Assembly (NCBI GenBank): GCA_021769035.1
Contig: JAETTP010000001.1
Location: 35,408-99,407, forward strand
Source: Bacillota bacterium
GTDB taxonomy: Bacteria > Bacillota > Dehalobacteriia > UBA4068 > UBA4997
Length of the DNA: 64,000 nucleotides
Reading direction: 5' to 3'
Part shown: positions 1 to 64,000 of the stretch, piece by piece
How positions within the stretch are numbered: the first letter of the stretch is position 1
How the letters are laid out: each line of letters starts with the position of its first letter
The notes under the pieces: model-generated
The model's input: the letters and a program-made list of their open reading frames with translations, nothing else
The model's database searches: none
What the model was told of the DNA's origin: nothing
Translations under genes and position numbers: made by a program

Positions 1-412
1 CCCAGTTTCTCAGTAGTGGTTGCTTTCAAGCCCACCGCGGCGGCTTCTATTCCCAGAGCCGCCGCCAAATTTTGCCGCATAGCCATAATATGCGGGGCCA
101 TTTTGGGCCGCTCCGCCATAATCACCGCGTCCACATTGGCAATCTGCCAGCCCTCGCCGCGCACCATTGCCGCCACCCGGGCCAGTAGCTGCAAGCTGTC
201 CGCTCCGGCATATTGCGGGTCAGTATCCGGAAACAGCCGGCCAATATCCGGCAGGGCAGCCGCGCCCAGCAGCGCGTCCATCAGGGCGTGGCAAAGCACG
301 TCCGCGTCGGAATGGCCCAGCAAACCCAGCGGGTGCGCCAGTTGCACGCCGCCCAAAATCAGCGGCCGGCCGGCCACCAAACGGTGAACATCATATCCCA
401 AACCAACGCGCA
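1..412 (-). CDS. ispF: 2-C-methyl-D-erythritol 2,4-cyclodiphosphate synthase, truncated by window edge
   Basis: Reverse-complement translation starts GTG at 410-412 ([23 protein letters not shown]...[19 protein letters not shown]...). Classic IspF motifs. Overlaps ispD stop. Not in ORF track because it runs off the edge. Confidence 0.85.
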
Positions 413-1171
413 CTAGCAATCGCCTCCCGTCTTCTCCGCCAAAATCAACTCCGCCAGCTGCAAATCCCGCGGCGTGGTGATTTTAATATTATCCGCACTG
501 CCAGAAACCAAAGCCACCTGCCCGCGCACACTGGCCGCCAGCAGGGCGGCGTCATCGGTGAAATCCTTATCCAGGGTGGAGTAGGCCTCGATAAAAGGCT
601 CAATGGCAAAAACCTGCGGCGTTAAGGCCCGCCAAAGCAGCTCCCGCGGGGGGCTGCCCTCAATCGGCCCCACCAGCTGGCCGGGAGCGGAGGCAACCGC
701 CGCCTTGGGCAGCAGCTTGATGGTGTCCGTCACCGGGGCCGCCAAAATAGCCCCCAGATATTCCGGCTGGGCCGCCGCCGCCAAAACCGCCTGCCAATCC
801 GCCTGAGAAAGCAGGGGCCGGGCGGCGTCGTGCACTGCCACCAAGTCCGCCGTGCAGCTGATATATGGCAGGGCCGCCGCCACGGAGCGCAGCCTGGTGC
901 TGCCGCCCTCCACCACCAGGCCGGCCTTGCCCTGCAAATTTATGTCCGCCCCGCAAAGCGGAGCCGATAGGTCTGCAATCAACCGCTCAATCTGCGCCAG
1001 CTCCCCGGCGTGGGCCACCACAATAATCTGGCTCACCTGCGGGGCGCGCGCAAAAAACTCCAACGAATGTTGCAGCAGCGGCTTGCCAGCCAGCGGCAGC
1101 CAAATTTTGTTCACCGCCGCCCCCATACGCTGCCCAAGGCCGGCGGCCAGTAAGATAACCGAAACCTGCAT
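413..1171 (-). CDS. ispD: 2-C-methyl-D-erythritol 4-phosphate cytidylyltransferase
   Basis: [12 protein letters not shown]...[13 protein letters not shown] motif. Start moved to internal ATG ([11 protein letters not shown]) with AGGGG RBS; ORF-track start 1204 is a TTG without RBS. Confidence 0.85.
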
Positions 1172-1233
1172 AAGAACCCCTAACTTTTCTGTAACACCAA
1201 ACAACCCTGATTTTCTACAGTCGATTTACCGGC

Positions 1234-2382
1234 CTACTGGGCTACTGGTCGTACAAATATCATGCGGCCGGTGGCGGTTTGCAACACGCTGCTGACCTCC
1301 GCCTTAATTTTGTGGCCAATATGCGGCCGGCCGTTTTCCACCACAATCATCGTGCCGTCCGGCAGATAAGCCAAGCCCTGGTTGGGCTCCTTGCCCTGGT
1401 GGATAACCTCAATGCTGATAATCTCGCCGGGCAGCCAAACCGCTTTTAGGGCGTTGGCCAGCTCGTTGACGTTCAAAATGCGCACGCCCTGCACCTGGGC
1501 CACCTTGGCCAAATTGAAATCGTTGGTGAGCACGGCGCCTTTCAAATCCTGCGCCAAACGCAGCAGCTTGTTGTCCACCTCCGCAATGTCCGGATAGTCC
1601 ACTTCCATAATCAGCACCCGGCCGGGCAGCTCCTTTTGCAGACGGTTTAAAATATCCAGCCCGCGGCGGCCCCGGTTGCGCTTCAGCACGTCCGGCAAAT
1701 CAGCCAAGTGCCGCAGTTCGTCCAACACAAAGCTGGCCACCACCAGCTGCCCCTCCAAAAAGCCCAGCCGGCAAACGTCGGCCATGCGGCCGTCGATGAT
1801 GGCGCTGGTGTCCACCACTTTCATCTCCGCCAACTGACCGGGGCTGTGCGCCGCCCGCCCCGCCCCGCCGCCCCGCCAGTTCAGCAGGCTGGCCAGCTCG
1901 CCCCGCTTACGGTGTGCCACCAACATGCCCAAATAGGCGAAAAACAGCAGCGAAACCATTGAGATATAAGGCCCGATAACGGATATTTTGCCCACCACGG
2001 TGTTTAACAGGCTGGCGATAATCAAGCCGATAATCAGCCCCAGCACCATGGCGCTAATATCCAGCACCGGCATTTTGAAAATGTAATTAATAAAGCGCCT
2101 AAACTGGCTGGAAATCATATTAAACAGCGGGGTCAGCAGCAAGGCGGCAATCATCACCCCCAGGGAGGTGGTGGCAAAAATCGCAATGGAACGCTCGCCC
2201 CAATCCATACCGTCGGAAAATTTGTAAACCAACCAAAAAACGGCGCAGCCAACAGCAAGATAAACCACCGCATTAAACAAAAGGGTTAAACGACGCAGCC
2301 AAACCGGCTGCTTGGGTTGGTCGCCCTCGCCTTTGGCCTCAAATTTACCGTCCGTTTTTTTAAGCTCCGCCTTAGTTTCCAT
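1234..2382 (-). CDS. yacL: PIN/TRAM-domain membrane protein (YacL-like)
   Basis: Four N-terminal TM helices then PIN and TRAM-like C-terminus. Conserved yacL-ispD-ispF synteny as in Bacillus. GGAGGTG RBS before ATG. Confidence 0.75.
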   Translation of the reverse strand: METKAELKKTDGKFEAKGEGDQPKQPVWLRRLTLLFNAVVYLAVGCAVFWLVYKFSDGMDWGERSIAIFATTSLGVMIAALLLTPLFNMISSQFRRFINYIFKMPVLDISAMVLGLIIGLIIASLLNTVVGKISVIGPYISMVSLLFFAYLGMLVAHRKRGELASLLNWRGGGAGRAAHSPGQLAEMKVVDTSAIIDGRMADVCRLGFLEGQLVVASFVLDELRHLADLPDVLKRNRGRRGLDILNRLQKELPGRVLIMEVDYPDIAEVDNKLLRLAQDLKGAVLTNDFNLAKVAQVQGVRILNVNELANALKAVWLPGEIISIEVIHQGKEPNQGLAYLPDGTMIVVENGRPHIGHKIKAEVSSVLQTATGRMIFVRPVAQ

Positions 2383-2600
2383 AAGTCACCTCCAAAACTA
2401 TACCACTAAAACCATAGCCCTATCCCCAATCAGGGCTGTTAAAAGGTTATTCTATAACCGCTTGGCAAAATCCTGCTGCGGCGGCAAACAATCGTTAATC
2501 AGCCCCGCTGCAACCACTGGTTGACAGATTGCCAGCCCCGGCAGGTTGCCTGGCAACCGGCTTTTCTGTTAAAATTAAACGCAAAGGAGTGATGCAAACA

Positions 2601-3281
2601 ATGATAAACGACCAAAACAATCCGTTAGATTTAGCCGGCCGCCTGCAACAGCTACGCAAACAGCGGGGCCTTTCCCAGGAGGAGCTGGCCGGACGGCTGG
2701 GCGTTTCCCGGCAGGCCGTTTCCAAATGGGAAAGCGCGCAGGCCCAGCCGGAGCTAGAAAAACTGCTTGCCCTCAGCGACTTTTTCGCCGTCAGCTGCGA
2801 TTATCTGTTAAAAGGAGAAGAGGCGGCCCCCCTCCCTTTACAACCGCCGGCTCCGCCGGCCGCACCGCCGCAGCCAAGCAAGACTAACCGCCTGGCCTAT
2901 GTGATAAACGCCAGCCTTTGGGCCTGGCTGGGCCTGCTGATTAGCTGGGCCCTTTGGAGCTACTATTACTATTCCTGGTGCGCCATGCTGGGCGTGGGCT
3001 TTGTGATGATAGGCGTCGCCGTGCTGGCAATGGGCCTGGCCGGCTGCCCGGCGGAACAGCAGCCCGGCCTGCTGCGCCGCTTTTGGCGCTGGAGCATTTG
3101 GCCCATCTGCCAAATAGGCTTGGGCATAGCTTGCAGTTGGCTGGCCAGCCACGGCGCGCTTTTGTCCCCCGTCATCTCTTTTTGGGCTGTCGAATTTGGC
3201 GGCCCCGGCATTTTCGCCGCCTCCTGGGGCGTTTGGCTAATTATCTGCCTGGGCGTTTGGCGTTGGAGCCGGCGGGCATAA
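2601..3281 (+). CDS. membrane-anchored XRE-family HTH transcriptional regulator
   Basis: LRKQRGLSQEELAGRLGVSRQAVSKWE HTH. C-terminal multi-TM region. Start chosen at ATG with AAGGAG RBS 10 nt upstream. Confidence 0.6.
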   Translation: MINDQNNPLDLAGRLQQLRKQRGLSQEELAGRLGVSRQAVSKWESAQAQPELEKLLALSDFFAVSCDYLLKGEEAAPLPLQPPAPPAAPPQPSKTNRLAYVINASLWAWLGLLISWALWSYYYYSWCAMLGVGFVMIGVAVLAMGLAGCPAEQQPGLLRRFWRWSIWPICQIGLGIACSWLASHGALLSPVISFWAVEFGGPGIFAASWGVWLIICLGVWRWSRRA

Positions 3282-3355
3282 AAGCAAGGGCGGCGGCATA
3301 TATATAGCTGCTACTATATTAATCAGCTTTATATATAATAGAAAAGAGGAGAAAA

Positions 3356-4111
3356 ATGCCGCCAACGATCTGGCTAGTAGGCCTGCAACCCGCCGGAAGC
3401 AAACCGCTCCCCTGGTGGAAGCGTATCTGGCAGAAAATCCGCCCCCAAACCCTGCCCGTCGGCACGCTGCCCGACGGCCGGCCGGTGCGCCTGCTGCAAC
3501 TGCCGCTAAGCCGGGCGGCCTTTCAGGCTTTGCCATTGCACCGCCAAAGGGAGGAGCTGCGGCGCGCCCTGCGTTGGCTGCAAAAGCCGGCCCGGCAAAT
3601 GCAGCGTTTGGGCCTGCCCCTGCATTTGCAGCTTTTGCTAAACCGAGCCGAAAGGCCGCCGGCTGCCCAGCTGCCTGACTGCCGCCCTTTGGCGGCGCGG
3701 GAGTTTGTGCGCCAAACGGCGGCCAGCCTGCCCGGCGGTTTAGCCGGCCGGCAAGTGGCCGTTTTGGGCGTGCGGCGGCCCTGGCACCGCCACATTTGCA
3801 GCGCGCTTTTGCAGGCGGAGGCCCAACCGATTTTATACGGCCCGCGCGCCCTTAGCCTGGCGGAATATTACTATCAACGCCTGGGTATAGCCATCCCGGT
3901 TTTTGGCGCGCGCAAGGCTATCCGTAGCAGCGACGTTATTTTGTTGCTGCCGGAGGAGGCGGCTCCCAAACAGGAACAATGCGGCGCGGTTTTCAGCAGC
4001 AAGCCGGTTTTCTGCTTTGCCGAGCCAATGGTGCAGGTTCCGGGCAATTTTGGCGGCCGTTTCAGCTTTGGCGCTTTTCCCGCCGGCCAGGCCGCGGCGC
4101 TGTTGGATTAA
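3356..4111 (+). CDS. hypothetical protein
   Basis: 251-aa ORF with strong RBS AAAGAGGAG. No recognisable motif. Confidence 0.45.
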   Translation: MPPTIWLVGLQPAGSKPLPWWKRIWQKIRPQTLPVGTLPDGRPVRLLQLPLSRAAFQALPLHRQREELRRALRWLQKPARQMQRLGLPLHLQLLLNRAERPPAAQLPDCRPLAAREFVRQTAASLPGGLAGRQVAVLGVRRPWHRHICSALLQAEAQPILYGPRALSLAEYYYQRLGIAIPVFGARKAIRSSDVILLLPEEAAPKQEQCGAVFSSKPVFCFAEPMVQVPGNFGGRFSFGAFPAGQAAALLD

Positions 4112-4285
4112 ACATTTAACCCCTTGGAGAAGTTAAACTCCAGGGGGTTTTGCTTATCTTACAATAATGTAAGATTGCAAGCCAAAATGCAAGCTAAAAT
4201 CTCTGGCAGCGGGCCGCCGCCTGTGCTAAAATATAACCAGAACTAAATGTTCACGTATAGTTGTTTTAGAAAGGAGCAAAAACAA

Positions 4286-5134
4286 ATGGCAATTTTAGAA
4301 GTACAGGATTTACAAAAAATTTACACCACGCGCTTTGGCGGCCAAAAAGTGCAGGCTCTGCAAAGCGTCAGCTTCAGCGTGGAAAAAGGCGAATGGGTGG
4401 CGATTATGGGCGAATCCGGCAGCGGCAAAACCACCCTGCTGAACCTGGTAGCCGCGCTGGATCGGCCCACCGGCGGCCAAATCCTGCTGGAGGGGCAAAA
4501 CCTGGCCCAAATCAAGGAAAGCCGCCTGGCCGCCTTCCGGCGGGACAACCTGGGCTTTGTCTTTCAGGATTGCAACCTGCTGGACACCTTTTCCCTGGCG
4601 GATAACATCTACCTGCCGCTGGTGCTGGCCGCAACCCCCTACAAGGAAATGGCTGCCCGCCTGCACCCGCTGGCCCAGCAACTGGGCATCAGCAGCTTGC
4701 TGGCCAAATACCCCTACGAGGTTTCCGGCGGGCAAAAGCAGCGGGCCGCCGTGGCCCGCGCCCTGATAACCAACCCCCGGCTGGTGCTGGCCGACGAGCC
4801 CACCGGCGCGCTGGATTCCCGCTCCTCCGACGAGCTTTTGGAGCTTTTCCGCCAGATTAACGAAAACGGCCAAACTATCCTGCTGGTGACGCATTCCGTC
4901 AAGGCCGCCAGCTACGCCGGGCGGGTGCTGTTCATTAAGGACGGGCGGGTTTTCCACCAGCTTTACCGGGCGGAACAGCCCCAGCAGCAATTCTATCAAA
5001 GGATTGCCGAGGCCCTGACCCTGCTTGCCGGCGGCGAGGCTTCGGCCCCGGCGCAGCCTCAGCCCGCCGGCGCGCCGCTGGCCCAATCAATGAGCGCGGC
5101 CATGCAAACCGCAATGCCGGGAGGTGTGGACTAA
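4286..5134 (+). CDS. ABC transporter ATP-binding protein (BceA/MacB-type)
   Basis: Walker A GESGSGKTT, signature LSGGQKQR, Walker B LVLADEPT. Start at internal ATG with AAAGGAG RBS. Confidence 0.85.
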   Translation: MAILEVQDLQKIYTTRFGGQKVQALQSVSFSVEKGEWVAIMGESGSGKTTLLNLVAALDRPTGGQILLEGQNLAQIKESRLAAFRRDNLGFVFQDCNLLDTFSLADNIYLPLVLAATPYKEMAARLHPLAQQLGISSLLAKYPYEVSGGQKQRAAVARALITNPRLVLADEPTGALDSRSSDELLELFRQINENGQTILLVTHSVKAASYAGRVLFIKDGRVFHQLYRAEQPQQQFYQRIAEALTLLAGGEASAPAQPQPAGAPLAQSMSAAMQTAMPGGVD

Positions 5135-7239
5135 TGCGCAGCTTTGGCTTTTACACCCGGCTAGCCTGGCAGGGCATGCTGAAAAACGGCCGCGTTTATC
5201 TTCCTTATATCTTAACCTGCGTCGGCATGGTGATGATGTATTACATTGTGTGCGCGCTGCAACTCAGCACCGCCGTGGAAACTATGCGCGGCGGCAGCAC
5301 AGTGCAGGAAATTCTCTCCCTGGGGCAAATCGTTATCGGCTTTTTCTCCCTGCTGTTTCTGCTTTACACCAACTCTTTCCTGCTGAAGCGGCGCAAAAAA
5401 GAGTTCGGTCTCTACAACGTTTTGGGTATGAGCAAGCTGAACCTAGCCCGCGTGCTGCTGCTGGAAACAATCCTCACCGCGGTGATAGCCGCAGTCGGCG
5501 GGCTAGGCCTGGGGCTGCTTTTCAGCAAGCTGGCGGAGCTCTCCCTCAGCCGGTTGCTTTCCGCCGGCCCCAGCCTGGTTTTTGAAATCTCCCTGCCGGC
5601 CATCATCTCCAGCCTAAGGCTTTTTGGCCTGATTTTCCTGCTGCTGCTGGCCAACGCCCTGCGTCAGGTGCACATGGCCCGGCCGGTGGAGCTGCTGCGG
5701 GCCCCCAATTTTGGCGAGCGCCCGCCCAAAGCCAACTGGCTGCCGGCGCTGCTGGGCCTGATTTTGCTGGTCGCGGCCTACTTCCTGGCCGTCACTATTC
5801 AAGACCCGGTTGCCGCGCTGGGCCTGTTCTTTGTGGCGGTGATTATGGTTATCATTGCCACTTATCTGCTGTTCGTCACCGGCTCCGTGGCTTTGTGCCG
5901 CTTGCTGCAAAAAAACCCACGCTTCTATTACCAAACCAAGCATTTTGTGTCCACCGGCAACATGCTCTTCCGCATGCGCCGCAACGGGGCCGGCCTGGCC
6001 AGCATTTGTATCCTCTCCACCATGGTGCTGGTAATGCTCTCCACCACCAGCTGCCTGTTTTGGGGCAAGGAGGCCGCCCTGCGCCAGCGTTACCCGCAGG
6101 ACATTACTTTTCACATCGACAATTTATATTATCCGCCGGACGCGGCCGCCGCGGCGGAGCACCCGGATTTGGCCCAGCGGCAGCTTTATGTGCCGGCTTA
6201 TCGGGAGCTAATTGAGGCGGAGCTGGCCCGGCGCGGCTGGGAAAATCAACCGCGGCTGGATTTCCGGCATCTTTCCACGGTGGCCAGCGTGGAGGGCAAC
6301 CAGCTGCTTTTTGACGAGGCCAAAATGAAGCAGGCCGAGCGAGTGATGCAGCTTAAAGGCTTCTACTACGCCCATTTCCTGCCGCTGGAGGACTACAACC
6401 GCAGCCAGGGGGCCGCGCTGGAGCTGCAAGCGGACGAGGTTTTCATCTGTGAGAACCCGGCCGTGCCCTACACCTGGAACACTTTGAGCCTGCCCCAGGC
6501 CGCCGGGCTGCCGGAGTTTAAGGTGAAAAGCCTGCTGCCGGAGTTTCCACAGGTGGGCGTTTCCAACTCGGAAATTATGGCGGATTTGTGGGTGGTGGTG
6601 CCGGACGTGGCAACCTTGCAGGAAATCTGCACCGTGCAGCAGCAGGCCTACGAGTACGCCTCCGTTTTGCAATGGTACTTTGGCTTTAACCTGCCGGAAA
6701 ACGCCGACCCCGCGGAGGGCGACGAGTTTGTGCGGGCGGTTTGGAATCAGTATGACCAGCTGGCCCAGCAAGCCAAGGCCAACGGGGAGTTTGAGCCGCC
6801 TTACCTGCATTATGCCGACGTCAACAACGAACGCGATTGGTATTACAGCATGAACAGCGGGCTTTTCTTCCTGGCCATCGTGTTGGCCCTGGTTTTCGTG
6901 GCCGGCGCGCTGCTGATTATGTATTACAAGCAGCTGGTGGAGGGCTACGAGGATCAGTCCGGCTTTGGCATTTTGCGCAAGGTGGGCATGACCGACCGGG
7001 AAATCCGCAGCAGCGTCAACTGGCAAACCCTGGTCTTGTTTTTCCTGCCGCTGCTCATTGCCGGCGTGCACCTGGCCTTTGCCTTTAATATGCTGCTGAA
7101 ACTGCTGCTGGCCTTTGGCCTCTCCAACGCGGTTATGCTGGCCCAGATCTGCGGCGTTTGCTATCTGATTTTCGCCCTGTTCTACATCGCGGCTTATCTG
7201 GTGACCTCCCGCGTTTACTATCGAATTGTGGCGAATTAA
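5134..7239 (+). CDS. ABC transporter permease, FtsX-like 10-TM (BceB-type) with large extracellular domain
   Basis: 701 aa. TM clusters flank a ~230-aa hydrophilic loop. Overlapping start with upstream ATPase (GGAGGTG RBS). Confidence 0.8.
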   Translation: MRSFGFYTRLAWQGMLKNGRVYLPYILTCVGMVMMYYIVCALQLSTAVETMRGGSTVQEILSLGQIVIGFFSLLFLLYTNSFLLKRRKKEFGLYNVLGMSKLNLARVLLLETILTAVIAAVGGLGLGLLFSKLAELSLSRLLSAGPSLVFEISLPAIISSLRLFGLIFLLLLANALRQVHMARPVELLRAPNFGERPPKANWLPALLGLILLVAAYFLAVTIQDPVAALGLFFVAVIMVIIATYLLFVTGSVALCRLLQKNPRFYYQTKHFVSTGNMLFRMRRNGAGLASICILSTMVLVMLSTTSCLFWGKEAALRQRYPQDITFHIDNLYYPPDAAAAAEHPDLAQRQLYVPAYRELIEAELARRGWENQPRLDFRHLSTVASVEGNQLLFDEAKMKQAERVMQLKGFYYAHFLPLEDYNRSQGAALELQADEVFICENPAVPYTWNTLSLPQAAGLPEFKVKSLLPEFPQVGVSNSEIMADLWVVVPDVATLQEICTVQQQAYEYASVLQWYFGFNLPENADPAEGDEFVRAVWNQYDQLAQQAKANGEFEPPYLHYADVNNERDWYYSMNSGLFFLAIVLALVFVAGALLIMYYKQLVEGYEDQSGFGILRKVGMTDREIRSSVNWQTLVLFFLPLLIAGVHLAFAFNMLLKLLLAFGLSNAVMLAQICGVCYLIFALFYIAAYLVTSRVYYRIVAN

Positions 7240-7454
7240 TTGGGCGAACAAAATGCAAATTTTTTTTGAAAAAGCTGCAAGTTTTTGTGGTAAAAAACGG
7301 TATTTATGATAGAGAATTAAATACCACGTCAAAATGGATAGTTAAAATAAATCGTTAAGAAAAACTTAATAATTCAGCTTATAATTAATGTTAAAATAAT
7401 AATGTTAAAATAAAAATGTGATATAAATAGTTGTGAATTTGGAGGTGAATTTTT

Positions 7455-8195
7455 ATGAAAAAGATTTGGCGAGCGATACGGATTTTGTTGGGCACGGTTT
7501 TGTGCCTGGGGCTGCTGGTAGCCGGCGGCCTCACCTGGCAAGGCTGGCAGCTTTACAAGGAGGCTGTGGAGGCCCGGCCGCTGGAGCAGGTGCTGGCGGA
7601 GGCCCGCGCGGCGGAAAATTACACCCCGCTGGCGGAACTGCCTCAGTTTTATCTGGACGCAGTGGTGGCCGTGGAGGATCAGCGTTTTTACAAGCACGGC
7701 GGCATAGACCCCATTTCCATCGCGCGGGCGGTGGCGGTGGATTTGCAGGCCGGCGCACTGGTGGAGGGCGGCAGCACCATCACCCAACAGCTGGCGAAAA
7801 ATCTTTACTTCACGCAGGAAAAGAAATTTGAGCGCAAAATTGCCGAGGTTTTTGTGGCCTGGGATATTGAAAAAATGTGCGATAAAGACGAAATTTTGGA
7901 GCTTTACGTAAATGATATTTACTTCGGCGCGGGCTACTACAACATACACGACGCCGCCTGGGGCTACTTCGGCAAGCAGCCGGCGGATTTAAGCGCGGCG
8001 GAAAGCGCTCTGCTGGCCGGGCTGCCCAACGCGCCCAGCGCCTACAACCCCAAAGCCAACCCGGAGCTGGCCGTGCAACGGCAGCGGCAGGTGCTGCGCC
8101 GCATGGTGGATTGCGATATGCTCACCAGCGAGGAGGCCGGCGGCCTGGTTTTTATAGCGCAGGCTCTGGCTTCGGAAACTGAACCAGTAACCTAA
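7455..8195 (+). CDS. monofunctional peptidoglycan glycosyltransferase (GT51)
   Basis: EDQRFYKHGGID and GGSTITQQLAKN GT51 motifs. N-terminal signal anchor. Confidence 0.8.
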   Translation: MKKIWRAIRILLGTVLCLGLLVAGGLTWQGWQLYKEAVEARPLEQVLAEARAAENYTPLAELPQFYLDAVVAVEDQRFYKHGGIDPISIARAVAVDLQAGALVEGGSTITQQLAKNLYFTQEKKFERKIAEVFVAWDIEKMCDKDEILELYVNDIYFGAGYYNIHDAAWGYFGKQPADLSAAESALLAGLPNAPSAYNPKANPELAVQRQRQVLRRMVDCDMLTSEEAGGLVFIAQALASETEPVT

Positions 8196-8231
8196 AAGCC
8201 TGCTAAAATTAAAGGAGATTTTACCATAAAA

Positions 8232-8275
8232 CATATCAAAACGGCGTTCCCGATAATCAGGAGCGCCGTTTTAAT
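8232..8275. terminator. bidirectional intrinsic terminator
   Basis: aacggcgttcc...ggagcgccgtt hairpin with flanking T/A runs between convergent genes. Confidence 0.5.
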
Positions 8276-8281
8276 ATTTCC

Positions 8282-8647
8282 TTACATATCCGCGCTGACG
8301 TCGCCGGTGCCGCCGGTGGCCATATCCGCGCCGTTCAGATAACCGGTGTTCGGCGTGGTTCTGGTGCCGCCGTTGCTGCGGTAACTGCTGTTGGTGGCTC
8401 CATTGTAACCGGCGCCGTTGTAACCGGTGCCGCCAAAGTTATCCAACCCATAGCCGACGCCATAACCCACCCCGGTGTAAGTGGTGCCGTTGCCACCGTT
8501 GTAACTGGTGGGAGTGCCCGTTGTCCCGGAACCGGAGCCCATGCCGGTGCTACCGGTTTTGCTGTTGCTGCAACCGGCCAATGCCGCCAAAAGCAGCAGG
8601 CAGGCCGCTAAAAGACAAGCCAATCTTTTCATTTTAAGTTTAGCCAT
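8282..8647 (-). CDS. Gly/Thr/Asn-rich lipoprotein
   Basis: Signal peptide with lipobox LAGC. Low-complexity GTG/YNG repeats. Start at MAKLK with GGAGG RBS. Confidence 0.6.
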   Translation of the reverse strand: MAKLKMKRLACLLAACLLLLAALAGCSNSKTGSTGMGSGSGTTGTPTSYNGGNGTTYTGVGYGVGYGLDNFGGTGYNGAGYNGATNSSYRSNGGTRTTPNTGYLNGADMATGGTGDVSADM

Positions 8648-8896
8648 TGTTTTATCCTCCATACTAATTTTTTATAACTGCGTTTTTAGTATGTGGTTTT
8701 GCGGCCAAACTATTAGCTCAAATTCTGGCAAATTTTTAAGATATTGACAACCAAAAGCAAAACGAAAACCCCCGCGGCAACAGGGGGCTTTCGCTGTGCA
8801 TTTTGTGTTAAGATGAATACACATTTTGTTCAATATTATTATAGCACTTAAACCAAATCGTTGTCGAGATGCAAACGATATTAAGAAGGTGCAAAA

Positions 8897-8938
8897 ATGC
8901 TTGATTTCTCCATTTTAAAATTGAACAAACAAAAATAG
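8897..8938 (+). other. decayed 13-codon peptide ORF (MLDFSILKLNKQK) at the toxin position of a type I TA-like module
   Basis: ATG after AAGAAGGTG. Ends in the shared aatagccgcc...ggcggctatt terminator as the full-length copies do. Confidence 0.25.
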
Positions 8939-9023
8939 CCGCCCAGTTTCGCGATTGTCGCGGCTATTTTTATTATAGAAGCAAAATCGAGGGCTGACCC
9001 GGTTTAAGGGATCCGCTCTTTGT
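8928..9023 (-). ncRNA. antisense sRNA, family 1 (orphan/decayed-toxin copy)
   Basis: Minus-strand TTGACA(9058-9053)-17-TATACT(9035-9030). Body aaatacaaagagcggatcccttaaaccgggtcagccctc... homologous to copies at 11.5, 22.3 and 53.3 kb. Ends in hairpin plus U-run. Confidence 0.4.
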
Positions 9024-9712
9024 ATTTATAGTATAACAAGAAAAATTTGATTTGTCAACTGGTTTTTTGCCAAATTCATACAAAACAGCTAGGCTTACTA
9101 GGCAAGTATTTTGAAGACCAGGTGAAGAATTTGTGAAAAAAAATTAAAAATAATCTGTATTTTAAACACAAAACCCCTTTACGGATTGCAAAGGATGTGG
9201 TATAATCAGCTAAGATAAACTCTGTGTAAACTGATTTGGTTGTGTCAGGTGATGAGGCACAGGGTTTGGGGCCGCAAAAAACGGCCTGGGAGGAGGTTAT
9301 AATTAACGTTCCTTATGTGCTGAAAAGCGCTCCGCCAAAGCTTGCCGGCTTTGGGCAGCTGTTACAGGGGCAGCCCGCCAAAGGCCAACTGCCAAAAGCG
9401 GCCGCGCAACCCAGCATTACATATAGGAAAGCATTTGAAAATGCGCCGTGCCAAAACGTCGGCTGAAGCTAGCAGCCGGCCCCTTGGCCGAAGAACGTTC
9501 ATTCAGCCGCTGGCACGGGCAAAATTACGCAAACAGCAAAAAGGTTCCGTTTGCCCAATTTGGTAGAAGCAATATAAAAGAGGACAGCTAAAAACAGCAA
9601 TTATTTTTTCTTCTCCTCTTTTTGCCGGCTGTTGCCGGTTTTGCTAAAAACAAACGCAGCTTGCCTTGCTTTTTGCTAACAAATGCAAAAAAGAAAAAAG
9701 GAGGAACAAAAC

Positions 9713-11140
9713 ATGAAAGACAAAAAGTTAGTCAGAATCATTGGCATTGTGCTTTTTGCGGCGTTGATCATCTGGACTGTTTCCACAATCATGGGCCAGC
9801 CCGCGGCTCCGAGTGCAGACGCATTGGGCGGCGCTGACTCAGAAGCGTACAAAACCGCTAAAGCAGCCTATGATGCTGAGATCCTGCAGGGCCAGGCTTA
9901 TCTGACCTTGGGCGTTTTGGTAGTAATCGCTTACTTCTTCATCACTGAAGCATTCCCGATTGCTATCAGCGCAATGGTTATTCCTTGTTATTACTCTGCT
10001 TTCGGCTTTATGCCCTTTAAGACGGCATTCGGCGGCTTGGTTGATAGCTCGGTTATCCTGTTCGCCGGCATGTTCCTGGTTGGCGGCGCAATGTTCCAAA
10101 CCGGTTTGGCGCAGAAGATTGGTATCACCTGCGTTAAGGCGGCCGGCGGTTCCGAAACCAAATTGATCCTGTTCATCATGATCATCACCGGTATTCTGTC
10201 CGCATTCCTGTCCAACACCGGTACGGTTGCCTGCTTGCTGCCCGTTTGCTTGGGTATTGCTGATTCCCAGGGTATGAACCGCCCGAAGCTGTTGATGCCT
10301 TTGGCAATGATGGCTTCCTCCGGTGGTATGATTACCATGGCTGGTACCCCTCCGAATATGTCCGCTGCCGCTACCTTGACTAACAGCGGCATTGACATCG
10401 GCTTCTTCGATTTCGCTTGGGCTGGTATCCCGATTGCTATCCTGTCCATCATCTATATGATGTTCGTTGGCAACCGCCTGATCCCGGAGCGTCATTCCGA
10501 CGTGCAAATGGCTGACGATGAAGAGGGCAAAGTTTATGACGTTAAGAAACAGATCATTTCCGGCGTTGTGCTGGTTGCTGTGGTTGCTGTTATGGCTACC
10601 GGCGTTATCGGCTTGGAAACTGCAGCTGTTATCGGCGGCTTGATTTGCGTATTCACCGGCTGCTTGACTGAAAAAGAAGCTTACCAGTCTATCGACTGGA
10701 CCACCATCTTCCTGTTTGCCGGTGCTTTGGGCTTGGCAAACGCTATGAAGACCACTGGCGCTGGCGCTTTGTTGGCTGACAAGGTTATCGGCATGCTGGG
10801 TGGTTCTCCGAACCCCTACGTTCTGATGATCGTTCTGTTCTTGCTGGCTGGCGGCCTGACCCAGTTCATGTCCAACACCGCTGCTGCGGCTCTGCTCTGC
10901 CCCATCGGCTTGTCTATTGCTGAGGGCTTGGGCGCTGACCCGACCGGCGTTGTTTTGGCCATTGGCTTCTCCTGCTCCGCTGCTTACTGCACACCTGTAG
11001 CAACTCCTCCGAACACCATGGTTTACGGTCCTGGCGGCTTGACCTTCATGGATTACGTAAAAGTCGGCGTTCCGCTGTTCTTGCTGGTTGGCGTAGCCTG
11101 CGTAGCTATTATCCCGATTATCTGGCCTTTCTTCCCGTGA
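9713..11140 (+). CDS. SLC13/DASS-family anion:Na+ symporter
   Basis: Two FLSNT-type hairpin motifs, ~13 TM. AAAGGAGGAAC RBS before ATG 9713. Confidence 0.8.
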   Translation: MKDKKLVRIIGIVLFAALIIWTVSTIMGQPAAPSADALGGADSEAYKTAKAAYDAEILQGQAYLTLGVLVVIAYFFITEAFPIAISAMVIPCYYSAFGFMPFKTAFGGLVDSSVILFAGMFLVGGAMFQTGLAQKIGITCVKAAGGSETKLILFIMIITGILSAFLSNTGTVACLLPVCLGIADSQGMNRPKLLMPLAMMASSGGMITMAGTPPNMSAAATLTNSGIDIGFFDFAWAGIPIAILSIIYMMFVGNRLIPERHSDVQMADDEEGKVYDVKKQIISGVVLVAVVAVMATGVIGLETAAVIGGLICVFTGCLTEKEAYQSIDWTTIFLFAGALGLANAMKTTGAGALLADKVIGMLGGSPNPYVLMIVLFLLAGGLTQFMSNTAAAALLCPIGLSIAEGLGADPTGVVLAIGFSCSAAYCTPVATPPNTMVYGPGGLTFMDYVKVGVPLFLLVGVACVAIIPIIWPFFP

Positions 11141-11198
11141 TAAATGGGTGAAAAATAAAAAGTTGGTACTCCCCTGTTCATAATTCTTTAGTACTGAC

Positions 11199-11238
11199 TT
11201 AACATAAAAAGGAGCGGCTTCCTGGAGGCCGCTCCTTT
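11199..11238 (+). terminator. intrinsic terminator
   Basis: aaaaaggagcggcttcctggaggccgctccttttttat. Confidence 0.6.
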
Positions 11239-11255
11239 TTTATGATTATTAAAGC

Positions 11256-11284
11256 TTGCTATTTAGCAAAAACTATAGTATAAT
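11256..11284 (+). promoter_or_regulatory. sigma-A type promoter of peptide A mRNA
   Basis: TTGCTA-17-TATAAT. Gives a ~130-nt 5' UTR. Confidence 0.5.
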
Positions 11285-11419
11285 ATTAATTACAAAGAGT
11301 TGAAACCTTAAACAGGCGGTTAGCCCTCGGACGCAAAGCAATACATTCGTGAAAAATGTATGGTTGAACGAAAGAGGGATTGGGGCCCTCCTCACAAAAA
11401 CAACGAGGAGGTGATGTTA

Positions 11420-11503
11420 ATGAGTTTTATGGAAGTCGCAACGTTTTTATTAGTACTTATAGCGTTTGCCGATGTGATATTAACCCATTGCAAAAAGAAA
11501 TAG
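11420..11503 (+). CDS. 27-aa hydrophobic Lys-tailed peptide (MSFMEVATFLLVLIAFADVILTHCKKK), putative type I toxin
   Basis: GAGGAGG SD 7 nt before ATG. That SD is perfectly complementary to an upstream CCTCCTC (SD-sequestering hairpin). Stop lies inside the terminator hairpin shared with the convergent sRNA. Confidence 0.55.
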   Translation: MSFMEVATFLLVLIAFADVILTHCKKK

Positions 11504-11584
11504 CCGCCCAGTTTCGCAGACTCGCGGCTATTCTTTTTAGCTAGCATCTGAGGGCTGACCCAGTTTAAGGGATCGGCTCTTTGT
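11492..11584 (-). ncRNA. antisense sRNA, family 1, putative type I antitoxin
   Basis: Minus-strand TTGACA(11619-11614)-17-TATAAT(11596-11591). Terminator is the same hairpin (11499-11532) followed by U-run. Overlaps peptide A 3' end by ~45 nt. Confidence 0.5.
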
Positions 11585-11760
11585 ACTTATATTATAGCAT
11601 TTGTTTTTGTTGTTGTCAATATGCCAAAAGCGGTTGAATAGAAAGTTTATGTTGTAATTTGTTGGTAAATATGCTATAATGGGACAGAAAAGAGTTGATT
11701 CTTTGGATGGCGGCCAACCTTACTCGTAAACTTTCGTTAAGCGAGGAAGGGGGTGAGCTC

Positions 11761-11844
11761 ATGAGTTTTGTTGAAGTAATTCTTTTACTTAGCTTTCTCA
11801 TTGAGGTTGTGGATTTTGTTTACCGAATCACAACAAAAAAATAG
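11761..11844 (+). CDS. 27-aa hydrophobic peptide variant (MSFVEVILLLSFLIEVVDFVYRITTKK), putative type I toxin
   Basis: Own promoter TTGTAA(11652)-17-TATAAT(11675). [13 protein letters not shown] sequestered by upstream ccttactcg. Stop sits in the atagccg...cggctat terminator. Confidence 0.5.
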   Translation: MSFVEVILLLSFLIEVVDFVYRITTKK

Positions 11845-11930
11845 CCGACCCGACCAAAGGCTGCGGCTATTTTTTGTACAAAATAGTTGAGTTAAGGTTG
11901 ATTGCTTGAAAATGCAGTCAACTCTTTTCA
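11836..11930 (-). ncRNA. antisense sRNA, divergent body, putative antitoxin of peptide B
   Basis: Minus-strand TTGACA(11965-11960)-17-TATAAT(11942-11937). Shared bidirectional terminator with peptide B. Confidence 0.45.
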
Positions 11931-12249
11931 TCTATTATTATAGCATTTGTTTTTGTTGTTGTCAATGCCCTTTTGCCGCCCAAACTCTTTAATGCCTAAT
12001 TTTTACCTAACCGCACCAGCAATACCTTTTCTCAATCGCTAAGTGTTCATAGAGGATTACATTTGCCTAAAGTCAAATGTATGCGTGAACACTAAGCTCT
12101 TGCTACGCCTTACAGGCTAAGCACTCGCTAAGTGTTCACGCAAAAAAACAGTAGACTTTTTGAGCTTGTGGGTGTAAAATATATTTATAAAAATTGTTAA
12201 AGCTTTCAGAAATCGACTTTGCTAACTTGCTCGATTGGAGGAATCAGCG

Positions 12250-14604
12250 GTGATTAAAGATTATATCGCCCCGGCTGCGGCACAACGCAAATTAAAAAGC
12301 GCCCACACGCAAAGGCAAAACGTTTATATATACGGCGCCAGCGGCTACGGCAAAACAGAGCTTGTTCAGCAATTTTTAGCCACTCGCCCGCACAAATATT
12401 TTTCCTTCAGCGATTTGGCTGGTAATATTGACAAACTGCCTGCCAGCGACGAGGATATAACCCTGGTGCTGGACCATTTGCAGCTGCTCAGCAGTGAATT
12501 ACTGCGGGAAAAAATCTTGGATTTATGCTATCATCAAAAGGTGTGGTTAATTTTAATCAGCCGCAGCGCCCTGCCCCATTGGTTGCGCCCCAGCTATGTA
12601 AACCAGGGCTTCACCATCATCCACGAGGAGGACTTGCACCTGCGCGGTGCGGAGATGGCCGCTTATCTGCAAACCCAACAGCTATCCCTTTCCGAGGCAG
12701 AGCTGATGCACCTGGAGGGAGCCACCGACGGCAACCCCTACGCGCTACGCTATGCGACCCTGCTTTTGCAGCAAGGCCACAAAATCAACCCGGAATTTTA
12801 TTCGCAAGTTTGGGACGCTTACGCCGATTATCTGGAAAAATTTGTTTTCCCCAGCTGGGACAGCAGCCTGCTGGAATTTCTTATGCAGCTAAGCGTCACC
12901 AATGATTTTGATTTGGAGCTGGCCAAAATGATTTCCGGCAACAGCCGCGCCGCCGTCCTGCTGGAACGCGCCCTGGAAACCGACAATCTGCTGCGCCAAA
13001 AGGGCGGAGTCTACCACCTTTCACCCATCGCCCAGCAAGCCCTACGCAGTCTGAGTGAAAAAAAGCTAGGCACAGAGCGAATCATCGATTATGCCTCCCA
13101 CGCCGCCCTCTATTACGAAATGCACGAGCAATTTTTGCCCGCTCTGCGGATTTTGAACCGCTGCGGCAAGACGGAGCAAATTAAAAGCCTGCTCATTCGC
13201 AACGCCCACTTAACGCCCGGCAGCGGCTACTACTTTGAAATGCGCCATTTTTACCTACGCCTGACCCCGGAAGAAATCAACGGCAACGTGGTGCTGATGG
13301 CCGGCATGAGTATGCTTTTTTCCCTGTTGCTACAGCCGGAGGAAAGCGAAATTTGGTATAAACGCCTGCGTCAGCTGGCCGCCAGCGCCGTAAACGGCCA
13401 AAAAAGGGAAGTCCTAAGCCGTCTGGCTTATCTGGATATTTGCCTGCCCCACCGCGACAGCGCTGATTTGCTGGAAATTTTTGAACGGGTGCCTACCCTA
13501 CAGGAAAAGGGCATTACTCTGCCCGAGGTTTCCCTCACCGATAACCTGCCCAGCGTACTAAACGGAGCCAAGGATTTCTGCTGGATGACCAAACAAACCC
13601 AAAATATCTTAACCTCCCACAGTCATCTGATCGAGCAGGTTCTGGGGCCAACTGCCAAAGGCCTGGTTGAAGCCACCCTGGGCGAAACTATCTATGAAAA
13701 AGGCGGCGACACCTACGAGGTGCTGCGCCTGCTGAGCCGCTCCCGCCTGGAAAGCAACCGCGACAACAGCCTGATGCTGGCTTTTGTCACCATCGGCTTG
13801 CAAATACGTCTAAATTTGCTGCATGGCGACGTGCAGGCCGCCATAGATATTTTAAAACCCTTTGAACAACAGGTGCACGAGCAAGCCGCCAGCCACTTGT
13901 TGCCCAATATCCGCGCCCTGTACTGCCGCATTGCTCTCTATACCGGTAATAAGGCGATAATCAATCGCTGGCTCACCGAAGCGCCCACTGAAAGCAAGGA
14001 CTTCAACACCCTGGAGCGTTACCGTTATTTAACCAAGGTGCGCTGCTATATCTCCTGCGGAGATTATCTGCAAGCCCAAGCCCTGCTAGAAAAACTGCGC
14101 TACTACGCCGAGGAGTACCACCGGCCTTATATTCAAATGGAGGTTGGCCTGCTTTCTGCTATCATCAAGGAGCGATTGGACGGCGATTGGCAGGAGGAGC
14201 TGCTACGAGCCCTGCGTCTGGCCAGCAATTTCGGTTTTATCCGTCTGGTTAGCGAGGAGGGCGCGGCTATCAACCCCCTGCTGCAGGCCGCCCGCAAGGA
14301 ATGTGCGGCAGACCCGGAAATTGACCAGGACTGGCTGCGCACCTTGCTTGCCGAAACCGCCGCCGTGGCGGTGCGCTACCCGGTTTATCTGAAAAAACAG
14401 CTGGCCGAGATGCCGGATTTCAGCCCCACAGCCCTCACCATTCTGCGCTTGCAGGCCGACGGTCTTTCCGTCAACAAAATTGCCGACCAGCTGGGTATGA
14501 AAGCCGTCACCGTCAAATCCCACACCCGCGAAAATTACCGCAAGCTGGGCGTGGCCGGCAACACCGACGCCGTGCTGGCTGCCCGCAACCTGGGCCTGCT
14601 TTAA
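12250..14604 (+). CDS. LAL/MalT-type large ATP-binding LuxR-family transcriptional regulator
   Basis: N-terminal P-loop YIYGASGYGKTE. C-terminal LuxR HTH LSVNKIADQLGMKAVTVKSHTRENYRKLGV. GTG start after GGAGGA. Confidence 0.8.
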   Translation: MIKDYIAPAAAQRKLKSAHTQRQNVYIYGASGYGKTELVQQFLATRPHKYFSFSDLAGNIDKLPASDEDITLVLDHLQLLSSELLREKILDLCYHQKVWLILISRSALPHWLRPSYVNQGFTIIHEEDLHLRGAEMAAYLQTQQLSLSEAELMHLEGATDGNPYALRYATLLLQQGHKINPEFYSQVWDAYADYLEKFVFPSWDSSLLEFLMQLSVTNDFDLELAKMISGNSRAAVLLERALETDNLLRQKGGVYHLSPIAQQALRSLSEKKLGTERIIDYASHAALYYEMHEQFLPALRILNRCGKTEQIKSLLIRNAHLTPGSGYYFEMRHFYLRLTPEEINGNVVLMAGMSMLFSLLLQPEESEIWYKRLRQLAASAVNGQKREVLSRLAYLDICLPHRDSADLLEIFERVPTLQEKGITLPEVSLTDNLPSVLNGAKDFCWMTKQTQNILTSHSHLIEQVLGPTAKGLVEATLGETIYEKGGDTYEVLRLLSRSRLESNRDNSLMLAFVTIGLQIRLNLLHGDVQAAIDILKPFEQQVHEQAASHLLPNIRALYCRIALYTGNKAIINRWLTEAPTESKDFNTLERYRYLTKVRCYISCGDYLQAQALLEKLRYYAEEYHRPYIQMEVGLLSAIIKERLDGDWQEELLRALRLASNFGFIRLVSEEGAAINPLLQAARKECAADPEIDQDWLRTLLAETAAVAVRYPVYLKKQLAEMPDFSPTALTILRLQADGLSVNKIADQLGMKAVTVKSHTRENYRKLGVAGNTDAVLAARNLGLL

Positions 14605-14610
14605 TCCCTT

Positions 14611-14895
14611 TTACTTCCGCACGATATACAAATTGTGATAGCCCAAACGCCGCAAAACCTGGGCGGCCATTTGGCTGCGTCCACCCGTGCTGCAAAACAG
14701 CAGCAAAGCCTGATTTCGGCCGCCCAACCGGCCGATTTCATCGGCCAGCCGTTCCACCGGCAAGGAAACACTGCCGGCAGGGTGCCATTCCTGATATTCC
14801 TCCGGGGAGCGCACATCCAGCAGCAACGCGCCTCGCTCCTGCCGCTCCTGCGCCTGAATTAAGGTAATAAGCGGAGCCTTTGTCATCAAAATCAC
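14611..14895 (-). CDS. rhodanese-domain protein
   Basis: Active-site loop CSTGGRS. Confidence 0.75.
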   Translation of the reverse strand: MILMTKAPLITLIQAQERQERGALLLDVRSPEEYQEWHPAGSVSLPVERLADEIGRLGGRNQALLLFCSTGGRSQMAAQVLRRLGYHNLYIVRK

Positions 14896-14931
14896 CCCAA
14901 AATTTTTTCTTTATTATATGCAAAAAAACTC

Positions 14932-14960
14932 TTGACAGACCGTTATTTTATTGGTATAAT
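14932..14960 (+). promoter_or_regulatory. promoter for tRNA genes
   Basis: TTGACA-17-TATAAT about 55 nt upstream of tRNA-Thr. Confidence 0.5.
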
Positions 14961-15017
14961 CTTAGGTAGCGTTTAACGCTGATGCCGGATGCTGCGCGAA
15001 AAGGCGTCCTAAAAAAT

Positions 15018-15093
15018 GCCGGAGTAGCTCAACTGGCAGAGCAACTGATTTGTAATCAGTAGGTTGCGGGTTCAAGTCCCATCTCCGGCTCCA
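15018..15093 (+). tRNA. tRNA-Thr (anticodon TGT)
   Basis: GCCGGAGTAGCTCAACTGG...GGTTCAAGTCC cloverleaf. Anticodon loop ttTGTaa. CCA encoded. Confidence 0.85.
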
Positions 15094-15098
15094 GACTT

Positions 15099-15173
15099 GG
15101 AGGGGTTCCCGAGTGGCCAAAGGGGGCAGACTGTAAATCTGTTGTCTACGACTTCGATGGTTCGAATCCATCT
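15099..15173 (+). tRNA. tRNA-Tyr (anticodon GTA), long variable arm
   Basis: GGAGGGGTTCCCGAGTGG...ctGTAaa...GGTTCGAATCC. Followed by hairpin terminator 15185-15228. Confidence 0.85.
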
Positions 15174-15328
15174 CCCTCCACCAAAACATTACAATCCGAA
15201 CCTAACGCCAATCGGTGATAGGTTCGGATTTTACTTTATCTGGAAAAACTGAAAATCAGGAAAATCAAAAACGGGCTTGCGGACGAAACTGCCAGTGGAT
15301 TCTGCAAGCAAAGAAAGGAGAAACTAAT

Positions 15329-15739
15329 ATGAGGATTGCAATACCCTATGAAAATGGTCAAGTGTTCCAGCATTTTGGCCACACCAAGCAAATGAAGATT
15401 TACGACGTGGCGGACGAAAAAATCATCAAAGAGCAGCTTGCCGATACCAACGGCAGCGGCCATGGCGCACTGGCGGGCTTTCTGTCCGGGCTGAAGGTGG
15501 ACGTGCTGATCTGCGGCGGAATCGGCGGCGGTGCGCAACAGGCCCTGGCCCAGGCCGGGATCAAGCTCTGCGGCGGCGTGACCGGCAGCGCTGACGACGC
15601 GGCGCGTAGCTTCCTGGCCGGAACCTTGGACTACAATGCAGACGTTCACTGCGAACATCACGATCACCACGACCACCACGGCCATTGTGGCGAGGATAAA
15701 CACGGCTGTGCCGGCAATGGAGGCGCCTGCGGTAAATAA
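15329..15739 (+). CDS. NifX/NifB-family FeMo-cofactor-like domain protein with His-rich tail
   Basis: MRIAIPYENGQVFQHFGHTKQ...VLICGGIG motif. C-terminal HHDHHDHHGH. GAAAGGAGA RBS. Confidence 0.7.
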   Translation: MRIAIPYENGQVFQHFGHTKQMKIYDVADEKIIKEQLADTNGSGHGALAGFLSGLKVDVLICGGIGGGAQQALAQAGIKLCGGVTGSADDAARSFLAGTLDYNADVHCEHHDHHDHHGHCGEDKHGCAGNGGACGK

Positions 15740-15841
15740 AAATTGTTCCCGCAAGCGTGCTATGTGAACAAGGAAGAATAACTTAATTTCAGAAAAACTG
15801 GCTGCAAGGCTTGTTTTAATCTATTACAAAGGGGGATTAAT

Positions 15842-16486
15842 ATGAAAAAGTATGTATGCAGTATCTGTGGCTACGTCTACGATGAGGCCAAAGAAGGCGT
15901 ACCTTTTGACGACCTTCCCGATGATTGGAAGTGTCCTCTGTGCGGCGCGCCAAAATCCGAATTTCAGCCAGAACGCAAAGAGGAGCCGGCTCCAAAGGTG
16001 AACGAGCTCCCCACAGAAACTGCCGATTTGCAAAAGTTATCTGCAGGGCAACTGGCAGCCGTGTGCTCCAACTTGGCCCGCGGCTGTGAAAAACAGTATA
16101 AGGAGCAGGAATCAGCCTTATTTAAGGAGCTGGCTGCTTATTTCAGCTCCATTACTCCGGCTGTGGAGGACGCAACAGTTGAAAATCTTGTCCAAATGCT
16201 ACAAAATGATGTAGACGCCTACCCCGCCGTAAGGGCGACCGTCGACGCTGCTTCTGACCGAGGAGCGGCAAGAAGCTGCGTTTGGGGTGAAAAAGTAACG
16301 AGAATGCTTTTATCTCTAGTTAAACGCTACCGAGCCGAGGGCGAGCCAATGCTGGCCGATACGGATATTTGGGTTTGCACCGCCTGCGGCTTTGTCTATA
16401 TCGGTGAACAGCCCCCGGAGCTTTGCCCGGTATGCAAGGTGCCGGCCTGGAAGTTTGAACGAGTTGAAAGGAGGGCTGCCGTATGA
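15842..16486 (+). CDS. rubredoxin-domain protein (N- and C-terminal CxxC...CxxC rubredoxin-like folds)
   Basis: CSICGYVYD...CPLCGAP at the N-terminus and CTACGFVY...CPVCKVP at the C-terminus. No rubrerythrin ExxH motifs in the middle. Confidence 0.65.
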
Positions 16487-16989
16487 AAAAGATAGCGGTT
16501 CGCAACATCCGTCTTTGCACAAAGGATTGCCTTTGCTTGTATGTCTGCCCCACAGGCGCAACCGACACAGAGAACAGCATAATTGACGCCGGCAAATGTA
16601 TTGGTTGCGGCATATGCGCGGCCTCCTGCCCCAGCGGTGCGATCAGTATGGTGCCGGTGGAGCTTCCTCCTCAGCAGAAAAAAGCCAATGAGGTGGTTTC
16701 TGTTATGCACTCCCTTGCAGAAAGCAAAGCCAACCAGGAAAAAATGGCTATGCAAATTGCTGAGGAAACAAAAAATGACGGGCTTTACCGCTTGATGCTG
16801 GCCGTGGCTAAATCGGAGCGGCTAGTGGCTGAGGATATTCTGCGAGAGTCCGGTTATATGCTCCCTCAGAGTGGTATCGTACATGAGCTTTTGCAGGAAC
16901 TGATAGAAAACCCGCCGACGAAGGCTTTTCCGACGGAAGCGGCCAAAGAATTATTAAAACGTATTCCAAATAATGAACAGAGCGAGTAA
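16483..16989 (+). CDS. 4Fe-4S ferredoxin-domain protein
   Basis: [12 protein letters not shown] cluster motif plus second Cys cluster. Confidence 0.7.
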
Positions 16990-17037
16990 CAAAAATTGTT
17001 GCTAAAGCCAAAGACGCTGAATCAGCTGGAGGGCTGA

Positions 17038-17697
17038 ATGGAATTTCAAAGCTATTTTCCGATATGGGATAAATTATCACCAGCTCAGCAAAGCCGCATT
17101 TTGGACAACCTGGTTTTACGAAAACTGGAAAAAGGGACGGTGGTCCACAATGGCAGTATGGATTGTAACGGACTGCTGTTAGTGAACTCCGGCCAGCTCC
17201 GGGCCTATATTCTGTCAGACGAGGGGCGCGAGATCACGATTTATCGCCTATTTGACCGGGATATTTGTCTGTTCTCCGCCTCCTGTATGCTGCGAAGCGC
17301 CCAGTTTAACATTACCATCGAAGCGGAAAAGGACACCAGCCTTTGGCTTATCCCGGTGAAGGTGTACCGGCATATTATGGATGAATCCGCTCCGCTCGCC
17401 AACTACACCAACGAGATTATGGCCGCCCGCTTTTCAGAAGTCATCTGGCTGATAGAGCAGGTTATGTGGCAGAGTATGGACAAGCGCGTCGCCACCTTTT
17501 TGCTGGAGGAATCCGCCATTGAGAGCTCGGCGCGGCTGTCCATCACCCACGAGATCATCGCCAACCATTTGGGAACCCACCGAGAAGTGATTACCCGAAT
17601 GCTTCGTTATTTGCAAAGTGAAGGAATGGTCAAGCTCTCCAGGGGAGTTGTGGAACTCCTGGACGAAAAAAGGCTGGCCGCTCTGCGGGATATGTAG
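17038..17697 (+). CDS. Crp/Fnr-family transcriptional regulator
   Basis: cNMP-binding-like N-domain. C-terminal HTH ITHEIIANHLGTHREVITRMLRYLQSEGMV. Confidence 0.8.
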   Translation: MEFQSYFPIWDKLSPAQQSRILDNLVLRKLEKGTVVHNGSMDCNGLLLVNSGQLRAYILSDEGREITIYRLFDRDICLFSASCMLRSAQFNITIEAEKDTSLWLIPVKVYRHIMDESAPLANYTNEIMAARFSEVIWLIEQVMWQSMDKRVATFLLEESAIESSARLSITHEIIANHLGTHREVITRMLRYLQSEGMVKLSRGVVELLDEKRLAALRDM

Positions 17698-17702
17698 TAA
17701 AT

Positions 17703-17750
17703 ACCCCTCCTCAACTCCGTCGGAGTTTGAGAAGGGGTATTTTCTGCTTA
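17703..17750. terminator. bidirectional terminator
   Basis: aatacccctcctcaactccgtcggagtttgagaaggggtatttt between convergent crp-like and trx genes. Confidence 0.55.
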
Positions 17751-17836
17751 CGGATTTCAGCGTTCATCTTTTCCTGTGTAAACGGCAATGCCGCCAATAT
17801 TTTTGGCGTTGGTATAACCCAACCGGGCCAGCGGCC

Positions 17837-18142
17837 TCACAGCATAGCCAGGATTTGAGCCTTCGGCCGCGCCCCCAGCGCCTGATTAAGCACCTTGCCC
17901 TCCCTCATCAACACCAGGGTGGGTATGCTCATAACGCCAAACTGACCGGCCAGCTCCGGCTGCTCGTCCACGTTGACCTTGCAAATTTTGACGTCGCTGC
18001 GCTCCTGGGCAATCTCTTCCAGAATAGGCCCCACCATTTGGCAAGGGCCGCACCAAGGAGCCCAAAAATCCAGCAAAACAGGGGTCTCGGCTTGCATTAC
18101 TTCGGCATAAAAATTTTGTTGAGTGATATTTGTGATAGACAT
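17837..18142 (-). CDS. trxA: thioredoxin
   Basis: WAPWCGPCQM active site. 101 aa. GGAGG RBS. Confidence 0.85.
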   Translation of the reverse strand: MSITNITQQNFYAEVMQAETPVLLDFWAPWCGPCQMVGPILEEIAQERSDVKICKVNVDEQPELAGQFGVMSIPTLVLMREGKVLNQALGARPKAQILAML

Positions 18143-18553
18143 AATTCAAACCTCCGTTATCTCTTTATGGTTCCATTATACCCGAAATTTTCTTTTGCTT
18201 CCGTGATTTTGTTACATTATGAAAAAAGGGCTTGACAAATCTACGCCAGTATGCTAAAATAAATAACGTAAAAATTATATAGCTTGAAATACAAGCAGAT
18301 GTTTTAATATCGAAAAGGACTAGGTATCTCTATAGGAGATAGTCTACCCTTTTGCAGGTATTAGAGCATCGGCTTTTTTGTTGTGCCGATTTCAGTTCTT
18401 TGACAGTTTAATCGCAAGCTCACCGACGGACAACCGGCTATGTATGCCACGACCTGCCAAAGGCAGCGAGCGTGCCAAGGTTGGGTGAGGCTTGCAACCC
18501 AAAACTTTAATTCAATCGACTTTTATTTAATTTAAGAAAGAGAGGCACAAATT

Positions 18554-20422
18554 ATGTCAAACTATATAATTGATTCCATTTACAACGAGATTTCTAACGT
18601 GGCGGTTTTATCGTTGACAGCGCAAGATTTAGGCTTTTATGAAACAATAGACAGGACCGCCGAAACCGCGGAAAGGTTTATGCAATCGGCAGCGCTGCTG
18701 CTGCCGGAGCAATTCCTGGCTTTACAAATTACGACAGGCAAGGGCGAAAAAAAGCAAGTTCAGACTTTTTCCAGCGCCGGCGTTGGCATAACCAAGCAAG
18801 ATTTTGGCTGGCTGTTTCAGTCTGTCGCGGATATTGCTTCCTTTTCCGCCAATGCTCCCGCCCGACAGCCCGGCAGCCGGAACAAAATTTATAAACTGTG
18901 CCCAAAGCCCCAAAATACCACTGCACAGCCTGGCAACAGAAATGACGAAAAGGAAGAAGCGGCTTCTTTGAAATATCTTTCGCAGTTGTTTGACGAAATG
19001 GCCCAAACTGCTTCGTCTATGCAAATTCAAGCCGGCGTTGCGGCGGACAATACGCCAACCGGAATGCTTACTTTGAGCTTGCCCGACAAGCTGAGCTTGA
19101 AAATGCGCACCTTGCTCTCCCTGGCTTTTCCTAAAAACCAAGTGGAAAGGCTGGATTCGTCCGCTGCCGACAATGAGCTTCCGCTGGCATTTCTGCAAAG
19201 GATTATGTCGGACGTATTAATAACCCTGTTGAACGATTCCCACCGGCAAAAACCTACCAGCAATTATTATGATTATGATGATGATGCTTTTGAATATGTT
19301 GACGAGCACGATGACGAGGAGCCTCTGGAATACACGGAGCCGGAGCCCGCTTGCCAGCCGCAAAACGACGACACGCTCATTGATGAACTGGATTTGAGCG
19401 TCCGCTCCTATAACTGCCTGAAACGGGCCGGGATTAATACAGTTGGCGAACTCCGACGCTTACAAGACAAGGATTACCGTAATATCCGCAACCTGGGCCG
19501 GAAGAGCATTGAAGAAATCGAATACAAGCTGGCTGAAATTAGTCGGCAGACCGCGCCAGCCCAGCTGACCGCACGCAGCTATCTGGATATGCTGGATGAA
19601 CTGATCGGCCTCCAGGAAGTGAAGGAGCAGGTTCGGAAAATAACCGCCTTTGTTAAAATGAAGCAGGATATGGCAAAGCTCGGCAAGGATAACGTTCCGA
19701 TGGTTCTAAATATGGAGTTTGTCGGCAACCCCGGCACGGCCAAAACCACGGTGGCCCGGATCCTGGCCGGCATTTTGAATGAAATCGGCTTGCTTAAAAG
19801 CAATGAAATTGTGGAAGTGGGCCGGGCGGATTTGGTGGCCCAATACGTGGGGCAAACTGCCGACAGGGTGAAATCGGTGTTTAAACGGGCCAAGGGCAAG
19901 CTGCTTTTTATCGACGAGGCCTACTCCCTGCTGGAAAACAGCGAGGGCGACTTTGGGGACGAGGCGATAAACACCATTGTGCAGGAGATGGAGAACAACC
20001 GCAATGATACGGTGGTGATTTTTGCGGGCTATCCTGACAAAATGCGGGCCTTTTTAGCCAGAAACCCCGGCTTGCGCTCTCGCATTCCTTTCCACATCAA
20101 TTTCGCCGATTACTCCGCGCAGGAAATGACCTCGATTATGCTGCTGGAAGCTGACAAACGGGGCTTCGCCTTTGATAACTCGGCCGTGTTTGATCGGGCG
20201 CTGAGCCTTTGTGAAAGGGCGGTCGGCAACCCGGAAATGGGCAACGGGCGTTTCTGCCGCAATCTGGTGGAAAATGCCATACTCAACTACGCCCTCCGTA
20301 ACTACGGCGCCGAAGCTGAGGCGGAGCCCAACCACAAATTCAGTCTGGTCGCGGCGGATTTTGTCCTGCCGGAGAATGTGCGGGAGGAAAAAGCGGCAGC
20401 GCCCATTGGCTTTAGGGCCTAA
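18554..20422 (+). CDS. AAA+ ATPase of SpoVK/CbbX type fused to RpoA alpha-CTD-like HhH domain and novel N-terminal domain
   Basis: C-terminal Walker [10 protein letters not shown], Walker [18 protein letters not shown] typical of SpoVK. Residues ~275-330 match [20 protein letters not shown] alpha-CTD. 300-nt structured leader from TTGACA-17-TAAAAT at 18229. Confidence 0.75.
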
Positions 20423-20439
20423 GCGCGCCGCCTTTGTCC

Positions 20440-22158
20440 TTAGGCAGCCATCTCCACGGCCCGCTCCAAGGCGGCGTCAATATTCGGGCGGAAATTTTCC
20501 GCCCCCACCAAATCATACATGCCCGATTTTTGGAAAACCGACATCGGCTGCTCGTTCACATGCGAAAAGACCATTTGAATACCCTTGCTTTTGCACTCGT
20601 CGTAAAGGCGGTGCAGGCTGTTAATTGCCGTGATGTCCATGGCCGGCACGGCCCGCATGCGCAATATCAGCACCCGGCGGCCGGTGTTGCGTTCAATATG
20701 GGGAATTTTATCGGCCGCGCCGAAAAAGATGGGGCCGGTCAACTCATATACCATAACATGCGCCGGCACCGGCTTCATGCGGCCCTGTTCGTCGTTGCTA
20801 TCTTCCACGTATTCCCATTCCTTAACCTCGGTGACGTCGGCCATACGCTTCATAAACAGCAGACAAGCCAAGGAAAGGCCAACCACAATGGCTACAACCA
20901 GATCGAAAACCACGGTCAGCAAAAAGGTAACCAGCAAAACCGCCGCGTCGCTCAGCGGAGAGTGTTGGGCAACCTGCACCACGGTGCGCCAACCGCTCAT
21001 ATTGTAGGCCACCTGAAACAAAATGGCCGCAATGCAAGGCATCGGGATCAGCGCGGCATAGGGCATCAGCAGCACCAGCACCAAAAGCAGAACCACGGCG
21101 TGCACCATACCGGCCACCGGTGAACTGCCGCCGTTTTTAATGTTGGCCGCCGTGCGGGCAATCGCGCCAGTGGCCGGTATGCCGCCAAACAGGGCGGAGC
21201 CGGCATTGCCCACCCCCTGCGCCACCAGCTCCATGTTGGAGTTGTGGCGGGCGCCAATCATCTCGTCGGCCACCACGGCGGAAAGCAGCGATTCAATGGC
21301 CGCCAGCACCGCAATAGTGAAAGCGTCCGGCAGAACCGCCGCCACTGTTTCATAGGAAAAATTAGGCAGTGTTAAATGCGGCAGCGCGCTGGAGATGCTA
21401 TACAAATCGCCAATGGTGTTCACCGGCAAATCCAGCAGCTTCACCGCCCCGGCCGTCACCAGCACGGCAATCAGGGAGGCCGGGATTTTTTTCAGCACCA
21501 GCGGCCCTAAAAACAAGATCAGCAGGGCCAAAACGCCGATTCCCACCGCCGCCAAATTGAAAGTGGGAAAACAGCGCACCGCCTCCTCCAGCTTCCCCAT
21601 TGTGGCCACGGGGGATTGGCTGAACGTTAGGCCAAAAAAATCCTTCAGCTGGCCAATAATAATCGTGACCGCAATGCCGGCGGTGAAGCCCAGCGTGATG
21701 GTGTAGGGGATAAATTTAATCATGCTACCCATACGCAAAAGGCCCATTAAAATCAGCATGCCGCCGGCCAAAATGGTGGCCACAGCCAGCCCCTCCATAC
21801 CGTTTTTCGCCACAATGCCAGCCACAATGGTGGCAAAGGCGGCGGTGGGGCCGGCAATCTGCACCTTGCTGCCGCCCAGGGCGGAAATCAAAAAACCCGC
21901 CACAATGGCAGTGTAAAGCCCCTGTTCCGGGGACACGCCGGAGGCCAGAGCCAGGGCGATGGACAGGGGCAGGGCGATGATCGCAACAATCAAACCGGAA
22001 ATTAAATCCTTAACCAGAGTTTCCCGGGAATAATGCTTCAGGGAATGAATCAGTTGCGGGGTTAGTTCTCTCAATTTAATCTCTCCTTGCAATATCTGCT
22101 TAAACAGCAGTTTTAAAACACAATTTATAATTATACTCGCCGGCAAGGGAGATTTCAA
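20440..22158 (-). CDS. SulP-family anion transporter with C-terminal STAS domain
   Basis: SulP TM core and STAS domain. Confidence 0.85.
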   Translation of the reverse strand: MKSPLPASIIINCVLKLLFKQILQGEIKLRELTPQLIHSLKHYSRETLVKDLISGLIVAIIALPLSIALALASGVSPEQGLYTAIVAGFLISALGGSKVQIAGPTAAFATIVAGIVAKNGMEGLAVATILAGGMLILMGLLRMGSMIKFIPYTITLGFTAGIAVTIIIGQLKDFFGLTFSQSPVATMGKLEEAVRCFPTFNLAAVGIGVLALLILFLGPLVLKKIPASLIAVLVTAGAVKLLDLPVNTIGDLYSISSALPHLTLPNFSYETVAAVLPDAFTIAVLAAIESLLSAVVADEMIGARHNSNMELVAQGVGNAGSALFGGIPATGAIARTAANIKNGGSSPVAGMVHAVVLLLVLVLLMPYAALIPMPCIAAILFQVAYNMSGWRTVVQVAQHSPLSDAAVLLVTFLLTVVFDLVVAIVVGLSLACLLFMKRMADVTEVKEWEYVEDSNDEQGRMKPVPAHVMVYELTGPIFFGAADKIPHIERNTGRRVLILRMRAVPAMDITAINSLHRLYDECKSKGIQMVFSHVNEQPMSVFQKSGMYDLVGAENFRPNIDAALERAVEMAA

Positions 22159-22277
22159 GTATTTTGGCGTATTTTTTAGTAAAATAATACTGTATTATTA
22201 AGCCTCGGTTCGCCAGCTCAAAAGTTTTTAACGGTTCTGCGATTGACAAAAACAATTTTCAATGCTATAATATAAAT

Positions 22278-22370
22278 ATAAAGAGCCGACCCCTCAAACC
22301 GGGTCAGCCCTCAAAAGCTTCAGTTAAAAATAGCCGTTACCTTTGGAGCAGGGCGGCTATTTCTTTTTGC
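22278..22370 (+). ncRNA. antisense sRNA, family 1, putative type I antitoxin (copy C)
   Basis: TTGACA(22243)-17-TATAAT(22266). Body aaagagccgacccctcaaaccgggtcagccctc. Terminator aatagccg...cggctatttcttttt shared with convergent peptide C. Confidence 0.5.
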
Positions 22371-22440
22371 AATGGGTTAATATCACATCTGCCAACGCTA
22401 TAAGTACTAATAAAAACGTTGCGACCTCCATAAAACTCAT
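22357..22440 (-). CDS. 27-aa hydrophobic peptide (MSFMEVATFLLVLIALADVILTHCKKK), putative type I toxin copy C
   Basis: One residue different from copy A. Same GAGGAGG SD with CCTCCTC anti-SD. Minus-strand promoter TTGCAT(22602-22597)-17-TATAAT(22579-22574). Homologous ~130-nt 5' UTR. Confidence 0.55.
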   Translation of the reverse strand: MSFMEVATFLLVLIALADVILTHCKKK

Positions 22441-22682
22441 CAACATCACCTCCTCTCCTTGCGTTGAGGAGGGCCCCAATCCCTCAGTCAGCCAACTGTA
22501 CATTTTTCACCAATGCACCGTTTAACTTCCAAGGGCTAACCGCCTGTCTGAATTTTCAGCTCTTTGTATTTATATTATACAACCTTTTAGTTTTGTATGC
22601 AAGCTTATTTTAAAGTTGCCAAATCCTCCCTGCTTGTGCTATAATATATATTTAATAACCAGCACAAGCGAGGGATTTTTTT

Positions 22683-23933
22683 ATGCAAACTAAGGAACTT
22701 TATCAGATAAAAATTTACCAAAACCAGCCGGCGAAGACCCCAGCCGCTTTCGCGGACTGGCTAAACCCGCAGCAAACCGCCCCGGTGCAGCGTTTTCACC
22801 AAACCCTGCCGGATTATCAGCCCACGCCGCTTTTGGCCCTGCCCAATTTAGCGGCGGCCGGCGGCGTGCGGCAAGTGCTCGTTAAGGACGAGGCCAAACG
22901 CTTCGGCCTGAACGCTTTCAAAGCCCTGGGCAGCAGCTGGGCCATGGCCAGCCTGCTGGCTGACCGCATCCGGGTGCAGGCCGCTTTCCAAAACGAGGGG
23001 CTGGCCGCCCTGCAAACCCCGGCCGCCCGACAAGCCTTGCAGCAGCAGCAAATCGCTTTTTGCACCGCCACCGACGGCAACCACGGCCGCGGCGTGGCCT
23101 GGGCCGCCCGGCTTTTCGGCTGCCCAGCGCACGTGTATATGCCCGCCGGCACGGAGCCGGAGCGTCTGCAAAACATCGCCGCGCTGGGGGCGCAGGTTTG
23201 CAACACCGGCCTTTCCTATGACGAAACCGTGGCCGTGGCCGCCAGCCAGGCCCAGGCTAACGGTTGGCTGCTGGTGCAGGACACCAGCCTGCCCGATTAC
23301 ACGGCAATCCCCCAGCTAATCATTCAGGGCTATTCCACTATCGCGGCAGAATTATTAGAGCAACTCCACGCCCAGGGCGGCCCTGCGCCCACGCACGTTT
23401 TTTTGCAAGCCGGAGTAGGCTCCATGGCCGGCGGCATGCTGGCTTTTCTGGCCCAGGCCTTTGCCGCCCAGGGTTGGCCGCCGCCTGCTTTCATCATCGT
23501 GGAACCGACGGCGGTGGCCTGCTGTGCGCTGGCCGCCCAAACCGGGAATATGCAGGCCCAAATTGCCGGCGTGCAGCAAACAATTATGGCCGGGCTAAAC
23601 TGCGGCACGCCTTGCTCTGTGGTTATGCCGCTGTTGGCGGAGCGGGCCGCCGTTTTTGCCGCCTGCCCGGACTTTGTGGCAGCCCACGGCATGCGGCTGG
23701 CTGCCAACCCTCTGCCGGGCGACCCGGCCTTTGTGGCGGGCGAATCCGGCGCGCCGGGCCTGGGCCTGGCCGCCCTGCTGCTGCAAAAACCCCGGCTGCA
23801 ACCACTGCGCCAAATGCTAAACCTAAACGCCGCCTCCGTGCTGCTCTGCCTGAACACCGAGGGCGACACCGTGCCGCGGATTTGGCGGCAGGCGCAGGCC
23901 GGCGGCTGGCCTCTGCCCCCGGAATTAAGCTGA
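22683..23933 (+). CDS. PLP-dependent enzyme, Trp-synthase-beta fold (diaminopropionate ammonia-lyase-like)
   Basis: NAFKALG PLP-lysine motif. ~416 aa. Subfamily assignment is tentative. Confidence 0.6.
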   Translation: MQTKELYQIKIYQNQPAKTPAAFADWLNPQQTAPVQRFHQTLPDYQPTPLLALPNLAAAGGVRQVLVKDEAKRFGLNAFKALGSSWAMASLLADRIRVQAAFQNEGLAALQTPAARQALQQQQIAFCTATDGNHGRGVAWAARLFGCPAHVYMPAGTEPERLQNIAALGAQVCNTGLSYDETVAVAASQAQANGWLLVQDTSLPDYTAIPQLIIQGYSTIAAELLEQLHAQGGPAPTHVFLQAGVGSMAGGMLAFLAQAFAAQGWPPPAFIIVEPTAVACCALAAQTGNMQAQIAGVQQTIMAGLNCGTPCSVVMPLLAERAAVFAACPDFVAAHGMRLAANPLPGDPAFVAGESGAPGLGLAALLLQKPRLQPLRQMLNLNAASVLLCLNTEGDTVPRIWRQAQAGGWPLPPELS

Positions 23934-24001
23934 AAATAGCCAATTAAATATGGAAGTAACTGAAAATATATTTAAATGAATAAATAGGAGTAAATGACAC
24001 A

Positions 24002-24616
24002 TTGCTACAACTAATCAACGCTTTGGAAGCGGAAAACCCGAAATATTTACGCCTGCTGAAACGCCTGTTCAAGCAGGCCTTTCCCCGTTTTGAGCGCAAG
24101 CCCTGGCGGCTGCTCTGCCAAAAGGCGGCCGCCGGCCAGGCGGAGCTGCTGGCTGTTTACGACCGCCAACAGCCCGGCCGTTTTTGCGGTCTGGCCATTT
24201 GCCTGTTCTGGCGGGATTTGGTACTGCTGGATTATCTAGCCGTCTGCCCACAGCTGCGAAACCTTGGACTGGGCCGGCAAATTTTGCCGCTGCTGCGCCA
24301 ACGCTACGCCGGCCGCCGTCTGCTGCTGGAAACTGAACGCCCCGGCAGCCCGCACACCAACTATGCTAATTGCTGCCGCCGCCTGCGCTTTTACGCGGCT
24401 TGCGGCCTGCAAGATACTGGCGTGGCCGTGCGCCTGTATATCAGCGAGTATCTGCTGCTTTGGACGCCGGGCGAGGCTCTGGCCGGCCAGCCAACCGCGC
24501 CGCCGCCCGGCTTTGCCGATTACTGCGGGCTTTACAACAGCCTGTTCGGCGAGCTCACCGCCTGGCGGCTACATATCCAAGAATTAAGCGGAAACGGAGG
24601 AAATTATTTTGCTTAG
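24002..24616 (+). CDS. GNAT-family N-acetyltransferase
   Basis: GNAT motif A region LGLGRQIL. Confidence 0.6.
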   Translation: MLQLINALEAENPKYLRLLKRLFKQAFPRFERKPWRLLCQKAAAGQAELLAVYDRQQPGRFCGLAICLFWRDLVLLDYLAVCPQLRNLGLGRQILPLLRQRYAGRRLLLETERPGSPHTNYANCCRRLRFYAACGLQDTGVAVRLYISEYLLLWTPGEALAGQPTAPPPGFADYCGLYNSLFGELTAWRLHIQELSGNGGNYFA

Positions 24617-25580
24617 AACTCTGCCCAATGCCTCGGCCAATCAAATACTGGACTTTAAGCCGGTCACCCTGGCCGATAAGCCGGAGCTGACGGCCTTGCT
24701 TAGCCAAATCCGCCCCACCATCGTGGAGCAATCCTTTAACACCCTGTTCCCCTGGCAACAGCCCCACGCCTATCATTGGGCGCGGCTGGCCGATTGGCTG
24801 CTCATCCGCACCACCTATCAGGGGCGCACCTCATTTTTGCCGCCGCTGGGGCCCAGCCAAAACTACGGCCGGCCCTTGGCCGCTCTGGAGGCCTACGCCG
24901 CCGCGCTGGAGCTGCCACTGGTCTTTTCGGAAGTCACCCTGCCCTGGCGGGAGCTGATTTTGCAGGAGCGGCCGGGCCAATTCCAAATGTTTAGCGACCG
25001 CAACGCCGCCAATTATGTCTATCGCATTGCCGACCTTACCAATTTAAGCGGCAAAAAATATCACGCTCAAAAAAATATGCTGAACCACTTTAAACGCAGC
25101 TATCCGGAATATCAGTTCCGGCCACTGACCCCGGCCCTGCTGCCGGCCTGCAACGACGCGCTGGAGCGTTGGTGCGCGGAGCACCAAAACAACTGCACCA
25201 ATTTCCCCACCCTGCGCCAGGAAAGCCAAGCTATCCGCTGCATGTTTGACCACTGGGGCCAGCTGGAGCTTTTCGGCGCCTGCATTTTGTTGCAGGGCCA
25301 GGTGCAGGCCTTTGCCATTGCCGAGATTTTGAACGACGATACTGTGGCCGTGCTGATTGAAAAGGCCAACAGTGAAATCAAAGGGCTTTATTCCGCCATC
25401 AATCAGATGTTTTTGGCAGAATATTGGCAGGATTTCACCTACGTCAATCGGGCGGAGGATTTGGGCCTGGCCAATCTGCGCCGCACCAAGCTGGCCTATC
25501 TGCCGGCCCGGCTGGAAATGAAATATATTCTTTATCCCAGCGGTTGGCGGCAGAGCCGGAAAGGAGCCGCCCATGCCTAA
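24609..25580 (+). CDS. DUF2156 (MprF C-terminal lysyl-PG-synthase-like) domain protein
   Basis: Family resemblance to LPG_synthase_C domain. TTG start after GGAGGA. Confidence 0.5.
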   Translation: MLRTLPNASANQILDFKPVTLADKPELTALLSQIRPTIVEQSFNTLFPWQQPHAYHWARLADWLLIRTTYQGRTSFLPPLGPSQNYGRPLAALEAYAAALELPLVFSEVTLPWRELILQERPGQFQMFSDRNAANYVYRIADLTNLSGKKYHAQKNMLNHFKRSYPEYQFRPLTPALLPACNDALERWCAEHQNNCTNFPTLRQESQAIRCMFDHWGQLELFGACILLQGQVQAFAIAEILNDDTVAVLIEKANSEIKGLYSAINQMFLAEYWQDFTYVNRAEDLGLANLRRTKLAYLPARLEMKYILYPSGWRQSRKGAAHA

Positions 25581-26541
25581 GCCAGCTTATCTTCTGCGCC
25601 AAGCTGCCGCCGCTGATATTCCGGCCTTGCAACAGCTTTGGCGCGCCAGCTTTGCCGAGGATCGCGAGGGGCCTTTTGTGGAGTGGTACTTCCGCAAGCG
25701 TTTTCAACCCCAAAACTGCTGGCTACTAACAACCCAGCAGGGGGAGGTTGCCGCTATGTGCCACGCTCCACTGGTAACTATTCAGCAACGGGAAGCAGGC
25801 AAAATAAGCGTGCCTTATATTCAGGGCGTAGCCACGACGGAGGCGCACCGGGGGCGCGGCCTCTGCCATCGGCTGCTGGCCGCGGCGGAGACGGAGCTGA
25901 CCGGCCGGGGCTTTCCCTTTTGTCTGCTCAAGCCGTTTGACCCAGCTTTTTATGAGCCGCAGGGCTATCGCTTTTGCACCTATCTGCGCCAATACAATAT
26001 TGACCTAAACCAACATTTTTTGGAGCGTTTGCCGGCTTATGAGCTGAATTTTCGGCTGGAATTTTATCTGAACCCAGCAACCGGGGCGGCGGCCAGCGAG
26101 GTAGCGGCGGTTTATCGGCAATGGTGCCGGCAGCCGGGCGGGCCGGCGGCTTTCGGCTTCCGCACAGCGACGGAGGCATCCTTGCTGTTGCAGGACCACG
26201 GGCAAGACGGCGGCCAACTGCTTTTGGCCCGCGCCGCCGACGGGCAGCCGTTGGCCTACGCGCTTTACACCGCCACCGCAAACGGCCTTTTTGTGCGGGA
26301 GCTGGCTTTTGAGCAACCGCAGTTTGCAGAAAAATTGCTGCGGGCCCTGGCTGCCGATTACCGAGAGGACACCCCGGCGGCCGTAATCATCACCCCGGAC
26401 AATGCCGCCTGCGCCCAGCCCCTGCCGCAAAACCTGGCCGGCTGGCAGGTTTTGCCCTTTGCGATGCTAAAACCCTTGACTAAACCCGCGCCGGAGTGCT
26501 ACAATATGATGAGAGGAGCGCACTTCTACGAATACTTTTAA
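25573..26541 (+). CDS. GNAT acetyltransferase, Eis-like
   Basis: N-terminal GNAT fold (VATTEAHRGRGLCHRLL) with extended C-terminal domain. Confidence 0.6.
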   Translation: MPKPAYLLRQAAAADIPALQQLWRASFAEDREGPFVEWYFRKRFQPQNCWLLTTQQGEVAAMCHAPLVTIQQREAGKISVPYIQGVATTEAHRGRGLCHRLLAAAETELTGRGFPFCLLKPFDPAFYEPQGYRFCTYLRQYNIDLNQHFLERLPAYELNFRLEFYLNPATGAAASEVAAVYRQWCRQPGGPAAFGFRTATEASLLLQDHGQDGGQLLLARAADGQPLAYALYTATANGLFVRELAFEQPQFAEKLLRALAADYREDTPAAVIITPDNAACAQPLPQNLAGWQVLPFAMLKPLTKPAPECYNMMRGAHFYEYF

Positions 26542-26624
26542 TGAATACATTTATTAATAAATTCCTTTATTAATAAAGTTTCTGCAAAGCTCCAGCCACT
26601 CACAGGCAAATGAAAGGAGAAAAT

Positions 26625-27287
26625 ATGCCCCGAAAAAAACGCAATCGTCCCCGCAAACCGCCGCGCCGGCTGCGCGAGGAGATTGTTTTACTGTTTTGTC
26701 TGCTGTTGATCTTTCTCTGCGGCAGTATTCTGGTGGGGCCGACCCTGCTAAGCAACCCCCAAAAGGAAATTGAGAATGTTTACATTTACCAGCGCATGGT
26801 AAACACCAGCAATATCAGTGAGCTTTTGGCGCAAAAAAATATCAACCTGGGCGAATCCGCCAAAATCAAAGCTCTGTTGCGCGATTCCCTGCCGGCCGGC
26901 AATTATCTGAAAAGCTTCGACATCACCCTGAACAAGCTAACCGTCACCTATGACCTCACCGAAGCTTCCGGCAGCACCCAAGAAAGCTACGATGAATTTT
27001 GGACGGCAGACAACACGGAGCAAATCATTATGTATAACACCGCCGCCTTGTTTGTGTTGGTGCGCAATCTGGAGGTGGTGGAAATTAACGTGACGGGCTA
27101 CAACTTCCCCACCTGCATTTTCACGGCGGAGCAGGCCGCCAGCATCTTCAAGCTGGAAACGCTTTCGCAAATTGACACCTCGGTGGAGTGGCAGCAAGCG
27201 TTGATTATGCAAGGCGTTTACGACGCTGAAACCCGCGCTGCTTTTTTTGAAATTTATCCACTGGAACGCCCCGGCGGCGCCATATAA
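26625..27287 (+). CDS. hypothetical membrane-anchored protein
   Basis: Arg/Lys-rich N-terminus, single TM. GAAAGGAGAAAAT RBS. Confidence 0.5.
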   Translation: MPRKKRNRPRKPPRRLREEIVLLFCLLLIFLCGSILVGPTLLSNPQKEIENVYIYQRMVNTSNISELLAQKNINLGESAKIKALLRDSLPAGNYLKSFDITLNKLTVTYDLTEASGSTQESYDEFWTADNTEQIIMYNTAALFVLVRNLEVVEINVTGYNFPTCIFTAEQAASIFKLETLSQIDTSVEWQQALIMQGVYDAETRAAFFEIYPLERPGGAI

Positions 27288-27309
27288 TTTAACTACAAGG
27301 AGGTAAGCC

Positions 27310-27675
27310 ATGACCATTAATTCCAAGGGCCTGTTCTTCACTGACTTGCTGGCCGCTCAGCCAGCCGACGCCTTTGCCGTCAACTTTCGGCGCACCGTCA
27401 GCCGCGAGCTTTTAAAACGCTGCGGCGAGCTGGAGCTGACCCCCGGCAAATTGGCCAAAAAAGCCAATATACCGTTAAGCACCCTGAACAACGTGTTAAA
27501 CGGCATCAGCATTAACCCCGGCATACTCACGCTGCTTTCCGTCTGCGAGGGGCTGGAGCTGCGCCTGGACGATGTTGTGCATACCGCATTTGAGGCGGCC
27601 GCCCAAGCCCAGGAAGCTTTGGCAGCGGCGCAAACTCCCTCGGCAGAAGCCCAAACCACAGGAGGCGATTTATAA
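27310..27675 (+). CDS. HTH (XRE-like) domain protein
   Basis: LTPGKLAKKANIPLSTLNNVLNG HTH. Confidence 0.6.
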   Translation: MTINSKGLFFTDLLAAQPADAFAVNFRRTVSRELLKRCGELELTPGKLAKKANIPLSTLNNVLNGISINPGILTLLSVCEGLELRLDDVVHTAFEAAAQAQEALAAAQTPSAEAQTTGGDL

Positions 27676-28586
27676 TGACCAACAACTTTCCCGCCAGTCT
27701 GCGTTTTTGCAAAATGCAAGGCTGCGGCAACGATTTCATTTTGTTAAACGGCTTCAAGCAAAAGCTGCCCACCGACGGCTCTTTGATGGGCCTGCTGGCC
27801 CAGCGGTTTTGCCACCGCCGCTTTGGCGTGGGAGCGGACGGCGTTTTGGCTCTTTATCCGGCCAGCCAGCCGAATTGCGATTTTGAAATGCGCCTTTTCC
27901 AGCCGGATTGCTCCGAGGCGGAAATGTGCGGCAACGGCATCCGCTGCGCCGCTGTTTTTGCCATTGAGCAGGGCATTGTTCCTGCCGACAAGCGCGATTT
28001 AGCAGTGCAAACGCTGGCCGGGCGTATCCTGCCCAGCGTCAGCCCGGATTTACAACAGGTGCGGGTGGATATGGGCCTGCCGCGCCTGGCCCCGGCCGCC
28101 ATACCCTGCACCCTGCCAGCCGGCCCCAACGAGCGGCTTTTGGAGCAGCCTTTGGAGGTTATGGGCCGGGAATTCAAATTCTCCGCCGTATCCATGGGCA
28201 ACCCCCACGCGGTAATCTTTATGGACTCGCCCGTGCAAAGCGCCGTGGTGGAACAATTCGGCCCGCTACTGGAAAAACATAGCTGTTTTCCGGCCCGCGC
28301 CAATATTGAGTTTGTACAGGTACAGGATGAGCACAATCTCCAGGCCCAAGTTTGGGAGCGAGGCGTGGGGCCAACCCTGGCCTGCGGCACCGGGGCCTGC
28401 GCTATTGCCGTGGCGGCGGTGCTGACCGGCCGCGGCCAAAGCCCGCTGAACATTCATCTGCCCGGCGGCACCCTGCAAATTGACTGGGCTGGCGAGGGCC
28501 ACCCGGTTTATATGACCGGCCCCGCGCAGGTGGTTTTCAGTGGCCAAATTGAGCTGGCCCAAGTCCTCAAGGAGGCCGCCCTTTGA
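27675..28586 (+). CDS. dapF: diaminopimelate epimerase
   Basis: FCKMQGCGNDFIL and CGNGIRC active-site motifs. Confidence 0.9.
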   Translation: MTNNFPASLRFCKMQGCGNDFILLNGFKQKLPTDGSLMGLLAQRFCHRRFGVGADGVLALYPASQPNCDFEMRLFQPDCSEAEMCGNGIRCAAVFAIEQGIVPADKRDLAVQTLAGRILPSVSPDLQQVRVDMGLPRLAPAAIPCTLPAGPNERLLEQPLEVMGREFKFSAVSMGNPHAVIFMDSPVQSAVVEQFGPLLEKHSCFPARANIEFVQVQDEHNLQAQVWERGVGPTLACGTGACAIAVAAVLTGRGQSPLNIHLPGGTLQIDWAGEGHPVYMTGPAQVVFSGQIELAQVLKEAAL

Positions 28587-29389
28587 GCGGCCAGGCCCGT
28601 CCCCGCTTGGGGTTGGCCTTTGGCGGCGGCGGCATCCGGGGCATGGCCCACATCGGCCTGATTGAACAGTTGGATAAACACGGCGTCCGGGCTGATTTGG
28701 TTTCCGGCACCTCAATCGGCTCCTGCATTGCCGCGCTTTATGCCTGCGGCTACAAGGGCAAGTTTATGGCCGATTTTATGCAAAATATTAATCTGAAGCT
28801 GATTTTGCCGATTTCCCCCTCCCTGGGCGGCCTGATGAACGGCAAAAATTACGCCGAATTTGTGCGCCTGATGACGCGCGGCCGCAATATTGAGGAAACG
28901 GAAATCCCCCTGCGCATTGTGGCCACCGATTTGGAAGGCAGCAAAATGGAGGTTTTCAGCGATGGGCCAATTTGGCGCGCCGTGCACGCTTCCTCCGCCG
29001 TGCCGGGCGTTTTCACCCCGGTTGCTTACCGCGATAAGCTTTACGTTGACGGCTGCCTGGTGGATAACTGCCCCTGCCAGGTGCTGCGCGAGCTGGGGGC
29101 GGATATTGTGGTGGCCGTGGATTTGGACGTTCTGCGCACCGACGAGCCCACACCTGTGGCCAGGCCCAACCTGCTGAATGTGCTGCAACGCTCCATCAAT
29201 GTGATGGGCCGCAAAAACAGCAGCGTGGAGCAAGCGGATTTGGTGCTGCGGCCAATGGATTCTTACATCTATTCTATGGATTTAGGCAAGGCCAATTACG
29301 CTTTGGAGGCTGGCCGCACCGAAGCAGCCGCCCGGATTGAAGAGATTTTGCAGCTGCTGGCTGATTTTCCCCAGTCGACGGACAATTAG
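28583..29389 (+). CDS. patatin-like phospholipase
   Basis: GGGGIRG oxyanion loop. GTSIG nucleophile elbow. Catalytic Asp region. Confidence 0.8.
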   Translation: MSGQARPRLGLAFGGGGIRGMAHIGLIEQLDKHGVRADLVSGTSIGSCIAALYACGYKGKFMADFMQNINLKLILPISPSLGGLMNGKNYAEFVRLMTRGRNIEETEIPLRIVATDLEGSKMEVFSDGPIWRAVHASSAVPGVFTPVAYRDKLYVDGCLVDNCPCQVLRELGADIVVAVDLDVLRTDEPTPVARPNLLNVLQRSINVMGRKNSSVEQADLVLRPMDSYIYSMDLGKANYALEAGRTEAAARIEEILQLLADFPQSTDN

Positions 29390-29451
29390 AGATATAAGCA
29401 AAATTAAGGCGACGCTCCGCTCGGAACGCCGCCTTTGCTGTTATTCTTAAT

Positions 29452-30849
29452 TTAAATTAATCCCTGCACCAATATCACCAAAATAAACGCGGGCAGAAAA
29501 AATTGCAGATAGACCTTGAAGCGGCGCGGTATTTTCAGGCCGTCGCCGGTGTTGGCCTCGGCCAGATACTTGTCAAAACCCCAGCCCCATTTGCTGACGC
29601 AGAACAGCAGATATACCAGGGAGCCCAACGGCAACAGCAAATTGCTGACTAAAAAGTCCTCGCTGTCCAGCACGTCGCGGCTGCCAATCAGGTGCACGTC
29701 GCTCCAGAGGTTGTAGCCCAAAACGCAGGGCAGGCTGGCCAGCAGAATAAACAGACAGTTAACAACAACCGCTTTGCCGCGGCTCCAGCCGAAGTTATCC
29801 TGGGCGCTGGCCAACAGGTTCTCAAACACGGCAATCACCGTGGAGAAGCTGGCGAACGTCATAAACAGGAAGAACAGCGCGCCCCACAGGCGGCCGCCGA
29901 CCATATTAACAAAAATCTGGGGCAGAGTAATAAAAATCAGCGAGGGGCCCGCGTCCGGCTGCACGCCAAAGCTGAAACAGGCCGGAAAGATGATCAGTCC
30001 GGCCATCAGGGCCACAAAGGTATCCAGGCCGCAAATGCGCACCGCCTCGCTGGCCAGGGTGTGCTGCTTGGACATATAGCTGCCGAAGATTTCCATCGCG
30101 GCAATGCCCAGGCTCAGCGTGAAAAAGGCTTGGTTCATCGCCGCCGTGATTACCTTGCCCAGGCCCACTGCCTGCGCCCGCGCCAAATCCGGCAGCAGAT
30201 AAAAGCCCACGCCCTCCGCCGCGCCGGGCAACAGCAAGCTGTGCACTGCCAGCACCACAATCAGCCCCAAAAGGCCCAGCATCATCACCTTAGTAATCCG
30301 CTCCAATCCCTTTTGCAGGCCAAAGCTGCACACCAAAAAGCCCAACAGCACCGTGAGCATCATCCAGCCGGCCATCTCCACCGGGCTGGCCAACAGAGCG
30401 CCAAATTGTTCGCTCACCTGCGTGCCGTCCAGGCCGCTAAACTGGCCGCTGGCGAATTTATAAAAGTAGCCTAACATCCAGCCGGAAACAGTGGTGTAAT
30501 ACATCATCAGCAAATAGCAGCCGGCAATGCAAAACCAGCCGTGCAGGTGCCATTTGCTGCCGGACGGCTCCAGCGCCTGATAGCCCAGCACCGCGCTTTT
30601 GCGGCTGGCCCGGCCCACGGCCAGCTCCATTGTCAGCACCGGCACGCCCATAATCAGCAAAAACAGTAGATAAAACAGCACAAACACGCCGCCGCCGTTT
30701 TGCCCTGCCACATAGGGAAATTTCCACACGTTGCCAATGCCAATAGCGCAGCCGGCGCTGACCAGCAAAAAACCCAATCGGGATTGAAAGTTCTCTCTTT
30801 TCATAATTTGATAACCACTCTCTTTTAACAACCTATAATTATTCTTCAT
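29452..30849 (-). CDS. neurotransmitter:sodium symporter (NSS/SNF) family transporter
   Basis: GNVWKFPY motif. 12 TM. True start may be the internal MKRENF. Confidence 0.8.
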   Translation of the reverse strand: MKNNYRLLKESGYQIMKRENFQSRLGFLLVSAGCAIGIGNVWKFPYVAGQNGGGVFVLFYLLFLLIMGVPVLTMELAVGRASRKSAVLGYQALEPSGSKWHLHGWFCIAGCYLLMMYYTTVSGWMLGYFYKFASGQFSGLDGTQVSEQFGALLASPVEMAGWMMLTVLLGFLVCSFGLQKGLERITKVMMLGLLGLIVVLAVHSLLLPGAAEGVGFYLLPDLARAQAVGLGKVITAAMNQAFFTLSLGIAAMEIFGSYMSKQHTLASEAVRICGLDTFVALMAGLIIFPACFSFGVQPDAGPSLIFITLPQIFVNMVGGRLWGALFFLFMTFASFSTVIAVFENLLASAQDNFGWSRGKAVVVNCLFILLASLPCVLGYNLWSDVHLIGSRDVLDSEDFLVSNLLLPLGSLVYLLFCVSKWGWGFDKYLAEANTGDGLKIPRRFKVYLQFFLPAFILVILVQGLI

Positions 30850-30992
30850 TTTATTTTGGTTTAAATATGTTTAATTCTATCATAAATGAGCAATTTTAGC
30901 AATAGCCTATAAAAATTTTTTCAATTCCGGCAAACTTTTTAAGCATCTTCACCGTCTAATAATATAGAAACCGTGAGAGAGGAGGTGTTCGA

Positions 30993-31481
30993 TTGACGTC
31001 TTTTGTCAAAGAGCTGGAGGCTTATCTGATTGCTGAACAGGCCGGTTTTTATCGCCTGGCGTACAGCTATCTGCACAATGAGGACGAGGCTTTGGACGCG
31101 GTGCAGAGCGCTATCTGCCGGGCCCTAGAAAAACACGGCAGCCTGCGCGACAAGGCCCAGTTTAAAAGCTGGTTTAAGCGGATTTTGATTAACTGCTGCC
31201 TGGATATTCTCCGGCAAAAGCAGCACGTGAGCCCAACCGCAGCCGAGAATTTGGAAAATATCGGCTATGAGGACCCCTTGCCGGAGGACGATCTGCTGGT
31301 CAATCGGATAAACAGGCTTTCATTGGAAGAGCAAACCGTCATAAAACTTCGTTTTTACGAGGATTTGAGCCTCAAGGAAATCAGCCTGATTACGGAAACC
31401 AACTTGAGCACTGTGAAAAGCCGGCTTTACAGCGCCCTAAAAAAACTGCGTATATCATTGGAAGGAGCGATTACCGAATGA
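30993..31481 (+). CDS. ECF-type RNA polymerase sigma factor
   Basis: Sigma-70 region 2 (FYRLAYSYL) and region 4 (LSLKEISLITETNLSTVKSRLYSALKKLR). TTG start. Confidence 0.8.
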   Translation: MTSFVKELEAYLIAEQAGFYRLAYSYLHNEDEALDAVQSAICRALEKHGSLRDKAQFKSWFKRILINCCLDILRQKQHVSPTAAENLENIGYEDPLPEDDLLVNRINRLSLEEQTVIKLRFYEDLSLKEISLITETNLSTVKSRLYSALKKLRISLEGAITE

Positions 31482-32326
31482 ATGAATTCAAACAAGCTAA
31501 GGAAGATTACAACGCCATAGCCATCCCAGAGCAGCTGGATGGCCTGACGCGCGCCGCCATCCGCCAGGGAAAAAGAAAATATCGGCAGCGGCGCTTTAGG
31601 CAGAGCTTTACCGCTTTGGCCGCCTGCTTCGCCGTGCTTTTTGGCGTGCTAAACCTTTCGCCCACAGCGGCCGCAGTGGCTGCGGATATTCCTATCCTGA
31701 ACGGTTTATTCAAAATTATGACTATTCAGAATTATACCCAAAAGGAAAACGGCATTGACTACCAGGTAAGCGTGCCGGAAATAGAGGCGGCGGGGCCGTT
31801 GGCTCAGCAAATTAACGCGGCCATACAGGAAAAGGTGGACGCGCACCTGGCAAAGACCCGGCAGGATTGGGCGGATTATCAGGAGGCCTTTTTGGCCACC
31901 GGCGGCACGCAGGCCGAGCTGGCCGAACGGGAAATGAATGTGATAGTGGATTACGAAATTAAAAGTCAAACCGACACCCGCGTTTCCTTTGTGGTGACAT
32001 TGGCTGAAGGCTGGGTTGCGGCCTTTGAGGAACGTTATTACTACAACTTGGATTTGGCAAATAATCAGCCCCTCACCTTGGAAATGCTGCTGGGTGAAAA
32101 CTGGGTGCAAATCTGCAATGAAAGCATTCAACGCGATATTGCCGCCAGCGCCGATGAAACCGGCTTTTCCTACTTCTTCCCGCCGGAGGAGGGCGGCTTT
32201 AGCACGGTGGACGCCGACACCACCTTTTATATCCGGGCCGACGGCGTTCCGGTGGTAACCTTTGCGAAATATGAAATTGCCGCCGGCGCAGCCGGTATTC
32301 CGGAATTTCCGATTACAGCTGAATAA
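31478..32326 (+). CDS. anti-sigma factor, RsiV-like (DUF4163/DUF3298)
   Basis: Overlapping start with the sigma gene. Single TM after cytoplasmic N-domain. Extracellular domain of RsiV type. Confidence 0.6.
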   Translation: MNEFKQAKEDYNAIAIPEQLDGLTRAAIRQGKRKYRQRRFRQSFTALAACFAVLFGVLNLSPTAAAVAADIPILNGLFKIMTIQNYTQKENGIDYQVSVPEIEAAGPLAQQINAAIQEKVDAHLAKTRQDWADYQEAFLATGGTQAELAEREMNVIVDYEIKSQTDTRVSFVVTLAEGWVAAFEERYYYNLDLANNQPLTLEMLLGENWVQICNESIQRDIAASADETGFSYFFPPEEGGFSTVDADTTFYIRADGVPVVTFAKYEIAAGAAGIPEFPITAE

Positions 32327-32370
32327 CAATGCCGCTTTTTAAACAGAGCAGCTTTGTTAATTCTCCCTAA

Positions 32371-32415
32371 TAAAAACAGCGTAGCCGCCAAAAATTGCGG
32401 TTACGCTGTTTTTAT
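32371..32415 (+). terminator. intrinsic terminator
   Basis: aaaacagcgtagccgccaaaaattgcggttacgctgttttta. Confidence 0.55.
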
Positions 32416-32472
32416 CGAAATTTAAACTTCCGCAGAAGTCTCAAATAGTTCAGCAGTTTGTACCTTTAGGTT

Positions 32473-32870
32473 TTAATCGGCAATCGGCGTGCCGGCAATA
32501 AACTCTTGTAGTTGCTCAAAGGTCAGCGCAAAATCATACACATCAATATTTTCAGCAGTATGCGCTGGGTTGGAGCTGCCAGGCAGCACCGAAAAGCCCT
32601 CCTGAATATGCCAGCGGATAATTACCTGAACCGGGCTTTTGCCATGAGCCTCAGCAATCCGGACAATCTCCTGGTTTTCCCGCAAGGATTCGCCGTCCGG
32701 AGTGCGCCCACCCAGCGGGAACCAAGATTCAAACTAGATACCATTAGCTGCCGGCTTTTCCTGCCAAATCCGGCGCTGAGCCAAAGGGTGACACTCTATC
32801 TGCATAATCGCCGGCTTAATTTCCGCATTGGAGCATTTCAGCAAATAATTCCTCGCTGGCGTCAAAGTTG
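32473..32870 (-). pseudogene. aldo/keto reductase remnant (N-terminally truncated, in-frame stop)
   Basis: Reverse translation ...IKPAIMQIECHPLAQRRIWQEKPAANGI*FESWFPLGGRTPDGESLRENQEIVRIAEAHGKSPVQVIIRWHIQEG... Only ~130 of ~280 aa remain. No start or RBS. Confidence 0.6.
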
Positions 32871-33186
32871 CATTGTTTTCCTCCTATCGTTTAATAAATC
32901 CGTCTACATTATAAAACAAACTGAGCTTTAACAGTTTGGCAGCTTATACTTCAGAATTTTAATCTGAAACTGCCATTTAATACTAAAACCACCGGTTTTT
33001 AAGCCAGTAGTTTTGGTGCAAAGACATTTAATATAGAATTATACTATTATACTACTATACTGTTTTTCTGGGAATGGCTTACTAACGCCCTCTCGCCAAA
33101 TTTCCCAGCCAAATTCGCTTATTTATAAGAAAAAACCGCCGTATTCGGCGGTTTTTTCGATGTGCATCTTTTTTATATACACTAGG

Positions 33187-33263
33187 TGGTCGAGGTGACA
33201 GGATTCGAACCTGCGGCCTCTGCGTCCCGAACGCAGCGCTCTACCAAACTGAGCCACACCTCG
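33187..33263 (-). tRNA. tRNA-Pro (anticodon CGG)
   Basis: Reverse complement CGAGGTGTGGCTCAGTTTGGTAGAGC...ttCGGga...GGTTCGAATCC...CGACCA. Confidence 0.85.
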
Positions 33264-33433
33264 TCAACGAAAAACATTATACCATGGGAAGCACATTTTG
33301 TCAACTGTTTTTTTGCTGATTAAACCAGGATTTTTCCGAAAAAACACTTGACAAGCGGACCATTTTATGTTATCATCACTTTAACGCAATAAAGTAATAA
33401 CGTAAAAAACAAACAGAAAGCGAGATTATTAAA

Positions 33434-34291
33434 ATGAAGAAAAAATTATTACTACTGGCAGCTTGCCTGCTGCTGGCCCTGAGCTGCCTGGCCGGCTGTT
33501 CCACCGATGAAAAACAAGACGCTAACGCCGGAGGCGCCACTGGAGGCAGTGATCAGCAGGAGCTTTCAGGCTGGGCTTACATAGAGGATAAGGGCTCGTT
33601 GATTGTGGGCCTGGACGACACTTTCGCCCCGATGGGCTTCCGTGACGAAAGCGGCGAGCTGGTGGGCTTTGATATTGATTTAGCCAAAGCCGTTGCCGAA
33701 AAGCTGGGCATTGACGTAACTTTCCAGCCCATCGACTGGGACGCTAAGGATATGGAGCTGAAATCCAAACGGATTGACTGCATTTGGAACGGTATGTCCG
33801 CCACCCCGGAGCGCGTTGAGGCTTACTCTCTGACTAAAAAATATCTGAACAACAAAATCATCATTATGACGCTGGATCCCGAGCTGAAAATCGCCTCCGC
33901 TGACGACCTCACCGGCGTAACCCTGGCCACTCAGGCCGACAGCGCCGCGCTGGAAACCATGCAGGCCAACGAAGCTTGGGCCAACATTGCCGAAAACGTT
34001 GAGGAATACGGCACCTACGACGAAGCTATTTTGGCTATGCAGGGCGGCCGCGTGCAAGCCATTGTGGTTGACCAGGTACTGGGCGAATATAAAAACGCCA
34101 ATATGGAAACTAAAATGCAGGTTTGCGAATATGACTTTGGCGACGACTTCTATGCCATTGGCTGCCGCAAAGGCGAAACCGATTTGGCCGACAAAATCAA
34201 CGAGGCCATTCAAGCTTTGATTGACGACGGCACCGCCGCCACTATTTCCAAAAAGTGGTTCGGCACCAACATTGTTATTTTGCAGGATTAA
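33434..34291 (+). CDS. amino-acid ABC transporter substrate-binding lipoprotein
   Basis: Lipobox LAGCS. SBP family 3 fold. Confidence 0.85.
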   Translation: MKKKLLLLAACLLLALSCLAGCSTDEKQDANAGGATGGSDQQELSGWAYIEDKGSLIVGLDDTFAPMGFRDESGELVGFDIDLAKAVAEKLGIDVTFQPIDWDAKDMELKSKRIDCIWNGMSATPERVEAYSLTKKYLNNKIIIMTLDPELKIASADDLTGVTLATQADSAALETMQANEAWANIAENVEEYGTYDEAILAMQGGRVQAIVVDQVLGEYKNANMETKMQVCEYDFGDDFYAIGCRKGETDLADKINEAIQALIDDGTAATISKKWFGTNIVILQD

Positions 34292-34405
34292 ACGCCTGCC
34301 TCAAATATTTGCCCAAACTAAAGGTTCAACAACCCCTCTTCAGGGTGCTGTTGAACCTTTAGCGGCATTAATTCCGTTAGCATTAATTACAAAGGATTTT
34401 GGCAT

Positions 34406-35128
34406 ATGGACTTTAGTTTAGTCACTATTAAAATTTATATCGGAAATTGGCTTAGCAGTCTGGCCGCAAATTGGGATTACGCACAGGTGATTTTGCCATC
34501 TCTATTGCAAGGCACGGTGACAACCATTCAGGTTTTTTTTATAACCCTGCTTTTCTCCCTCCCGCTGGGCCTGCCCCTGGCCTTGGGCAGTGAAAGCCGC
34601 CTGCTGCCTATTCGCTGGTTCTGCCGGTTTTATGTTTTCGTTTTCCGCGGCACCCCGCTGATGTTGCAGCTGTTTTTTGTCTATTTCATTATTCCCATTT
34701 ACACCGGGGTTATGCTGGACGCTATGACCTCCTCTATGATTACTTTTGTGCTCAATTACGCCGCCTATCTTTCCGAGATTTACCGCGGCGGTATCAATTC
34801 CATTGACCGCGGCCAGTACGAGGCGGCCGCCTGCCTGGGCTTGAGCAAGGCCCAAACGGTACTGGGCATTGTGCTACCGCAAATGGTGCGGGTGGTGCTG
34901 CCGGCGGTGGGCAACGAGATGATTACTCTGGTTAAGGACACTTCGCTGGTTTATGCTCTGGGTGTGACGGAACTGCTGAAAGCCAGCCGCTCCGCCGTCA
35001 ACCGCGACGGCAAGCTGATGGCCTATCTGCTGGCCGCCGTCATTTATCTGATCCTAACCTTTGGCCTAACCAAACTGCAAAATTATTTGGAACGGCGGTT
35101 CTCCCGCCATGAAAAGAGGAGTGAATAG
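34406..35128 (+). CDS. amino-acid ABC transporter permease
   Basis: EAA loop region. His/Gln permease-like. Confidence 0.8.
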
Positions 35129-35130
35129 CC

Positions 35131-35895
35131 ATGGCCCCCTTACTGGAACTTAATCACATCTGCAAGCGCTTCGGCAGCCTGCAAGCCCTGGACGATGTGA
35201 CTTTGCACGTCAACAAGGGCGAAACCGTGGCGATCATCGGCCCCTCCGGCTCCGGCAAAAGCACCCTGCTGCGCTCCGTGAACTATCTGGAAAAAATCAC
35301 ATCTGGAGAAATTATTATCAAAGGCCAGCCGTTGGTGCAATCACCACAGGGTAAACCAATTTATCTGTCGGAGCGGGAAATCCGGCGTATTTGCAGTGAA
35401 ATTGGTATGATTTTTCAACACTTCAACCTGTTTCCACATATGACAACCTTGGGCAATATCACCTATGCGCCTATCAAGGTGAAAAAACAGCCGGCTGCCG
35501 AGGCAGAGGCGGAGGCCCGCCGGCTGCTGAAACTGGTGGGCCTGGAGGCCAAGGCGGATTGCTATCCCGCCCAGCTTTCCGGCGGCCAAAAGCAGCGGGT
35601 GGCTATCGCCCGCGGCCTGGCAATGCAGCCGGAATTAATGCTTTTTGACGAGCCCACCTCCGCGCTGGATCCGGAAATCACCGGCGAGGTGCTAAGCGTA
35701 ATGAAGACCCTGGCCGAGCAGCGTATGACTATGCTGGTGGTGACGCATGAGATGGGTTTTGCCCGCGAAGTAGCCGACCGGGTTATTTTTATGGCAGATG
35801 GGCATATTGTGGAGCAAGGCACGCCGCAGGATATTTTTGAAAATCCGCAGAGCGAGCGCCTACAAAACTTTTTGAAATCCATCTTGCGCAGCTAA
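35131..35895 (+). CDS. amino-acid ABC transporter ATP-binding protein
   Basis: [37 protein letters not shown]. Confidence 0.9.
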
Positions 35896-35909
35896 AGGAG
35901 GGCTGCCCG

Positions 35910-36581
35910 ATGTATAAAATTCTGCTGGTGGAAGACGACCGGGCCATTGCCCAGGCCATTTGCCGCCACGTCACCGCCTGGGGATTGCAAATCCAGGCGG
36001 CCAGCAATTTCCGGGATATTATGGCGGAATTTGCCGCTTATGACCCGCAGCTGGTGCTGCTGGACATTTCCCTGCCTTATTTCAACGGTTATCACTGGTG
36101 CCAGCAAATCCGCCAAATCTCCAAGGTGCCGATTATTTTTATCTCCTCCGCAGCAGATAATCTGAACATTGTGCTGGCTATCAACCAAGGGGCGGACGAT
36201 TTCATCGCCAAGCCGTTTGATCTGACGGTGCTGACGGCCAAAATTCAGGCGGCACTGCGTCGGGCCTACAACTTCACCGGCCAAACGGCAGTGCTGGAAC
36301 ACCGCGGCGCACTGCTGAACATCAGCAACGCCAGCCTGACCTATCAGAGCCAAAGGCTGGAGCTCAGCAAAAACGACCTGCGCATTTTACAAGTGCTGCT
36401 GGAAAATCAGGGCAGCGTGGTCAGCCGGGAAACCTTGATGCAGCGGCTTTGGGAAACCAACAGCTTTATCGACGAAAACACCCTCAGTGTCAATGTGGCC
36501 CGCCTGCGCAAAAAGCTGGACGCCCTAGGCCTGACCGATTTCATCATCACCAAAAAAGGCCTGGGCTATCTGGTGCCCTAG
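35910..36581 (+). CDS. OmpR-family response regulator
   Basis: Receiver domain (LLVEDD...D) and winged-helix trans_reg_C. Confidence 0.85.
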   Translation: MYKILLVEDDRAIAQAICRHVTAWGLQIQAASNFRDIMAEFAAYDPQLVLLDISLPYFNGYHWCQQIRQISKVPIIFISSAADNLNIVLAINQGADDFIAKPFDLTVLTAKIQAALRRAYNFTGQTAVLEHRGALLNISNASLTYQSQRLELSKNDLRILQVLLENQGSVVSRETLMQRLWETNSFIDENTLSVNVARLRKKLDALGLTDFIITKKGLGYLVP

Positions 36582-36590
36582 GAGAAAAGA

Positions 36591-37625
36591 ATGACCACCC
36601 TAATCAAATATCTGCAAGCACGCGCCCTTTGGCTGGCCCTGCCACCGCTTTGGGCAGTCTTGCTGTTTACCATTTTTTGGCTTTATGCCTTGCCCTTAAC
36701 AAGCCTTTTTTATGCGCTGGCCGTCTGCTTGGTGCTGAGCCTGCCTTGGCTGCTTTTGGATTTTTACCATTGGCGCCGCCGCCATTTGCAGCTGCAAAGT
36801 CTGGCCCCGGTGCTGCAAGTGGATTTTCACCAGCTGCCGCCGCCCCGCAGCCAAATCGACGCTGATTGGACGGAGCTTTTCCTGAGCGTCTGCCAGCATA
36901 AACAGCAGCAGCTGGAGGAGGCCCGCCAGAGCAACAAAAAATTACAGGATTACTTCATCACCTGGGGGCACCAGATTAAAACCCCTATCGCCGCCTTGCG
37001 CCTCCAACTGCAAGGCGAGCCGCTGGAGCAGGTGCAGGAAATTGAGCAATACGTGGAAATGCTGCTCACCTACCTACATTTGGAGGACCAAGCCAGCGAT
37101 TACGTTATCCGTCAATGTGATTTAGACGAGGTAGTGCAGCAGGCGGTGCGCCATTTTGCGCCCCAGTTTATCCGCCGCCGCCTGCGCCTGAACTACCAGC
37201 CGTTTGGGCAAACGGCCCTCACCGATAGGCGTTGGCTGCTTTTTGTGCTGGAACAGGTGCTCTCCAACGCCCTGAAGTATACGCCGGATTCCACCTCGGA
37301 CAAGGAAAACTCTATCAGTATCACCCTGGAAGCACCCCTCACTCTTTGCGTGGCTGATACCGGCATTGGCATCGCTCCGGAGGATTTGGCCCGTATTTTC
37401 GACCAGGGTTATACCGGAATTAATGGCCGGGCTATCAATTACTCTGCACCCTCCCTGCCCAACGCTCCCAACTCCCCCGGCTCCCAAAAGGCCAGCGGCC
37501 TGGGGCTATATCTTTGCCGATGCATTTGCGCCAATCTGGGCCATCGCATTTGGGCCAGCTCCGTACCGGATCAAGGCACCGTCATCAAAATAGACCTTTC
37601 CAACCAAGAAAGGGTTTGGGAATAG
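36591..37625 (+). CDS. intramembrane-sensing histidine kinase (BceS-like)
   Basis: Two N-terminal TM helices with no extracellular loop. H-box. HATPase GLGLYLC. Confidence 0.8.
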   Translation: MTTLIKYLQARALWLALPPLWAVLLFTIFWLYALPLTSLFYALAVCLVLSLPWLLLDFYHWRRRHLQLQSLAPVLQVDFHQLPPPRSQIDADWTELFLSVCQHKQQQLEEARQSNKKLQDYFITWGHQIKTPIAALRLQLQGEPLEQVQEIEQYVEMLLTYLHLEDQASDYVIRQCDLDEVVQQAVRHFAPQFIRRRLRLNYQPFGQTALTDRRWLLFVLEQVLSNALKYTPDSTSDKENSISITLEAPLTLCVADTGIGIAPEDLARIFDQGYTGINGRAINYSAPSLPNAPNSPGSQKASGLGLYLCRCICANLGHRIWASSVPDQGTVIKIDLSNQERVWE

Positions 37626-37664
37626 CAAAAGCCGCTTCACAAACGAAGCGGCTTTGATTTTTAC

Positions 37665-39626
37665 TTATTCTGCCTCCTCCAGAGCCAACGCCACCTGCTC
37701 CCATTCCGCCATAGCCTCGTCTAAACGCTGCTGAGCCTGTTGCAGCTGCTCATGCAAAGCGGCAGCTTGTTGATAATCGCTGGCTAATTCCGGCGCGGCC
37801 AGCTGGTTTTCCAAAGCCGCTTTTTCCGCCTCGCCCTCGGCAATCGCATTTTCCAACTTTTGCAGACGATTTTGCAAACGCCGCAGATTAGCCGCTTGCT
37901 CCTTGCGCGCCTGATAGTCCTCGCGGCCGGCCGCTTTTTTATTCGCAGAATCCAACTCCGAAGCCGGCACAGCCGTTGGGTTGATAGTCAAGCCGGCCCG
38001 GCCGGCAGCCAGCTGTTGACGCTTCTCTAAATAATACTCCCAGCCGCCGCAATATTCCGTCAGCCGGCCCTGCTCCAAGACCACCACCCGCTCCGCCAAA
38101 GCATTGATAAAATAACGGTCGTGCGAAATAGCCAAAATAGCCCCGTCGTAATTTTGCAAAGCCTGCTCCAAAGCCTCCCGGCCCGCGATGTCCAAATGGT
38201 TGGTGGGCTCGTCCAGCAGTAGCAGGTTGGGACGGCTCAGCAAAATTTTCAGCAGACCCAGCCGGGCCTTTTCCCCGCCGGAGAGCACCCGGCAAGGCTT
38301 TGCCAAATCCTCCGCAAAAAACAGAAAAGCCGCCAAAGCCGTGCGCAGCTCGGTTTCCGTCAGCTTGGGATAACAGTTGCGCAGATAGTCCAGCAAATTA
38401 TCCGACGTATCGTCCAGCTTTTGCACCTGGTCATAGTAGCCGATTCTCAGGCCGGCCCCCTGGCGCACCTCGCCGGCGTCCGGCTCCAGCCGTTGCAACA
38501 GCAGGCGGAAAAGGGTGGTTTTGCCAACACCGTTCGGCCCCAGCAGAAAAACTCGCTCGCCCCGGCGCAACGTAAAATCCAGACCGGCAAACAGCTGATT
38601 ATCGCCAAAGCGCATAGCCAGCCCCTCCGCCCGCAGCAAATCCTGCCCGGAAACCGGCGCGGCCTTAAACTGAAAATGCAGCTCCGGCATGGGCGCTTCC
38701 TCCGCCACCAACTGCTGTTGCAGCTTGGCCAGGGCCTTTTCCTTGCTGTGAGCGGCCACCAAATTCCGCTCCCGGTTCCACTGCTTTTGCTGCTTGATAA
38801 CCCCCTGCAAACGTTCAATTTCCCGATTCAAGTTGGCGTTATGCCGCCGGTCGGCCTCCAGGGCCGCCTGGCTCTGCTGTTTAAAAGCGGAAAAATTGCC
38901 TCGATAAAGCTTGATATGATGATTATACAGGTGCAAAGTTTGCTCCGTGGTACGGTCCAAAAAATAACGGTCGTGCGAAATGACAATATAGGCCTTGTTT
39001 AAGCTGCGCAGAAAATCCTCCAACCATTCCAGCGCGTCCACATCTAAATGGTTGGTGGGCTCGTCTAACAGCAGCAAATCCGCGTCAGAAAGCAACAGCT
39101 TAGCCAAGGCCAGTTTGGCCCTCTGGCCGCCGGAAAGCTCGGCCAGCTGCCGCCCAAAATCATCCTCGGCAAAGCCCAGGCCCAGCAAAGCCCCGCGGAT
39201 TCGGCTTTGATAGGTCAGCCCGCCCTGCTCCATATAATCCTCATGCAGCTGGGCCTGCTGCATAAGCAGATGCTTTTGGGCCACCTCCGAAAGTCCCTCC
39301 GCTTGTAGTTGCCTGTTCACCAGTTCCTGCTGCCGCTCCAGCTCCTGCAAAGGCGCAAACAGCGCAAAAAGCTCCTGCCAAATGGTGTTTTGGTGGTTTT
39401 TCAGCTCCTGCTCCATTTGGCCAATTCGCAGACCCCGGGCGTTCACAATTTCGCCGCCGGTGGGCTCCAGCTGCCCGCACAGCAAACGAAACAGGCTGGT
39501 TTTGCCGGCGCCATTGGCGCCAACCAGCCCGCATTTACTTTTGGCCTCCAGGCTGAAGCTGCAATCCTCCAGCACCGGCCGCTCCTGATATGCTAAAGAA
39601 ACTTTATTTAATGCTAATATTGCCAT
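37665..39626 (-). CDS. ABC-F family ATPase (tandem ABC domains, translation-factor type)
   Basis: Two Walker A (GANGAGKTS; GPNGVGKTT) and two signature motifs. Coiled-coil linker and C-terminal extension. Confidence 0.85.
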   Translation of the reverse strand: MAILALNKVSLAYQERPVLEDCSFSLEAKSKCGLVGANGAGKTSLFRLLCGQLEPTGGEIVNARGLRIGQMEQELKNHQNTIWQELFALFAPLQELERQQELVNRQLQAEGLSEVAQKHLLMQQAQLHEDYMEQGGLTYQSRIRGALLGLGFAEDDFGRQLAELSGGQRAKLALAKLLLSDADLLLLDEPTNHLDVDALEWLEDFLRSLNKAYIVISHDRYFLDRTTEQTLHLYNHHIKLYRGNFSAFKQQSQAALEADRRHNANLNREIERLQGVIKQQKQWNRERNLVAAHSKEKALAKLQQQLVAEEAPMPELHFQFKAAPVSGQDLLRAEGLAMRFGDNQLFAGLDFTLRRGERVFLLGPNGVGKTTLFRLLLQRLEPDAGEVRQGAGLRIGYYDQVQKLDDTSDNLLDYLRNCYPKLTETELRTALAAFLFFAEDLAKPCRVLSGGEKARLGLLKILLSRPNLLLLDEPTNHLDIAGREALEQALQNYDGAILAISHDRYFINALAERVVVLEQGRLTEYCGGWEYYLEKRQQLAAGRAGLTINPTAVPASELDSANKKAAGREDYQARKEQAANLRRLQNRLQKLENAIAEGEAEKAALENQLAAPELASDYQQAAALHEQLQQAQQRLDEAMAEWEQVALALEEAE

Positions 39627-39677
39627 AAATCTTTTTAAACTCCCAAATTAATCTAATCATTATTATATTGACTGAAA

Positions 39678-41078
39678 TCATTTGCCTAAACAAAAACGCT
39701 CAAAAACGCGATTAATAATCTCCTCTGAGGCCGCTTGGCCGCTGATTTCCGCCAACGCCTGCCAGGCCGTTTGCACATCAATGCTGAGCATTGCCGCATC
39801 AAAACCAAGTTGGGCCGCTTCCGCCGCACTGCTCAAGGCCTGCTCCGCCGCCAAAAGCGCCGCCTTGTGCCGATCGTTTAACAAAGCGCTCAGCGGCTCG
39901 CCGCTTTGCTGTTGCAGCAAAGCTTCGCTAAGAGCCTTTTTCAGATCCGGCAAGCCCTGGCCGCGCAAAGCAGCCAATTCCAGCAACGGCAAATCAAGCT
40001 CCTGGCAGAGCTCCCGCAATCGGGCCTGCCAAACGGCTTCCACCTCCGGCAAATCCAGCTTATTGAGAAGCACTAAAATTTTTCGGCCCGGTAAATTGGC
40101 AGCCGCTTCTGTCCGCAGCAAATCCCACCAGAAATCGTCCGGCGGCTGGCTGGCGTCTAACATCAACAGCACCAAATCGGCCTGCGCCAAAGCCTGCTTG
40201 CTGCGCTCAATCCCGGCCTGCTCCACAATATCCGTGGTTTCCCGAATGCCGGCAGTATCCACCAAACGCAAAGGCATACCGTTCAGCAAGTAGTATTCCT
40301 CCACCGTGTCGCGCGTAGTGCCGGCCTGCGGCGTCACAATGGCCCGCTCCATTTGCAGCAAGCTATTCAACAAGGTCGATTTGCCGGCGTTGGCCGGCCC
40401 CACAATCGCCACCAAAGCCCCCTCGCGATAAAAACGGCCCTCTCTGGTTTGGCTCAGCAAGCCCTGAACCTGCGCCCGCACCTCTGCCAAACGCGCCAAA
40501 ATCTGCCGCTGCAATTCGACTTCGTCTGTTTCCTCGGGATAATCTACAGCCAATTCCAGCTGAGCCAGAACATCCAACAAAGCATCGGCCATAGCAATCA
40601 GCTGCTGTTGTAAACTGCCGGCCAACTGTCGCTCGGAAATTTTCAACGCCTCCGCGCTTTTGGCCTCAATAATATCAATTACCGCCTCCGCCTGGTCCAA
40701 GGAAAGCTTGCCGTTAATAAAAGCGCGGGAGGTAAACTCGCCCGGCTCGGCCAGCTTAGCTCCGGCCTGCACCGCCGCCGCCAAAATCTCCCGGCAAACC
40801 AGATAGCCGCCGTGGCATTGCAGCTCGGCCACGTCTTCCCCGGTGTAGGAATGAGGAGCCGGCATATAAACGGCCAAAGCCTGGTCCAACAGAGCGCCCG
40901 CCGCATCGTGCACCTGGCCCAGATACAAACGCCGCGGCTCTGGTTGCAGCCGTCCGCCTTTTTGCGGCTGAAAAATCCGCTGCAAAATCGGCAGCGCCTC
41001 CGTCCCGCTAATTCTGATAATCCCTATGCCGCCGTTGCCCGGCGGGGTGGCGATTGCCGCTATAGTGTTTCCTAACAT
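39678..41078 (-). CDS. mnmE: tRNA modification GTPase MnmE
   Basis: TIAAIATPPGNGGIGIIRISG N-terminus, G-domain GPANAGKSTLLN, C-terminal CxGK-like end. Start at MLGNT with AAAAGGA RBS. Confidence 0.9.
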   Translation of the reverse strand: MLGNTIAAIATPPGNGGIGIIRISGTEALPILQRIFQPQKGGRLQPEPRRLYLGQVHDAAGALLDQALAVYMPAPHSYTGEDVAELQCHGGYLVCREILAAAVQAGAKLAEPGEFTSRAFINGKLSLDQAEAVIDIIEAKSAEALKISERQLAGSLQQQLIAMADALLDVLAQLELAVDYPEETDEVELQRQILARLAEVRAQVQGLLSQTREGRFYREGALVAIVGPANAGKSTLLNSLLQMERAIVTPQAGTTRDTVEEYYLLNGMPLRLVDTAGIRETTDIVEQAGIERSKQALAQADLVLLMLDASQPPDDFWWDLLRTEAAANLPGRKILVLLNKLDLPEVEAVWQARLRELCQELDLPLLELAALRGQGLPDLKKALSEALLQQQSGEPLSALLNDRHKAALLAAEQALSSAAEAAQLGFDAAMLSIDVQTAWQALAEISGQAASEEIINRVFERFCLGK

Positions 41079-41224
41079 AATATATCCTTTTATATCAATA
41101 ATAAAATATTTAATGCTTTTCAAAAATCATTTTTCGTTATTTATTCTAGCATATATAATAATAAATTACAACAGCAAACAGCTTAAACACTATATAAAGC
41201 ATAAACATTTCATTTCATTCCCTG

Positions 41225-41497
41225 TCAGCTTCGTGCTTTTGCAATAAGGCCTTTTGCTTCATCTTTGCTTAAAACCTTGCCATAAGATATCACCTTGCCG
41301 TCCACCACCAAAGCCGGGGTGGACATAACGCCATAAGCGGCAATTTGGGCAAAATCAGTCACATGCTCAATCTTCGTATTCATTCCCAATTCTGCCAAAG
41401 CGGACGAAACTGCTTTTTCCAAAGCCTGGCACTTGGCGCAGCCCGGCCCCAGCACTTTAACCCCATCGGCAATTTTCAGCGTTTCAGCCGCGGCCAT
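41225..41497 (-). CDS. thioredoxin-fold redox-active disulfide protein 2-like
   Basis: VLGPGCAKCQ motif. Alternative upstream start at 41563 would add a Cys-rich 22-aa extension. Confidence 0.55.
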   Translation of the reverse strand: MAAAETLKIADGVKVLGPGCAKCQALEKAVSSALAELGMNTKIEHVTDFAQIAAYGVMSTPALVVDGKVISYGKVLSKDEAKGLIAKARS

Positions 41498-41575
41498 ATT
41501 TTTAGGTTTACAACTTTCAGCACAACAGCAAGAATTGTTTCTTTTGAAAAATCTCATAATCATTACCCCCTAAAA

Positions 41576-42571
41576 TTAGATTAACATAAATTGAATTGCA
41601 TTAAACAAATAGCCCACCAATATAATGCCAACAACGCATATTCCTATAAACAGACCCAACAATTTCGGTTTAACAACCTTGCTGAGCATAACCAAAGACG
41701 GCAAACTTAAAGTGGTAACCGCCATCATAAAGGCAAGAACCCCTCCCAGCAAAGCTCCTTTGGCAAGTAAAGCCTCCGCCACCGGAATTGTTCCAAAAAT
41801 ATCGGCATAAATTGGCACGCCAATCACAGCAGCCAACACCACACCCAAGGGATTACTGCTTCCAAGGACAGCGGCAATCCAGCTTTCAGGGATCCAGTTG
41901 TGAATAAGCGCCCCAATTCCCACGCCAAGGAGAATATAAGGAAACACCTTTTGAAACGTGGAAACCAGCTGTTCCTTGGCATAAATCAATCTTTCCTTTT
42001 GGGTAAGCAATGGTGAATCAATATCCACATTACCGGCTTTAAGAATGTAATCCTCCACATAGTCTTCCATATGCAGCTTTTCAATCAGCATTCCACCCAC
42101 CACAGCAATAATAAGACCCATAACAACGTAAACAATCGCCACTTTTGCGCCAAAAATGCTCATAAGCAGCAATAAACTTGCCAAATCAACCATAGGGGAT
42201 GAAATCAAAAAGGAGAATGTCACCCCAAGCGGCAAACCGGCGCTTGTGAAACCAATAAACAACGGAATGGAAGAGCAAGAGCAAAACGGCGTCACTGTTC
42301 CCAACAAAGCGCCGATAATATTTGCCCAAACCCCTTGAAAACGCCCCAAAATTTTTTTGCTCCGCTCCGGTGGAAAATAGCTTTGAATATAGGTAATTGC
42401 AAAAATCAAAACGCACAGCAGCAGCGTTATCTTTAACGTATCGTAAATGAAAAACTGCACGCTGCCGCCCCAACGGGAAGCGCTTTCCAAACCCAGCCAG
42501 TTCAAACCTTTGCCAATAAGTTCATTAAGCCATTGCATGCCCAGCATCTGTTCCTGCACAAAGTTCCACAT
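41576..42571 (-). CDS. permease (COG0701-like), partner of redox-active disulfide protein
   Basis: ~10 TM protein in conserved pairing with the downstream thioredoxin-like gene and upstream ArsR. Confidence 0.7.
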   Translation of the reverse strand: MWNFVQEQMLGMQWLNELIGKGLNWLGLESASRWGGSVQFFIYDTLKITLLLCVLIFAITYIQSYFPPERSKKILGRFQGVWANIIGALLGTVTPFCSCSSIPLFIGFTSAGLPLGVTFSFLISSPMVDLASLLLLMSIFGAKVAIVYVVMGLIIAVVGGMLIEKLHMEDYVEDYILKAGNVDIDSPLLTQKERLIYAKEQLVSTFQKVFPYILLGVGIGALIHNWIPESWIAAVLGSSNPLGVVLAAVIGVPIYADIFGTIPVAEALLAKGALLGGVLAFMMAVTTLSLPSLVMLSKVVKPKLLGLFIGICVVGIILVGYLFNAIQFMLI

Positions 42572-42686
42572 AATATAAAATCACCTCACAATTTAATATA
42601 TCAAAAAATTTTGATGTGTTTATTAAAAGAAAAGTCATCATTTCGGATGACGTTCCTCGCGTTTCAACAATCGCAAACTCCAACGT

Positions 42687-42965
42687 TTAAGGCGTTGTTA
42701 GCTGTTTAAGCAGTTCCACAGCCTTATCCCTGCCATCAAGGCTTAAATGATAATAAGTCCATTTTCCATCCTGACGGCTTGCCACAATACCAGATTCACA
42801 AAGTATTTTCATATGATATGAAAGACCGGATTGCTTTAAGTCCAGCTGTTCCAGCAAAACGCAGGCGCATTTTTCGCCGCCTCGCAGCAATTCCAAAATG
42901 GCTAATCTGTTAGGGTCGCACAGGGCTTTAAACACCTTGGCATTTTTTTGCAGTTCGTTATTCAT
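42687..42965 (-). CDS. ArsR/SmtB-family transcriptional regulator
   Basis: LCDPNRLAILELL...CACVL HTH/metal motif. Flanked by ATATCAAAAATTTTTGATAT-type palindromes. Confidence 0.8.
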   Translation of the reverse strand: MNNELQKNAKVFKALCDPNRLAILELLRGGEKCACVLLEQLDLKQSGLSYHMKILCESGIVASRQDGKWTYYHLSLDGRDKAVELLKQLTTP

Positions 42966-43129
42966 TGACAACCTCACATCAAAAATTTTTGATATAATTA
43001 TTATATATTGATCTCGGCGATTTGTCAATAGGCTAAATCAAAATATTTTGATATATTTGTAGTGCTATAGGTTATTTCTAATCAACTGTTATTTCAAATA
43101 GCATAGCCAAGCTTGCCAATCGCTAAGTG

Positions 43130-43178
43130 TTCGCACAAAAAACCCTCGCAAGCATTTCACTCCGAGGGTTTTTATTAT
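43130..43178. terminator. bidirectional intrinsic terminator
   Basis: aaaaccctcgcaagcatttcactccgagggttttt. Confidence 0.6.
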
Positions 43179-43871
43179 TTACTGTTTATTTTCAAAATTG
43201 CGGTTGCGGTTGCGCTCGCGCCCATTGTGCAAGGATTTAATAATAATCTTGCGATAGGGCTCCTCGCCCACGCTGACGGTTTTAATCCCGGATTCATTCT
43301 GCAAAGCAATATGAATAACCCGGCGCTCGTGCGGGCTCATGGGCTCCAGCATAACGTCGCGGCCAGTGCGGCGGGCTTTATCCGCCATTTTCTTTGCCAA
43401 ATGGGTCAAGGTTTTTTCCCGCTCGGCCCGGTAACCCTCCACGTCCAGCACAATGCGGCATTTTTCTTCAAACTGACGATTTACCACCAAATTAGTCAAG
43501 TACTGCAAAGCGTCCAGGGTTTCGCCGCGGCGACCAATCACCGAACCCAAACCGTGGCCGGAGAAGGTAATCCAAAGCATATCCTCCTCCTTGTACTCGA
43601 TGGTGTAGCTGGGTTGTTCTTCAACTTTCAGCATCGTGAAAATTGGCTGCAAAAAAGCGATAGCGTCACGGCCGCGATCCTGGTCGTTGTAGCTGACGCG
43701 CACCACAGCGTCTTTGCCGCCAAACAAACCCAAAACACCCTTGGAGCCTGGGTCAACCACTTCAATTTCCACCTGGTCACGGGTCAGACCGATTTCTTGC
43801 AGGGCCAGCTCCACTGCAGCGTCTACCGTTTTGGCAGATTTTTCCAAAACTTGTTTCTCCAAAATCTTCAT
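43179..43871 (-). CDS. jag: Jag/KhpB (KH and R3H domain RNA-binding protein)
   Basis: KH-like and R3H (HERRVIH) motifs. Conserved position after yidC. Confidence 0.8.
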   Translation of the reverse strand: MKILEKQVLEKSAKTVDAAVELALQEIGLTRDQVEIEVVDPGSKGVLGLFGGKDAVVRVSYNDQDRGRDAIAFLQPIFTMLKVEEQPSYTIEYKEEDMLWITFSGHGLGSVIGRRGETLDALQYLTNLVVNRQFEEKCRIVLDVEGYRAEREKTLTHLAKKMADKARRTGRDVMLEPMSPHERRVIHIALQNESGIKTVSVGEEPYRKIIIKSLHNGRERNRNRNFENKQ

Positions 43872-43904
43872 CAGAGTATCCTCTTTTCAAATTATACTTC
43901 GTGT

Positions 43905-44753
43905 TTAACGCCGACGCCGGCGGCGTTTTTTCGGTGTTTGCTCCGAATCCTCAGCAGCAGTTTCCGCCACAGTTTCAGCTTGTTCCTCTTCCGCCGATGT
44001 TTCCTTTTTCTCAGTTTTTTTCAAATCAGACCGACGATGATTTCCCTTGCTCTTGTGGCTGCCGCGCTGCTCGTCCCGCTGGCGTTTTTCTTCGGCCAGC
44101 TCCTCAGCGCGCTGTTGTAATTTGGCCCGCATCGGCTTGTTAATAGCCAGCTGTTGCAGAATACCCACCACCGTGACGCCCAACCAGTAAATGCACAAAA
44201 AAGCCGGAAATGAAGCGGCCATCCAGCCCATCATCAAAGGCATTGCAAACAACATATATTTCTGCATCGGCTGGTTTGGTTTGCCGGTGATGATATAGCT
44301 TTGTAAAAAGGTACTGCCAGCCACTAAAACAACCATTATATAAGTGCTGTCAACCTGACTTAAATCTGAAATCCACAAAAATTTGTAAAATTCCTGGTGC
44401 AACGGCACAAACTGGCGCAGGCCGTTGTAAAGACCAATCATAATTGGAAACTGAATCAACATTGGCAGGCAACCTGCCAAAGGGTTGATGTTGTAATCCT
44501 GATAGAGTTGCATCAGCTTTTGATTCATAAGCTCTGGATTGTTGGCATAACGCTGCTGAAGCTCCTGCACTTGCGGCTGAATTGCCTGCATGGCCACGGA
44601 GGAACGCAACTGGTTGATGTTTAAGGGCATCAAAATCAGCCTGATTATCACGGCGATGGCCAAAATAGCCACCGCATAGCTGGGAAAACCCAGCGATTGC
44701 GTGATATTAAACAGAAATTCCACACAATCCGCTACAAGAGTTTGAAATGACAT
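43905..44753 (-). CDS. yidC: membrane protein insertase YidC/SpoIIIJ
   Basis: YidC 60-kDa inner membrane insertase core. Basic C-terminal tail. Confidence 0.9.
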   Translation of the reverse strand: MSFQTLVADCVEFLFNITQSLGFPSYAVAILAIAVIIRLILMPLNINQLRSSVAMQAIQPQVQELQQRYANNPELMNQKLMQLYQDYNINPLAGCLPMLIQFPIMIGLYNGLRQFVPLHQEFYKFLWISDLSQVDSTYIMVVLVAGSTFLQSYIITGKPNQPMQKYMLFAMPLMMGWMAASFPAFLCIYWLGVTVVGILQQLAINKPMRAKLQQRAEELAEEKRQRDEQRGSHKSKGNHRRSDLKKTEKKETSAEEEQAETVAETAAEDSEQTPKKRRRRRR

Positions 44754-44859
44754 TTTTCTTAATATTTACCTCTTAATCTTTTCCGCCCTCCCCAATCGGG
44801 AGGGCCCGCTGTTTAACTTTTTCTGAAATTTTAGTAAAATATGGCTTAATTTAAAAATT

Positions 44860-45078
44860 TTATTTTACCGGGTCGTAGCCGCCTTTACAAAAAGGATGGC
44901 ATCTTAAAATACGGCGAAGCGCCAGCAAACCGCCTTTCAGCGCACCATATTTTTCAATAGCCTGCATTGCATAAGCCGAGCAGGTGGGAATGTAACGGCA
45001 ATTTGCACCCAAAAGCGGTGAAATTGCAGCCCGATAAAATCGAATCAGCGCCAACAAAATTTTACTCATTGCGCTCAC
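44860..45078 (-). CDS. yidD: membrane protein insertion efficiency factor YidD
   Basis: [14 protein letters not shown]...[11 protein letters not shown] motif. Confidence 0.85.
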
Positions 45079-45503
45079 CTATCTTTTTGACCAACCGCGG
45101 ATTCGTCTATCGTTTGTACCGCGATTTTTTCCGGTTGTTTAGCGGCGGTCAACAAGCCGCCATCCTGCAAGGTTTTCAGCAGCTTTTTGCGCAAAGCCGG
45201 CACGCTTTCTGCTTTGGCGCCCTGGCGAGCAATCAGCACATAATCAAAGCCAGTTGCAAAAGCTGCCAGTTCCAAACGGCAGGCCTCGCGCAGTTTGCGG
45301 CGCACTCGGTTGCGCTCCACCGCATTGCCAATCTGTTTAGATACGGAAAAGCCCAGGCGCGGCCCGCAAGCGGTTTGCTTTTTTTTAGGCCCCGTGACAC
45401 GCCGAAAACACAGCACAAACGCCCGATTTTTCAGAGATTTACCTCTTTGATAAACCCGACGAAAGTCCTGCCTTCTTTTCAATCGAAATTGTTTTTTTAA
45501 CAT
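45075..45503 (-). CDS. rnpA: RNase P protein component
   Basis: RNR motif region and basic composition. Position after rpmH. Confidence 0.9.
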
Positions 45504-45520
45504 CTTGGCTTAACCGCAGA

Positions 45521-45655
45521 TTAAGCAGAGAGAACTTTGCGCCCTTTTGCCCGGCGGCGGGCCAAAACCTTGCGTCCGTTTTTGCTGCTCATACGCGCCA
45601 TAAAACCATGTACTCTCTTGTGTACACGTTTTTTCGGCTGATAGGTTCTTTTCAT
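45521..45655 (-). CDS. rpmH: 50S ribosomal protein L34
   Basis: [44 protein letters not shown]. Below the ORF-track length cutoff. Confidence 0.9.
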
Positions 45656-45943
45656 AGTACATTACCTCCATTCTGTTTTTGCAAGTTTAGCATTTAACTG
45701 CATTTTAAGCAGTTAAATTATATCATATACAAAACGGCGGCTTTTGTCAAGCAGTTAATTACAAAAAGATGTTTATAAAAGTTTAAACTTTTCCACAAAA
45801 TATACCTTGTAAAAGTGGAAAAAATTTGGTATTATAGATAAGCGGGATATTTTTTCGCCCAATTTGGTTGACATTTTAAATTTTGTCCCCAGTTTTCTGT
45901 TGAAAACCCCGCCGGATTTTTTTACCCTAGGAGAATTTATTTT

Positions 45944-47293
45944 ATGAAGTATGAGCTATGGCCGCAAATTTTGGCCGATTTACAACAACACCTCAGTCAG
46001 GAAACTATTGAACGTTGGTTCAACAACGTCATCGACGTTGACAAGCGCCAATCCACCCTATATATCAAAGTGCACACGGACGGACAGGCGGAATGGATGG
46101 AAAAGCACTATGCGCAAATTTTACAGGAAAGTGTAATCAAGGTAGCCGATGAAAATTTGGACGTGGTTTTCATCATCAGCGATAACCAGCCCGCCTTGGC
46201 CAATCAACAGACGCAAACCCAAGCAACTTACCAGCCGGAGGCCTACACGGCCCAAGGCAACCGTTTTAATTTCAATCCGCGTTACAACTTTGAAAGCTTT
46301 GTGGTTGGCAGCAGCAACCGTTTTGCCCACGCAGCCGCCCTGGCGGTGGCCGACCGCCCGGCCAAAAACTATAACCCGCTGTTTCTCTATGGCGGCTCCG
46401 GCCTGGGCAAAACTCATTTAATGCACGCCATCGGGCACCGGGTGCTCAGCCTGCGCCCAAACACCAATATTCTCTACATATCCACCGAAACTTTCACCAA
46501 TGAATTTATTTCCTCGGTGCGGCAGGGCTCCGCCCACAAATTTAAAAACCGTTATCGCACCGCCGACATCTTTCTAGTGGACGATATTCAGTTTTTAACC
46601 GGCAAAGAAGGAACCCAGGAGGAATTTTTCCACACCTTTAACGCGCTTTATGAGCAGGGCAAGCAAATTGTGATCAGCTCCGATCGGCACCCCAAGGACA
46701 TCGCCACTTTGGAGGAGCGTCTGCGCTCGCGCTTTGAGGGCGGTCTGATTACAGATATTCAGCCGCCGGATTTGGAAACCCGTATCGCAATTCTTCAATA
46801 TAAATCATCGGTGGAAAATTTAAAAATCACTAACGATTCGATCGCCTATATCGCTTCCAACATTCCCTCCAATATCCGCGAGCTGGAGGGCGCTCTGAAC
46901 CGAGTAAAATATTACGCCCTGGTGACTAACTCGCCGATTATTGATTTAAGCCTGACGGAAAAGGTAATGGAGGATATTTTGCCCAACAAGCAAAAGCAGG
47001 CCCTTTCCCCGGATTTAATCAAAGAATGTGTAGCCAACTACTTCAATCTGCAAAGCGCGGCCGATTTAGCCTCGCCCAGGCGCGATCAGAGTATCACCAA
47101 GCCGCGCCACATTGCGATGTATCTTTGCCAAACCCTGCTACATATGAGCCTGAACGAAATCGGCGAGCACTTTGGCAAACGCGACCACACCACGGTTTTG
47201 AACGGAACCAAGAAAATCACCAATAACCTGAAGCTGGACCTCAATTTGCAGCAATCCATTCAGGAGCTGACCGATATTATCAAACGGGCCTGA
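45944..47293 (+). CDS. dnaA: chromosomal replication initiator DnaA
   Basis: AAA+ GGSGLGKTHL. C-terminal DNA-binding domain. DnaA-box variants TTTTCCACA upstream. Confidence 0.95.
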   Translation: MKYELWPQILADLQQHLSQETIERWFNNVIDVDKRQSTLYIKVHTDGQAEWMEKHYAQILQESVIKVADENLDVVFIISDNQPALANQQTQTQATYQPEAYTAQGNRFNFNPRYNFESFVVGSSNRFAHAAALAVADRPAKNYNPLFLYGGSGLGKTHLMHAIGHRVLSLRPNTNILYISTETFTNEFISSVRQGSAHKFKNRYRTADIFLVDDIQFLTGKEGTQEEFFHTFNALYEQGKQIVISSDRHPKDIATLEERLRSRFEGGLITDIQPPDLETRIAILQYKSSVENLKITNDSIAYIASNIPSNIRELEGALNRVKYYALVTNSPIIDLSLTEKVMEDILPNKQKQALSPDLIKECVANYFNLQSAADLASPRRDQSITKPRHIAMYLCQTLLHMSLNEIGEHFGKRDHTTVLNGTKKITNNLKLDLNLQQSIQELTDIIKRA

Positions 47294-47364
47294 ACGTTTA
47301 TATTGACAACAGTACTATATTATAGTAAAATATAGGCAAATAATTTTTATAGTGAGGTATAGTT

Positions 47365-47472
47365 ATGCATCTTCCAGTTTATTCTTATGTCTTATCGGCT
47401 GTCAATGTAGTAATATTAGTTGCTATGACCTATTTGGTCTATCGAGTAGCTAAATTTTTCCTGAAAAAGTAA
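47365..47472 (+). CDS. 35-aa hydrophobic Lys-tailed membrane peptide (MHLPVYSYVLSAVNVVILVAMTYLVYRVAKFFLKK)
   Basis: Promoter TTGACA-17-TAAAAT at ~47306. SD GTGAGGT. Strong terminator gagccgcccttttcaaacaaagggcggctttttttgtg immediately after stop. Confidence 0.45.
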   Translation: MHLPVYSYVLSAVNVVILVAMTYLVYRVAKFFLKK

Positions 47473-47539
47473 AGTTTAAGAGAACGAGCCGCCCTTTTCA
47501 AACAAAGGGCGGCTTTTTTTGTGTAAACACTTAGCGATT

Positions 47540-47950
47540 GACAAGTCCACTTTTTTTAGATAACAGCTTTTCCACCTGTGCAGAAAAAAAACTTTTTCTT
47601 AAACCGAAATCTTCAAAAAAAACCTATTGTGATATTCCGTTAATTATAGTATAATATTCAGACACAGAAAAGTTTTTCCACCGAGTTTTACAGATTTTGG
47701 AAAACTTTGTGCACATTGGCTGTTATTAATCTGTGTAAAACTAATTATGCCAGTTAAAAAAAGGTTTTTTGCACAAAATTACCCCAGGCAATTAACATTT
47801 TATACCCACGCCAAAAAAGGCAGCAAAACCTTATAAAATCTGGCTGCAAAAAGTTTTCCACAAAATAAACACAGCTTATTATTATTACCACCATTTAAAT
47901 AACTATAATAATATATATGAGCCTCACAACAATAATATTACCAAAGGAGT
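47540..47950. other. oriC region (dnaA-dnaN intergenic)
   Basis: Multiple DnaA-box-like 9-mers (ttttccacc x2, gttttccaca). AT-rich unwinding stretch. Internal TTGTGA-17-TATAAT promoter. Confidence 0.5.
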
Positions 47951-47958
47951 AAAATTCA

Positions 47959-49071
47959 ATGAACATTAATTGCCAAAAGGAAGATTTACTGTATGCCGTT
48001 CAGATTATCGGCAAAGCGATTTCAGCCAAAAATACAATGCCAATCTTAAACGGTATTTTAATTATTGCTGAGGAAAATTTTATCACCCTGCGGGCCACCG
48101 ATTTGGATATTGCTATTCAGTGCAACGCTCCGGCTGATGTGGTGGAAACCGGCGAGCTGGTGATTGCCGACGGCAAGCGTTTTATTGACGTGGTACGCCA
48201 ACTGCCGGATAATAATATTAATATCAGCCTGATTAATGATTTTGATATTAATATAAATTATGGCTCTTCTTCTATTAATATGCGTGGTTTTGCCGCCGAC
48301 CAATTTCCGCAGCTGCCCAATCTGGCCGGGGATATGCAGGCCAGTGTTAAGGGCGAGGTTTTTTCCCGCATGGTTAAGCAGACGGCTATTGCTTCCGCTA
48401 ACGACGAAATTCAGCCAATCCTCACCGGTATTATGCTGGATATTAACGGCGAGCAGCTGAATTTGGTGGCTACCGATTTTCACCGGCTGACCCTTTGTCA
48501 GGGAGTTTGGCAGACTCAAAACCAACAGCAGACTCAGGTTATCGTGCCGGCTAAAACTATGTTGGACGTGGCTAATCTGGCCGATGCGGAGGAACAGGTG
48601 GAAATCAGTATCAGCCATAACAACGCTTGCTTTAAGATGGGCGCAACTATTTTTGTTTCCCGCCTAATCTCCGGCCAGTTCCCGGATTATCGGCCGATTA
48701 TTCCCAAGGAGGAAAGCTTTAAACACCAGGTTTACGTCAACAAGCAGCTGTTGGGCAGCGCGCTGCGCCGGGCCAGCCTGCTTAGCAAGGACATAAACAA
48801 CACGGTGCGCCTGAAGTTTGAGGAGGGGCAGATCGTTATGACCGCCAACACTACGGATATTGGCAATATCCGCGAGGTTATCCCGGCTGATTTTCAGGGC
48901 GAGGAGCTGATGGTGGGCTACAACCTTAAATATCTTTTGGACTTTTTGAAAGTGAGCAGCAGCGAAAATATTTATATGAAGCTTTCCGGCAATTTAACCC
49001 CCGGCGTGATGTTGGAGGAGGATAACGCCAGCTTTACTTATATCGTGCTGCCGCTGCGTTTGATTGACTAA
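47959..49071 (+). CDS. dnaN: DNA polymerase III beta sliding clamp
   Basis: Three-domain beta-clamp. Conserved position. Confidence 0.95.
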   Translation: MNINCQKEDLLYAVQIIGKAISAKNTMPILNGILIIAEENFITLRATDLDIAIQCNAPADVVETGELVIADGKRFIDVVRQLPDNNINISLINDFDININYGSSSINMRGFAADQFPQLPNLAGDMQASVKGEVFSRMVKQTAIASANDEIQPILTGIMLDINGEQLNLVATDFHRLTLCQGVWQTQNQQQTQVIVPAKTMLDVANLADAEEQVEISISHNNACFKMGATIFVSRLISGQFPDYRPIIPKEESFKHQVYVNKQLLGSALRRASLLSKDINNTVRLKFEEGQIVMTANTTDIGNIREVIPADFQGEELMVGYNLKYLLDFLKVSSSENIYMKLSGNLTPGVMLEEDNASFTYIVLPLRLID

Positions 49072-49079
49072 AAAGGCGG

Positions 49080-49316
49080 GTGAGGCAAATGCCGAGTGAA
49101 ATACAGCAGATTAGGGTGGAAAGCCTGCCGATTACGCTGGCCCAGTTTTTGAAATGGTGCGGTGCAACGCTGACCGGCGGCCAGGCTAAGGAGTTGATTC
49201 AGGCCGGCCGGGTGCAGCTGAACGGCGAGCCTTGTTTGCAGCCAGGGCGCAAGCTACAACCGGGGGATTTGATTGAATTGCAGGGGAGCCGCTGGCAGCT
49301 GGTTTTGCCTGAGTAG
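49080..49316 (+). CDS. yaaA: S4-domain RNA-binding protein YaaA
   Basis: S4 fold. Conserved dnaN-yaaA-recF order. Confidence 0.8.
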   Translation: MRQMPSEIQQIRVESLPITLAQFLKWCGATLTGGQAKELIQAGRVQLNGEPCLQPGRKLQPGDLIELQGSRWQLVLPE

Positions 49317-49352
49317 GCTTGTTGAAGCAAGGGGGAATGGCTTATCTTACGT

Positions 49353-50468
49353 TTGGACAGCCTGTTGCTGCGTAACTTCCGCAATTATGAGGAATGTTCG
49401 CTGCAATTTCATCCCAAGCTGAATGTGATAATCGGCGATAATGCGCAGGGCAAAACCAATTTGTTGGAGGCTATCTCCTATTTGAGTTTGGGCTCCTCCT
49501 TTCGTGGCCAGCCTAATGATAAGATTAAACGTTGGGACAGTGATTTCTTCTTTTTGCGGGCCAACTACCAAAACCAGCTGGGCCCGCACAGCCTTTCTGT
49601 CGGTTTTCAAAAGCGGGAACGGATTTGGAAAAAGGACGAACAGCCTTGCAGCCGGCTCAGCGAGATTGTGGGCCAGCTGCATACTGTGGTTTTTAGCCCG
49701 GAGGATTTGAAGCTGGTGCAGAGCGGGCCGGACAAGCGGCGCGCCTTTTTGGATAGGGAAATGGTGCAGCTGCTGCGCGGCTATCATATTTATTTGAATA
49801 ATTACAAAAGGGCCTTGGTGCAGCGTAATAATTTGTTGAAGCAAATGCCGCCGGATTTGCTGTTTAGCTCCGCCGGCGACGAGCAGCTGGCAATTTGGGA
49901 GGAACAGCTGGCCATCAATGGGGCAGAGATTGTGCGGCGGCGCAGTTTTACCTTGCAGGCCCTGAATGAGATTTGTCAACAACTGCATTCGGAACTGACC
50001 GGCGGCCGGGAGCGTTTGCGCCTGGCCTATAGCTGTGCCTGGGCGGAGGCGGCCGGCTTGCCGGCGGCCAAGCTGGCTGATTTGCTGCGTCAAAGCTACG
50101 TCCAGGGCCGGCGGGAGGATAAGCAACGCCGTTTAACATTGCTGGGGCCGCACCGAGATGATTTTGCTATTTATATTAACGAGGTGGACGGCCGTACCTT
50201 TGGCAGCCAGGGGCAGCAGCGCACGGCGGCCCTAGCTTTGAAGCTTTCTGAGCTGGAATTGGTGCATAAGCTTTCCGGCTACTATCCATTGCTGTTGCTG
50301 GACGATGTTTTTTCCGAGCTGGACAGCAGCCGGCGGCAGGCTTTGCTGAGCCTGATGTTGAACAAGGCGCAGATTTTCATTACTTGCACAGAAATTGCCA
50401 GTGATTTGCGTGGGCTTAATCCGGCTGATTATCAGCTTTTTAAGGTTCAGGCCGGCAGTATAAAATAA
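49353..50468 (+). CDS. recF: DNA replication and repair protein RecF
   Basis: LLLRNFRNY, GDNAQGKTNLLEA Walker A, SMC-like signature. TTG start. Confidence 0.9.
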   Translation: MDSLLLRNFRNYEECSLQFHPKLNVIIGDNAQGKTNLLEAISYLSLGSSFRGQPNDKIKRWDSDFFFLRANYQNQLGPHSLSVGFQKRERIWKKDEQPCSRLSEIVGQLHTVVFSPEDLKLVQSGPDKRRAFLDREMVQLLRGYHIYLNNYKRALVQRNNLLKQMPPDLLFSSAGDEQLAIWEEQLAINGAEIVRRRSFTLQALNEICQQLHSELTGGRERLRLAYSCAWAEAAGLPAAKLADLLRQSYVQGRREDKQRRLTLLGPHRDDFAIYINEVDGRTFGSQGQQRTAALALKLSELELVHKLSGYYPLLLLDDVFSELDSSRRQALLSLMLNKAQIFITCTEIASDLRGLNPADYQLFKVQAGSIK

Positions 50469-50514
50469 ATTTGGGCTGAAATATAATAAATAATAAAATT
50501 AAGGTAATATTGTA

Positions 50515-51309
50515 ATGCAGAATTTGGATAAGATTAAGCAGGCGGAAATTGCCGTTTACGATTCCGGCGTGGGCGGTATCAGCTTTTTGCCCACAGCTTG
50601 CAGTTTGCTGCCGGCGGAGCGTTTCGTCTACTATGGCGATTTGGCTAACGCGCCTTACGGCGACCGCAGCCAGGCTTTTATTATTAATCGGGCCAGGGAG
50701 ATTGTGGCTTTTTTCCGCCAGCGTGGGGTTAAGGCTTTGGTGATTGCCTGCAACACGGCCACCAGCGCGGCGGCGGCCACTTTGCGGGCGGAGAACCCCG
50801 ACCTGCCGATTTTTGGCATGGAGCCGGCGGTGCATTTGGCTGTTAAGCGCGGCGAAAAGAAAATTATTATGCTGGCTACGGAGTTGACAGCCAACGGTGA
50901 AAAGCTGCGCCGGCTTTTAAGCGCGGAGGCCGGGGCGGCGGAAATTGTAACCATTGCTTGCCCCGGTTTGATGGAGTTGATTGAAACCAATTTGGTTAAG
51001 GGTGAAACGGCGGCGATTAAGGAATATTTGCAGGCTAAGCTTTTGCCGCAGGTGACGGACGGCTGCGCCGTGGTGCTTGGCTGCACGCATTATATTTTTT
51101 TGCGCGGTTTGCTGCCGCGGCTTTTTCCTGGTTTGCGCCTTTACGACGGCAATTTTGGCACAGCGCAAAATTTGCGCCATCGTTTGGCGCAGGCCGGCTT
51201 GCTGTGCCCGGAGGAGGGGCAGGCTATGGTTGGGGAAATTCCCTGCTTTGGTTTGCCGCCGGAAAAGTTTGCCGCTTATCTGAAGCTGGCCAGTTCATTG
51301 GAATATTAA
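50515..51309 (+). CDS. murI: glutamate racemase
   Basis: YDSGVGGIS, VIACNTAT, LGCTHY motifs. Confidence 0.9.
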   Translation: MQNLDKIKQAEIAVYDSGVGGISFLPTACSLLPAERFVYYGDLANAPYGDRSQAFIINRAREIVAFFRQRGVKALVIACNTATSAAAATLRAENPDLPIFGMEPAVHLAVKRGEKKIIMLATELTANGEKLRRLLSAEAGAAEIVTIACPGLMELIETNLVKGETAAIKEYLQAKLLPQVTDGCAVVLGCTHYIFLRGLLPRLFPGLRLYDGNFGTAQNLRHRLAQAGLLCPEEGQAMVGEIPCFGLPPEKFAAYLKLASSLEY

Positions 51310-51315
51310 GCTAAT

Positions 51316-51347
51316 AAAGCCCTCGGAGCGTGTACTCTGAGGGCTTT
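51316..51347. terminator. bidirectional terminator at island boundary
   Basis: aaagccctcggagcgtgtactctgagggcttt. Confidence 0.55.
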
Positions 51348-51359
51348 AATTAAAGATTA

Positions 51360-51686
51360 TTATTTATTTTTTCTTTTCTTGATAATTTTTTCCAGAAAAT
51401 ATTCTGAATATTGGTTGGGATTGTTAATAATCTCGTATGCTGCGATTGCAACCTGAATCCCGTACAAAGCGGCGGTTGTGGTTTTGGCTGAAACGTGGTC
51501 ATTAAAGTTGCGACGAAGTTCCTCTATAGTTTCATTTGAAACTTCTTTTCTCAAGCTGTTTAAGATACTAATAATGTTATCTTGCGTTAAATTAATTACG
51601 GGATTGTTGATTTCAAGTTTTAACCATTCATTCGTTTCCATAATGCTGTTTACTAGGTTAAAGCAAAATTTTGGATTTGTAAGCAT
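51360..51686 (-). CDS. hypothetical 108-aa protein, AT-rich codons, helical; possible HEPN-like Rx4H (RNFNDH)
   Basis: Start at MLTNPK with AGGAGG RBS 8 nt upstream. The ORF-track N-terminal extension MPNPKIRGV... is antisense to the sRNA promoter and is rejected. Confidence 0.5.
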   Translation of the reverse strand: MLTNPKFCFNLVNSIMETNEWLKLEINNPVINLTQDNIISILNSLRKEVSNETIEELRRNFNDHVSAKTTTAALYGIQVAIAAYEIINNPNQYSEYFLEKIIKKRKNK

Positions 51687-51755
51687 AAAAAAACCTCCTA
51701 AAATTTCGTTTGTAAAAGTCTTGCCAAAACAGGAGGTATATGCTATAATATTTAC

Positions 51756-51823
51756 ACCTCTTATTTTGGGGTTGGGCACTCACATTTGCTTTTGTGGGCG
51801 TGGTGGGTGTCCTTTTTTTATTT
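51756..51823 (+). ncRNA. sRNA X1 (promoter-to-terminator unit), convergent with RHH1
   Basis: TTGCCA(51721)-17-TATAAT(51744). Hairpin gggcactcac...gtgggtgtcc plus U9. No ORF. Confidence 0.4.
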
Positions 51824-51991
51824 GCTGAGTTCTTCGTCTACTTTTTCGTTTAACCAATCAGCTTTGGTTCTACCTTGAATTCTAAGTTTTGCTTCTAATG
51901 CTTCAACTTTTTCTCTTTTAAGCATTACGTTAAACTGTTTCATAGTTTTGCGTCTTTCACGAAAATACTCAGCTCTACTTTTTACGGCCAA
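51818..51991 (-). CDS. ribbon-helix-helix (CopG/ParD-like) small DNA-binding protein RHH1
   Basis: TTG start with AAAGGAGG RBS 7 nt upstream. ...KQFNVMLKREKVEALEAKLRIQGRTKADWLNEKV has beta-strand then two helices. Own minus-strand promoter TTGACA-17-TATAAT (52048-52019). Not in ORF track. Confidence 0.5.
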   Translation of the reverse strand: MAVKSRAEYFRERRKTMKQFNVMLKREKVEALEAKLRIQGRTKADWLNEKVDEELSK

Positions 51992-52148
51992 ATCGTCGCC
52001 TCCTTTGGTTGCCTGCTACAATTATATCAAGTTGCAGGCTACTTGTCAATAGGTTTTTGAAAAATTTAGATTGTAAGCATAAAAAACATCCTAAATTTTC
52101 GTTTGTAAAAGTCTTGCCAAAACAGGAGGTATATGCTATAATATTTAC

Positions 52149-52216
52149 ACCTCTTATTTTGGGGTTGGGCACTCACGTTTGCTTTTGCGGGCTTGGTGGG
52201 TGTCCTTTTTTATTTT
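52149..52216 (+). ncRNA. sRNA X2 (near-identical duplicate of X1), convergent with RHH2
   Basis: TTGCCA(52114)-17-TATAAT(52137). Same hairpin plus U-run overlapping the RHH2 stop codon. Confidence 0.4.
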
Positions 52217-52380
52217 TTTAACCTGTTATAGACCTCTTTAATACCTTGGCGAATGATTTCAGATTTTGTCAATCCAGTTTCTTGGACACAAAATTCAAGA
52301 CGTTTTATATCTTCTTCTGATAATCTAATTCGCGTATTTAATATTTTAGGGTCATTGGTTGGACGTCCTTTTGGGGACAA
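52210..52380 (-). CDS. ribbon-helix-helix (CopG/MobC-like) small protein RHH2
   Basis: TTG start after AAAGGAGGTG. (M)SPKGRPTNDPKILNTRIRLSEEDIKRLEFCVQETGLTKSEIIRQGI. Promoter TTGACA-17-TATAAT (52457-52428) overlapped by palindrome GTATCCACA-N14-TGTGGATAC. Confidence 0.6.
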   Translation of the reverse strand: MSPKGRPTNDPKILNTRIRLSEEDIKRLEFCVQETGLTKSEIIRQGIKEVYNRLKK

Positions 52381-52523
52381 GTTTTCACCTCCTTTTAGTA
52401 TCCACAATTATTATATGATATGTGGATACATTTGTCAAGAGGTTTTTGAAAAGTTTAGATTGTAAGCATAAAAAAACCTCCTAAAGTATTGAAATAACCC
52501 TCGGAAGCTGGTATAATAGATTT

Positions 52524-52599
52524 ACCGACCTCTAAAGGTTGTGTGTAATAACAGTATTGCTTGGCTTGTTTAGGGTGTTGCAATACTGTTATTTTTTTT
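52524..52599 (+). ncRNA. sRNA X3, convergent with RHH3
   Basis: TTGAAA(52489)-17-TGgTATAAT(52512). 11-bp stem aacagtattgc/gcaatactgtt plus U8. RHH3 stop lies in the stem. Confidence 0.4.
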
Positions 52600-52762
52600 G
52601 GCTCAAAAGTAAACTTATTCCTTGCCTAATTGCTTCGCCTTTAGTTATATTATTTTCTAAACTGTAAGCTTGCAATTTTTCTTCAGTTTCTAAATCTAGT
52701 CGAATACTGTACCGAATTGTTTTTGGATTATCTACTTTTGGACGACCAGTGCGTGGACTCAA
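52589..52762 (-). CDS. ribbon-helix-helix (CopG/MobC-like) small protein RHH3
   Basis: TTG start after AGGTGA. (M)SPRTGRPKVDNPKTIRYSIRLDLETEEKLQAYSLENNITKGEAIRQGI, paralogous to RHH2. Promoter TTGACT-17-TATAAT (52820-52790). Confidence 0.6.
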   Translation of the reverse strand: MSPRTGRPKVDNPKTIRYSIRLDLETEEKLQAYSLENNITKGEAIRQGISLLLSQKK

Positions 52763-52877
52763 ATCATCACCTACTTTCTGCCACACCATAATTATATAAA
52801 AAGCGTGACAAAAAGTCAATAGTTTTTTTGAAAAAATTCAGATTGACAAAAACAATTTAAAATGCTATAATAATAAA

Positions 52878-52963
52878 AAAGGCACCGTAAGTAAGCGGTT
52901 AGCCTCATCGTTTTGGTGTTATTTTTTAACAACCGTCACTACTGACACTAGTGGCGGTTTTTG
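52878..52963 (+). ncRNA. antisense sRNA X4, putative antitoxin of peptide D2
   Basis: TTGACA(52843)-17-TATAAT(52866). Terminator ccgtcact...agtggcgg plus U5. Overlaps last codons of convergent peptide. Confidence 0.45.
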
Positions 52964-53031
52964 CTATGTCTAAACTTAATCTCAATCGAAATTTTAAAAA
53001 TTCCAATATGAAATATCAGCTTTATTGGCAT
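52948..53031 (-). CDS. 27-aa amphipathic basic-tailed peptide (MPIKLIFHIGIFKISIEIKFRHSKNRH), putative type I toxin D2
   Basis: AAGGAGGTG SD 7 nt before ATG. Anti-SD atcctcc-aaaa-ggaggtg hairpin. Minus-strand promoter TTGACA(53238-53233)-17-TATAAT(53215-53210). ~170-nt 5' UTR carrying the CGCTAAGTG hairpin motif. Confidence 0.5.
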   Translation of the reverse strand: MPIKLIFHIGIFKISIEIKFRHSKNRH

Positions 53032-53308
53032 AGGCCTCACCTCCTTTTGGAGGATATTGACTAACCGTTAAGTGAGCACTTAGCGACTGCCAAGGCCGCA
53101 GGCCGCAGACAGAGCTTAGTGCGAACAAATACCGCAGGTGCAAATAGAATTGTCTGAAAACAAAACTTTGCTCCTGCGGTGCCTACCGTTTGTTACGATG
53201 CCTGTTTAAATTATACAAATTATTGTTCTTATTGTCAAGCTGCGCATAAGTTTTTGCTAACCTAATTTTGCGATTGACAAAAGCGATTTGAAATGCTATA
53301 ATAAAAGC

Positions 53309-53403
53309 ACAAAGAGCCGACTCCTTAAACCGGGTCAGCCATCAGAATTTAACAATTACATAAGTAATAGCCGTTTTTCTTGGTCAGGGCGGCTATTTTT
53401 TTT
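53309..53403 (+). ncRNA. antisense sRNA, family 1, orphan copy D (toxin decayed)
   Basis: TTGACA(53274)-17-TATAAT(53297). Body aagcacaaagagccgactccttaaaccgggtcagcc. Terminator aatagccg...cggctat-U9. Opposite strand 53404-53440 keeps only the 3' half of the toxin ORF (…LVLITFADLILTHCKKK*) with no start. Confidence 0.45.
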
Positions 53404-53508
53404 GCAATGGGTTAATATTAAATCGGCAAACGTTATAAGAACTAATAAAACCGCTACTAAATAGCCCTTAGTAGCGGTTTAGTATTATTTTTTTTGAATG
53501 TCAATATC

Positions 53509-54552
53509 TTAAAAAAGCCAGGCGCGAGCATAGGGCTGCCAATGCCATTCATTCAACAGAGAATCCAAATAGGGGCTGGTGGCGGCTGGCGCAGGATTTG
53601 GGGCTGCCATATTTTGATTAGGCATGGCCATTCTGGAAGCCACCGGCGCATTAACAATTTCGGAAATGGCAGGTGCAGCCGGGGCTACTGGAGCCATTGG
53701 AGCAGTAGCGGCGACGGTTTCTGCTGCTACAGTTGAATTAGCCGGTTGTAGGCTTTGTAATGCCTGTTGAAGGGTTTCGGTGTTCTGCCCGGTTAAAGTG
53801 GACAATATATTCATAATTTGCGGATTGTTGCTGACGTTTTTCAGCATTTGCAGCATTTGCGGATTTTCCTGCAATTCAGCCAGGCTGGTGGGCAAGTGTT
53901 GGTTGCCCAAGCCGGCAAAACCGGCCAGGCTGCTTAAACCGCCCAAGCCGCCTAAACCACCTAAGCCGGGGAAACCGCCTAAACCGCCAAGCCCACCCAA
54001 GCCAGGCAGGCCGCCCAAACCGGGCAGGCCGTTGGCTAAATTGCCCAGGCTGCCTAAATTGCCGCTGGCCAGGCTGCTTAAAAGTTGCAGGGGATTGGTA
54101 TTGGGCTTGCTTAGCAGACTGTTCATCATTTTGGCAAAGGGATTGTTGCTTTGATTAGCCTCTGCTTTAGGCTGAGCTTCCTTTTTTTTCTCATCAGTGA
54201 CTTTATCGCTAACTTCATCACTAACTTCAATAGGGGTGGTTTCAATGATGATGGTAGCCATTTCCGATTCTGTTGGCGTGGTCGATTCAGAAATTGGCTC
54301 TTCATTTGTGGAATTGTTGTTTGCTGGGGTTTCTGCGCTTGCTTCAACCTCAACTGTGGCCTCAGCCTCAGTTTCTGCCTCGGCATTGACTTCAATTTCC
54401 GCTTCAGCGGCTTCTATTGCTTCTTCGGAATCACCAGTTTCAGCCGCTTCTGTTTTGCTGTCTTTCACTTCCAGCTCGCTTAAATGTTGGGCCAGCTGTT
54501 CAAGCGCCTGGCTGGTTTCATACAAACGACTGATTAAATCAGTGTTGCTCAT
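53509..54552 (-). CDS. acidic low-complexity protein with EA/ET-rich N-domain and GLGG-repeat core
   Basis: AAAGAGGTG RBS. Preceded by terminator of upstream gene. Repeats LGGLPGLGGLGGLGGFPGLGGLGGLGGL. Confidence 0.6.
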   Translation of the reverse strand: MSNTDLISRLYETSQALEQLAQHLSELEVKDSKTEAAETGDSEEAIEAAEAEIEVNAEAETEAEATVEVEASAETPANNNSTNEEPISESTTPTESEMATIIIETTPIEVSDEVSDKVTDEKKKEAQPKAEANQSNNPFAKMMNSLLSKPNTNPLQLLSSLASGNLGSLGNLANGLPGLGGLPGLGGLGGLGGFPGLGGLGGLGGLSSLAGFAGLGNQHLPTSLAELQENPQMLQMLKNVSNNPQIMNILSTLTGQNTETLQQALQSLQPANSTVAAETVAATAPMAPVAPAAPAISEIVNAPVASRMAMPNQNMAAPNPAPAATSPYLDSLLNEWHWQPYARAWLF

Positions 54553-54613
54553 TTCTTCACCTCTTTCTTTAATAAAAGGCCGGTCTTAAGGATAAGGCCG
54601 GCCTTAGCGGGAT

Positions 54614-54958
54614 TTAGTTGTTGTTGCAGCCGCAACCGCAGTTCCAGTTGCAAACAAGGCCCAGGATGCTTTGCAGAATGGTCAGAGTAACCACAATGTT
54701 CACCCAATCGCCAATGAAGTTGTAGGCAGCGTTGCCCAGGTTGGAACCATAGTTGTTGCCGCAGCCACAACCGCATCCACAGCCGTTCCAGTTTCCGCAG
54801 CTGTTGCAGCCATTGTTGCAACCGCAGGAATTACAGCCGCAGGTGTTGCAACCGCAGGTGCTGTTCCCACAGGTCATTGGGGTGTTGTAGGTTACGGTTG
54901 GCATTGTGCCGCAGGAATTACAACCGCAGCTGTTGCCATAGATGGAATTTAAGAGCAT
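54614..54958 (-). CDS. Cys-rich protein with CGCNSCG repeats
   Basis: AAGGAGGT RBS. ~30% Cys/Gly/Asn in C-G-C-N-x-C-G units. Hydrophobic C-terminal segment. Confidence 0.55.
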   Translation of the reverse strand: MLLNSIYGNSCGCNSCGTMPTVTYNTPMTCGNSTCGCNTCGCNSCGCNNGCNSCGNWNGCGCGCGCGNNYGSNLGNAAYNFIGDWVNIVVTLTILQSILGLVCNWNCGCGCNNN

Positions 54959-55044
54959 TTTGTTGACCTCCTTTTAATTTTGATATTTATATTTATGAAT
55001 TAACAGGGCTGGTGGTGCAAACTATTTATCAGCCCTGGTTGTTG

Positions 55045-55338
55045 TTATTGCCCGGTGCAGGGTGTGAAAGCTTCTTCATCGTCGCAGGGGCGGCAGGTGC
55101 AGCAGACGTTGCCGGTGAAGCTGACGCCGCCTAGCGGCCAACGCCGGCCAAAAATTCCCCAACCGCCCATAGGAGTGAAGCAGCGGTTATCATGGCAGGT
55201 GCAGATGAAGTTTCTTTCCTCGCCGTTACATTGGGGAACACTACAGATGAAGGTTTCTTCCTCGCTATTACACGGAGAAAAACAACAGGGGCAATTTCTC
55301 CTCCCGGAGCAATTACAAAAATTATTACAGCAGGCCAT
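55045..55338 (-). CDS. Cys-rich protein (97 aa, ~20 Cys)
   Basis: Start at MACCNNFCNC with AAGGAGGG RBS 7 nt upstream. Terminator hairpin cagggctg...cagccctg follows. Confidence 0.55.
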   Translation of the reverse strand: MACCNNFCNCSGRRNCPCCFSPCNSEEETFICSVPQCNGEERNFICTCHDNRCFTPMGGWGIFGRRWPLGGVSFTGNVCCTCRPCDDEEAFTPCTGQ

Positions 55339-55487
55339 ATTAAGCCCTCCTTTTTTATGTTCAGCTTTGCGCTTTACATTTGTTTTATAGTACAAGATAT
55401 GCAGTTGTAACGGGGGCGGTGCTTGTCTGCCGGATTTGGCTTGTTTTGTTTTAAATTTTTCCTTAGGTATTGAAGCGAGAAAAAAAA

Positions 55488-55845
55488 TGTGGTATAATGT
55501 GAGTACTCAGTGAAATCAAGCCGCAGGCGATGATTGAACTGTAGTCGAACAAATACCATAGTGCAATCTGTTGTGATAAGGTGAGATAACCTTGTTTCTA
55601 TGGTATAATGTGAGTACTCAGTGAAATCAAGCCGCAGGCGATGATTGAACTGTAGTCGAACAAATACCATAGTGCAATCTGTTGTGATAAGGTGAGATAA
55701 CCTTGTTCCTATGGTATAATGTGAGTACTCAGTGAAATCAAGCCGCAGGCGATGATTGAACTGTAGTTGAACAAATACCATAGTGCAATCTGTTGTGATA
55801 AGGTGAGATAACCTTGTTCCTATGGTATAATAATATAATATTAAG
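55488..55845 (+). repeat. 111-bp tandem direct repeat, 3 full and 1 partial copies, each with an extended -10 promoter and a TGAGTACTCA palindrome
   Basis: TATAAT at 55493, 55604, 55715 and 55826 (period exactly 111). Copies differ at 1-2 positions. First copy has -35 TTGAAG. Confidence 0.9.
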
Positions 55846-55886
55846 GAAATAAAAGCTCGATTTGATTAATTTAAGGAGGCATAACC

Positions 55887-56024
55887 ATGAAGCATATTCA
55901 AGTTGTAATTGCCGGGAAATTGCAGGAAACTGCTAAAAACGGCGGCTGCGGCAGCTGCCAAAGCTCCTGTCAGTCGGCATGCAAGACCTCTTGCACTGTT
56001 GGCAATCAGGCCTGCGAGAAATAA
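55887..56024 (+). CDS. SCIFF (six-Cys-in-forty-five) ranthipeptide precursor
   Basis: 45 aa MKHIQVVIAGKLQETAKNGGCGSCQSSCQSACKTSCTVGNQACEK with exactly six Cys in the canonical spacing. GGAGG RBS. Confidence 0.85.
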   Translation: MKHIQVVIAGKLQETAKNGGCGSCQSSCQSACKTSCTVGNQACEK

Positions 56025-56034
56025 TCGCTGGCTA

Positions 56035-56075
56035 TTCCGCAAAAAGGGGCGCTTTTGAACAGCGCCCCTTTCTTA
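56035..56075 (+). terminator. attenuator/terminator hairpin between precursor and maturase
   Basis: aaaaaggggcgcttttgaacagcgcccctttctt. Weak U-run. Confidence 0.4.
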
Positions 56076-56112
56076 TCGGATTAAATTTTGTTTATAAAAG
56101 GAAGTTGATTTT

Positions 56113-57477
56113 ATGGAGCAAATAACAGCTGCCGATTTGGCAAAGCTGCATTGGTTTGCAGTGCCGGACGGCTTTTTGCTTTTGGACATAAACAGCGGCT
56201 CCGTGCTGCGTATTGACGAAGCCACCGCCGCTTGCTTGGACAAGCTACAAAACGGCGAGGCTGTGGCCGAGGGCAGCGCCGAGGCGGAAATTTTGGCGGA
56301 GCTGGCCCAGCTGCGGGCTGACGGCCTGCTTTTTACAGAGGACGCCTACCAGGATAAATATCAGCCGCCGGCGCCGGTGTTGAAATCCCTGTGCTTGAAC
56401 GTTTCCCACGACTGCGATTTGCGCTGTCGCTACTGTTTTGCTTCCACCGGCAGCTTTGGCGGCAAACGGGCCCGCATGAGTTTTGAGGTGGGCGCGGCGG
56501 CTCTGGATTATCTGCTGGAACATTCCGGCAGCCGTAAATTTTTGGAAGTGGATTTTTTTGGCGGCGAACCGCTTTTGAATATCGACGTGGTAAAACGGCT
56601 GGTGGCTTACGGCCGGAAGCGGGAAAAGTATTTTGGCAAAACCCTGCGCTTCACCTTTACCACCAACTGCGTGGGCCTGACCCCGGAAATTTCCGCTTGG
56701 GCAGAGGAAAATAATATCAGCGTGGTTTTAAGCCACGACGGCCGGCCGGAAATGCACGACCGGCAGCGGGTTTTTCCAAATGGCAAGGGCAGCTATGAAA
56801 TTGTAACGGAGCGGATTAAGCAGTTTTTGGCCCAAAACAGCCGGGGCAACGCCATTGTGCGCGGCACCTATACGGCTTTTAATAAGGATTTTACAGAGGA
56901 TATTAAGCATTGGCTGGATTTGGGCTTTCCTCGGCTTTCTATGGAGCCGGCGGTGGAGCTGCCGGACGGCCCCGGCAGTGAGCGCTGCCTGCGGGAGGAG
57001 GATTTGCCGGCCCTGCGGCAGGAATATTGGCGCTTGGCCGATTTGTTCCAGCAGCGGCGCGAGGAGGGCCGGCCCTTTGAATTTTTCCATTTTAAACTGG
57101 ATTTGCGGCATGGCCCCTGCCTGCCTAAGCGGCTGACCGGCTGCGGTGCGGGCTATGAATATCTGGTGGTGACGCCGGAGGGGGATTTTTACCCTTGTCA
57201 TCAGTTTGTCGGCCGGGAGGGCTTCCGTCTGGGCAGCCTCAGCGAGGGTATCACCGAGGCCGGACGAGAGCTTGGCGAGCAATTCCGCCAGGCCCACGTT
57301 TACAACAAGCCCAAATGTCGGGCCTGTTGGGCGCGCTTTTTCTGTAGCGGCGGCTGCCACGCCAACGCGGAGCTTTTTCATCACGATATTTTGCAGCCTT
57401 ATGAATTGGGTTGTTCAATCAGTCAAATGCGCCTGGAGTGTGCGATTTGGCTGGCTGTTAAGGAGGTTGAAGCATGA
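56113..57477 (+). CDS. radical SAM/SPASM-domain SCIFF maturase (thioether-forming)
   Basis: CDLRCRYC radical SAM cluster motif. C-terminal SPASM Cys clusters (CGAG...CHQF...CRAC...CSGGCHA). Confidence 0.85.
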   Translation: MEQITAADLAKLHWFAVPDGFLLLDINSGSVLRIDEATAACLDKLQNGEAVAEGSAEAEILAELAQLRADGLLFTEDAYQDKYQPPAPVLKSLCLNVSHDCDLRCRYCFASTGSFGGKRARMSFEVGAAALDYLLEHSGSRKFLEVDFFGGEPLLNIDVVKRLVAYGRKREKYFGKTLRFTFTTNCVGLTPEISAWAEENNISVVLSHDGRPEMHDRQRVFPNGKGSYEIVTERIKQFLAQNSRGNAIVRGTYTAFNKDFTEDIKHWLDLGFPRLSMEPAVELPDGPGSERCLREEDLPALRQEYWRLADLFQQRREEGRPFEFFHFKLDLRHGPCLPKRLTGCGAGYEYLVVTPEGDFYPCHQFVGREGFRLGSLSEGITEAGRELGEQFRQAHVYNKPKCRACWARFFCSGGCHANAELFHHDILQPYELGCSISQMRLECAIWLAVKEVEA

Positions 57478-59183
57478 AGCTGAACGGTGCAAGGATGGTT
57501 GTGGAGGCCATCAAAGCGGAGGGTATCAAAACAATTTTTGGTTATCCGGGCGGCCAGGCGCTGCCCCTTTACGATGCGATTTATGATAGTGGGCTGCGCC
57601 ACGTGCTGACCCGGCACGAGCAAGGCGCGGTGCACGCGGCGGACGGTTTTGCCCGGCGTAGTGGGCAGGTGGGGGTTTGCGTTTCCACCAGCGGGCCTGG
57701 CGCTACCAATTTAGTAACCGGTATTGCCACGGCTAATATGGATTCCATTCCGCTGGTCTGCATTACCTGCCAGGTGACGCGGCCGGCTATTGGTAAGGAT
57801 TCCTTTCAGGAAGCGGATATGATAGGCATTACCACGCCGATTACCAAGCATAATTTTTTGGTGCAGGACGTACAGGATTTGCCGCTGATTTTGAAGAAAG
57901 CTTTTCATATTGCCCGCACCGGCCGGCCGGGCCCGGTGGTGGTGGATATTCCTAAAGATGTTTTGACAGACGAGGGCGAATGGGCCTATCCCGATAATCT
58001 CGACAATTTAAAATGGAGCTATCGGCCTAAAAGTGAGGGTGAAACCGACGATTTGCAGGCTATCTGCGACGCGCTGGGCCGTAGCCATAGCCCGGTGCTG
58101 TTTGTGGGCGGCGGTTTGGTTAGCAGTAACGCTGCGCCTGAGCTGGCCCGTTTTGTGGAGCTGACGGGGATTCCGCTCTGCACCAGTTTGATGGGCCTTT
58201 CCGCTTATCCGACGGACGCGCCGCTGCATTTGGGTATGCCCGGTATGCACGGCACCTATGCGGCTAATATGGCCATTCAGCATGCGGATTTGCTGCTGGG
58301 CCTGGGCGTGCGCTTTGACGACCGGGTGACCGGCAGCCTGCAAACGTTTGCGCCGGGGGCTCGGATTGTTCATCTGGATATTGATCCGGCGGAGTTTAAC
58401 AAAAACGTGCGGGTGGATTGGCGCTTGCAGGGCGATTTGAAGTGGTCGTTGGGCTTGCTGATTGAGCAGGCCGAGGCCGGCGCCTTTGCGCCTAATATTG
58501 CCGACTGGCAGGAAAGCTGCCGCCGCTGGAAAGCGGAGCGGCCTTTGACCTATCAAAATTCGACAGAGGTTATCAAGCCAGAGGCCGCCATTGAAGCTTT
58601 ATATCAGTTGACTAAAGGCGAGGCGGTTATCTGCACCGACGTGGGCCAGCACCAGATGTGGACGGCGCAGTATATGGGCTTTAAGCACCCGCGCACCTTT
58701 TTAACCAGCGGCGGCCTGGGCACCATGGGCTACGGCTTGCCGGCGGCTTTGGGCGCGGCCATTGTGGAGGAGGCTGCGGAAACGCCGCGCGAGGTTTGGC
58801 TGGTTACCAGCGACGGTAGCATTATGATGAATTGCCAGGAGCTGGCTACGCTGGCCGAGGAGGGCCTGCCGGTGAAGGTGTTGGTGCTGAACAACCGCGG
58901 CCTGGGTATGGTGCGGCAATGGCAACGAATGTTTTACGAGCGGCGAATGTCGGCTTCTAAACACGAATTTAAGCTGAGCTTTGCCAGGCTGGGCGAGGTT
59001 ATGGGCTGCTTGGGCCTGACTGTGGAGAAGCCGGAGCAGCTGCCGGCGGCTTTGCAGCAGGCACGGGATTACGCCGGACCGGTGGTGTTGGAGGTTATGG
59101 TGGACGAGGCCGAGGACGTTATGCCGATGGTGGCTCCCGGAAAGTCCCTTTCAGATATGGTTTTTGAAGGAGGCGATTGCTGA
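57474..59183 (+). CDS. ilvB: acetolactate synthase large subunit
   Basis: ThDP-binding GDG...N motif, FAD domain. Overlapping stop/start with small subunit. Confidence 0.9.
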   Translation: MKLNGARMVVEAIKAEGIKTIFGYPGGQALPLYDAIYDSGLRHVLTRHEQGAVHAADGFARRSGQVGVCVSTSGPGATNLVTGIATANMDSIPLVCITCQVTRPAIGKDSFQEADMIGITTPITKHNFLVQDVQDLPLILKKAFHIARTGRPGPVVVDIPKDVLTDEGEWAYPDNLDNLKWSYRPKSEGETDDLQAICDALGRSHSPVLFVGGGLVSSNAAPELARFVELTGIPLCTSLMGLSAYPTDAPLHLGMPGMHGTYAANMAIQHADLLLGLGVRFDDRVTGSLQTFAPGARIVHLDIDPAEFNKNVRVDWRLQGDLKWSLGLLIEQAEAGAFAPNIADWQESCRRWKAERPLTYQNSTEVIKPEAAIEALYQLTKGEAVICTDVGQHQMWTAQYMGFKHPRTFLTSGGLGTMGYGLPAALGAAIVEEAAETPREVWLVTSDGSIMMNCQELATLAEEGLPVKVLVLNNRGLGMVRQWQRMFYERRMSASKHEFKLSFARLGEVMGCLGLTVEKPEQLPAALQQARDYAGPVVLEVMVDEAEDVMPMVAPGKSLSDMVFEGGDC

Positions 59184-59698
59184 TGGAAAAGCGTGTGAAG
59201 AGAAAGCAGTTGGCGGTGTTGGTTGAGGATAGCCCTGGCGTTTTGACCCATGTTTCCGGCTTGATTTCCCGCCGCGGTTACAATATCGAGTCTATTGCCG
59301 CCTCCAAAACCGAAAAGGATAACGTCACCCGTATATCTTTGGTGGTGCAGGTGACAGACGATTGGCAGCTGGAGCAGATTATGGCCCAGATTGAAAAGCT
59401 AGTGCAGGTTTATCGAGTGGTTCACCTTTCCAAAGCCGGTTCTATGAGCAGGGAATTGGCTCTGGTGAAAATTAAGTCCTCTGATGAAATGCGTCAGGAG
59501 ATTATGAGCGTGGTGGAGGTTTTCCACGGCCATATTATTGATTTCAACGCGGTTTCGATGGTTATTGAGGTAACAAATGACAGCCGCAAAATAGATTCTT
59601 TTTGCGATATTATGCAAAAATACGGGATTATTGAGATTATCCGTACCGGTGAGATTTCTCTTTCGGTTGAGCCAATCAGCTTTACGGAGTTTATTTGA
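59183..59698 (+). CDS. ilvN: acetolactate synthase small (regulatory) subunit
   Basis: ACT domain LAVLVEDSPGVLTHVSGLISRRGYNIESI. Confidence 0.85.
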   Translation: MEKRVKRKQLAVLVEDSPGVLTHVSGLISRRGYNIESIAASKTEKDNVTRISLVVQVTDDWQLEQIMAQIEKLVQVYRVVHLSKAGSMSRELALVKIKSSDEMRQEIMSVVEVFHGHIIDFNAVSMVIEVTNDSRKIDSFCDIMQKYGIIEIIRTGEISLSVEPISFTEFI

Positions 59699-59802
59699 TT
59701 GGGAGCAAGAAAGCAGCAGAAATAATTGGCATGGTTTGGCAATATTATTAGATAATCTGTAAGCGATTATCGCTTGGTTATTTTATAATATACGAAAGGA
59801 AA

Positions 59803-60681
59803 ATGGCAGAACTAATTAACATAGTCTGTCAATATTATAAAAAGATGAATTATACGCAAGGACATGTGGATTTGATTAAGGCTCCGGATGACCTTAAAGG
59901 TTTGCTGGAGCTGCGCAAAAAGCTGAATTTAACAATTCCTATTGGCCAGCTGAAAGAGATTGTTAAAGAGCTACCTTGCACCATAATCGACAAAATGACC
60001 GACGTGCAGTTTGTGCAGCTGCTGATGACTAGCGGCTTGCAGGGTTATCTGCTGTTTGTTGGTGATAAAAAGGTGGACACCAGCTTTGCGGCTTGGTGCG
60101 CGCATAAGGGAGCGGCGGAAATGCGGGAGCAGGGCGAAACTGTGCTGGAACCGCAGATTGCCGACCCGCGGCCATTTTATCGGCTTGCTCGGCTGCTTTC
60201 CGATAATGACGCAACGGTGATGGAGGAAATTCGTTTTGCCGGCGGACAGGCTGCGGCGGAATATTTTGCAGCCCGCAGAGAGCAGTTTATGGAGCGGGGA
60301 ATTCAGACGATGACCCAGTTGGCTGCTTTCAGCAGTGGTGAGATTTGGCTGCTTGGTCTGGTGGACGTGTTGATTAAGCAGCATTATGCTTGCGAACTGG
60401 ATTGGAAAGAGCCGATTGAGGAGTTTGCCGGAATGGTTTCCCAGCTGTTTGTGGTGCGAACGGAGGGCTTGCCGGTGAATAATTTTGGTCTGTTTGAGGA
60501 TGACGACGTTGAAATTTGGATTGAGCGGGTTAATCAGGCCTGGCGGCCGTTGGACTTTGTTCTGCTGACTATTGATATAGACAGTGATTCATACGTGCTG
60601 GCGCCGGCGCGCAGGCAATTTTTAACGGATATACAGGAAATTGCGCTGGAAGCCGGTATTAAAGTTTCGGTGTGTGGATAG
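59803..60681 (+). CDS. hypothetical protein
   Basis: 292-aa ORF followed by hairpin terminator 60706-60750. Confidence 0.5.
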   Translation: MAELINIVCQYYKKMNYTQGHVDLIKAPDDLKGLLELRKKLNLTIPIGQLKEIVKELPCTIIDKMTDVQFVQLLMTSGLQGYLLFVGDKKVDTSFAAWCAHKGAAEMREQGETVLEPQIADPRPFYRLARLLSDNDATVMEEIRFAGGQAAAEYFAARREQFMERGIQTMTQLAAFSSGEIWLLGLVDVLIKQHYACELDWKEPIEEFAGMVSQLFVVRTEGLPVNNFGLFEDDDVEIWIERVNQAWRPLDFVLLTIDIDSDSYVLAPARRQFLTDIQEIALEAGIKVSVCG

Positions 60682-60811
60682 ATTTATTTTTGAGTATTAA
60701 TATTAAAAGGGCGGCGTTCTGTGTAAAGAATGCCGCCTTAATTGTTTTTTTGAAAAATGGGTGTCCGTTTTCTATTTAAAAGTTGTGTATATAGGTGAAA
60801 GGAGGATTTGT

Positions 60812-61372
60812 ATGGAGGACAATGAGATTATTCAGCTATATTGGGAACGCAATGATTTGGCTATTAAAGCTACCGCAGATAAATACGGTCATTATTGCAG
60901 AACCATTGCCAAAAATATTCTGAATAATGACGAGGACGCGGAGGAATGCGTAAACGATACTTACTTAAATGCTTGGAACGCTATGCCAACGCATTGGCCG
61001 GAGCAATTAGCGACGTTTCTTGGTAAAATTACACGTAACTTGTCTTTTAATGAGTATAAGCGTGTTCATAGCCAAAAAAGAGGCGGCGGTGAAATGGCGC
61101 TGGTTTTAGATGAATTGGCCGATTGTGTGGCTGATAGCGACGATGTGGAGCAGCTGATTGACCGGCAGGAACTGATAAAGGCAATTAATCTGTTTGTAAA
61201 AAATCTTGTCGCAGACAAACAGAAGATATTTGTTCGCCGTTACTGGTATGCCGATTCGGTTTCTGCTATTGCTAAAGACGGAGGTATGCTGCCGGGAACC
61301 GTATCAAAGAGGCTGGCGCGAATGCGAAAACAGTTAAAAGCATATTTGACGGAAAGGGGCTTTGAGTTATGA
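60812..61372 (+). CDS. sigma-70 family (ECF-like) sigma factor
   Basis: Region 2 (IIQLYWERNDLAIKATADKY) and region 4 HTH (SVSAIAKDGGMLPGTVSKRLARMRKQL). GGAGGA RBS before ATG 60812. Confidence 0.75.
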   Translation: MEDNEIIQLYWERNDLAIKATADKYGHYCRTIAKNILNNDEDAEECVNDTYLNAWNAMPTHWPEQLATFLGKITRNLSFNEYKRVHSQKRGGGEMALVLDELADCVADSDDVEQLIDRQELIKAINLFVKNLVADKQKIFVRRYWYADSVSAIAKDGGMLPGTVSKRLARMRKQLKAYLTERGFEL

Positions 61373-61830
61373 GAAAAGAGGATTTTTTTGAAGTCCTGGG
61401 CGAATTGGACGACGATGTTGTGAAAGGAGCGGCTGCACCAATGAGGCGGCAGATTAATTGGCGGGTTTGGGGGGCTATGGCGGCTTGTTTTGCTCTGGTG
61501 GCCGTTCTTAGTTTGGCTGTGCTGCAAAACGGCCTTGACCTGATTTCGGATGATGACGCTAATCCCCCTGGCGGTAATGTCAGCATAAATAATAACCCGT
61601 CCGGCGGCGGTAAGCTGGTTGTAAACTTTGAGGGCCGGGTTAGTGAAGCGGAGCAGGGCATGATTACTTTGGAAAACGGAAAGATTGTTAAGATTACCGA
61701 AGATACCAATATTTTCTTACCTGACGGCAGCGCCGGCCAGATTGCCGTGGGAGATTATATTCAGGGTTATGCAGAAAACCCGGAGAGCGATGAGATTAAG
61801 GCAATATCTATCTTGATTACACCGCTTTAA
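61369..61830 (+). CDS. single-TM membrane protein, putative anti-sigma factor
   Basis: Overlapping start with sigma gene. Cytoplasmic N-domain, one TM, extracellular domain. Confidence 0.5.
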   Translation: MRKEDFFEVLGELDDDVVKGAAAPMRRQINWRVWGAMAACFALVAVLSLAVLQNGLDLISDDDANPPGGNVSINNNPSGGGKLVVNFEGRVSEAEQGMITLENGKIVKITEDTNIFLPDGSAGQIAVGDYIQGYAENPESDEIKAISILITPL

Positions 61831-61908
61831 TTTGTAAATGAGTTTTTGTAATATTAAAAGGGCGACGTTTCTGACCGTATGGAATGAGAAATGTCGCCCT
61901 TAGGTTTT

Positions 61909-62766
61909 TTAATGTTTAATATTCTGTTCCTGTAATTTGTTTATTTCCGCGATGGATAAGCCGGATATTTTGGAAATTTCCTCAATATCGTATTTAGCTA
62001 AAAGAAGCATACTTTTGGCAATAGCCGTCATTGTTTCCAAACGGCCCTCTTGTTGGCCAATTTTTCGGCCCTCTTGCTGGCCTTGTTGCCAGCCTTTTTG
62101 CATTCCTTCTTGAATGCCTTCTTGCCAGAATTTTTCCAAAGCTTGATTCATATCTTTAACCCCCTCTTTACTTTCCTTAAAGAAGCTTATTCTTTTTGCC
62201 AGTGTGCTATAATACATTTCTGCCGGATTTGAGCAAGAAAAATCATGCATTAATTTACCTAGCGGCGTATCATCCTGCCAGGAACCATTAACGTAAATAA
62301 TATGGGATCCGTCGCCAAAGTTACTATTAGTATCAATAATATAGCGTTCAATTCGGTAGATTGGCCGGCCGGCTTTCAAAACGTCGTGTTCGGTTATAAA
62401 TATTACATAAGTTTCCGGTAAGTTGCTAAAATCGTCGCCCTTAGGCAACAGGCTTGCGTCTAACATACTGCTATTGTAACGGGCTCTTTGCGGCGCTGCA
62501 CCGCTATCGGAGCGTTGGATTTCAATGTTATATTTTTTACCCTGACTATCTGTGGCCAGAATATCCAGCTGAACGGAGCGGTTTAACAAATTGGTCATAA
62601 AAACTTGCGTATTTACATTTGTGACCTGTAAATCTGGTTTTTCCAACACAATACGCAGCACCAACTCTGCGCATTCAAGGTTATTTTCAAAGCATTTGCT
62701 CAGTAAAATATCGTCCATAAGGCGCAGACTTTGCAGCAGTTCCCGTCTTTTTTCAGTCATTTCCAA
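61909..62766 (-). CDS. Rpn/YhgA-like PD-(D/E)XK nuclease family protein
   Basis: N-terminal PD-(D/E)XK core. C-terminal QEG/QQG repeat helix typical of the family. Confidence 0.7.
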   Translation of the reverse strand: MEMTEKRRELLQSLRLMDDILLSKCFENNLECAELVLRIVLEKPDLQVTNVNTQVFMTNLLNRSVQLDILATDSQGKKYNIEIQRSDSGAAPQRARYNSSMLDASLLPKGDDFSNLPETYVIFITEHDVLKAGRPIYRIERYIIDTNSNFGDGSHIIYVNGSWQDDTPLGKLMHDFSCSNPAEMYYSTLAKRISFFKESKEGVKDMNQALEKFWQEGIQEGMQKGWQQGQQEGRKIGQQEGRLETMTAIAKSMLLLAKYDIEEISKISGLSIAEINKLQEQNIKH

Positions 62767-62947
62767 AATTTCATCACCTATTTATATAATAGCATAAATA
62801 CTTACTTTTTGCAATAGCTGACTTATTGCATTTTCTTCATATAAATGGTATAATTTAAGAACGATTATAACAGCTTTATTTGGAAAAGGTTGTTATGGTT
62901 AAAAATGTGTTTCACGTGAAACGTTTTTTTTGAGAGAGGGTTAGATT

Positions 62948-64000
62948 TTGGCAGGCTTGAGTGATAAAAATGTAAATGATTGTTTTGTGGCTGGAGAATA
63001 TGATGTGGTGGTGATTGGTGCTGGCCATGCCGGCTGCGAGGCTGCCTTGGCGGCGGCTCGTTTGGGCGTCAGCACTTTGTTGATTACGCTTTCTATGGAT
63101 AGCGTGGCTTTGGCGCCCTGCAACCCCTCAATCGGCGGACCGGCAAAGGGTGTGATTGTGCGGGAGGTTGACGCAATGGGTGGCGCGATGGGCAAAATAA
63201 CTGACCTGACGCAAATCCAAATCCGCTTGCTGAACACCAGTAAAGGGGCGGCCGTGCAGGCTTTACGGGCCCAGATTGATAAAAAGGCTTATCAGCAAAC
63301 CATGCTGGCTTATTTGCAGGCCCAGCCGGGACTGGATATTAAACAGGGCGAGGCAGTTGATATTCTGACTAAGCCAGGGCCGGAGCGGCCTTTAGTTTGC
63401 GGTGTTCGTTTGCGAACGGGTGCAACCTATCGCTGCCGCCGTTTGGTTATTACCAGCGGCACTTATATGAAAGGCAGTGTGATTATGGGCAGCTGCGCTT
63501 ATCCCTCCGGGCCGGCTGGTTATCCGCCCTCCGTTTATCTATCCGACAGTTTACGTGCTCTTGGTTTTGAGTTGGGGCGTTTTAAGACTGGCACCCCAGC
63601 GCGTGTGGATAAAAACACCCTGGATTTTAGCCGTATGGAGGAGCAGCCCGGAGATACTAGCGGTTTGCATTTTTCCTATCAGCCATTGCCGGCCGGTTTG
63701 CAGAGGCCGAGCATTTCCTGTTGGCTGACTTACACCAATCAGGCGACGCACGAGGCCATTTTGCAGAATATGCACCGCTGCCCACTTTATAGCGGTTTGA
63801 TTAAGGGTATTGGGCCGCGCTATTGTCCCTCGATTGAGGACAAGCTGCGCCGTTTTCCTGGCCGGGAACATCACCAGCTTTTTTTGGAGCCGGAGGGCTT
63901 AAACACAAATGAGTATTATGTGCAGGGAATGTCCACCAGTTTGCCCGAAGATGTTCAGTATGCTTTTATGCGTACTATTCCGGGCTTGGAGAAGGTGAAG
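62948..64000 (+). CDS. mnmG: tRNA uridine 5-carboxymethylaminomethyl modification enzyme MnmG, 3' truncated by window
   Basis: YDVVVIGAGHAGCEAA FAD motif, GPRYCPSIEDK motif. TTG start. Confidence 0.9.
   Translation, partial: MAGLSDKNVNDCFVAGEYDVVVIGAGHAGCEAALAAARLGVSTLLITLSMDSVALAPCNPSIGGPAKGVIVREVDAMGGAMGKITDLTQIQIRLLNTSKGAAVQALRAQIDKKAYQQTMLAYLQAQPGLDIKQGEAVDILTKPGPERPLVCGVRLRTGATYRCRRLVITSGTYMKGSVIMGSCAYPSGPAGYPPSVYLSDSLRALGFELGRFKTGTPARVDKNTLDFSRMEEQPGDTSGLHFSYQPLPAGLQRPSISCWLTYTNQATHEAILQNMHRCPLYSGLIKGIGPRYCPSIEDKLRRFPGREHHQLFLEPEGLNTNEYYVQGMSTSLPEDVQYAFMRTIPGLEKVK

Follow-up and report, generated by a model that had tools for sequence, protein, structure and literature searches.

A candidate membrane-peptide gene inserted between dnaA and the DnaA-box cluster of an uncultured Firmicute

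The window, by which we mean the whole 64 kb stretch of DNA analysed, belongs to an uncultured Firmicute whose source so far is only metagenome assemblies. Its DnaA is matched by other metagenome proteins at 77-89% identity, by 'Firmicutes bacterium' MAG proteins at 69-75%, and at about 50% by the closest named DnaA proteins (Paenibacillus). The dnaA stop codon (47291-47293) and the dnaN start (47959) are separated by a 665 nt spacer. Directly 3' of the dnaA stop is a block of about 210 nt on the plus strand (47294-47545, with an approximate right-hand boundary) that is missing in the spacers of the relatives sampled, and to its right is a conserved oriC core (47555-47958), which includes a cluster of DnaA-box-like 9-mers (47555-47862), a promoter, and an AT-rich stretch before dnaN. 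The core promoter, TTGTGA-17-TATAAT (47627-47655, plus strand), is located upstream of most of the DnaA boxes, points towards dnaN, and is kept in all relatives examined. A second cluster of DnaA-box-like 9-mers is present upstream of dnaA (45770-45906).

The block has the organization of a compact transcription unit, with all of its elements on the plus strand. At its left end is a sigma-70-type promoter, TTGACA-17-TAAAAT (47303-47331; TTGACA at 47303-47308, TAAAAT at 47326-47331), which matches at 11 of 12 positions and is the joint-best promoter-like match within 45400-48200; transcription would start near 47338, giving a predicted leader of about 27 nt. This is followed by the Shine-Dalgarno sequence GTGAGGT (47352-47358), whose GAGG core (47354-47357) is 7 nt 5' of the ATG, by a 35-codon ORF (47365-47472; ATG start, TAA stop) that codes for MHLPVYSYVLSAVNVVILVAMTYLVYRVAKFFLKK, a predicted single-pass membrane peptide, and by an intrinsic terminator (47486-47522; dG = -20.7 kcal/mol) with a 12-bp stem containing seven G-C pairs (47486-47515), a 6-nt loop, and a T-run. 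The initial annotation reported a promoter, Shine-Dalgarno sequence, 35-codon ORF, and strong terminator in the dnaA-dnaN spacer, upstream of the DnaA boxes, and all of these are present in the sequence at slightly corrected coordinates; the gene lies outside the cluster, the 9-mers of which begin at 47555. A scan from the dnaA stop (47293) up to the ORF yields no terminator-like site, and dnaA transcription is thus predicted to read through into the ORF. The -10 region of the peptide promoter, ATTATAGTAAAATAT, matches the conserved oriC promoter (47643-47657) at 14 of 15 positions, with an overall match of 24/50, and this likeness of the -10 regions hints, suggestively only, that the peptide promoter may derive from a local duplication of the oriC promoter.

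In the peptide, a short N-terminus leads into a hydrophobic helix, in which S11 and N14 are conserved, and the C-terminal end is a basic tail (RVAKFFLKK) containing R27, K30, K34, and K35. Its most hydrophobic 17-residue stretch has a mean Kyte-Doolittle value of 2.37, and an AlphaFold model consists of one helix, residues 4-34, with a pLDDT of 86. Dinucleotide shuffling of the 192-nt spacer gives an ORF of at least 35 codons with a Shine-Dalgarno sequence and ATG in 0.22% of cases, and in the whole 64 kb this is the sole ORF of 20-60 codons with an ATG and Shine-Dalgarno sequence that has a strongly hydrophobic 17-mer; the arrangement is therefore more than chance. Most same-species contigs spanning the ORF have it among their gene-caller predictions.

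We compared the spacer with the dnaA-dnaN loci of seven relatives, whose DnaA proteins are 89% (L096/L097 and L195-L197), 88% (L198-L200), 82% (L098, L099), 79% (L100), and 77% (L102) identical to that of the window. The peptide ORF is missing from the spacers of all seven by tblastn, HMM, and small-ORF scans, and a plain terminator follows dnaA in its place. In the closest three relatives this terminator is about 35 nt past dnaA and precedes a conserved promoter and DnaA-box core matching those of the window, so that the spacer is 460-469 nt long, versus 665 nt in the window, with the promoter-ORF-terminator block accounting for the surplus. The core is alignable across the relatives from about 47590-47600 onward. 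The relatives' spacers contain no other small ORFs with a Shine-Dalgarno sequence and ATG, and the idea that the spacer is a hot spot for small ORFs was rejected on this ground. Searches of the literature turned up no relevant report of small proteins or ORFs located in the dnaA-dnaN spacer.

The only relative with the block is a sister strain (L105-L108; 97.4% nucleotide identity), in which the promoter is identical, the terminator is essentially unchanged, the Shine-Dalgarno sequence is GAGGG (L105), and the peptide carries the replacements V5A and T22I. Because the ORF is missing in all seven relatives and a plain dnaA terminator is found there instead, we read the peptide block as a recent, lineage-specific insertion beside oriC and not as an oriC component. 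The initial annotation had placed the peptide gene in oriC and called this unusual; a conserved feature of oriC it is not, in that the seven relatives are without the ORF at oriC and the only homologue is at an unrelated locus. Conservation of the ORF, which it proposed to look for in relatives' oriC regions, is absent there but is found at another locus in a second lineage.

Fifteen contigs carry the same dnaA, the peptide gene, or both, and 14 of these are 100% identical to the window over the dnaA-dnaN overlap; same-species contigs are therefore uninformative on selection. The fifteenth, L094, aligned with window positions 45944-48046, has 17 substitutions, all of which are within dnaA and leave the protein unchanged, with none in the next 753 nt (the spacer and the start of dnaN) and none in the 440 nt upstream, a pattern that looks like a recombination mosaic within dnaA. 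Also within dnaA is a match to the Rfam family AsdA, an antisense RNA of dnaA mRNA (46388-46468, minus strand), which was set aside as probably due to chance; its score of 25.6 bits (E = 0.021) is below the gathering score of 52.

A phmmer search of 1.84 billion representative proteins returns exactly one other cluster, P0122 (MHLPISAHILSVVNFILLVGMCYIVYRVIKHCKRK), a 35 aa protein with 52% identity to the window peptide (E = 8e-4 for the whole library). It has the close variants P0124, P0125, and P0126, the last found by searching with the 44-aa stop-to-stop translation of L109, and identity to the window peptide across the variants is 51-54%. A search for homologous proteins with the peptide padded with five X residues yields no further member. 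In JGI metagenomes and IMG/VR, scans with the peptide profile find no relatives, there are no tblastn matches in phage and plasmid collections, and the family HMM finds no further copies in six-frame translations of 200 loci and the window, nor a paralogue in the 64 kb. Searches of Pfam (including its type I toxin families), NCBIfam, PADLOC, and PHROGs yield nothing significant at E values up to 10, and a PDB profile search with the peptide is empty. The peptide and its homologue appear to constitute a tiny orphan family, so far represented in two lineages of uncultured Firmicutes. The retrieved contigs of the two host lineages have no genes in common, and GC3 does not separate them.

The homologue is in a quite different setting. 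The gene order at its locus is a rodZ-like gene, a rimO/miaB-type gene, pgsA, cinA, a gene coding for a 236-aa lipoprotein, the peptide gene, a convergent tRNA gene, and ruvCAB-queH-spoIID. In L109 the peptide ORF begins 27 nt past the lipoprotein stop codon and has its own Shine-Dalgarno sequence (GGGGGT, 8 nt before the ATG) and its own bidirectional-looking terminator; no promoter-like site of its own was found for it. In one contig examined from a JGI relative (L114, RuvC 89% identical) the lipoprotein gene is followed by a terminator, the tRNA, and ruvC, and the peptide gene is missing. Thus in both lineages the position taken by the peptide gene is bounded by an upstream stop codon and a terminator, and the related genomes examined have no copy there. 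We note that the L114 lipoprotein gene (44-604 onward), a homologue of the gene preceding the L109 peptide gene, has an in-frame stop codon, reflecting either a pseudogene or an assembly error. The window and L109 loci share no neighbouring gene, with dnaA upstream of one and the lipoprotein gene upstream of the other, and no lipoprotein homologue is present within the window; without a common neighbour, no partner protein can be proposed.

To the right of the gene, and adjoining it but not part of it, is a 31-nt species-specific repeat patch, TTTTTGTGTAAACACTTAGCGATTGACAAG (47515-47545), that is a 90% match to 43112-43142. The motif CGCTAAGTG is located within it on the minus strand (47528-47536) and is present in five copies in the window, compared to 0.4 expected. 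The initial annotation noted this motif behind the peptide gene, and the two are not linked, as the sister strain L105 keeps the gene with unrelated sequence in place of the patch; the patch is also missing at all other loci. Copies of a repeat with the core TCGCTAAGTGTT are found at 12032-12047, 12125-12148, 43112-43142, 47515-47545, and 53077-53085 in the window, and among the fetched loci the repeat is confined to same-species contigs. The copies at 43112-43142 and 47515-47545 come after a terminator and have the form TTTTTGTG..AACACTTAGCGATTG.CAAG, and those near 12100 and 53100 are accompanied by a partial copy in inverted orientation (CACTAAGC...GCTAAGTG). The repeat may serve as an operator or a promoter-associated site, or it may be a small mobile repeat. 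Two adjacent small ORFs near one CGCTAAGTG copy (52210-52407 and 52589-52819, both on the minus strand) code for mutually similar proteins of 65 and 76 aa with the shared pattern GRP..D.PK....IRL.......L..........TK.E.IRQGI, which by eye resemble ribbon-helix-helix, antitoxin-like DNA-binding proteins.

The peptide gene differs from host genes in composition. The window ORF is 32% GC, with a GC3 of 31% compared with 58-62% in dnaA and dnaN, and its composition equals that of the surrounding AT-rich non-coding DNA. Both copies of the gene are similar in this respect (about 32-33% GC, GC3 31-33%), whereas host genes have a GC3 of 55-77%. Within lineages there are eight non-synonymous changes and two synonymous changes, and the replacements are chemically conservative (V/A/I, T/I, I/F, H/Y, C/Y); this short-range excess of non-synonymous changes would fit relaxed or diversifying selection rather than strong constraint. 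In the second lineage, the strains L111 and L193 differ by seven substitutions in the 108-nt ORF and by 27 in the flanking 3390 nt (Poisson p = 3e-5 for the whole ORF). Six of the seven fall within 23 nt (L111 4073-4095, codons 25-32), in strains otherwise 99.2% identical over 3.4 kb, and the cluster marks either a hot spot of the cytoplasmic tail or a short patch converted from a paralogue that was not seen. The pattern appears to be that of a patchily distributed, compositionally foreign, and fast-evolving accessory gene, which could have spread through horizontal transfer or, alternatively, through translocation combined with loss.

A nucleotide comparison of the ORFs of the window and L109 supports coding. 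The two align without indels, with the ATG and TAA in the same columns, and nucleotide identity is 62% within the ORF, whereas in the flanks it is 30-37%, the level of random sequence. By codon position the 41 differences split 13/9/19, with pN = 0.27 and a saturated pS of 0.80; these selection tests represent a single deep comparison of 35 codons between two diverged lineages. Nineteen of 35 residues are identical, compared to 12.1 +/- 1.9 when 41 random substitutions are placed on the window ORF (permutation p = 4.5e-4), and only 14% of such mutants are free of stop codons. Residues M1-H2-L3-P4, L10, S11, V13, N14, L18, V19, M21, Y23, Y26-R27-V28, K30, and K35 are invariant in all six variants, and V25 is kept in five of the six, with I in P0126. 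With the same start and stop, unalignable flanks, and a pN of 0.27 at saturated synonymous sites, the ORF is probably a true protein-coding gene. The earlier proposal of a small membrane-peptide gene is thus borne out to the extent that frame and amino acids are constrained in a second lineage and the structural model is a single helix.

Two alternatives dispense with the peptide. The ORF could be untranslated; the block would then represent either a diverged 3' region of dnaA or a gene for a small RNA, and the open frame would be incidental. Several features are compatible with this: the GC and GC3 values are close to those of the neighbouring non-coding spacer (30% GC) and unlike those of host genes, hydrophobic residues come readily from T-rich sequence, the changes within lineages are mostly non-synonymous, and the promoter-to-terminator unit of about 185 nt is a typical size for an sRNA. 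These features do not explain why frame, length, start, and stop are kept in the second lineage in spite of saturated synonymous sites and unalignable flanks, nor the excess of identical residues and the open frame that few equally mutated sequences retain. Moreover, the Shine-Dalgarno sequence is correctly spaced in both lineages, the homologue, having no promoter-like site of its own, does not constitute an independent sRNA unit, and Rfam has no match at the locus, and we consider an untranslated ORF quite improbable. Alternatively, it could be the transcription unit that matters rather than the peptide, with a strong promoter directed towards oriC and a strong terminator modulating local supercoiling or DnaA access and so tuning initiation in this species. 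Transcription of mioC and gidA has been reported to modulate initiation at E. coli oriC, and the unit described here similarly is promoter-driven, is located beside a DnaA-box cluster, and points towards it. It ends 33 nt before the first DnaA-box-like site, the likeness of its -10 region to that of the oriC promoter suggests local duplication, and the sister strain preserves both promoter and terminator unaltered. But unlike the mioC and gidA units it is terminated before the boxes, is missing in close relatives, and has an ORF that is conserved away from origins. A terminator alone suffices at this place in seven relatives, and the conservation of the protein in a homologue remote from any origin argues that the ORF itself is the selected unit; a role of this kind in initiation seems very improbable.

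Two further readings retain the peptide. It could be a type I toxin, a membrane-damaging peptide repressed by an antisense RNA that simple scans do not recognise, with the module having landed beside oriC. Type I toxins are hydrophobic proteins shorter than 60 aa that have a transmembrane segment and carry charged residues at the C-terminus (PMC6563280). The initial annotation noted a type I toxin style, and the peptide does have this generic build (35 aa, one predicted transmembrane helix, a charged tail); it is not in any described toxin family in Pfam, NCBIfam, PADLOC, or PHROGs. Type I toxins of Firmicutes include the Fst/Ldr-type toxins, BsrG/BsrE, TxpA, PepA1/SprA1, and the C. difficile CD2517.1 family, to which the peptide gene appears similar in its single helix and basic tail and in being compact, AT-rich, and patchily distributed with a strong terminator; a lineage-specific presence at different loci, low GC, and fast evolution are likewise common for such modules. 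No antisense promoter had been recognised initially, whereas our scan, for the sigma-70-type consensus only, identifies two minus-strand promoter-like sites that overlap the ORF, 47405..47376 (10/12) and 47501..47473 (9/12). The better of these is not conserved in the homologue, where TTGACA is replaced by TTAACA and the -10 element is gone, and such matches are abundant in this AT-rich stretch, with 15 found and 5.5 expected from shuffles, about a threefold excess. The L109 minus strand has no promoter-like site within or downstream of the ORF, and a convergent tRNA gene is downstream. The short predicted leader with its exposed Shine-Dalgarno sequence, the near-consensus promoter, and dnaA read-through suggest constitutive expression, unlike that of tightly repressed toxins, and no conserved antisense promoter or antitoxin RNA was found. 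The L109 copy, 27 nt behind the lipoprotein gene, is the last gene of a housekeeping-type operon, the peptide is not in a prophage, IMG/VR, or the phage or plasmid collections, and in the sister strain the 30 nt just past the terminator have been replaced with the gene untouched. A type I toxin is therefore, in our view, unlikely. In the other reading, the gene would be a mobile or exchanged conflict-type 'tail gene' that repeatedly settles between a stop codon and a terminator and is expressed by read-through, with its tail diversifying as in toxin, immunity, or phage-exclusion peptides. Here it would have captured dnaA read-through together with a copy of the oriC promoter, coupling its dose to dnaA transcription and possibly to replication initiation. 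The six substitutions in 23 nt between the 99.2%-identical strains L111 and L193 (p = 3e-5) would be a mark of diversifying selection, but we give this reading little credence.

The interpretation that we favour, and think reasonably probable, is that the ORF is a genuine gene, that its product is a membrane peptide of 35 residues with a single helix, and that the gene is a passenger beside oriC with an accessory role. It would be transcribed constitutively, both from its own near-consensus sigma-70-type promoter and by dnaA read-through, and translated from a short, unstructured leader with a good Shine-Dalgarno sequence. Its terminator would double as the dnaA terminator, halting transcription before the DnaA boxes as the plain terminator does in the relatives. 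By the positive-inside rule, the N-terminus would face outward and the basic C-terminal tail would be cytoplasmic. The product would be a non-essential accessory membrane peptide making helix-helix contacts through S11, N14, Y23, and Y26-R27, either with another membrane protein or with itself, and with a juxtamembrane basic/aromatic tail that evolves quickly. This accessory role, as judged from the sequences, is a best guess, although it is the most likely one. AcrZ, MgtS, KdpF, and CydX are small proteins with a single membrane pass that act as modulators of larger membrane proteins. The peptide is reminiscent of these in its size range (about 30-50 aa), single helix with the polar residues S11 and N14, and positive-inside tail, and the L109 copy resembles them in being an additional short cistron with which an operon ends; it differs in that it has no homology to them, no conserved partner gene, and a far narrower distribution.

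If the conflict-type or the toxin reading were true, with the peptide expressed through dnaA read-through, a membrane peptide would be linked to the expression of a replication gene, although none of the findings requires that. As it stands, the peptide adds one more unannotated small membrane protein family, without a match in Pfam, NCBIfam, PHROGs, PADLOC, or PDB. The locus also illustrates that a gene-like unit inserted between dnaA and the DnaA-box cluster need not belong to the origin, and it calls for caution both in the annotation of oriC and in hunts for type I toxins that are guided by peptide style alone.

Follow-up and report, generated by a model that had tools for sequence, protein, structure and literature searches.

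A chromosomal island of three predicted repressor and antisense-RNA cassettes with probable kinship to phage antirepressor control modules

An AT-rich island in a bacterial chromosome raises the question of what three small ribbon-helix-helix (RHH) genes, each faced by a small-RNA unit on the opposite strand, are doing next to murI. The window, i.e. the whole stretch of 64,000 nucleotides that was analysed, shows a fall in GC content from about 0.57 to 0.30-0.37 immediately after the murI terminator (hairpin at 51315-51348). A sequence-only reading had described this drop and, within 51350-52830, three minus-strand RHH genes opposed by three plus-strand small-RNA units, and both observations held. 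The end of the island at 52830 was placed too early: it extends as far as about 53500 and holds two further small-RNA-like units. It is chromosomal, near oriC and flanked by murI and conserved core genes, does not lie within a prophage and has no antirepressor gene in the window. The features are as follows; the positions of promoters, of transcription starts and of RNA ends are predictions throughout, the start being placed 7 nt past the -10 box with a possible error of a few nt.

51360-51686, minus strand: the 108-aa effector gene, an ORF behind AGGAGG-U7-ATG.
51721-51819, plus strand: X1 unit, promoter TTGCCA-17-TATAAT at 51721-51749, transcript (two hairpins, then a U7 run) at about 51756-51819.
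51818-51991, minus strand: RHH1 gene, 57 aa, TTG start preceded by an SD.
52008-52049, minus strand: RHH1 promoter TTGACA-17-TATAAT, 12/12, with an inverted repeat (52008-52019 and 52031-52042) around the -10 box, a candidate operator.
52066-52095, minus strand: degenerate stub, AGGATG-T6-ATG CTT ACA ATC TAA, predicted RBS switch lost.
52114-52212, plus strand: X2 unit, a 95% identical duplicate of X1.
52210-52380, minus strand: RHH2 gene, 56 aa, TTG start preceded by an SD, Pfam RHH_1.
52398-52438, minus strand: RHH2 promoter, 12/12, its -10 box between the arms of a perfect 9-bp inverted repeat, GTATCCACA/TGTGGATAC.
52455-52484, minus strand: stub, ttaggaggtttttttATG CTT ACA ATC TAA, predicted switch retained.
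52489-52600, plus strand: X3 unit, promoter TTGAAA-17-TATAAT, transcript at about 52524-52600.
52589-52762, minus strand: RHH3 gene, 57 aa, TTG start preceded by an SD.
52791-52819, minus strand: RHH3 promoter TTGACT-17-TATAAT, from the promoter search.
52843-53238: X4 small RNA (plus strand) convergent with a leader and 27-aa ORF (minus strand), a neighbouring unit beyond the finding that is conserved in the related contig L015.
53274-53480, plus strand: X5 small-RNA-like unit with two terminators, also a neighbouring unit beyond the finding.

Both sets of promoters that had been claimed, one for each RHH gene and one with 17-bp spacing for each opposing unit, were recovered. Those on the minus strand start at 52049, 52438 and 52819 and match 12/12, 12/12 and 11/12 consensus positions, while those on the plus strand start at 51721, 52114 and 52489, each with 11/12 positions, a 17-bp spacing and a TG ahead of the -10 box. 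For the two additional small-RNA-like units the promoters lie at 52843 and 53274; the minus strand has a fourth promoter (12/12), at 53238. The whole window holds 23 matches of at least 11/12, nine of which fall within 51721-53302. One could hold that there are no functional small RNAs in this region, the hairpins being terminators or DNA repeats and the promoter matches a by-product of AT-richness, as shuffled sequences are expected to yield 7.2 weak promoter-like hexamers per 2.4 kb by chance. We consider this very unlikely, as the matches are of 11-12/12 with 17-bp spacing, and they recur at a conserved distance from the RHH stop codon in dozens of divergent loci; the RNA structures described below speak against it as well.

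The TTG starts behind an SD sequence proposed for the three RHH genes also stood, and exact-match look-ups showed that RHH1 and RHH3 are absent from the record as called genes. RHH2 passes the Pfam RHH_1 model (PF01402, CopG family) with 23.9 bits against a cut-off of 20.5, RHH3 falls under the cut-off for both RHH_3 and RHH_1, and RHH1 has no PF01402 match and only a weak similarity to RepB-RCR_reg. Weak matches to DUF6290 and BrnA were also found among these proteins, and none matched the Pfam Arc family. The 5' UTR of RHH3 is closely similar to that of Streptococcus phage Javan197.

For X1, X2 and X3 alike, folding gives a short 5' hairpin, then a long hairpin and a U-run (z-scores between -5.4 and -5.9), and their terminators abut the RHH stops in agreement with the hairpin and U-run endings described earlier. 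The duplication of X1 and X2 together with their flanks was likewise correct (136 nt, 95% identity), and X3, unlike them in sequence, shares their architecture; covariance-model matches were obtained at 51754-51822 for X1 and 52521-52598 for X3. An antisense promoter of at least 10/12 is present in 76 of 112 RHH modules, with its predicted start 50-79 nt past the RHH stop in 68 of these 76. All 51 distinct predicted antisense RNAs have exactly two hairpins. The U-run after the 3' hairpin lies on the antisense strand, with a mean of 5.4 U per 8 nt and at least five in 40/51, and on the sense strand in none of the 51. Hence, a convergent small antisense RNA from the intercistronic region is strongly predicted by sequence comparison.

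The long stem also covaries. RNAalifold predicted no structure on a MAFFT alignment of the antisense RNAs because of register slips in that alignment, and the covariance model was built with a stem that we specified in place of the RNAalifold consensus. It gave 33 matches, all at the right place and on the right strand. Two-sided changes occur at 12/12 modelled pairs, and 92 compensatory cells were counted against 28.7 ± 5.8 in shuffled alignments (0 of 500 shuffles reached 92), with the reservation that an alignment fitted to the model somewhat inflates pair counts. The covariation score of the stem is 0.72, compared with 0.09-0.19 for slid controls. The stem contains five A-C cells and 40 G-U cells, a bias that makes the antisense strand the likelier one to be the folded RNA. 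This bias, the consistent placing of the U-run on the antisense side and the covariation all argue against terminators or DNA repeats, as does the dependence of the spacer logic on the antisense target. X1-X3 have no Rfam family match at E ≤ 1 across 50000-55000, and nothing reached the gathering score in 20 related loci; the sar family was matched in neither set. Weak Rfam matches to His_leader and RsaD, far under thresholds, were seen elsewhere. With its two hairpins and covarying stem, X appears to be a new RNA family, an RHH-associated antisense RNA of Firmicutes phages.

Relatives of the cassettes indicate where they belong. RHH3-type relatives were found in more than 503 IMG/VR loci, and also in Streptococcus Javan prophages and C. 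difficile phage-plasmids. RHH1-type relatives occur in eight viral loci with the same architecture, the RHH1 homologs being up to 84% identical. A search of IMG/VR for cognate phages of these particular cassettes found no exact X1-type or RHH2-operator pattern. In a layout common to more than 100 related modules, the next ORF starts 105-135 nt past the RHH stop; in the window RHH1 lies 132 nt upstream of the co-oriented 108-aa gene. Antirepressors of the Bro-N, ANT/KilAC, AntA, pRha, ORF6 and P22_AR_N types follow the cassette relatives, and the large downstream proteins of 46 related loci are for the most part of such types, with Bro-N counted 25 times, ANT 13, AntA five, ORF6N/C five, pRha four and P22_AR_N two. 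A small helical ORF (56-108 aa) is often placed between cassette and antirepressor, and some relatives stand before small proteins that belong to many unrelated families. RHH cassettes are arranged in tandem in 22 of 87 loci, the period usually being 309-389 nt, and effector-start stubs like those of the window were also found in a phage contig (L035) and in a distant metagenomic locus (L025), where two RHH cassettes are followed by a 108-aa homolog and then an overlapping Bro-N gene. A cassette that lies upstream of antirepressors, often in tandem and with stubs, points to a Gram-positive counterpart of the immI region (arc-sar-ant) of phage P22.

For Salmonella phage P22 and coliphage P1, textbooks describe how a small repressor and an antisense RNA together control antirepressors. 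In P22, immI comprises the mnt and arc repressors and the sar antisense RNA, which jointly control ant (PMC2629481; PMC12197685). The arc RHH repressor of this 'ant moron' lies directly upstream of the controlled gene in one self-repressing operon, and the same is predicted here; convergent transcription from the intercistronic region yields the ~68-nt sar RNA, which restrains synthesis of the downstream protein, as X is predicted to do. P22 immI is also a self-contained phage insert with more than one RHH repressor, and the phage relatives of our cassette control antirepressors that include P22_AR_N and ANT domains. The sar RNA reportedly covers the ant ribosome-binding site directly, in work ascribed to Liao et al. 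1987 and to Schaefer & McClure 1997. X, in contrast, ends ~50-70 nt before the start codon, and its predicted mode of action is an anti-SD relay. Further differences are RHH proteins without a Pfam Arc match, an RNA without an Rfam match, Firmicutes hosts, tandem-stacked cassettes with effector-start stubs, the lack of an antirepressor gene in the window, and a locus outside a prophage.

The coliphage system offers another parallel. In P1 a short leader ORF, icd, runs into the start of ant, and the two are coupled in translation. The immI region of P1/P7 (c4, icd, ant) resembles the cassettes as predicted here in having an RNA repressor over an antirepressor operon and a small ORF before the antirepressor, as with the overlap in the distant metagenomic locus. 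The c4 antisense RNA (described in PMC12197685) differs in being processed from the same transcript and acting at the icd RBS with no RHH protein, and no sequence similarity to P1/P7 immI was found.

The earlier comparison was with a plasmid. In pMV158/pLS1 the RHH autorepressor CopG is co-transcribed with repB, and the antisense RNA II with its terminator hairpin lies between them, as described by del Solar and Espinosa. The likeness lies in an RHH protein, a co-transcribed gene and a short countertranscript, the last two predicted here, and RHH2 belongs to the CopG Pfam family. An integrated and duplicated remnant of such rolling-circle copy control would also account for the weak RepB-RCR_reg similarity of RHH1, for the agreement of the repressor/countertranscript/downstream-gene layout and for the CopG annotation of RHH3-like genes on some plasmids. 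We nevertheless give this origin hardly any credence. No Rep, origin or Mob gene is present in or adjoining the island, the controlled gene encodes no replication initiator, and the cassette is iterated and its relatives stand overwhelmingly upstream of antirepressors in viral contigs. The locus is moreover syntenic among several related lineages with core genes on either side. The logic of the pMV158 comparison thus survives while its filing under plasmids does not, and the more general claim of an RHH repressor with a convergent countertranscript between it and the downstream gene, iterated three times, is supported by the comparative data. Integron-like attC cassettes were rejected, there being no integrase, no core sites and a promoter for each cassette; arbitrium/AimX was not relevant.

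Two four-codon stubs and one intact 108-aa gene had been reported downstream of the cassettes and were found as such. The sequence said to be repeated after each module was confirmed at the first and last sites, whereas the copy between them has degenerated (AGGATG, with one T less); ttaggaggtttttttATGcttacaat has matches with at most one mismatch at 51676-51701 and 52459-52484 only. The 108-aa gene is not the orphan that it was taken for, as a profile search finds 139 cluster representatives of an unnamed phage/mobile-element family. The protein has no match in Pfam, PHROG, NCBIfam or PADLOC, including no Bro-N, ANT, AntA, pRha or Rep domain, and PDB sequence searches were uninformative. Its AlphaFold2 model (pLDDT 87.6) is all-helical with five helices, and comparison with fold libraries gave no informative match. 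A tblastn search with family member P0044 against phage and plasmid records and a scan of the genome collection with the 108-aa alignment returned nothing. None of 80 RHH3-type viral loci contains a family member; the link between family and cassette rests on this lineage and the metagenomic locus in which the homolog overlaps the start of a Bro-N gene. At a guess, it is a small regulatory or antirepressor-like protein-binding factor.

A toxin has to be considered as well, with the RHH proteins as antitoxins and the small RNAs as an added safety in a type II or hybrid toxin-antitoxin system. RHH proteins are common antitoxins, here with weak DUF6290 and BrnA matches, the layout is that of a two-gene operon and type I-like units adjoin; pairs of a repressor and a Bro protein have also been listed as toxin-antitoxin-like modules (Makarova et al. 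2009, PMC2701414). We judge this improbable, and the earlier suggestion of an RHH antitoxin and antisense RNA gating an effector is unsupported, since searches of Pfam, NCBIfam, PADLOC, PDB sequences and fold libraries tied the 108-aa protein to no toxin or defence family. An intergenic gap of ~130 nt with its own promoter is atypical of such operons, three different RHH proteins for one toxin are not the usual pattern, and the family also occurs without any RHH cassette, in loci L026, L109 and L110. The same cassette precedes many unrelated antirepressor and small-protein families, and its RHH protein therefore cannot be the cognate partner of all of them. A type I system was rejected for X1-X3, which oppose the RHH-effector spacer and not a peptide ORF; the layout of X4 and the 27-aa ORF fits, but the peptide is not a transmembrane helix.

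How could X control a gene whose RBS it does not reach? The predicted X1 start at ~51756 is ~57 nt upstream of the SD, and in related loci X starts well short of the ORF by the distances given above. X does not overlap the RBS, and the repression mechanism thus rests on the thermodynamic folding of isolated segments, in which three elements take part.

51694-51699, minus strand: element 3, the SD AGGAGG of the 108-aa gene.
51731-51737, minus strand: element 2, an anti-SD (ACCUCCU on the mRNA) inside the X1 promoter spacer, the predicted partner of the SD once the X1 target is masked.
51753-51760, minus strand: element 1, an SD mimic (GAGGUGUA on the mRNA), predicted to pair with the anti-SD in free mRNA and covered in part by the 5' end of X1.

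In the minimum-free-energy fold of the free mRNA the SD mimic pairs with the anti-SD, and contigs L015 and L018 have GAGGUAUA / UGUACCUC, the pairing being maintained via one-sided changes. Masking the antisense target raises the RBS opening energy from 5.2 to 11.7 kcal/mol over 40 modules (mean ddG +6.5 kcal/mol, above 1 in 39/40), while spacer-shuffled controls give -0.05. The values in the window are +8.0 for module 1, +4.9 for the stub of module 3 and +0.3 for the decayed stub of module 2. It is predicted from these models that antisense binding frees the anti-SD, which closes the downstream ribosome-binding site.

The same cassette might instead work at the level of transcription, with the antisense RNA or its promoter acting by interference, collision or countertranscript attenuation. 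Countertranscript-driven attenuation is known from plasmids pT181, pIP501 and pAMbeta1. Near-consensus sense and antisense promoters do face each other ~300 bp apart, and a terminator-like U7 separates the anti-SD:SD hairpin from the ATG in the window, in L015 and in L018. We rate this as unlikely though not negligible. A U-run follows the SD hairpin in only 2-3 of 35 modules, whereas pairing of the SD in the masked state is general (33/35) and ddG is positive in 39/40, and the hairpin loop in the window is long for an intrinsic terminator. A distant countertranscript that refolds the mRNA, so that an RBS is closed or a terminator is formed, is known for ColIb-P9 Inc RNA, for pIP501 with CopR/RNA III and for pT181. 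There too a protein repressor acts jointly with a convergent antisense promoter; the molecules, replicons and controlled genes are different, and the analogy is one of mechanism only.

Taken with the phage relatives, the island is probably a set of three 'immunity I-like' control cassettes of phage type arrayed on the chromosome, kin to those that guard the antirepressors of Firmicutes phages. Sequence analysis shows the anatomy, its conservation, the antirepressor link, stem covariation, the strand orientation of the terminators and the predicted switch energetics; we infer actual transcription, autoregulation by the RHH proteins, the direction of control and the role of the 108-aa protein. 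Each cassette would consist of a strong sigma-A promoter with cassette-specific repeats on both sides of the -10 box, a gene for an RHH protein of ~57 aa that presumably binds the repeats and represses its own promoter, a convergent cis-antisense RNA X of ~65-75 nt whose terminator abuts the RHH stop codon, and a spacer of ~55 nt ending in the RBS of the following gene. Lacking its own terminator, the RHH transcript would read through into that gene. In free mRNA the SD-like element in the X-complementary region would pair with the spacer anti-SD and leave the real SD open; once X is paired to its target, the anti-SD would be released and the SD and start codon closed. The downstream gene would be translated only while the output of the RHH promoter exceeds that of X. 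Interference between the convergent promoters and, in the window, attenuation at the U7 tract after the SD hairpin may contribute. Only the last cassette (RHH1/X1) would gate an intact gene, which encodes the helical 108-aa protein. At the end of each of the two upstream cassettes stands what appears to be a four-codon relic of the start of this gene, left by the stacking of cassettes through recombination in the conserved X-promoter/RBS segment.

Whether the island is strain-specific was a question put by the sequence-only reading, and the comparison shows that cassette number and type do differ among strains. One strain contig (L014) has no RHH1 cassette, its RHH2 cassette standing directly before the intact effector gene, and single cassettes are present in L015 (RHH3-type) and in L018/L121 (RHH1-type). 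A MurI scan of the genome collection added one relative, a Peptococcaceae MAG with a MurI 87% identical. Between species the cassettes are ~93-94% identical on a backbone of ~80-81%; the RHH3 cassette and that of L015 are 93.9% identical on a backbone of ~81%. Such conservation above the backbone could reflect dense overlapping constraints and not exchange between genomes.

A locus that the earlier reading could not assign to any described system now has a specific analogue, P22 immI (arc-sar-ant). A 2025 review of phage small RNAs covers the P22 and P1 cases only and leaves Gram-positive bacteria unmentioned (PMC12197685). The present comparisons indicate that an analogous module is widespread in Firmicutes phages and unannotated in the records and libraries checked. 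The module uses a predicted antisense RNA class without an Rfam match, and the predicted closure of the RBS is a different, indirect one. It would be a compact, modular, stackable repressor-plus-RNA gate, and through it lysis-lysogeny and prophage cross-talk become open to direct test in hosts of medical relevance. The three-cassette version near oriC, chromosomal and without an antirepressor, raises the question of whether hosts may retain such cassettes for their own use. It is conceivable, if unlikely, that the array is not a decaying phage fragment but a host-retained, multi-specificity 'anti-antirepressor' immunity locus, whose cassettes, each supplying in trans an RHH repressor and an antisense RNA of its own specificity, silence the antirepressor modules of phages, infecting or resident, that have the matching operator and RNA type, and whose 108-aa protein is a small antirepressor-like effector domesticated by the host beside the replication origin. 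If so, the ~93% cassette identity on an 80% backbone and the differences among strains would reflect selection by local phages, and the locus would shield resident prophages against cross-induction or tilt infecting phages towards lysogeny.

The window adjoins the replication origin, with dnaA, dnaN, an S4-domain gene, recF and murI preceding an AT-rich island in which GC falls from ~0.57 to 0.30-0.37 beyond the murI terminator. A reading made from sequence alone had ended this island at 52830, whereas the low GC persists to ~53500 and takes in two more small-RNA-like units. Up to 52830, the minus strand of the island is one unit repeated three times, each with a promoter, a gene of 56-57 codons for a ribbon-helix-helix (RHH) protein, a long hairpin that has no U-run on that strand and then the sequence AGGAGG-U7-ATG-CTT-ACA-A. 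Three plus-strand promoters, those of the predicted small RNAs X1-X3, face the RHH genes. The features are as follows.

50515-51309, plus strand: murI, directly preceding the island
51315-51348: hairpin terminator of murI
51360-51686, minus strand: 108-aa ORF, opened by AGGAGG-U7-ATG-CTT-ACA-A after RHH1
51818-51991, minus strand: RHH1 gene, TTG start, good Shine-Dalgarno sequence (SD)
from 52049, minus strand: RHH1 promoter, near-consensus, TTGACA-17-TATAAT
52210-52380, minus strand: RHH2 gene, TTG start, good SD
from 52438, minus strand: RHH2 promoter, near-consensus, TTGACA-17-TATAAT
52589-52762, minus strand: RHH3 gene, TTG start, good SD
from 52819, minus strand: RHH3 promoter, near-consensus, TTGACT-17-TATAAT
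from 51721, 52114 and 52489, plus strand: X1, X2 and X3 promoters, 11/12 consensus, 17-bp spacing, extended -10 TG

The promoters, SDs and folds bear out the three RHH genes and the predicted convergent X units as described from the sequence. RHH2 scores above the Pfam RHH_1 cut-off, RHH3 is below threshold for both RHH_3 and RHH_1, and RHH1 shows weak similarity only, to a plasmid RepB regulator family. After RHH3 and RHH2 the repeated start sequence forms a 4-codon stub (MLTI*), as had been proposed, but the middle stub, after RHH2, is degenerate, with its SD decayed to AGGATG. For X1-X3, transcripts of 64-78 nt are predicted. Each folds (z-scores -5.4 to -5.9) as a short hairpin at the 5' end, then a long one and a U-run, and this U-run is complementary to the RHH stop together with the Lys codons before it. 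X1 and X2 with their flanks are a 136-nt duplicate of 95% identity, and X3 is unlike them in sequence and alike in shape. The whole 64-kb window contains 23 promoter matches of at least 11/12, nine of them within 51721-53302. Neither the island nor 20 related loci gave an Rfam match for the predicted antisense RNAs. The island is a real, non-random and conserved feature.

Relatives of RHH3 were confirmed at >503 IMG/VR loci, with identities of up to 75%; Javan prophages of Streptococcus and 130-kb phage-plasmids of C. difficile have them as well. RHH1-type relatives are found in viral contigs too, at up to 84% identity. A comparative set of 112 RHH modules was drawn from the RHH3-type and RHH1-type relative loci. 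In related modules the next ORF starts 105-135 nt after the RHH stop, preceded by a good SD. It encodes either a protein of 190-340 aa immediately or a small helical one, 56-91 aa long and belonging to many unrelated families, with a 190-340 aa protein coming next. Annotated RHH3-type neighbourhoods read 'hypothetical protein (RHH) - BRO family protein' or 'hypothetical - hypothetical - putative antirepressor'. The 46 distinct large downstream proteins carry Bro-N (25), ANT/KilAC (13), AntA (5), ORF6N/C (5), pRha (4) and P22 antirepressor N-domains (2). Judged by this domain content, the cassette (RHH promoter, RHH gene, antisense RNA X and a spacer ending in the ribosome binding site, RBS, of the next gene) is the predicted control region of phage antirepressor genes.

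Of 87 loci, 22 have cassettes in tandem, with a period of typically 309-389 nt. In a phage locus (L035) and a metagenomic one (L025), the upstream cassette ends in a stub, made up of the effector RBS and first codons, that is fused to the following -35 box, in agreement with the arrangement in the window. Two viral loci (L115 and L116, both at 2501-2900) have an RHH1-type cassette and then directly an RHH2/3-type one, the same mix of types as in the window. The -10 box of every RHH promoter is bracketed by that promoter's own repeats (GTATCCACA/TGTGGATAC for RHH2, GTTGCCTGCTAC/GTTGCAGGCTAC for RHH1, and TTTGTGGCACA present twice in Javan197), which look like candidate operators of autoregulating RHH proteins; that the repeats are distinct for each promoter suggests distinct RHH specificities. 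The DNA just upstream of the RHH -35 boxes (52043-52075 and 52432-52464; AATCTAAATTTTTCAAAAACCT) is similar to the 108-aa gene over codons 4-11 (AAATCCAAAATTTTGCTTTAACCT; 51650-51686 compared), and this likeness could be the homology behind cassette stacking by recombination.

A promoter match of 10/12 or better lies on the strand antisense to the RHH gene in 76 of the 112 modules, and in 68 of these 76 the predicted start is 50-79 nt after the RHH stop. All 51 distinct predicted antisense RNAs have exactly two hairpins, the 3' one with a median of 18 pairs. The 8 nt after this hairpin contain a mean of 5.4 U on the antisense strand (at least 5 in 40/51) and 0.47 on the sense strand (0/51); since the U-run is on the antisense side only, the long hairpin is the predicted terminator of the antisense RNA and not of the RHH mRNA. 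A covariance model of the long stem, run over 424 kb, matched 33 times, in each case where and on which strand it should. In the resulting alignment, which was fitted to the model and hence makes the covariation numbers somewhat generous, two-sided compensatory changes occur at all 12 long-stem pairs, with 92 compensatory cells observed versus 28.7 +/- 5.8 shuffled (0/500 shuffles reached the observed value) and a covariation score of 0.72 versus 0.09-0.19 with partners slid. The same alignment has 40 G-U against 5 A-C cells, an excess suggesting that the RNA that folds is the antisense one. The apical loop of the long hairpin often contains CUUUGGUCGG and at other loci the approximate complement CCGCCAAGA (L028, L029, L033, L038, L049, L072, L075, L097 and L099), so that a similar motif lies on either strand depending on the locus; a role in kissing-loop formation or protein binding is possible.

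The antisense RNA falls short of the downstream RBS, and the X promoter is located between the X target and the SD. When the free mRNA of module 1 is folded, the SD-like GAGGUGUA (51753-51760), partly inside the X1 target, pairs with UAUACCUC in the spacer. With the stretch complementary to X1 masked, the spacer ACCUCCU (51731-51737) pairs instead with the real SD (AGGAGGU), and the fold takes in the AUG as well. The RBS opening energy (-15 to +2) was computed with and without masking for 40 distinct modules. Its mean rose from 5.2 to 11.7 kcal/mol upon masking, with ddG >1 kcal/mol in 39/40 modules (mean +6.5), and the effect was gone in a spacer-shuffled control (mean -0.05); the SD was paired in the masked state in 33/35 modules. 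Within the window, ddG is +8.0 for module 1, +4.9 for the module 3 stub and +0.3 for the decayed module 2 stub, modelled values that fit the stubs being relics. L015, a contig of a related species, and L018 have GAGGUAUA/UGUACCUC in place of GAGGUGUA/UAUACCUC, the pairing thus being kept via two one-sided changes. As predicted by folding, X bound to its target would free the spacer anti-SD, and the SD and AUG would be closed; closing of the RBS appears to be indirect, through an anti-SD relay. A U7 tract behind the SD hairpin, present in the lineage of the window and not general among modules, could add transcription attenuation.

The 108-aa gene had been regarded as an orphan. Word-indexed searches gave close relatives only, while a full profile search placed it in a family of 139 cluster representatives of ~100-115 aa with the common motif W..I...DP.I...A(A/I)LYG(I/M).VA....P, none of which has an assignment in Pfam, PHROG, NCBIfam or PADLOC. 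The AlphaFold2 model is good (pLDDT 87.6) and shows five helices in a bundle or hairpin; the structural comparison gave no informative neighbour. The contexts of the family are mobile elements. In L025, two RHH cassettes are followed by the homolog and an overlapping Bro-N gene, with a SocA_Panacea domain gene and small hydrophobic ORFs close by; in L026, the homolog and an HTH_26 repressor gene diverge, within an element that also has Rep3 and AAA_25 genes; and in the viral L109 and L110, an early operon begins with the homolog. Given its position, which is antirepressor-like or 'icd-like', the protein most likely serves as a small regulator that binds other proteins, an assignment made with low confidence. 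At 1400-1800 of L025, two of the small hydrophobic ORFs (e.g. MSKKKRRKRKPTARPKWMEVVATDILAGTISGLITAAILKLLNW) face convergent promoters beside the RHH cassettes, a putative type I toxin-like layout.

Exact or near-exact copies of the 108-aa protein were found on many short-read contigs, all of which stop 40-90 nt upstream of the ATG, within the repeated X-promoter segment, and short-read assemblies therefore systematically hide the cassette array. Nearly all short-read contigs with the gene or a homolog (L001-L013, L016-L023) end at this distance. The strain contig L014 has the order stub, RHH2 cassette, intact 108-aa gene and murI, without the RHH1 cassette. The nearest genome representative, a Peptococcaceae MAG with a MurI 87% identical, carries at the same site one RHH3-type cassette and then a 108-aa homolog 50% identical; other strains of its species (L018, L121) have a single RHH1-type cassette in its place. 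Between the two species the cassettes are 93-94% identical, versus 80-81% for the flanking backbone. No integrase or phage structural genes were found at the chromosomal site, and core genes are syntenic on both sides. By these comparisons, the number and type of cassettes differ between strains and species at a site that is itself fixed, chromosomal and non-prophage.

Further units lie beyond 52830.

52843-52871, plus strand: promoter (12/12) of X4, a small-RNA-like unit with its terminator at 52931-52959
53238-53210, minus strand: promoter (12/12) of a transcript opposite X4, with a leader of ~170 nt and a 27-aa ORF
53274-53500, plus strand: X5 unit, with a 12/12 promoter and terminator hairpins at 53366-53397 and 53448-53480

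X4 overlaps the 3' end of the minus-strand transcript carrying the 27-aa ORF (MPIKLIFHIGIFKISIEIKFRHSKNRH, 52948-53031), whose SD is buried in a hairpin, and the arrangement is like that of 3'-overlapping type I toxin-antitoxin pairs. Hydrophobic and polar residues alternate in the peptide, with no transmembrane helix, a pattern kept in the L015 ortholog. The leader is ~115 nt longer in the window (53030-53203) than in L015 (11890-11950) and matches no Rfam family. The 5' segment of X5 is conserved in L015 and L018 (88-89% identity over ~76-82 nt), and no ORF or target was identified for this unit. The island is bordered by a conserved protein of ~345 aa (window 53509-54552, minus strand; L015 12108-13136) with acidic repeats and GLGG-rich low-complexity sequence. 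After this gene, L015 has small ORFs rich in Cys, a SCIFF-like peptide (14147-14284) and a 454-aa ORF that, read by eye from its Cys-rich sequence, is a putative radical-SAM maturase. An ORF of 454 aa is present in the window at 56113-57477.

The closest known system is the immunity I region of P22, a self-contained 'ant moron' whose antirepressor gene is controlled by a pair of RHH repressors, Mnt and Arc, and by an antisense RNA, sar (PMC2629481; PMC12197685). Shared with it are a (predicted) RHH autorepressor whose gene immediately precedes the controlled one, a convergent antisense RNA of ~70 nt that is predicted to arise between the two cistrons, a locus with more than one RHH and, in the phage relatives of the cassette, an antirepressor as the normal cargo. 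Unlike in P22, X does not cover the RBS and apparently acts through the predicted anti-SD relay; by sequence, the proteins fall outside the Arc family and the RNA outside the sar family; the cassettes are stacked and their hosts belong to the Firmicutes; and the window has neither antirepressor nor prophage. The likeness to pMV158 CopG/RNA II pointed out in the sequence-only reading catches this logic too but fails on the defining cargo (Rep) and the plasmid context. P1 c4-icd-ant and refolding-type plasmid antisense systems offer further, mechanistic analogies. The other proposal of that reading, RHH antitoxins, is not supported as a type II toxin-antitoxin system.

The island is best filed as an immI-like RHH and antisense-RNA gate. 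A literature search, itself incomplete and not proof of novelty, did not find the Gram-positive module described. What appears to be new is a widespread antisense RNA class without an Rfam match, a predicted mechanism that closes the RBS indirectly, and a chromosomal array close to oriC in which cassettes are stacked, an antirepressor is absent and strains differ in their cassettes.

Follow-up and report, generated by a model that had tools for sequence, protein, structure and literature searches.

A conserved family of small-peptide genes with a convergent antisense RNA, a type I toxin-antitoxin-like layout and a predicted β-hairpin peptide

Within the window, by which we mean the whole 64,000-nt stretch of Bacillota DNA analyzed here, a short locus carries on its minus strand a gene for a 27-residue peptide and on its plus strand, converging on it, a gene for a small antisense RNA. 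We consider this locus to be probably a type I toxin-antitoxin-like (TA) module of a family that has not been described. Judged by its pattern of sequence change, the 27-codon open reading frame (ORF) is a real, conserved coding gene. The layout of the locus, the predicted sequestration of its SD sequence and the complementarity between the two ends of the mRNA are conserved, and covary, across the relatives that we could align. Known type I toxins are defined by a hydrophobic membrane helix, which this peptide does not have, and we therefore speak of it as a putative toxin only. The RNA layout as such is type I-like; what appears to be new is the family itself, which is unnamed in Pfam, NCBIfam and PHROGs, together with its atypical predicted fold and the predicted fold-back and mimicry of its RNAs. 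The features of the locus are as follows.

53238..53210, minus strand: promoter of the peptide mRNA, TTGACA-17-TATAAT, 12/12 in the consensus scan
53202..53182, minus strand: mRNA 5' end, GGCATCGTAACAAACGGTAGG, first part of the 5' strand of the predicted fold-back helix
53181..53067, minus strand: 115-nt insertion in the 5' UTR, with hairpins predicted at 53181..53131 and 53122..53076
53066..53059, minus strand: GGTTAGTC, second part of the 5' strand of the predicted fold-back helix
53053..53038, minus strand: predicted anti-SD hairpin CCUCC-AAAA-GGAGGUG, which sequesters the ribosome-binding site
53046..53038, minus strand: SD sequence AAGGAGGTG, 6 nt (AGGCCT) before the ATG
53031..52948 (stop included), minus strand: ORF of the 27-aa peptide MPIKLIFHIGIFKISIEIKFRHSKNRH, ATG to TAG, 27 codons
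52904..52881, minus strand: mRNA 3' region, GGCUAACCGCUUACUUACGGUGCC, then UUUUUU, antisense to the sRNA 5' hairpin and predicted partner of the mRNA 5' end
52843..52871, plus strand: sRNA promoter TTGACA-17-TGcTATAAT, 12/12 in the scan, with a TG extension
52878..52964, plus strand: predicted antisense sRNA of ~88 nt, with putative ends
52881-52904, plus strand: sRNA 5' hairpin, GGCACCGUAAGUAAGCGGUUAGCC, 24 nt, followed by a variable spacer and then the terminator
52931-52959, plus strand: sRNA terminator found by the scan, an 11-bp stem, with TTTTT to 52962

The minus-strand frame on which the initial annotation had been built is confirmed, with its TAG stop at 52950..52948. As had been claimed, the peptide is unrelated to the other peptides of the window, and the studied locus aligns with their loci at the promoters only. 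A protein search, in which the query was the peptide padded to 40 residues with in-frame upstream residues, found three clusters with the same peptide; profile searches raised the number to 35 protein clusters, which carry the consensus MPITLTFHxGxxTxTxxIKxKSNNRHSAK and are mostly 29-31 aa long (the relatives are numbered P0001-P0038). Within this family the window peptide falls into a sub-branch that has Lys, Ser or Glu in place of Thr. In the recovered alleles, the variable sites of codons 2-19 are distributed 3/2/12 over the three codon positions. Over the same codons, the window and L044 differ by eight synonymous and no non-synonymous changes, and the comparison of L034 with L044 gives a pS of 0.96 and a pN of 0.07. 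Across the whole ORF, pN/pS is ~0.1-0.3, and it is lower in codons 2-19.

It could be argued that this frame is open merely by chance, the DNA being AT-rich, and that the locus yields only non-coding RNAs. By our own estimate, the chance of a 27-codon open frame at such a composition is ~13%, and AT-rich DNA tends to encode the residues I, K and F. Nevertheless, the peptide is kept in all 35 clusters, 12 of the 17 changes in codons 2-19 fall on third codon positions, the other two frames of the ORF are both closed by stops, and every relative has an SD sequence at optimal spacing. Because of this conservation, the synonymous bias and the closed alternative frames, we regard a chance origin as effectively excluded. 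The locus shows the properties of a small protein-coding gene selected for its peptide, as the definition of a type I TA system requires.

The window peptide has no match in Pfam, NCBIfam or PHROGs at E-values up to 10, and none of the curated toxin and antitoxin models (Fst, TxpA/BsrG, Hok, Ldr, RatA and others) scored above its family threshold. The YrzI family (TIGR02413) shows a weak likeness in an alternating T-x-T hydrophobic stretch; with a cut-off of 47 bits, three relatives of the window peptide reached 15-17 bits and the window peptide itself gave nothing. A sequence search of the PDB with the peptide returned nothing, and the peptide strings of this family and of the other toxin family of the window are absent from the searchable literature. 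Rfam contains no family that reaches the threshold for the locus, the weak matches being at chance level. Searches with tblastn against plasmids and phages yielded chance matches only. A strict peptide pattern had 0 matches in the JGI metagenomes, and a looser pattern had 26, of which L046 was the sole real one; a pattern search of the viral collection gave 0 matches. Exact look-ups of the 30-aa GTG form and of a 49-aa overlapping ORF returned no record.

The hallmark of type I toxins is a small hydrophobic protein with a transmembrane helix and a charged tail (PMC2887945, PMC6563280). The window peptide has a basic C-terminal tail and a net charge of ~+5, but it is not a hydrophobic protein with a transmembrane helix: its longest run free of K, R, D and E measures 8 residues, no hydrophobic stretch reaches transmembrane length, and over 17 residues its hydropathy peaks at 1.39 (family median 1.16), compared with 2.3-2.6 for the other toxins of the window. 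The family instead shows a strict alternation, with positions 3, 5, 7, 9, 12, 14, 16 and 18 being 97-100% hydrophobic and positions 4, 6, 8, 13, 15, 17 and 19 being 0-20% hydrophobic and occupied mainly by Thr, Lys, His or Ser. The two alternating stretches flank a Gly-containing turn at positions 10-11, and the β moment of the peptide is 0.6 versus an α moment of 0.17. AlphaFold2 predicts a β-hairpin with strands 3-9 and 12-18 (pLDDT 87-90 over residues 1-20); the models are of a 30-residue monomer, and the hairpin was obtained from shallow and deeper alignments alike. Most family members end in NRHSAK, and the window peptide ends in NRH. The codons for the conserved C-terminal NRHSAK lie in the terminator stem-loop, so that the constraints acting on the RNA and on the peptide are inseparable in this part.

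The perfect TTGACA-17-TATAAT promoter that had been reported ahead of the ORF is present. With the transcription start placed near 53203, the 5' UTR would be ~172 nt long, in agreement with the ~170 nt given before; the leaders of the relatives measure 65-95 nt. L024, L034, L044 and L074 have a promoter in the same place (a TTGACA -35 element, 17 nt and a -10-like hexamer), and in L075 the -35 element is TTGACC. The SD sequence is where the initial annotation had put it, except that the spacing to the ATG is 6 nt and not 7. The anti-SD stem proposed there (atcctcc-aaaa-ggaggtg) also exists, in a shorter form: CCUCC-AAAA-GGAGG at 53053..53040 makes a stem of 5 bp, and the outer A/T and T/G are unpaired. 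GGAGG is predicted to be paired with a probability of at least 0.91 in the window copy; for five other lineages the value is at least 0.96, and the pairing survives sequence change, for example as CCCUC/GGGGG in L024. This predicted pairing points to a translation that is restrained by structure around the SD sequence.

On the plus strand, the promoter claimed at 52843 was found again, and the 11-bp terminator stem with its T run does overlap both the last codons and the stop of the peptide gene, as had been described. The sRNA is predicted to fold into two hairpins (-27.6 kcal/mol). In all relatives it has a predicted length of 85-95 nt and the same three parts (5' hairpin, spacer, terminator), and its promoter is kept opposite the peptide gene in every one of them. 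On sequence grounds, the locus thus contains an overlapping antisense RNA gene with a promoter and a terminator of its own. The sRNA promoter pattern occurs three times in the window and 0 times in 100 shuffles. A genome-wide scan for this shared promoter gave 11 matches, all to unrelated genes with generic strong promoters, so that the near-identity of this promoter among the toxin loci of the window largely reflects a strong promoter of generic type. A par-like pairing of the 5' part of the sRNA with the 5' UTR was tried and dropped, as 62 of 500 shuffles did as well. We also dropped a tightening of the SD helix induced by the sRNA, for which the values were inconsistent in sign across lineages, at +3.1, +1.2, -0.8, -3.5, +2.7 and +2.0 kcal/mol.

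The opening ~30 nt of the mRNA nearly repeat, in the same sense, the sequence of the sRNA 5' hairpin, and they do so in every lineage. Since the 3' region of the transcript lies antisense to that hairpin, the two ends of the mRNA are complementary to each other. The sequence GG(Y)GGTTRGYC recurs in all relatives, with GGCTAACC(GC) of the 3' region as its pairing partner. The predicted 5':3' duplexes of the relatives comprise 22-29 bp at -30 to -46 kcal/mol, which 0 of 1000 shuffles reach, and the mean duplex energy is -37.9 kcal/mol for cognate ends versus -25.8 kcal/mol for ends combined across lineages. In an alignment of the helix, which leans toward structure because it was assembled by hand from segment ends, 98.9% of the cells are paired and 10 of 20 pairs show compensatory changes; 0 of 500 shuffles match this, and in a slid register the pairing falls to 24-48%. 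For each full-length mRNA, the minimum-energy fold is predicted to be closed by this 5'-3' helix. In the window copy, the insertion splits the 5' strand of the helix and forms a side branch.

This fold-back requires an mRNA that reaches 52881. The mRNA 3' end is a presumed one, as a simple scan calls no minus-strand terminator at 52881..52904. In L034, L035 and L044 the first hairpin has a U run after it when read in the mRNA sense, so that many transcripts may end before the fold-back partner. In the window and in L024 no U run follows the hairpin, and read-through of the mRNA looks likely. For an mRNA of that length, prediction and covariation together indicate a long-distance 5'-3' pairing of the hok/aapA type. 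It is the 3' end of the mRNA that the sRNA lies opposite, and not the 5' or translation-start region.

Six gene neighborhoods with recovered DNA, including the window, share the promoter, the anti-SD hairpin, the ORF and the convergent sRNA over the stop.

Neighborhood 1: the AT-rich island of the window by the replication origin, beside dnaA-dnaN-recF-murI
Neighborhood 2: downstream of pepF and a cold-shock gene
Neighborhood 3: downstream of queF (queDECF)
Neighborhood 4: adjoining a phage terminase
Neighborhood 5: between ABC and MFS transporter genes, with two copies as an inverted pair
Neighborhood 6: adjoining a UvrD-like helicase gene

A patchy distribution over multiple contexts, sometimes with duplication, is typical of type I TA modules (PMC6563280). 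The AT-rich island in which the locus had been said to lie is borne out by a GC content of 0.33-0.41 versus ~0.53 in the flanks. Over 3 kb, it contains 21 promoter-like sites, five of them perfect, versus 6.2 +/- 2.5 in shuffles, and the sole match of the island in blastn searches against plasmids and phages was a ribbon-helix-helix (RHH) gene.

The initial annotation had treated the locus as a divergent member of a family with 27-aa peptides and convergent sRNAs, and that family is real. Its loci in the window, and a decayed copy beside the studied locus, are the following.

22443..22363 and 11420-11503: 27-aa toxin MSFMEVATFLLVLIALADVILTHCKKK (MSFMEVATF...), hydrophobic, with convergent sRNAs at 22243-22640 and 11255-11625
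11625-11975: locus of a third 27-aa toxin type
53274-53470: decayed copy of a toxin locus, with the toxin start and the 5' UTR lost

The regulatory layout of the studied locus is indeed the same as that of the other loci, with a strong promoter, a sequestered SD sequence and an sRNA that converges on the gene and terminates over its stop. Compared with the loci at 22243-22640, 11255-11625 and 11625-11975, it has the same ORF length, 29 of 31 specified bases of the sRNA promoter, and likewise an anti-SD hairpin, an sRNA terminator over the stop and 5'/3' complementarity. Yet the other toxins are hydrophobic and helix-like, unlike the studied peptide, which has no sequence similarity to the MSFMEVATF... 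family, and the rest of the locus cannot be aligned. At all four loci of the window, the stretch that lies antisense to the sRNA 5' end can base-pair with the mRNA 5' end (-39 to -59 kcal/mol at the three others), so that the chassis is shared in a deeper sense than had been proposed. The common promoter type, anti-SD hairpin, terminator and 5'/3' complementarity represent a likeness that may or may not reflect homology. The further proposal, that a second toxin type was recruited into the same chassis, is not supported, as the studied peptide belongs to an independent family of at least 35 protein clusters that has kept its own chassis at every recovered locus. At the level of short motifs, GGCGGTTAGCC occurs in the mRNA 5' UTR of two other toxin loci of the window, AGCGGTTAGCC, with one mismatch, in the studied sRNA 5' hairpin, and GGCGGTTAGTC in the mRNA 5' UTR of B-family relatives; the 11-mer common to the loci is not significant on its own (4 matches versus 2.05 expected).

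Among described systems, bsrG/SR4, txpA/RatA, bsrE/SR5 and yonT/SR6 of Bacillus subtilis resemble the studied locus in their convergent genes and in an antitoxin RNA whose sequence is the complement of the 3' portion of the toxin mRNA. Further points in common are the antitoxin terminator at the end of the toxin gene and an SD sequence in a short helix (PMC3834814). Modules of this type sit in islands or prophage-like DNA (PMC3834814; PMC6563280). Their toxins have 28-60 aa and a transmembrane helix, whereas the studied peptide has none, is predicted to form a β-hairpin and has no match in sequence or model searches; also, the SR4-style extension of the SD helix was not reproduced computationally at the studied locus. 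To our knowledge, a 5'-3' fold-back has not been described for bsrG/SR4-type systems.

The hok mRNA is closed by 5'-3' pairing with its SD sequence sequestered. Like hok/sok of plasmid R1 and aapA1/IsoA1 of Helicobacter pylori, the studied locus combines a predicted 5'-3' closure of the full-length mRNA with a sequestered SD sequence. For aapA1, this kind of folding prevents translation as long as the 3' end remains unprocessed (PMC5416894). In both systems, however, the antisense RNA binds the 5' or translation-start region, whereas the sRNA of the studied locus lies opposite the mRNA 3' end, fold-back partner included, and has a 5' hairpin that mimics the mRNA 5' end; both also come from other bacterial phyla and have helical toxins. 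The par locus of the Enterococcus faecalis plasmid pAD1 (Fst/RNA II) has convergent transcripts, a common terminator region and repeats at the transcript starts. It resembles the studied locus in the convergence, in the overlap at the terminator region and in having repeats at both starts, but its repeats are direct and its RNAs pair at their 5' ends, whereas here the repeats are inverted and the mRNA 5' end is predicted to pair with the mRNA 3' end. Fst, moreover, is a helical membrane peptide, and the studied peptide is without a Pfam match.

Taken as a type I TA-like module, the locus would operate as follows. The strong minus-strand promoter would give rise to an mRNA for a cationic 27-aa peptide, predicted to be an amphipathic β-hairpin, and the local hairpin over the ribosome-binding site would hold its translation down. 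The strong plus-strand promoter would produce an RNA of ~88 nt with full complementarity to the last part of the coding region and to the 3' untranslated region, and the resulting sRNA:mRNA duplex would, by analogy with bsrG/SR4, lead to cleavage by RNase III and decay of the mRNA (PMC3834814). Pairing of the mRNA 5' end with its own 3' region may yield an inert, protected closed form, as in hok and aapA1 (PMC5416894), and the sRNA would compete for this same 3' region. Upon loss of the sRNA, the peptide would be made. Its alternating pattern and basic tail suggest that it may act on the membrane from the inside as an oligomeric β structure.

Pursued further, this leads to a proposal that we put forward tentatively and hold to be possible rather than probable, namely that the MPITLTFH...NNRHSAK peptides are the first β-hairpin type I toxins, in which an amphipathic hairpin of ~20 residues with a basic cytoplasmic tail assembles into β-barrel-like pores or other β oligomers from the inside, the antitoxin RNA mimics the mRNA 5' end and one chassis serves unrelated toxins. 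If so, the antitoxin RNA would compete with the mRNA 5' end for a 3' element that otherwise circularizes the mRNA, and the use of one RNA chassis for unrelated toxins in one genome would point to modules whose toxin reading frames are exchanged. Searches for type I toxins usually look for short hydrophobic helices beside antisense RNAs. A family that keeps the RNA layout and encodes a cationic β-hairpin would escape such searches, and it would widen the concept of a toxin; were the peptide membrane-active, it would represent a minimal natural β-hairpin membrane peptide free of disulfides. A testable model follows from the way in which the mRNA 5' end and the antitoxin 5' hairpin match and covary; it joins two mechanisms known from separate systems, the fold-back of hok and aapA1 and the 3' overlap of bsrG/SR4.

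The peptide might instead be a conserved small protein with a regulatory, stress or sporulation-linked role, whose level is tuned by the sRNA and which is not a toxin. Its lack of a membrane-spanning helix would fit such a role, as would the absence of any family model or publication naming it and the occurrence of relatives in spore-former genomes, with YqfD and Coat_F genes nearby. Yet type I systems are recognized by opposed near-perfect promoters, a sequestered SD sequence and an sRNA overlapping at the 3' side, the same layout serves classic hydrophobic 27-aa toxins in the window, and six unrelated neighborhoods, in one case with an inverted pair, are the distribution of a selfish module rather than of a housekeeping gene. 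We therefore consider a non-toxin role unlikely. The inverted repeat of the two transcript starts, in turn, could have arisen at the DNA level, as the terminal repeat of a mobile element or as a product of gene conversion, and have no function in the RNA. The repeats flank the whole unit, the unit occurs in many contexts with two copies in L074, and at the window locus 22243-22640 the repeat reaches into the -10 boxes, all of which would suit this origin. It is hard to reconcile, though, with promoters that lie outside the repeat and with the tolerance of G.U pairs, as pairing in RNA predicts. A conserved extra segment of 6-9 nt (GGTAGG.), found in all lineages in the mRNA copy only, argues against homogenization, and neither a target-site duplication nor a transposase gene was seen, which argues against a mobile element. 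A repeat of purely DNA-level origin is in our view quite improbable, and we retain the reading of the locus as a type I TA-like module whose mRNA ends are predicted to pair.

A different question is whether the window copy of this module is still intact, given the 115-nt insertion in its leader. The second of the hairpins predicted in the insertion, at 53122..53076, is the GCACTAAGC/GCTAAGTGC stem described in the initial annotation, where it was read as two CGCTAAGTG motifs forming a hairpin. The hairpin is upheld by the predicted fold, the second motif is not: the locus contains one exact copy of CGCTAAGTG, at 53085..53077, and the partner arm is GCACTAAGC at 53122..53114, the two arms making a 9-bp stem with one A.A mismatch. 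Neither does this hairpin belong to a shared regulatory grammar, as had been suggested, because the insertion is a polymorphic add-on that has no counterpart in 10 of the 11 other distinct alleles recovered (it is missing in L024-L045, L074 and L075). The exception, L046, has a 121-nt version at the identical site, and its flanks are 99% identical to those of the insertion-free L024, which is of the same species. The rarity of the insertion, together with a stop that comes 2-3 codons before the family norm, at NRH and not NRHSAK, might mean that the window copy is disabled or attenuated, a relic comparable to the neighboring 53274-53470, which has lost its toxin start and 5' UTR; the insertion-bearing L046 allele, moreover, has a GTG start codon. 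Against this, the promoter, SD sequence, ATG and ORF of the window copy are intact, L044, a second lineage, likewise has 27 codons, the predicted fold accommodates the insertion as a side branch while keeping both the anti-SD hairpin and the 5'-3' helix, and the locus is 100% identical in the independent sample L023. On balance, attenuation seems rather unlikely to us, and we continue to regard the window copy as a probably intact TA-like module.

Natural alleles with and without a structured insertion of 115-121 nt amount to a ready experiment on the weight of the leader. A 17-mer from the insertion gave two chance matches in viral contigs, and an element related to the insertion is found at 12037-12138 of the window. 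Single copies of the motif adjoin terminators at 43121 and 47524, and public contigs of the source species repeatedly break within the insertion, at 53174.

The β-hairpin module, a minus-strand 27-codon peptide gene with a predicted convergent plus-strand sRNA, lies in an AT-rich island of about 3 kb that starts directly after murI. The replication origin region (44500-51300) comprises rnpA-rpmH, dnaA, dnaN, an S4-domain gene, recF and murI, and the cumulative GC skew reaches its minimum near 47-48 kb of the window. Just past the island, at 54614-55400 and 55374-55831, are small proteins rich in Cys, Gly and Asn, with CGCN repeats, and a 111-nt tandem repeat in three copies that are 98-100% identical.

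Positions 51350-52830 hold three distinct ribbon-helix-helix (RHH) genes, all starting at TTG and each with a perfect promoter, together with this gene:

51686..51360, 108-aa gene

The RHH and 108-aa genes may form a type II-like pair. They travel together with the β-hairpin module, since in L024, DNA of a relative, the module is likewise followed by an RHH gene and a homologous gene of 106 aa. A 136-nt unit is present twice with 95% identity (51688-51823 and 52081-52216); it contains truncated versions ('MLTI*') of the start of that gene, the one of 108 aa, as well as a plus-strand promoter and a hairpin with a T run, which possibly specify a convergent antisense RNA of about 75 nt. Position 51733, inside this unit, is a break point in every public contig of the source species.

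The β-hairpin sRNA and the first RHH gene have back-to-back promoters (52791-52871), whose -35 boxes are 24 nt apart and flank a T6-C-A7 palindrome. This arrangement, also found in L024, hints at joint control.

The leader of the β-hairpin peptide mRNA carries an inserted element, to which further sites in the window are related:

53067-53181, minus strand, structured element of about 115 nt with two hairpins, motif CGCTAAGTGYTCA / GCACTAAGC
12037-12138, plus strand, related copy or half-motif
43121-43133, plus strand, related copy or half-motif
47524-47536, minus strand, related copy or half-motif

Such a copy or half-motif is found upstream of a 789-aa LuxR-like gene, and others come immediately ahead of two terminators. 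A 121-nt version occupies the identical insertion site in L046, from another species, in which its presence varies between strains. The element may be a small repeat element.

Adjoining the module, locus 53274-53470 retains an intact sRNA gene of the MSFMEV type, the window's hydrophobic 27-aa toxin family:

53274-53302, sRNA promoter
53366-53397, sRNA terminator

Its toxin frame has lost both start codon and leader and changes frame at an A run; the locus amounts to an orphan antitoxin plus the remnant of a toxin.

A third 27-aa toxin type has a convergent sRNA promoter of its own, in a locus (11625-11975) directly adjoining locus 11255-11625:

11762-11844, plus strand, toxin ORF, MSFVEVILLLSFLIEVVDFVYRITTKK
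11966..11933, convergent sRNA promoter

As in the β-hairpin module, the 5' end of the mRNA can pair with its own 3' region (-38.7 kcal/mol). In another relative, L074, two complete β-hairpin family modules form an inverted pair (1900-2700) with an A-rich spacer between them; they are about 390 nt apart, and their peptides differ by one residue.

Follow-up and report, generated by a model that had tools for sequence, protein, structure and literature searches.

The question raised by copy D, a locus around 53274-53447 of the 64,000-nucleotide stretch of DNA analysed here (the window), is what a small RNA (sRNA) gene with a perfect promoter and a good terminator does opposite a reading frame that has lost its 5' part. 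The sequence-only reading took the locus for an orphan antitoxin sRNA beside a 5'-truncated toxin remnant, and this is supported by alignment with the intact copies A and C and by the decay states of the locus in related contigs (L025, L027 and L019-L024). The best explanation, with a probability of about 0.72, is that D represents the dead copy of an unannotated type I-like toxin-antitoxin (TA) module that occurs in several copies, with a leftover antitoxin gene. The labels 'toxin' and 'antitoxin' are used in a putative sense, being taken from the architecture of the module alone.

The promoter of sRNA-D is located at 53274-53302 on the + strand; it had been described as a perfect TTGACA-17-TATAAT, and it does match at 12/12 positions, with an extended -10 TG also present. 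It is 86% identical to the copy C promoter and 28/29 identical to that of the D-like copy in L025. The predicted RNA of ~96 nt (53309-53404, +), delimited by family alignment, covariance model and fold, would start at the A 7 nt after the -10 element. Its 5' hairpin domain (ACAAAGAG-hairpin-AGCCAUC, 53309-53345, +, from the family alignment) shares 86-92% identity with copies A, C and L002, and its intrinsic terminator (53366-53404, +) consists of a 12-bp stem followed by 8 U. The family terminator claimed for the gene holds up in fold energy: the hairpin at 53366-53397, which is followed by 8 T, was predicted at -12.8 kcal/mol (z -4.05), and none of 200 shuffles was as stable.

The description of the RNA as a conserved family body stands in part. 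Membership in the family is clear, D scoring 82.2 bits (E 2e-17) with covariance model R1, which was built from seven family copies, D included. This is, however, the lowest score among the seven training copies, and the body carries two private changes. A C-to-A change at 53341 disrupts the invariant GCCCUC motif, which is found in each of the six other copies as well as in the two D-like copies of sister strains, and with it the G-C pair at the base of the 5' hairpin; the linker has a 6-nt insertion in the family alignment. The promoter and 5' domain of D are 76-89% identical to those of A and C, and a comparison of A with C in these parts gives 79-86%. As D is no more diverged than A is from C, there is no clear sign of relaxed constraint on the sRNA gene; likewise, the constrained and free parts of D show no clear contrast, and the truncation of the toxin partner may be fairly recent. 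Given its perfect promoter and good terminator, sRNA-D is probably still transcribed.

The minus strand carries the 3' part of a toxin ORF, as had been stated: the 26-mer GATRTGATATTAACCCATTGCAAAAA is exclusive to copies A and C and to 53399-53424, where it has 2 mismatches, with 0 occurrences expected by chance. The remnant (53398-53447, -, by alignment with A and C) comprises codons ~10-26, LLVLITFADLILTHCKK, of an ORF with 27 codons for a hydrophobic peptide ending in a Lys tail. Over 57 nt the remnant differs from copy A at 5 positions and from copy C at 7, and in a separate comparison it was 86% identical to C. Compared with the intact copies, it lacks the promoter, the ~130-nt leader, the Shine-Dalgarno sequence (SD), the start codon and the first ~9 codons. 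No ATG, GTG or TTG is present between the upstream in-frame stop and the remnant, in agreement with the earlier statement that the start codon is absent, and no SD was found in the same interval. Two details of that statement have to be corrected. The upstream in-frame stop is TAA (53481-53479) rather than TAG, and the remnant does not end in KKK and a stop: its A-run is 1 nt shorter (8 A versus AAAAAGAAA in A and C; 53393-53403, -, by alignment) and the former stop TAG (53395-53393) is therefore out of frame, the actual reading being ...LLVLITFADLILTHCKKNSRPDQEKRLLLM and then a stop (…HCKKNSRPDQ…). From stop to stop, this frame of D reads TATKGYLVAVLLVLITFADLILTHCKKNSRPDQEKRLLLM.

Alignment with A and C presents an sRNA gene complete from promoter to terminator and a toxin ORF lacking its 5' part. 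A hydrophobic ORF of less than 60 aa with its own promoter, SD and start, which is a generic feature of type I modules, is found in copies A, B and C and is absent from D. The toxin-strand reading of the D hairpin has -9.1 kcal/mol and is followed by UACUUAU with no U-tract, compared to -17.3 kcal/mol in A and -16.4 kcal/mol in C, both with U-tracts. This hairpin is weakened and its U-tract is gone, so the bidirectional terminator is in working shape only in the sRNA direction.

The missing part of the toxin gene is replaced by a 14-bp hairpin (53448-53480, no strand assigned; from fold and L025 match) that lies 3' of a minus-strand gene at 53509-54552 encoding 347 residues, with homologues at ~40% identity. 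The hairpin (-20 kcal/mol, followed by UUUUAUU) is unique within the window. It had been regarded as the terminator of the 53509 gene; that it replaces the 5' end of the toxin is correct, but it is the relic of another module's terminator, since 53480-53448 is 32/33 identical to the shared terminator AAACCGCTACTAAGGGCTATTTAGTGGCGGTTTT of a D2-type module in L025 (L025 993-1025). It is absent 3' of the orthologues of the 53509 gene in the more distant relatives L008, L011 and L016. The ~100 nt that precede the hairpin in L025 are missing from the window, and the two sequences diverge directly after GCGGTTTT. The junction between hairpin and toxin D is located in the T-run (GCGGTTTT|ATTAG), at codon 9/10. 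A breakpoint at codons 5-8, considered on account of a weak similarity within the hairpin arm, was dropped, as L025 reveals the origin of the hairpin and places the junction in the T-run.

What D has lost may be judged from the other members of the family. The sRNA-D body aligns with copies at 8930-9024 (-), 11495-11585 (-) and 22277-22365 (+), and three further copies occur outside the window, in a Peptococcaceae metagenome-assembled genome (MAG; L001) and a metagenome contig (L002). Pattern scans of genomes and metagenomes matched the family only in one Peptococcaceae MAG and one metagenome contig, and neither the sRNA nor the toxin was found in viral contigs. The parts common to all sRNA copies are the 5' hairpin domain (ACAAAGAG, stem-loop, AGCCCUC), an A/U-rich variable linker and a terminator of the form AAUAGCCG...CGGCUAUUU then U's. 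No pair of the consensus structure has a two-sided compensatory change among the seven copies, and the structure therefore rests on energy and wobble-compatible transitions; in the D-like copy of L025, one G-C pair of the terminator stem is replaced by A-U.

Copy A (11256-11619) is intact, with a toxin promoter at 11256-11284 (+, 10/12), an ORF at 11420-11503 (MSFMEVATFLLVLIAFADVILTHCKKK) and an sRNA promoter at 11619-11591 (-, 12/12 with TG). Copy C (22243-22600), also intact, has its sRNA promoter at 22243-22271 (+) and its toxin ORF at 22357-22440 (-); its toxin promoter, TTGCAT-17-TATAAT, was read by eye and was not listed by the promoter scan. The toxin promoter of copy B matches at 10/12 positions, like that of A; at 10/12 or below, the toxin promoters are the weaker side of the module. 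The family sRNA promoters are 12/12 with TG in all copies except E (8930-9058, -; 89.6 bits with the covariance model), which is a family sRNA without a usable toxin: its opposite strand holds only a 13-codon ORF, and no + strand promoter was found there. The peptides of A and C read MSFMEVATFLLVLIA(F/L)ADVILTHCKKK, the copy B ORF (11761-11844) encodes MSFVEVILLLSFLIEVVDFVYRITTKK, and the L002 peptide is MTFLEISALLMLLLAVADFALRHGKKK. Their best 15-residue Kyte-Doolittle windows reach 2.5-2.7, and they have the Lys tail KKK.

The toxin mRNAs are ~250 nt long with a ~130-nt leader, and their SD (GAGGAGG or GGGGAGG) is paired to an upstream CCUCCUC in every predicted fold, with a mean unpaired probability of 0.08-0.18 for the mRNAs of A, C and L002, full-length or 5'-truncated. 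In the same three copies mRNA and sRNA overlap by 46-49 nt, corresponding to the terminator and the last three codons, and the cognate duplexes were predicted at -81 to -93 kcal/mol. The shared terminator of A and C is bidirectional, forming stable hairpins with U-tracts on both strands. Outside the overlap, complementarity between sRNA and mRNA is no greater than in dinucleotide shuffles (z -0.07 to -0.62). An antisense RNA gene complementary to the toxin mRNA, another generic type I feature, is recognisable also at D, where the gene itself is complete by sequence.

In the mechanism that we propose, a weak promoter would drive the ~250-nt mRNA for the 27-residue hydrophobic, Lys-tailed peptide, with its SD locked in the CCUCCUC/GAGGAGG hairpin, and a consensus promoter on the opposite strand would drive an RNA of ~90 nt, both RNAs ending at one bidirectional terminator. 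By analogy to the 3'-overlap systems of Bacillus and Staphylococcus, the ~90-nt RNA may pair with the 3' end of the mRNA, so that the latter decays or its translation is kept off. At D, a rearrangement would have joined toxin codon ~10 to the relic terminator of the other module, so that promoter, leader, SD and start of the toxin were lost; the in-frame stop would have gone through a 1-nt deletion, the U-tract in the toxin direction is gone, and sRNA-D would be left without a cognate target.

This design was compared with known families. No Rfam family reached its gathering score in the whole window, and none relevant was found at E<=10 in 51300-53600; Pfam-A and NCBIfam gave no match to the peptide at E<=10, including the Fst/Ldr toxin family, and the Rfam model of the corresponding antitoxin gave no match either. 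A phmmer search with the 30-codon ORF as query, covering 1.84 billion protein representatives, and tblastn of the peptide against plasmid and phage records, returned no match. As a query of 27-30 residues has little statistical power, the peptide may be a distant relative of the TxpA/BsrG type. The N-terminal M-S-F-x-E motif of the peptide, presumably, resembles that of the TxpA/BsrG-type family. The overlap of the 3'-overlap systems of Bacillus and S. aureus spans roughly 75-120 nt, compared with 46-49 nt here. In par (fst/RNA II) of Enterococcus faecalis pAD1, a convergent toxin mRNA and antitoxin RNA share one bidirectional terminator, the peptide has ~30 residues, and direct repeats make both 5' ends complementary over the toxin start region. 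The module is par-like in its shared bidirectional terminator (in A and C; in D the U-tract remains only in the sRNA direction), but its 5' ends are similar in sense rather than complementary and show no excess of 5'-domain pairing.

Like txpA/RatA, bsrG/SR4, bsrE/SR5, yonT/SR6 and sprG/sprF (PMC6562991, PMC3834814, PMC6393307), the module is convergent with complementarity at the 3' ends only, the restriction to overlapping 3' ends being a feature of the TxpA/BsrG type. Other likenesses to these systems are the basic-tailed hydrophobic peptide, the SD in a hairpin, the strong antitoxin promoter and the location in strain-variable islands. The differences are that neither the peptide nor the RNA matches theirs in sequence, that the overlap is essentially the shared terminator, and that the sRNA has a conserved 5' domain resembling the mRNA 5' end in sense. 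The CD-toxin/RCd pairs of Clostridioides difficile (PMC6563280) are alike in their Clostridia-class host, multiple paralogues, hydrophobic N-terminal part and Lys-rich C-terminus, but these toxins have 34-53 residues, lie in prophages or near CRISPR arrays, and have no sequence similarity to the module. Point by point, the traits of a type I-like module can be recognised in its architecture, toxicity and antitoxin activity remaining putative.

The absence of any toxin or antitoxin family match in Pfam, NCBIfam, Rfam, the 1.84 billion representatives and the plasmid and phage records also fits another view, namely that the family is not a TA module at all but an sRNA paired with a small membrane peptide of some other role, D being a decayed copy of that pair. 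Some published candidates of like architecture, such as YhzE-2 (PMC2887945), are not toxic. The strong antisense promoter, weak toxin promoter, sequestered SD, hydrophobic Lys-tailed peptide, multiple copies and strain-variable islands are, on the other hand, type I traits, and a review of Clostridial systems lists these traits as common to type I modules that lack sequence homology (PMC6563280). A role outside toxin-antitoxin function is therefore considered doubtful.

A further hint at a function other than antisense comes from the sRNA 5' domain, which lies outside the overlap and yet is better conserved than any other part of the module: between the organism of the window and the metagenome copy it is 92-95% identical, whereas the toxin CDS reaches 69-70% and the leader 74-78%. 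Each toxin mRNA 5' end is a same-sense look-alike of this domain (ACAAAGAG...GGUUAGCCCUC), with matches at 28-32 of 42-46 aligned positions. Two possible roles of the domain were rejected. A leader mimic, with sRNA AGCCCUC taking the place of the AGCCCUC of the mRNA 5' end in an alternative fold that frees the SD, is not supported, the SD being equally sequestered (0.08-0.18) in full-length and 5'-truncated folds of A, C and L002; and a par-like dispersed pairing of the domain with the toxin start region was no better than shuffles. The domain could serve as a seed for other targets or as a binding site for a shared factor, and it may also contribute to RNA stability. That the domain (ACAAAGAG-hairpin-AGCCCUC) is an independent functional module and not a stabiliser, for whose activity the orphans D and E are kept as free-standing regulators derived from dead TA pairs, seems to us quite unlikely.

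For the dead-copy reading, the closest parallels are orphan antitoxins. Loci with orz only occur in many E. coli strains, and MG1655 expresses its orphan OrzP (PMC11264685); among the core-genome sprG/sprF RNAs examined in S. aureus HG003, SprG4 alone is silent (PMC6393307). Like D, orzP (PMC11264685) and sprG4/sprF4 (PMC6393307) combine an antitoxin gene having working-looking signals with a missing or silent toxin, in a genome with intact paralogous pairs. Unlike them, D belongs to other RNA and peptide families and is known from sequence alone; at D, moreover, the toxin remnant, the deletion junction and more-decayed sister versions are visible. Two features of an orphan type I antitoxin, intact signals and no functional cognate toxin, are found at D, which is probably a further orphan-antitoxin case, in a family absent from Rfam, Pfam and NCBIfam.

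An orphan of this kind might instead be under selection as a spare antitoxin acting in trans, for anti-addiction or cross-protection, by pairing with the toxin mRNAs of A, C, B or incoming homologues at their 3' ends. Its perfect promoter and good terminator speak for this, and orphan D-like sRNA genes persist in L025 and L027, copy E being a second orphan. Across the 64-kb window, sRNA-D indeed has its best complements at the 3' ends of the toxin mRNAs, though over only 14 contiguous nt in C, 12 in A and 13 in B, and its duplexes (-50.2 kcal/mol with C, -43.8 with A) are comparable to those of other non-cognate pairs (-54 to -60). These energies are, however, about half of the cognate -81 to -93 kcal/mol, the terminator loops differ, D has its private change in the invariant GCCCUC, and the sRNA body was wholly lost in L019-L024. 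In SprF/SprG and in C. difficile RCd, toxicity is rescued only by cognate or near-identical antitoxins, even if RNA levels can respond across pairs (PMC6393307, PMC6563280), and the same cognate-only specificity is expected of the antitoxins of this module, as in CD-toxins/RCd (PMC6563280). Because only such antitoxins rescue in these two tested multi-copy systems of similar design, selection for trans-protection by D is regarded as improbable, and trans-repression of A or C by sRNA-D as possible but unlikely. A trans target of the D-specific linker was also looked for; the 13-nt complement at 59925-59937 is antisense to a coding ORF and consistent with chance, and was rejected.

The position of sRNA-D beside the 347-residue gene suggests one more use, in which the RNA has been co-opted on its neighbour, either by pairing with 53509-54552 transcripts that read through the relic hairpin or by its promoter firing antisense into the gene. 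As the U-tract of D in the toxin direction is lost, read-through from this gene would extend over the entire sRNA-D gene, with complementarity along its full length, and a second terminator-like hairpin (53448-53480) follows the first on the + strand. The relic hairpin is, however, strong (-20 kcal/mol, then UUUUAUU), so that little read-through is expected, two successive + strand terminators make antisense transcription into the gene unlikely, and sister strains differ widely in the arrangement beside this same gene. Co-option therefore appears very improbable.

As had been observed, the promoter of sRNA-D is back-to-back with that of the D2 small ORF, TTGACA-17-TATAAT at 53238-53210 (-, 12/12), 35 bp away and facing outward, and the same divergent layout is found between A and B. 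The D2 module (52843-53031) has an sRNA on the + strand, with its promoter at 52843-52871 and its terminator at 52931-52959, and a convergent ORF of 27 codons on the minus strand (52948-53031, MPIKLIFHIGIFKISIEIKFRHSKNRH); homologues of the module occur in L020, L025 and L027. Five 12/12 promoters lie within 2.4 kb, and 21 promoters with at least 9/12 matches were found versus 7.0 expected from shuffles. On contigs carrying homologues of the 53509 gene the gene order is dnaA-dnaN-S4-recF-murI, convergent with the 53509-type gene, beyond which are a small Cys-rich gene and then SCIFF with its radical-SAM partner. In the more distant relatives the gap between murI and the gene is 190-340 bp, with no family sRNA, the island being absent; in the window it is 2.2 kb (51310-53508), near oriC, and contains five consecutive units: three CopG/RHH genes, D2 and D. 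In each unit an sRNA-like gene on the + strand converges with a small gene on the minus strand, and back-to-back promoters lie between the units.

Near-identical strains, found via the RHH gene adjoining D2, have the island rearranged from strain to strain. In L025 an inverted D2-type module comes after the 347-residue gene, and a complete D-like sRNA gene (76.9 bits with R1; promoter and 5' domain 92% identical to D) has ~3 toxin codons beside it. In L027 the terminator is deleted, and a short remnant of the toxin 3' end, which has the TA of D where A and C have TG, is joined without a gap to a promoter and 5' domain of the D type. L019-L024 keep only the family terminator (22.5 bits with R1), the 5' domain being missing. 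Against a mere relic, a promoter and 5' domain persist in three of four strain variants. An intact D toxin was found in none of the strains reached via neighbours of the 347-residue gene or the RHH gene. An antitoxin cannot be lost before its toxin, so D shows the expected order of decay. That sRNA-D is a leftover drifting to loss is most likely, in view of the private change at an invariant base, the lowest score in the family and the more-decayed sister versions.

A toxin lost first, with its antitoxin orphaned for a while, is expected and already documented, and there is little new in D itself. It is nevertheless a clean, datable case, in which the junction and the frameshift can be seen and sister strains add three further states of decay, and the island beside the replication-origin genes is a site where tiny RNA and peptide modules are repeatedly shuffled and deleted. 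Once annotated, the family would give Peptococcaceae-related Clostridia a type I-like family, the searches having found none described for that group, and such loci would no longer be taken for empty intergenic DNA. Five Logan contigs carry the same version of the island as the window and are identical to it, bar one base elsewhere in one contig.

An island of 2.2 kb (window 51310-53508) is flanked by a convergent pair of genes, murI and the gene of a 347-residue protein, which in more distant relatives are separated by only 190-340 bp. Its content is five units arranged head-to-tail, each with a strong plus-strand promoter driving a terminated RNA of 70-95 nt that is convergent with a small minus-strand gene under its own strong promoter. 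Three of these small genes (51818-51991, 52210-52380 and 52589-52790, all on the minus strand) encode CopG/RHH proteins, and the RHH family of about 57 residues is widespread, with 70-80% identity, including on phage contigs. A weak, sub-threshold hint of the pT181 ctRNA was given by Rfam at 51740-51827.

The island includes the D2 module (window 52843-53238; sister-strain contigs L020 320-600, L025 905-1190 and L027 1-130), neighbour of D, the broken copy of a putative toxin/sRNA pair. Its peptide is conserved, 27-30 residues long and weakly hydrophobic (MPIKLIFHIGIFKISIEIKFRHSKNRH; net charge +5, overall hydropathy 0.03); the Shine-Dalgarno sequence lies within a hairpin, CCUCC-AAAA-GGAGG, and a convergent sRNA accompanies the gene. 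The orientation of D2 differs among strains, both being seen. The promoters of sRNA-D2 and sRNA-D (52841-52872 and 53272-53303) are alike and may be the substrates of rearrangements from strain to strain. The promoters of sRNA-A and sRNA-B (11590-11620 and 11936-11966) are 100% identical across 31 nt while the RNAs that they drive differ, which suggests a recent gene conversion or duplication between these adjacent units.

In every intact toxin/sRNA unit the same-sense motif ACAAAGAG...(G)GUYAGCCCUC opens both the toxin mRNA and the sRNA, the pair forming an inverted repeat at the DNA level (window 11292-11332 with 11548-11584, and 22530-22574 with 22278-22314; metagenome contig L002, 249-295 with 515-552). 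Between organisms, the sRNA version is 92-95% identical, compared with 69-70% for the toxin coding sequence. A second sRNA gene of the family, copy E (8840-9070), scores 89.6 bits with the covariance model and has a promoter matching the consensus at 11 of 12 positions. Opposite it, where a toxin gene would lie, there is just an ORF of 13 codons (MLDFSILKLNKQK), and no plus-strand promoter was found at this locus; copy E is probably another orphan sRNA gene.

An inverted motif, CGCTAAGTG(T/C)TCAC / GTGA(A/G)CACTTAGCG, is repeated in the window 3' of unit B (12030-12145) and within the D2 leader (53070-53130), with a partial copy near 47530; it may be an operator or a REP-like element. In orthologues of the 347-residue gene, the stop codon is exactly where a conserved element, GATATTGACAAACYATGTYAGGTAATG, begins (contigs L008 5940-5985, L011 5946-5990 and L016 1257-1300), and this element is kept although the orthologous proteins share only about 40% identity. 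In the window (53499-53511) and the sister strains, only ATATTGACATTC is left of it.

A further small module (47303-47530) comprises a TTGACA...TAAAAT promoter, a Shine-Dalgarno sequence, a hydrophobic peptide of 35 residues (MHLPVYSYVLSAVNVVILVAMTYLVYRVAKFFLKK) and a terminator. Directly after it come DnaA-box-like repeats (47540-47740), a stretch that is likely an oriC region.
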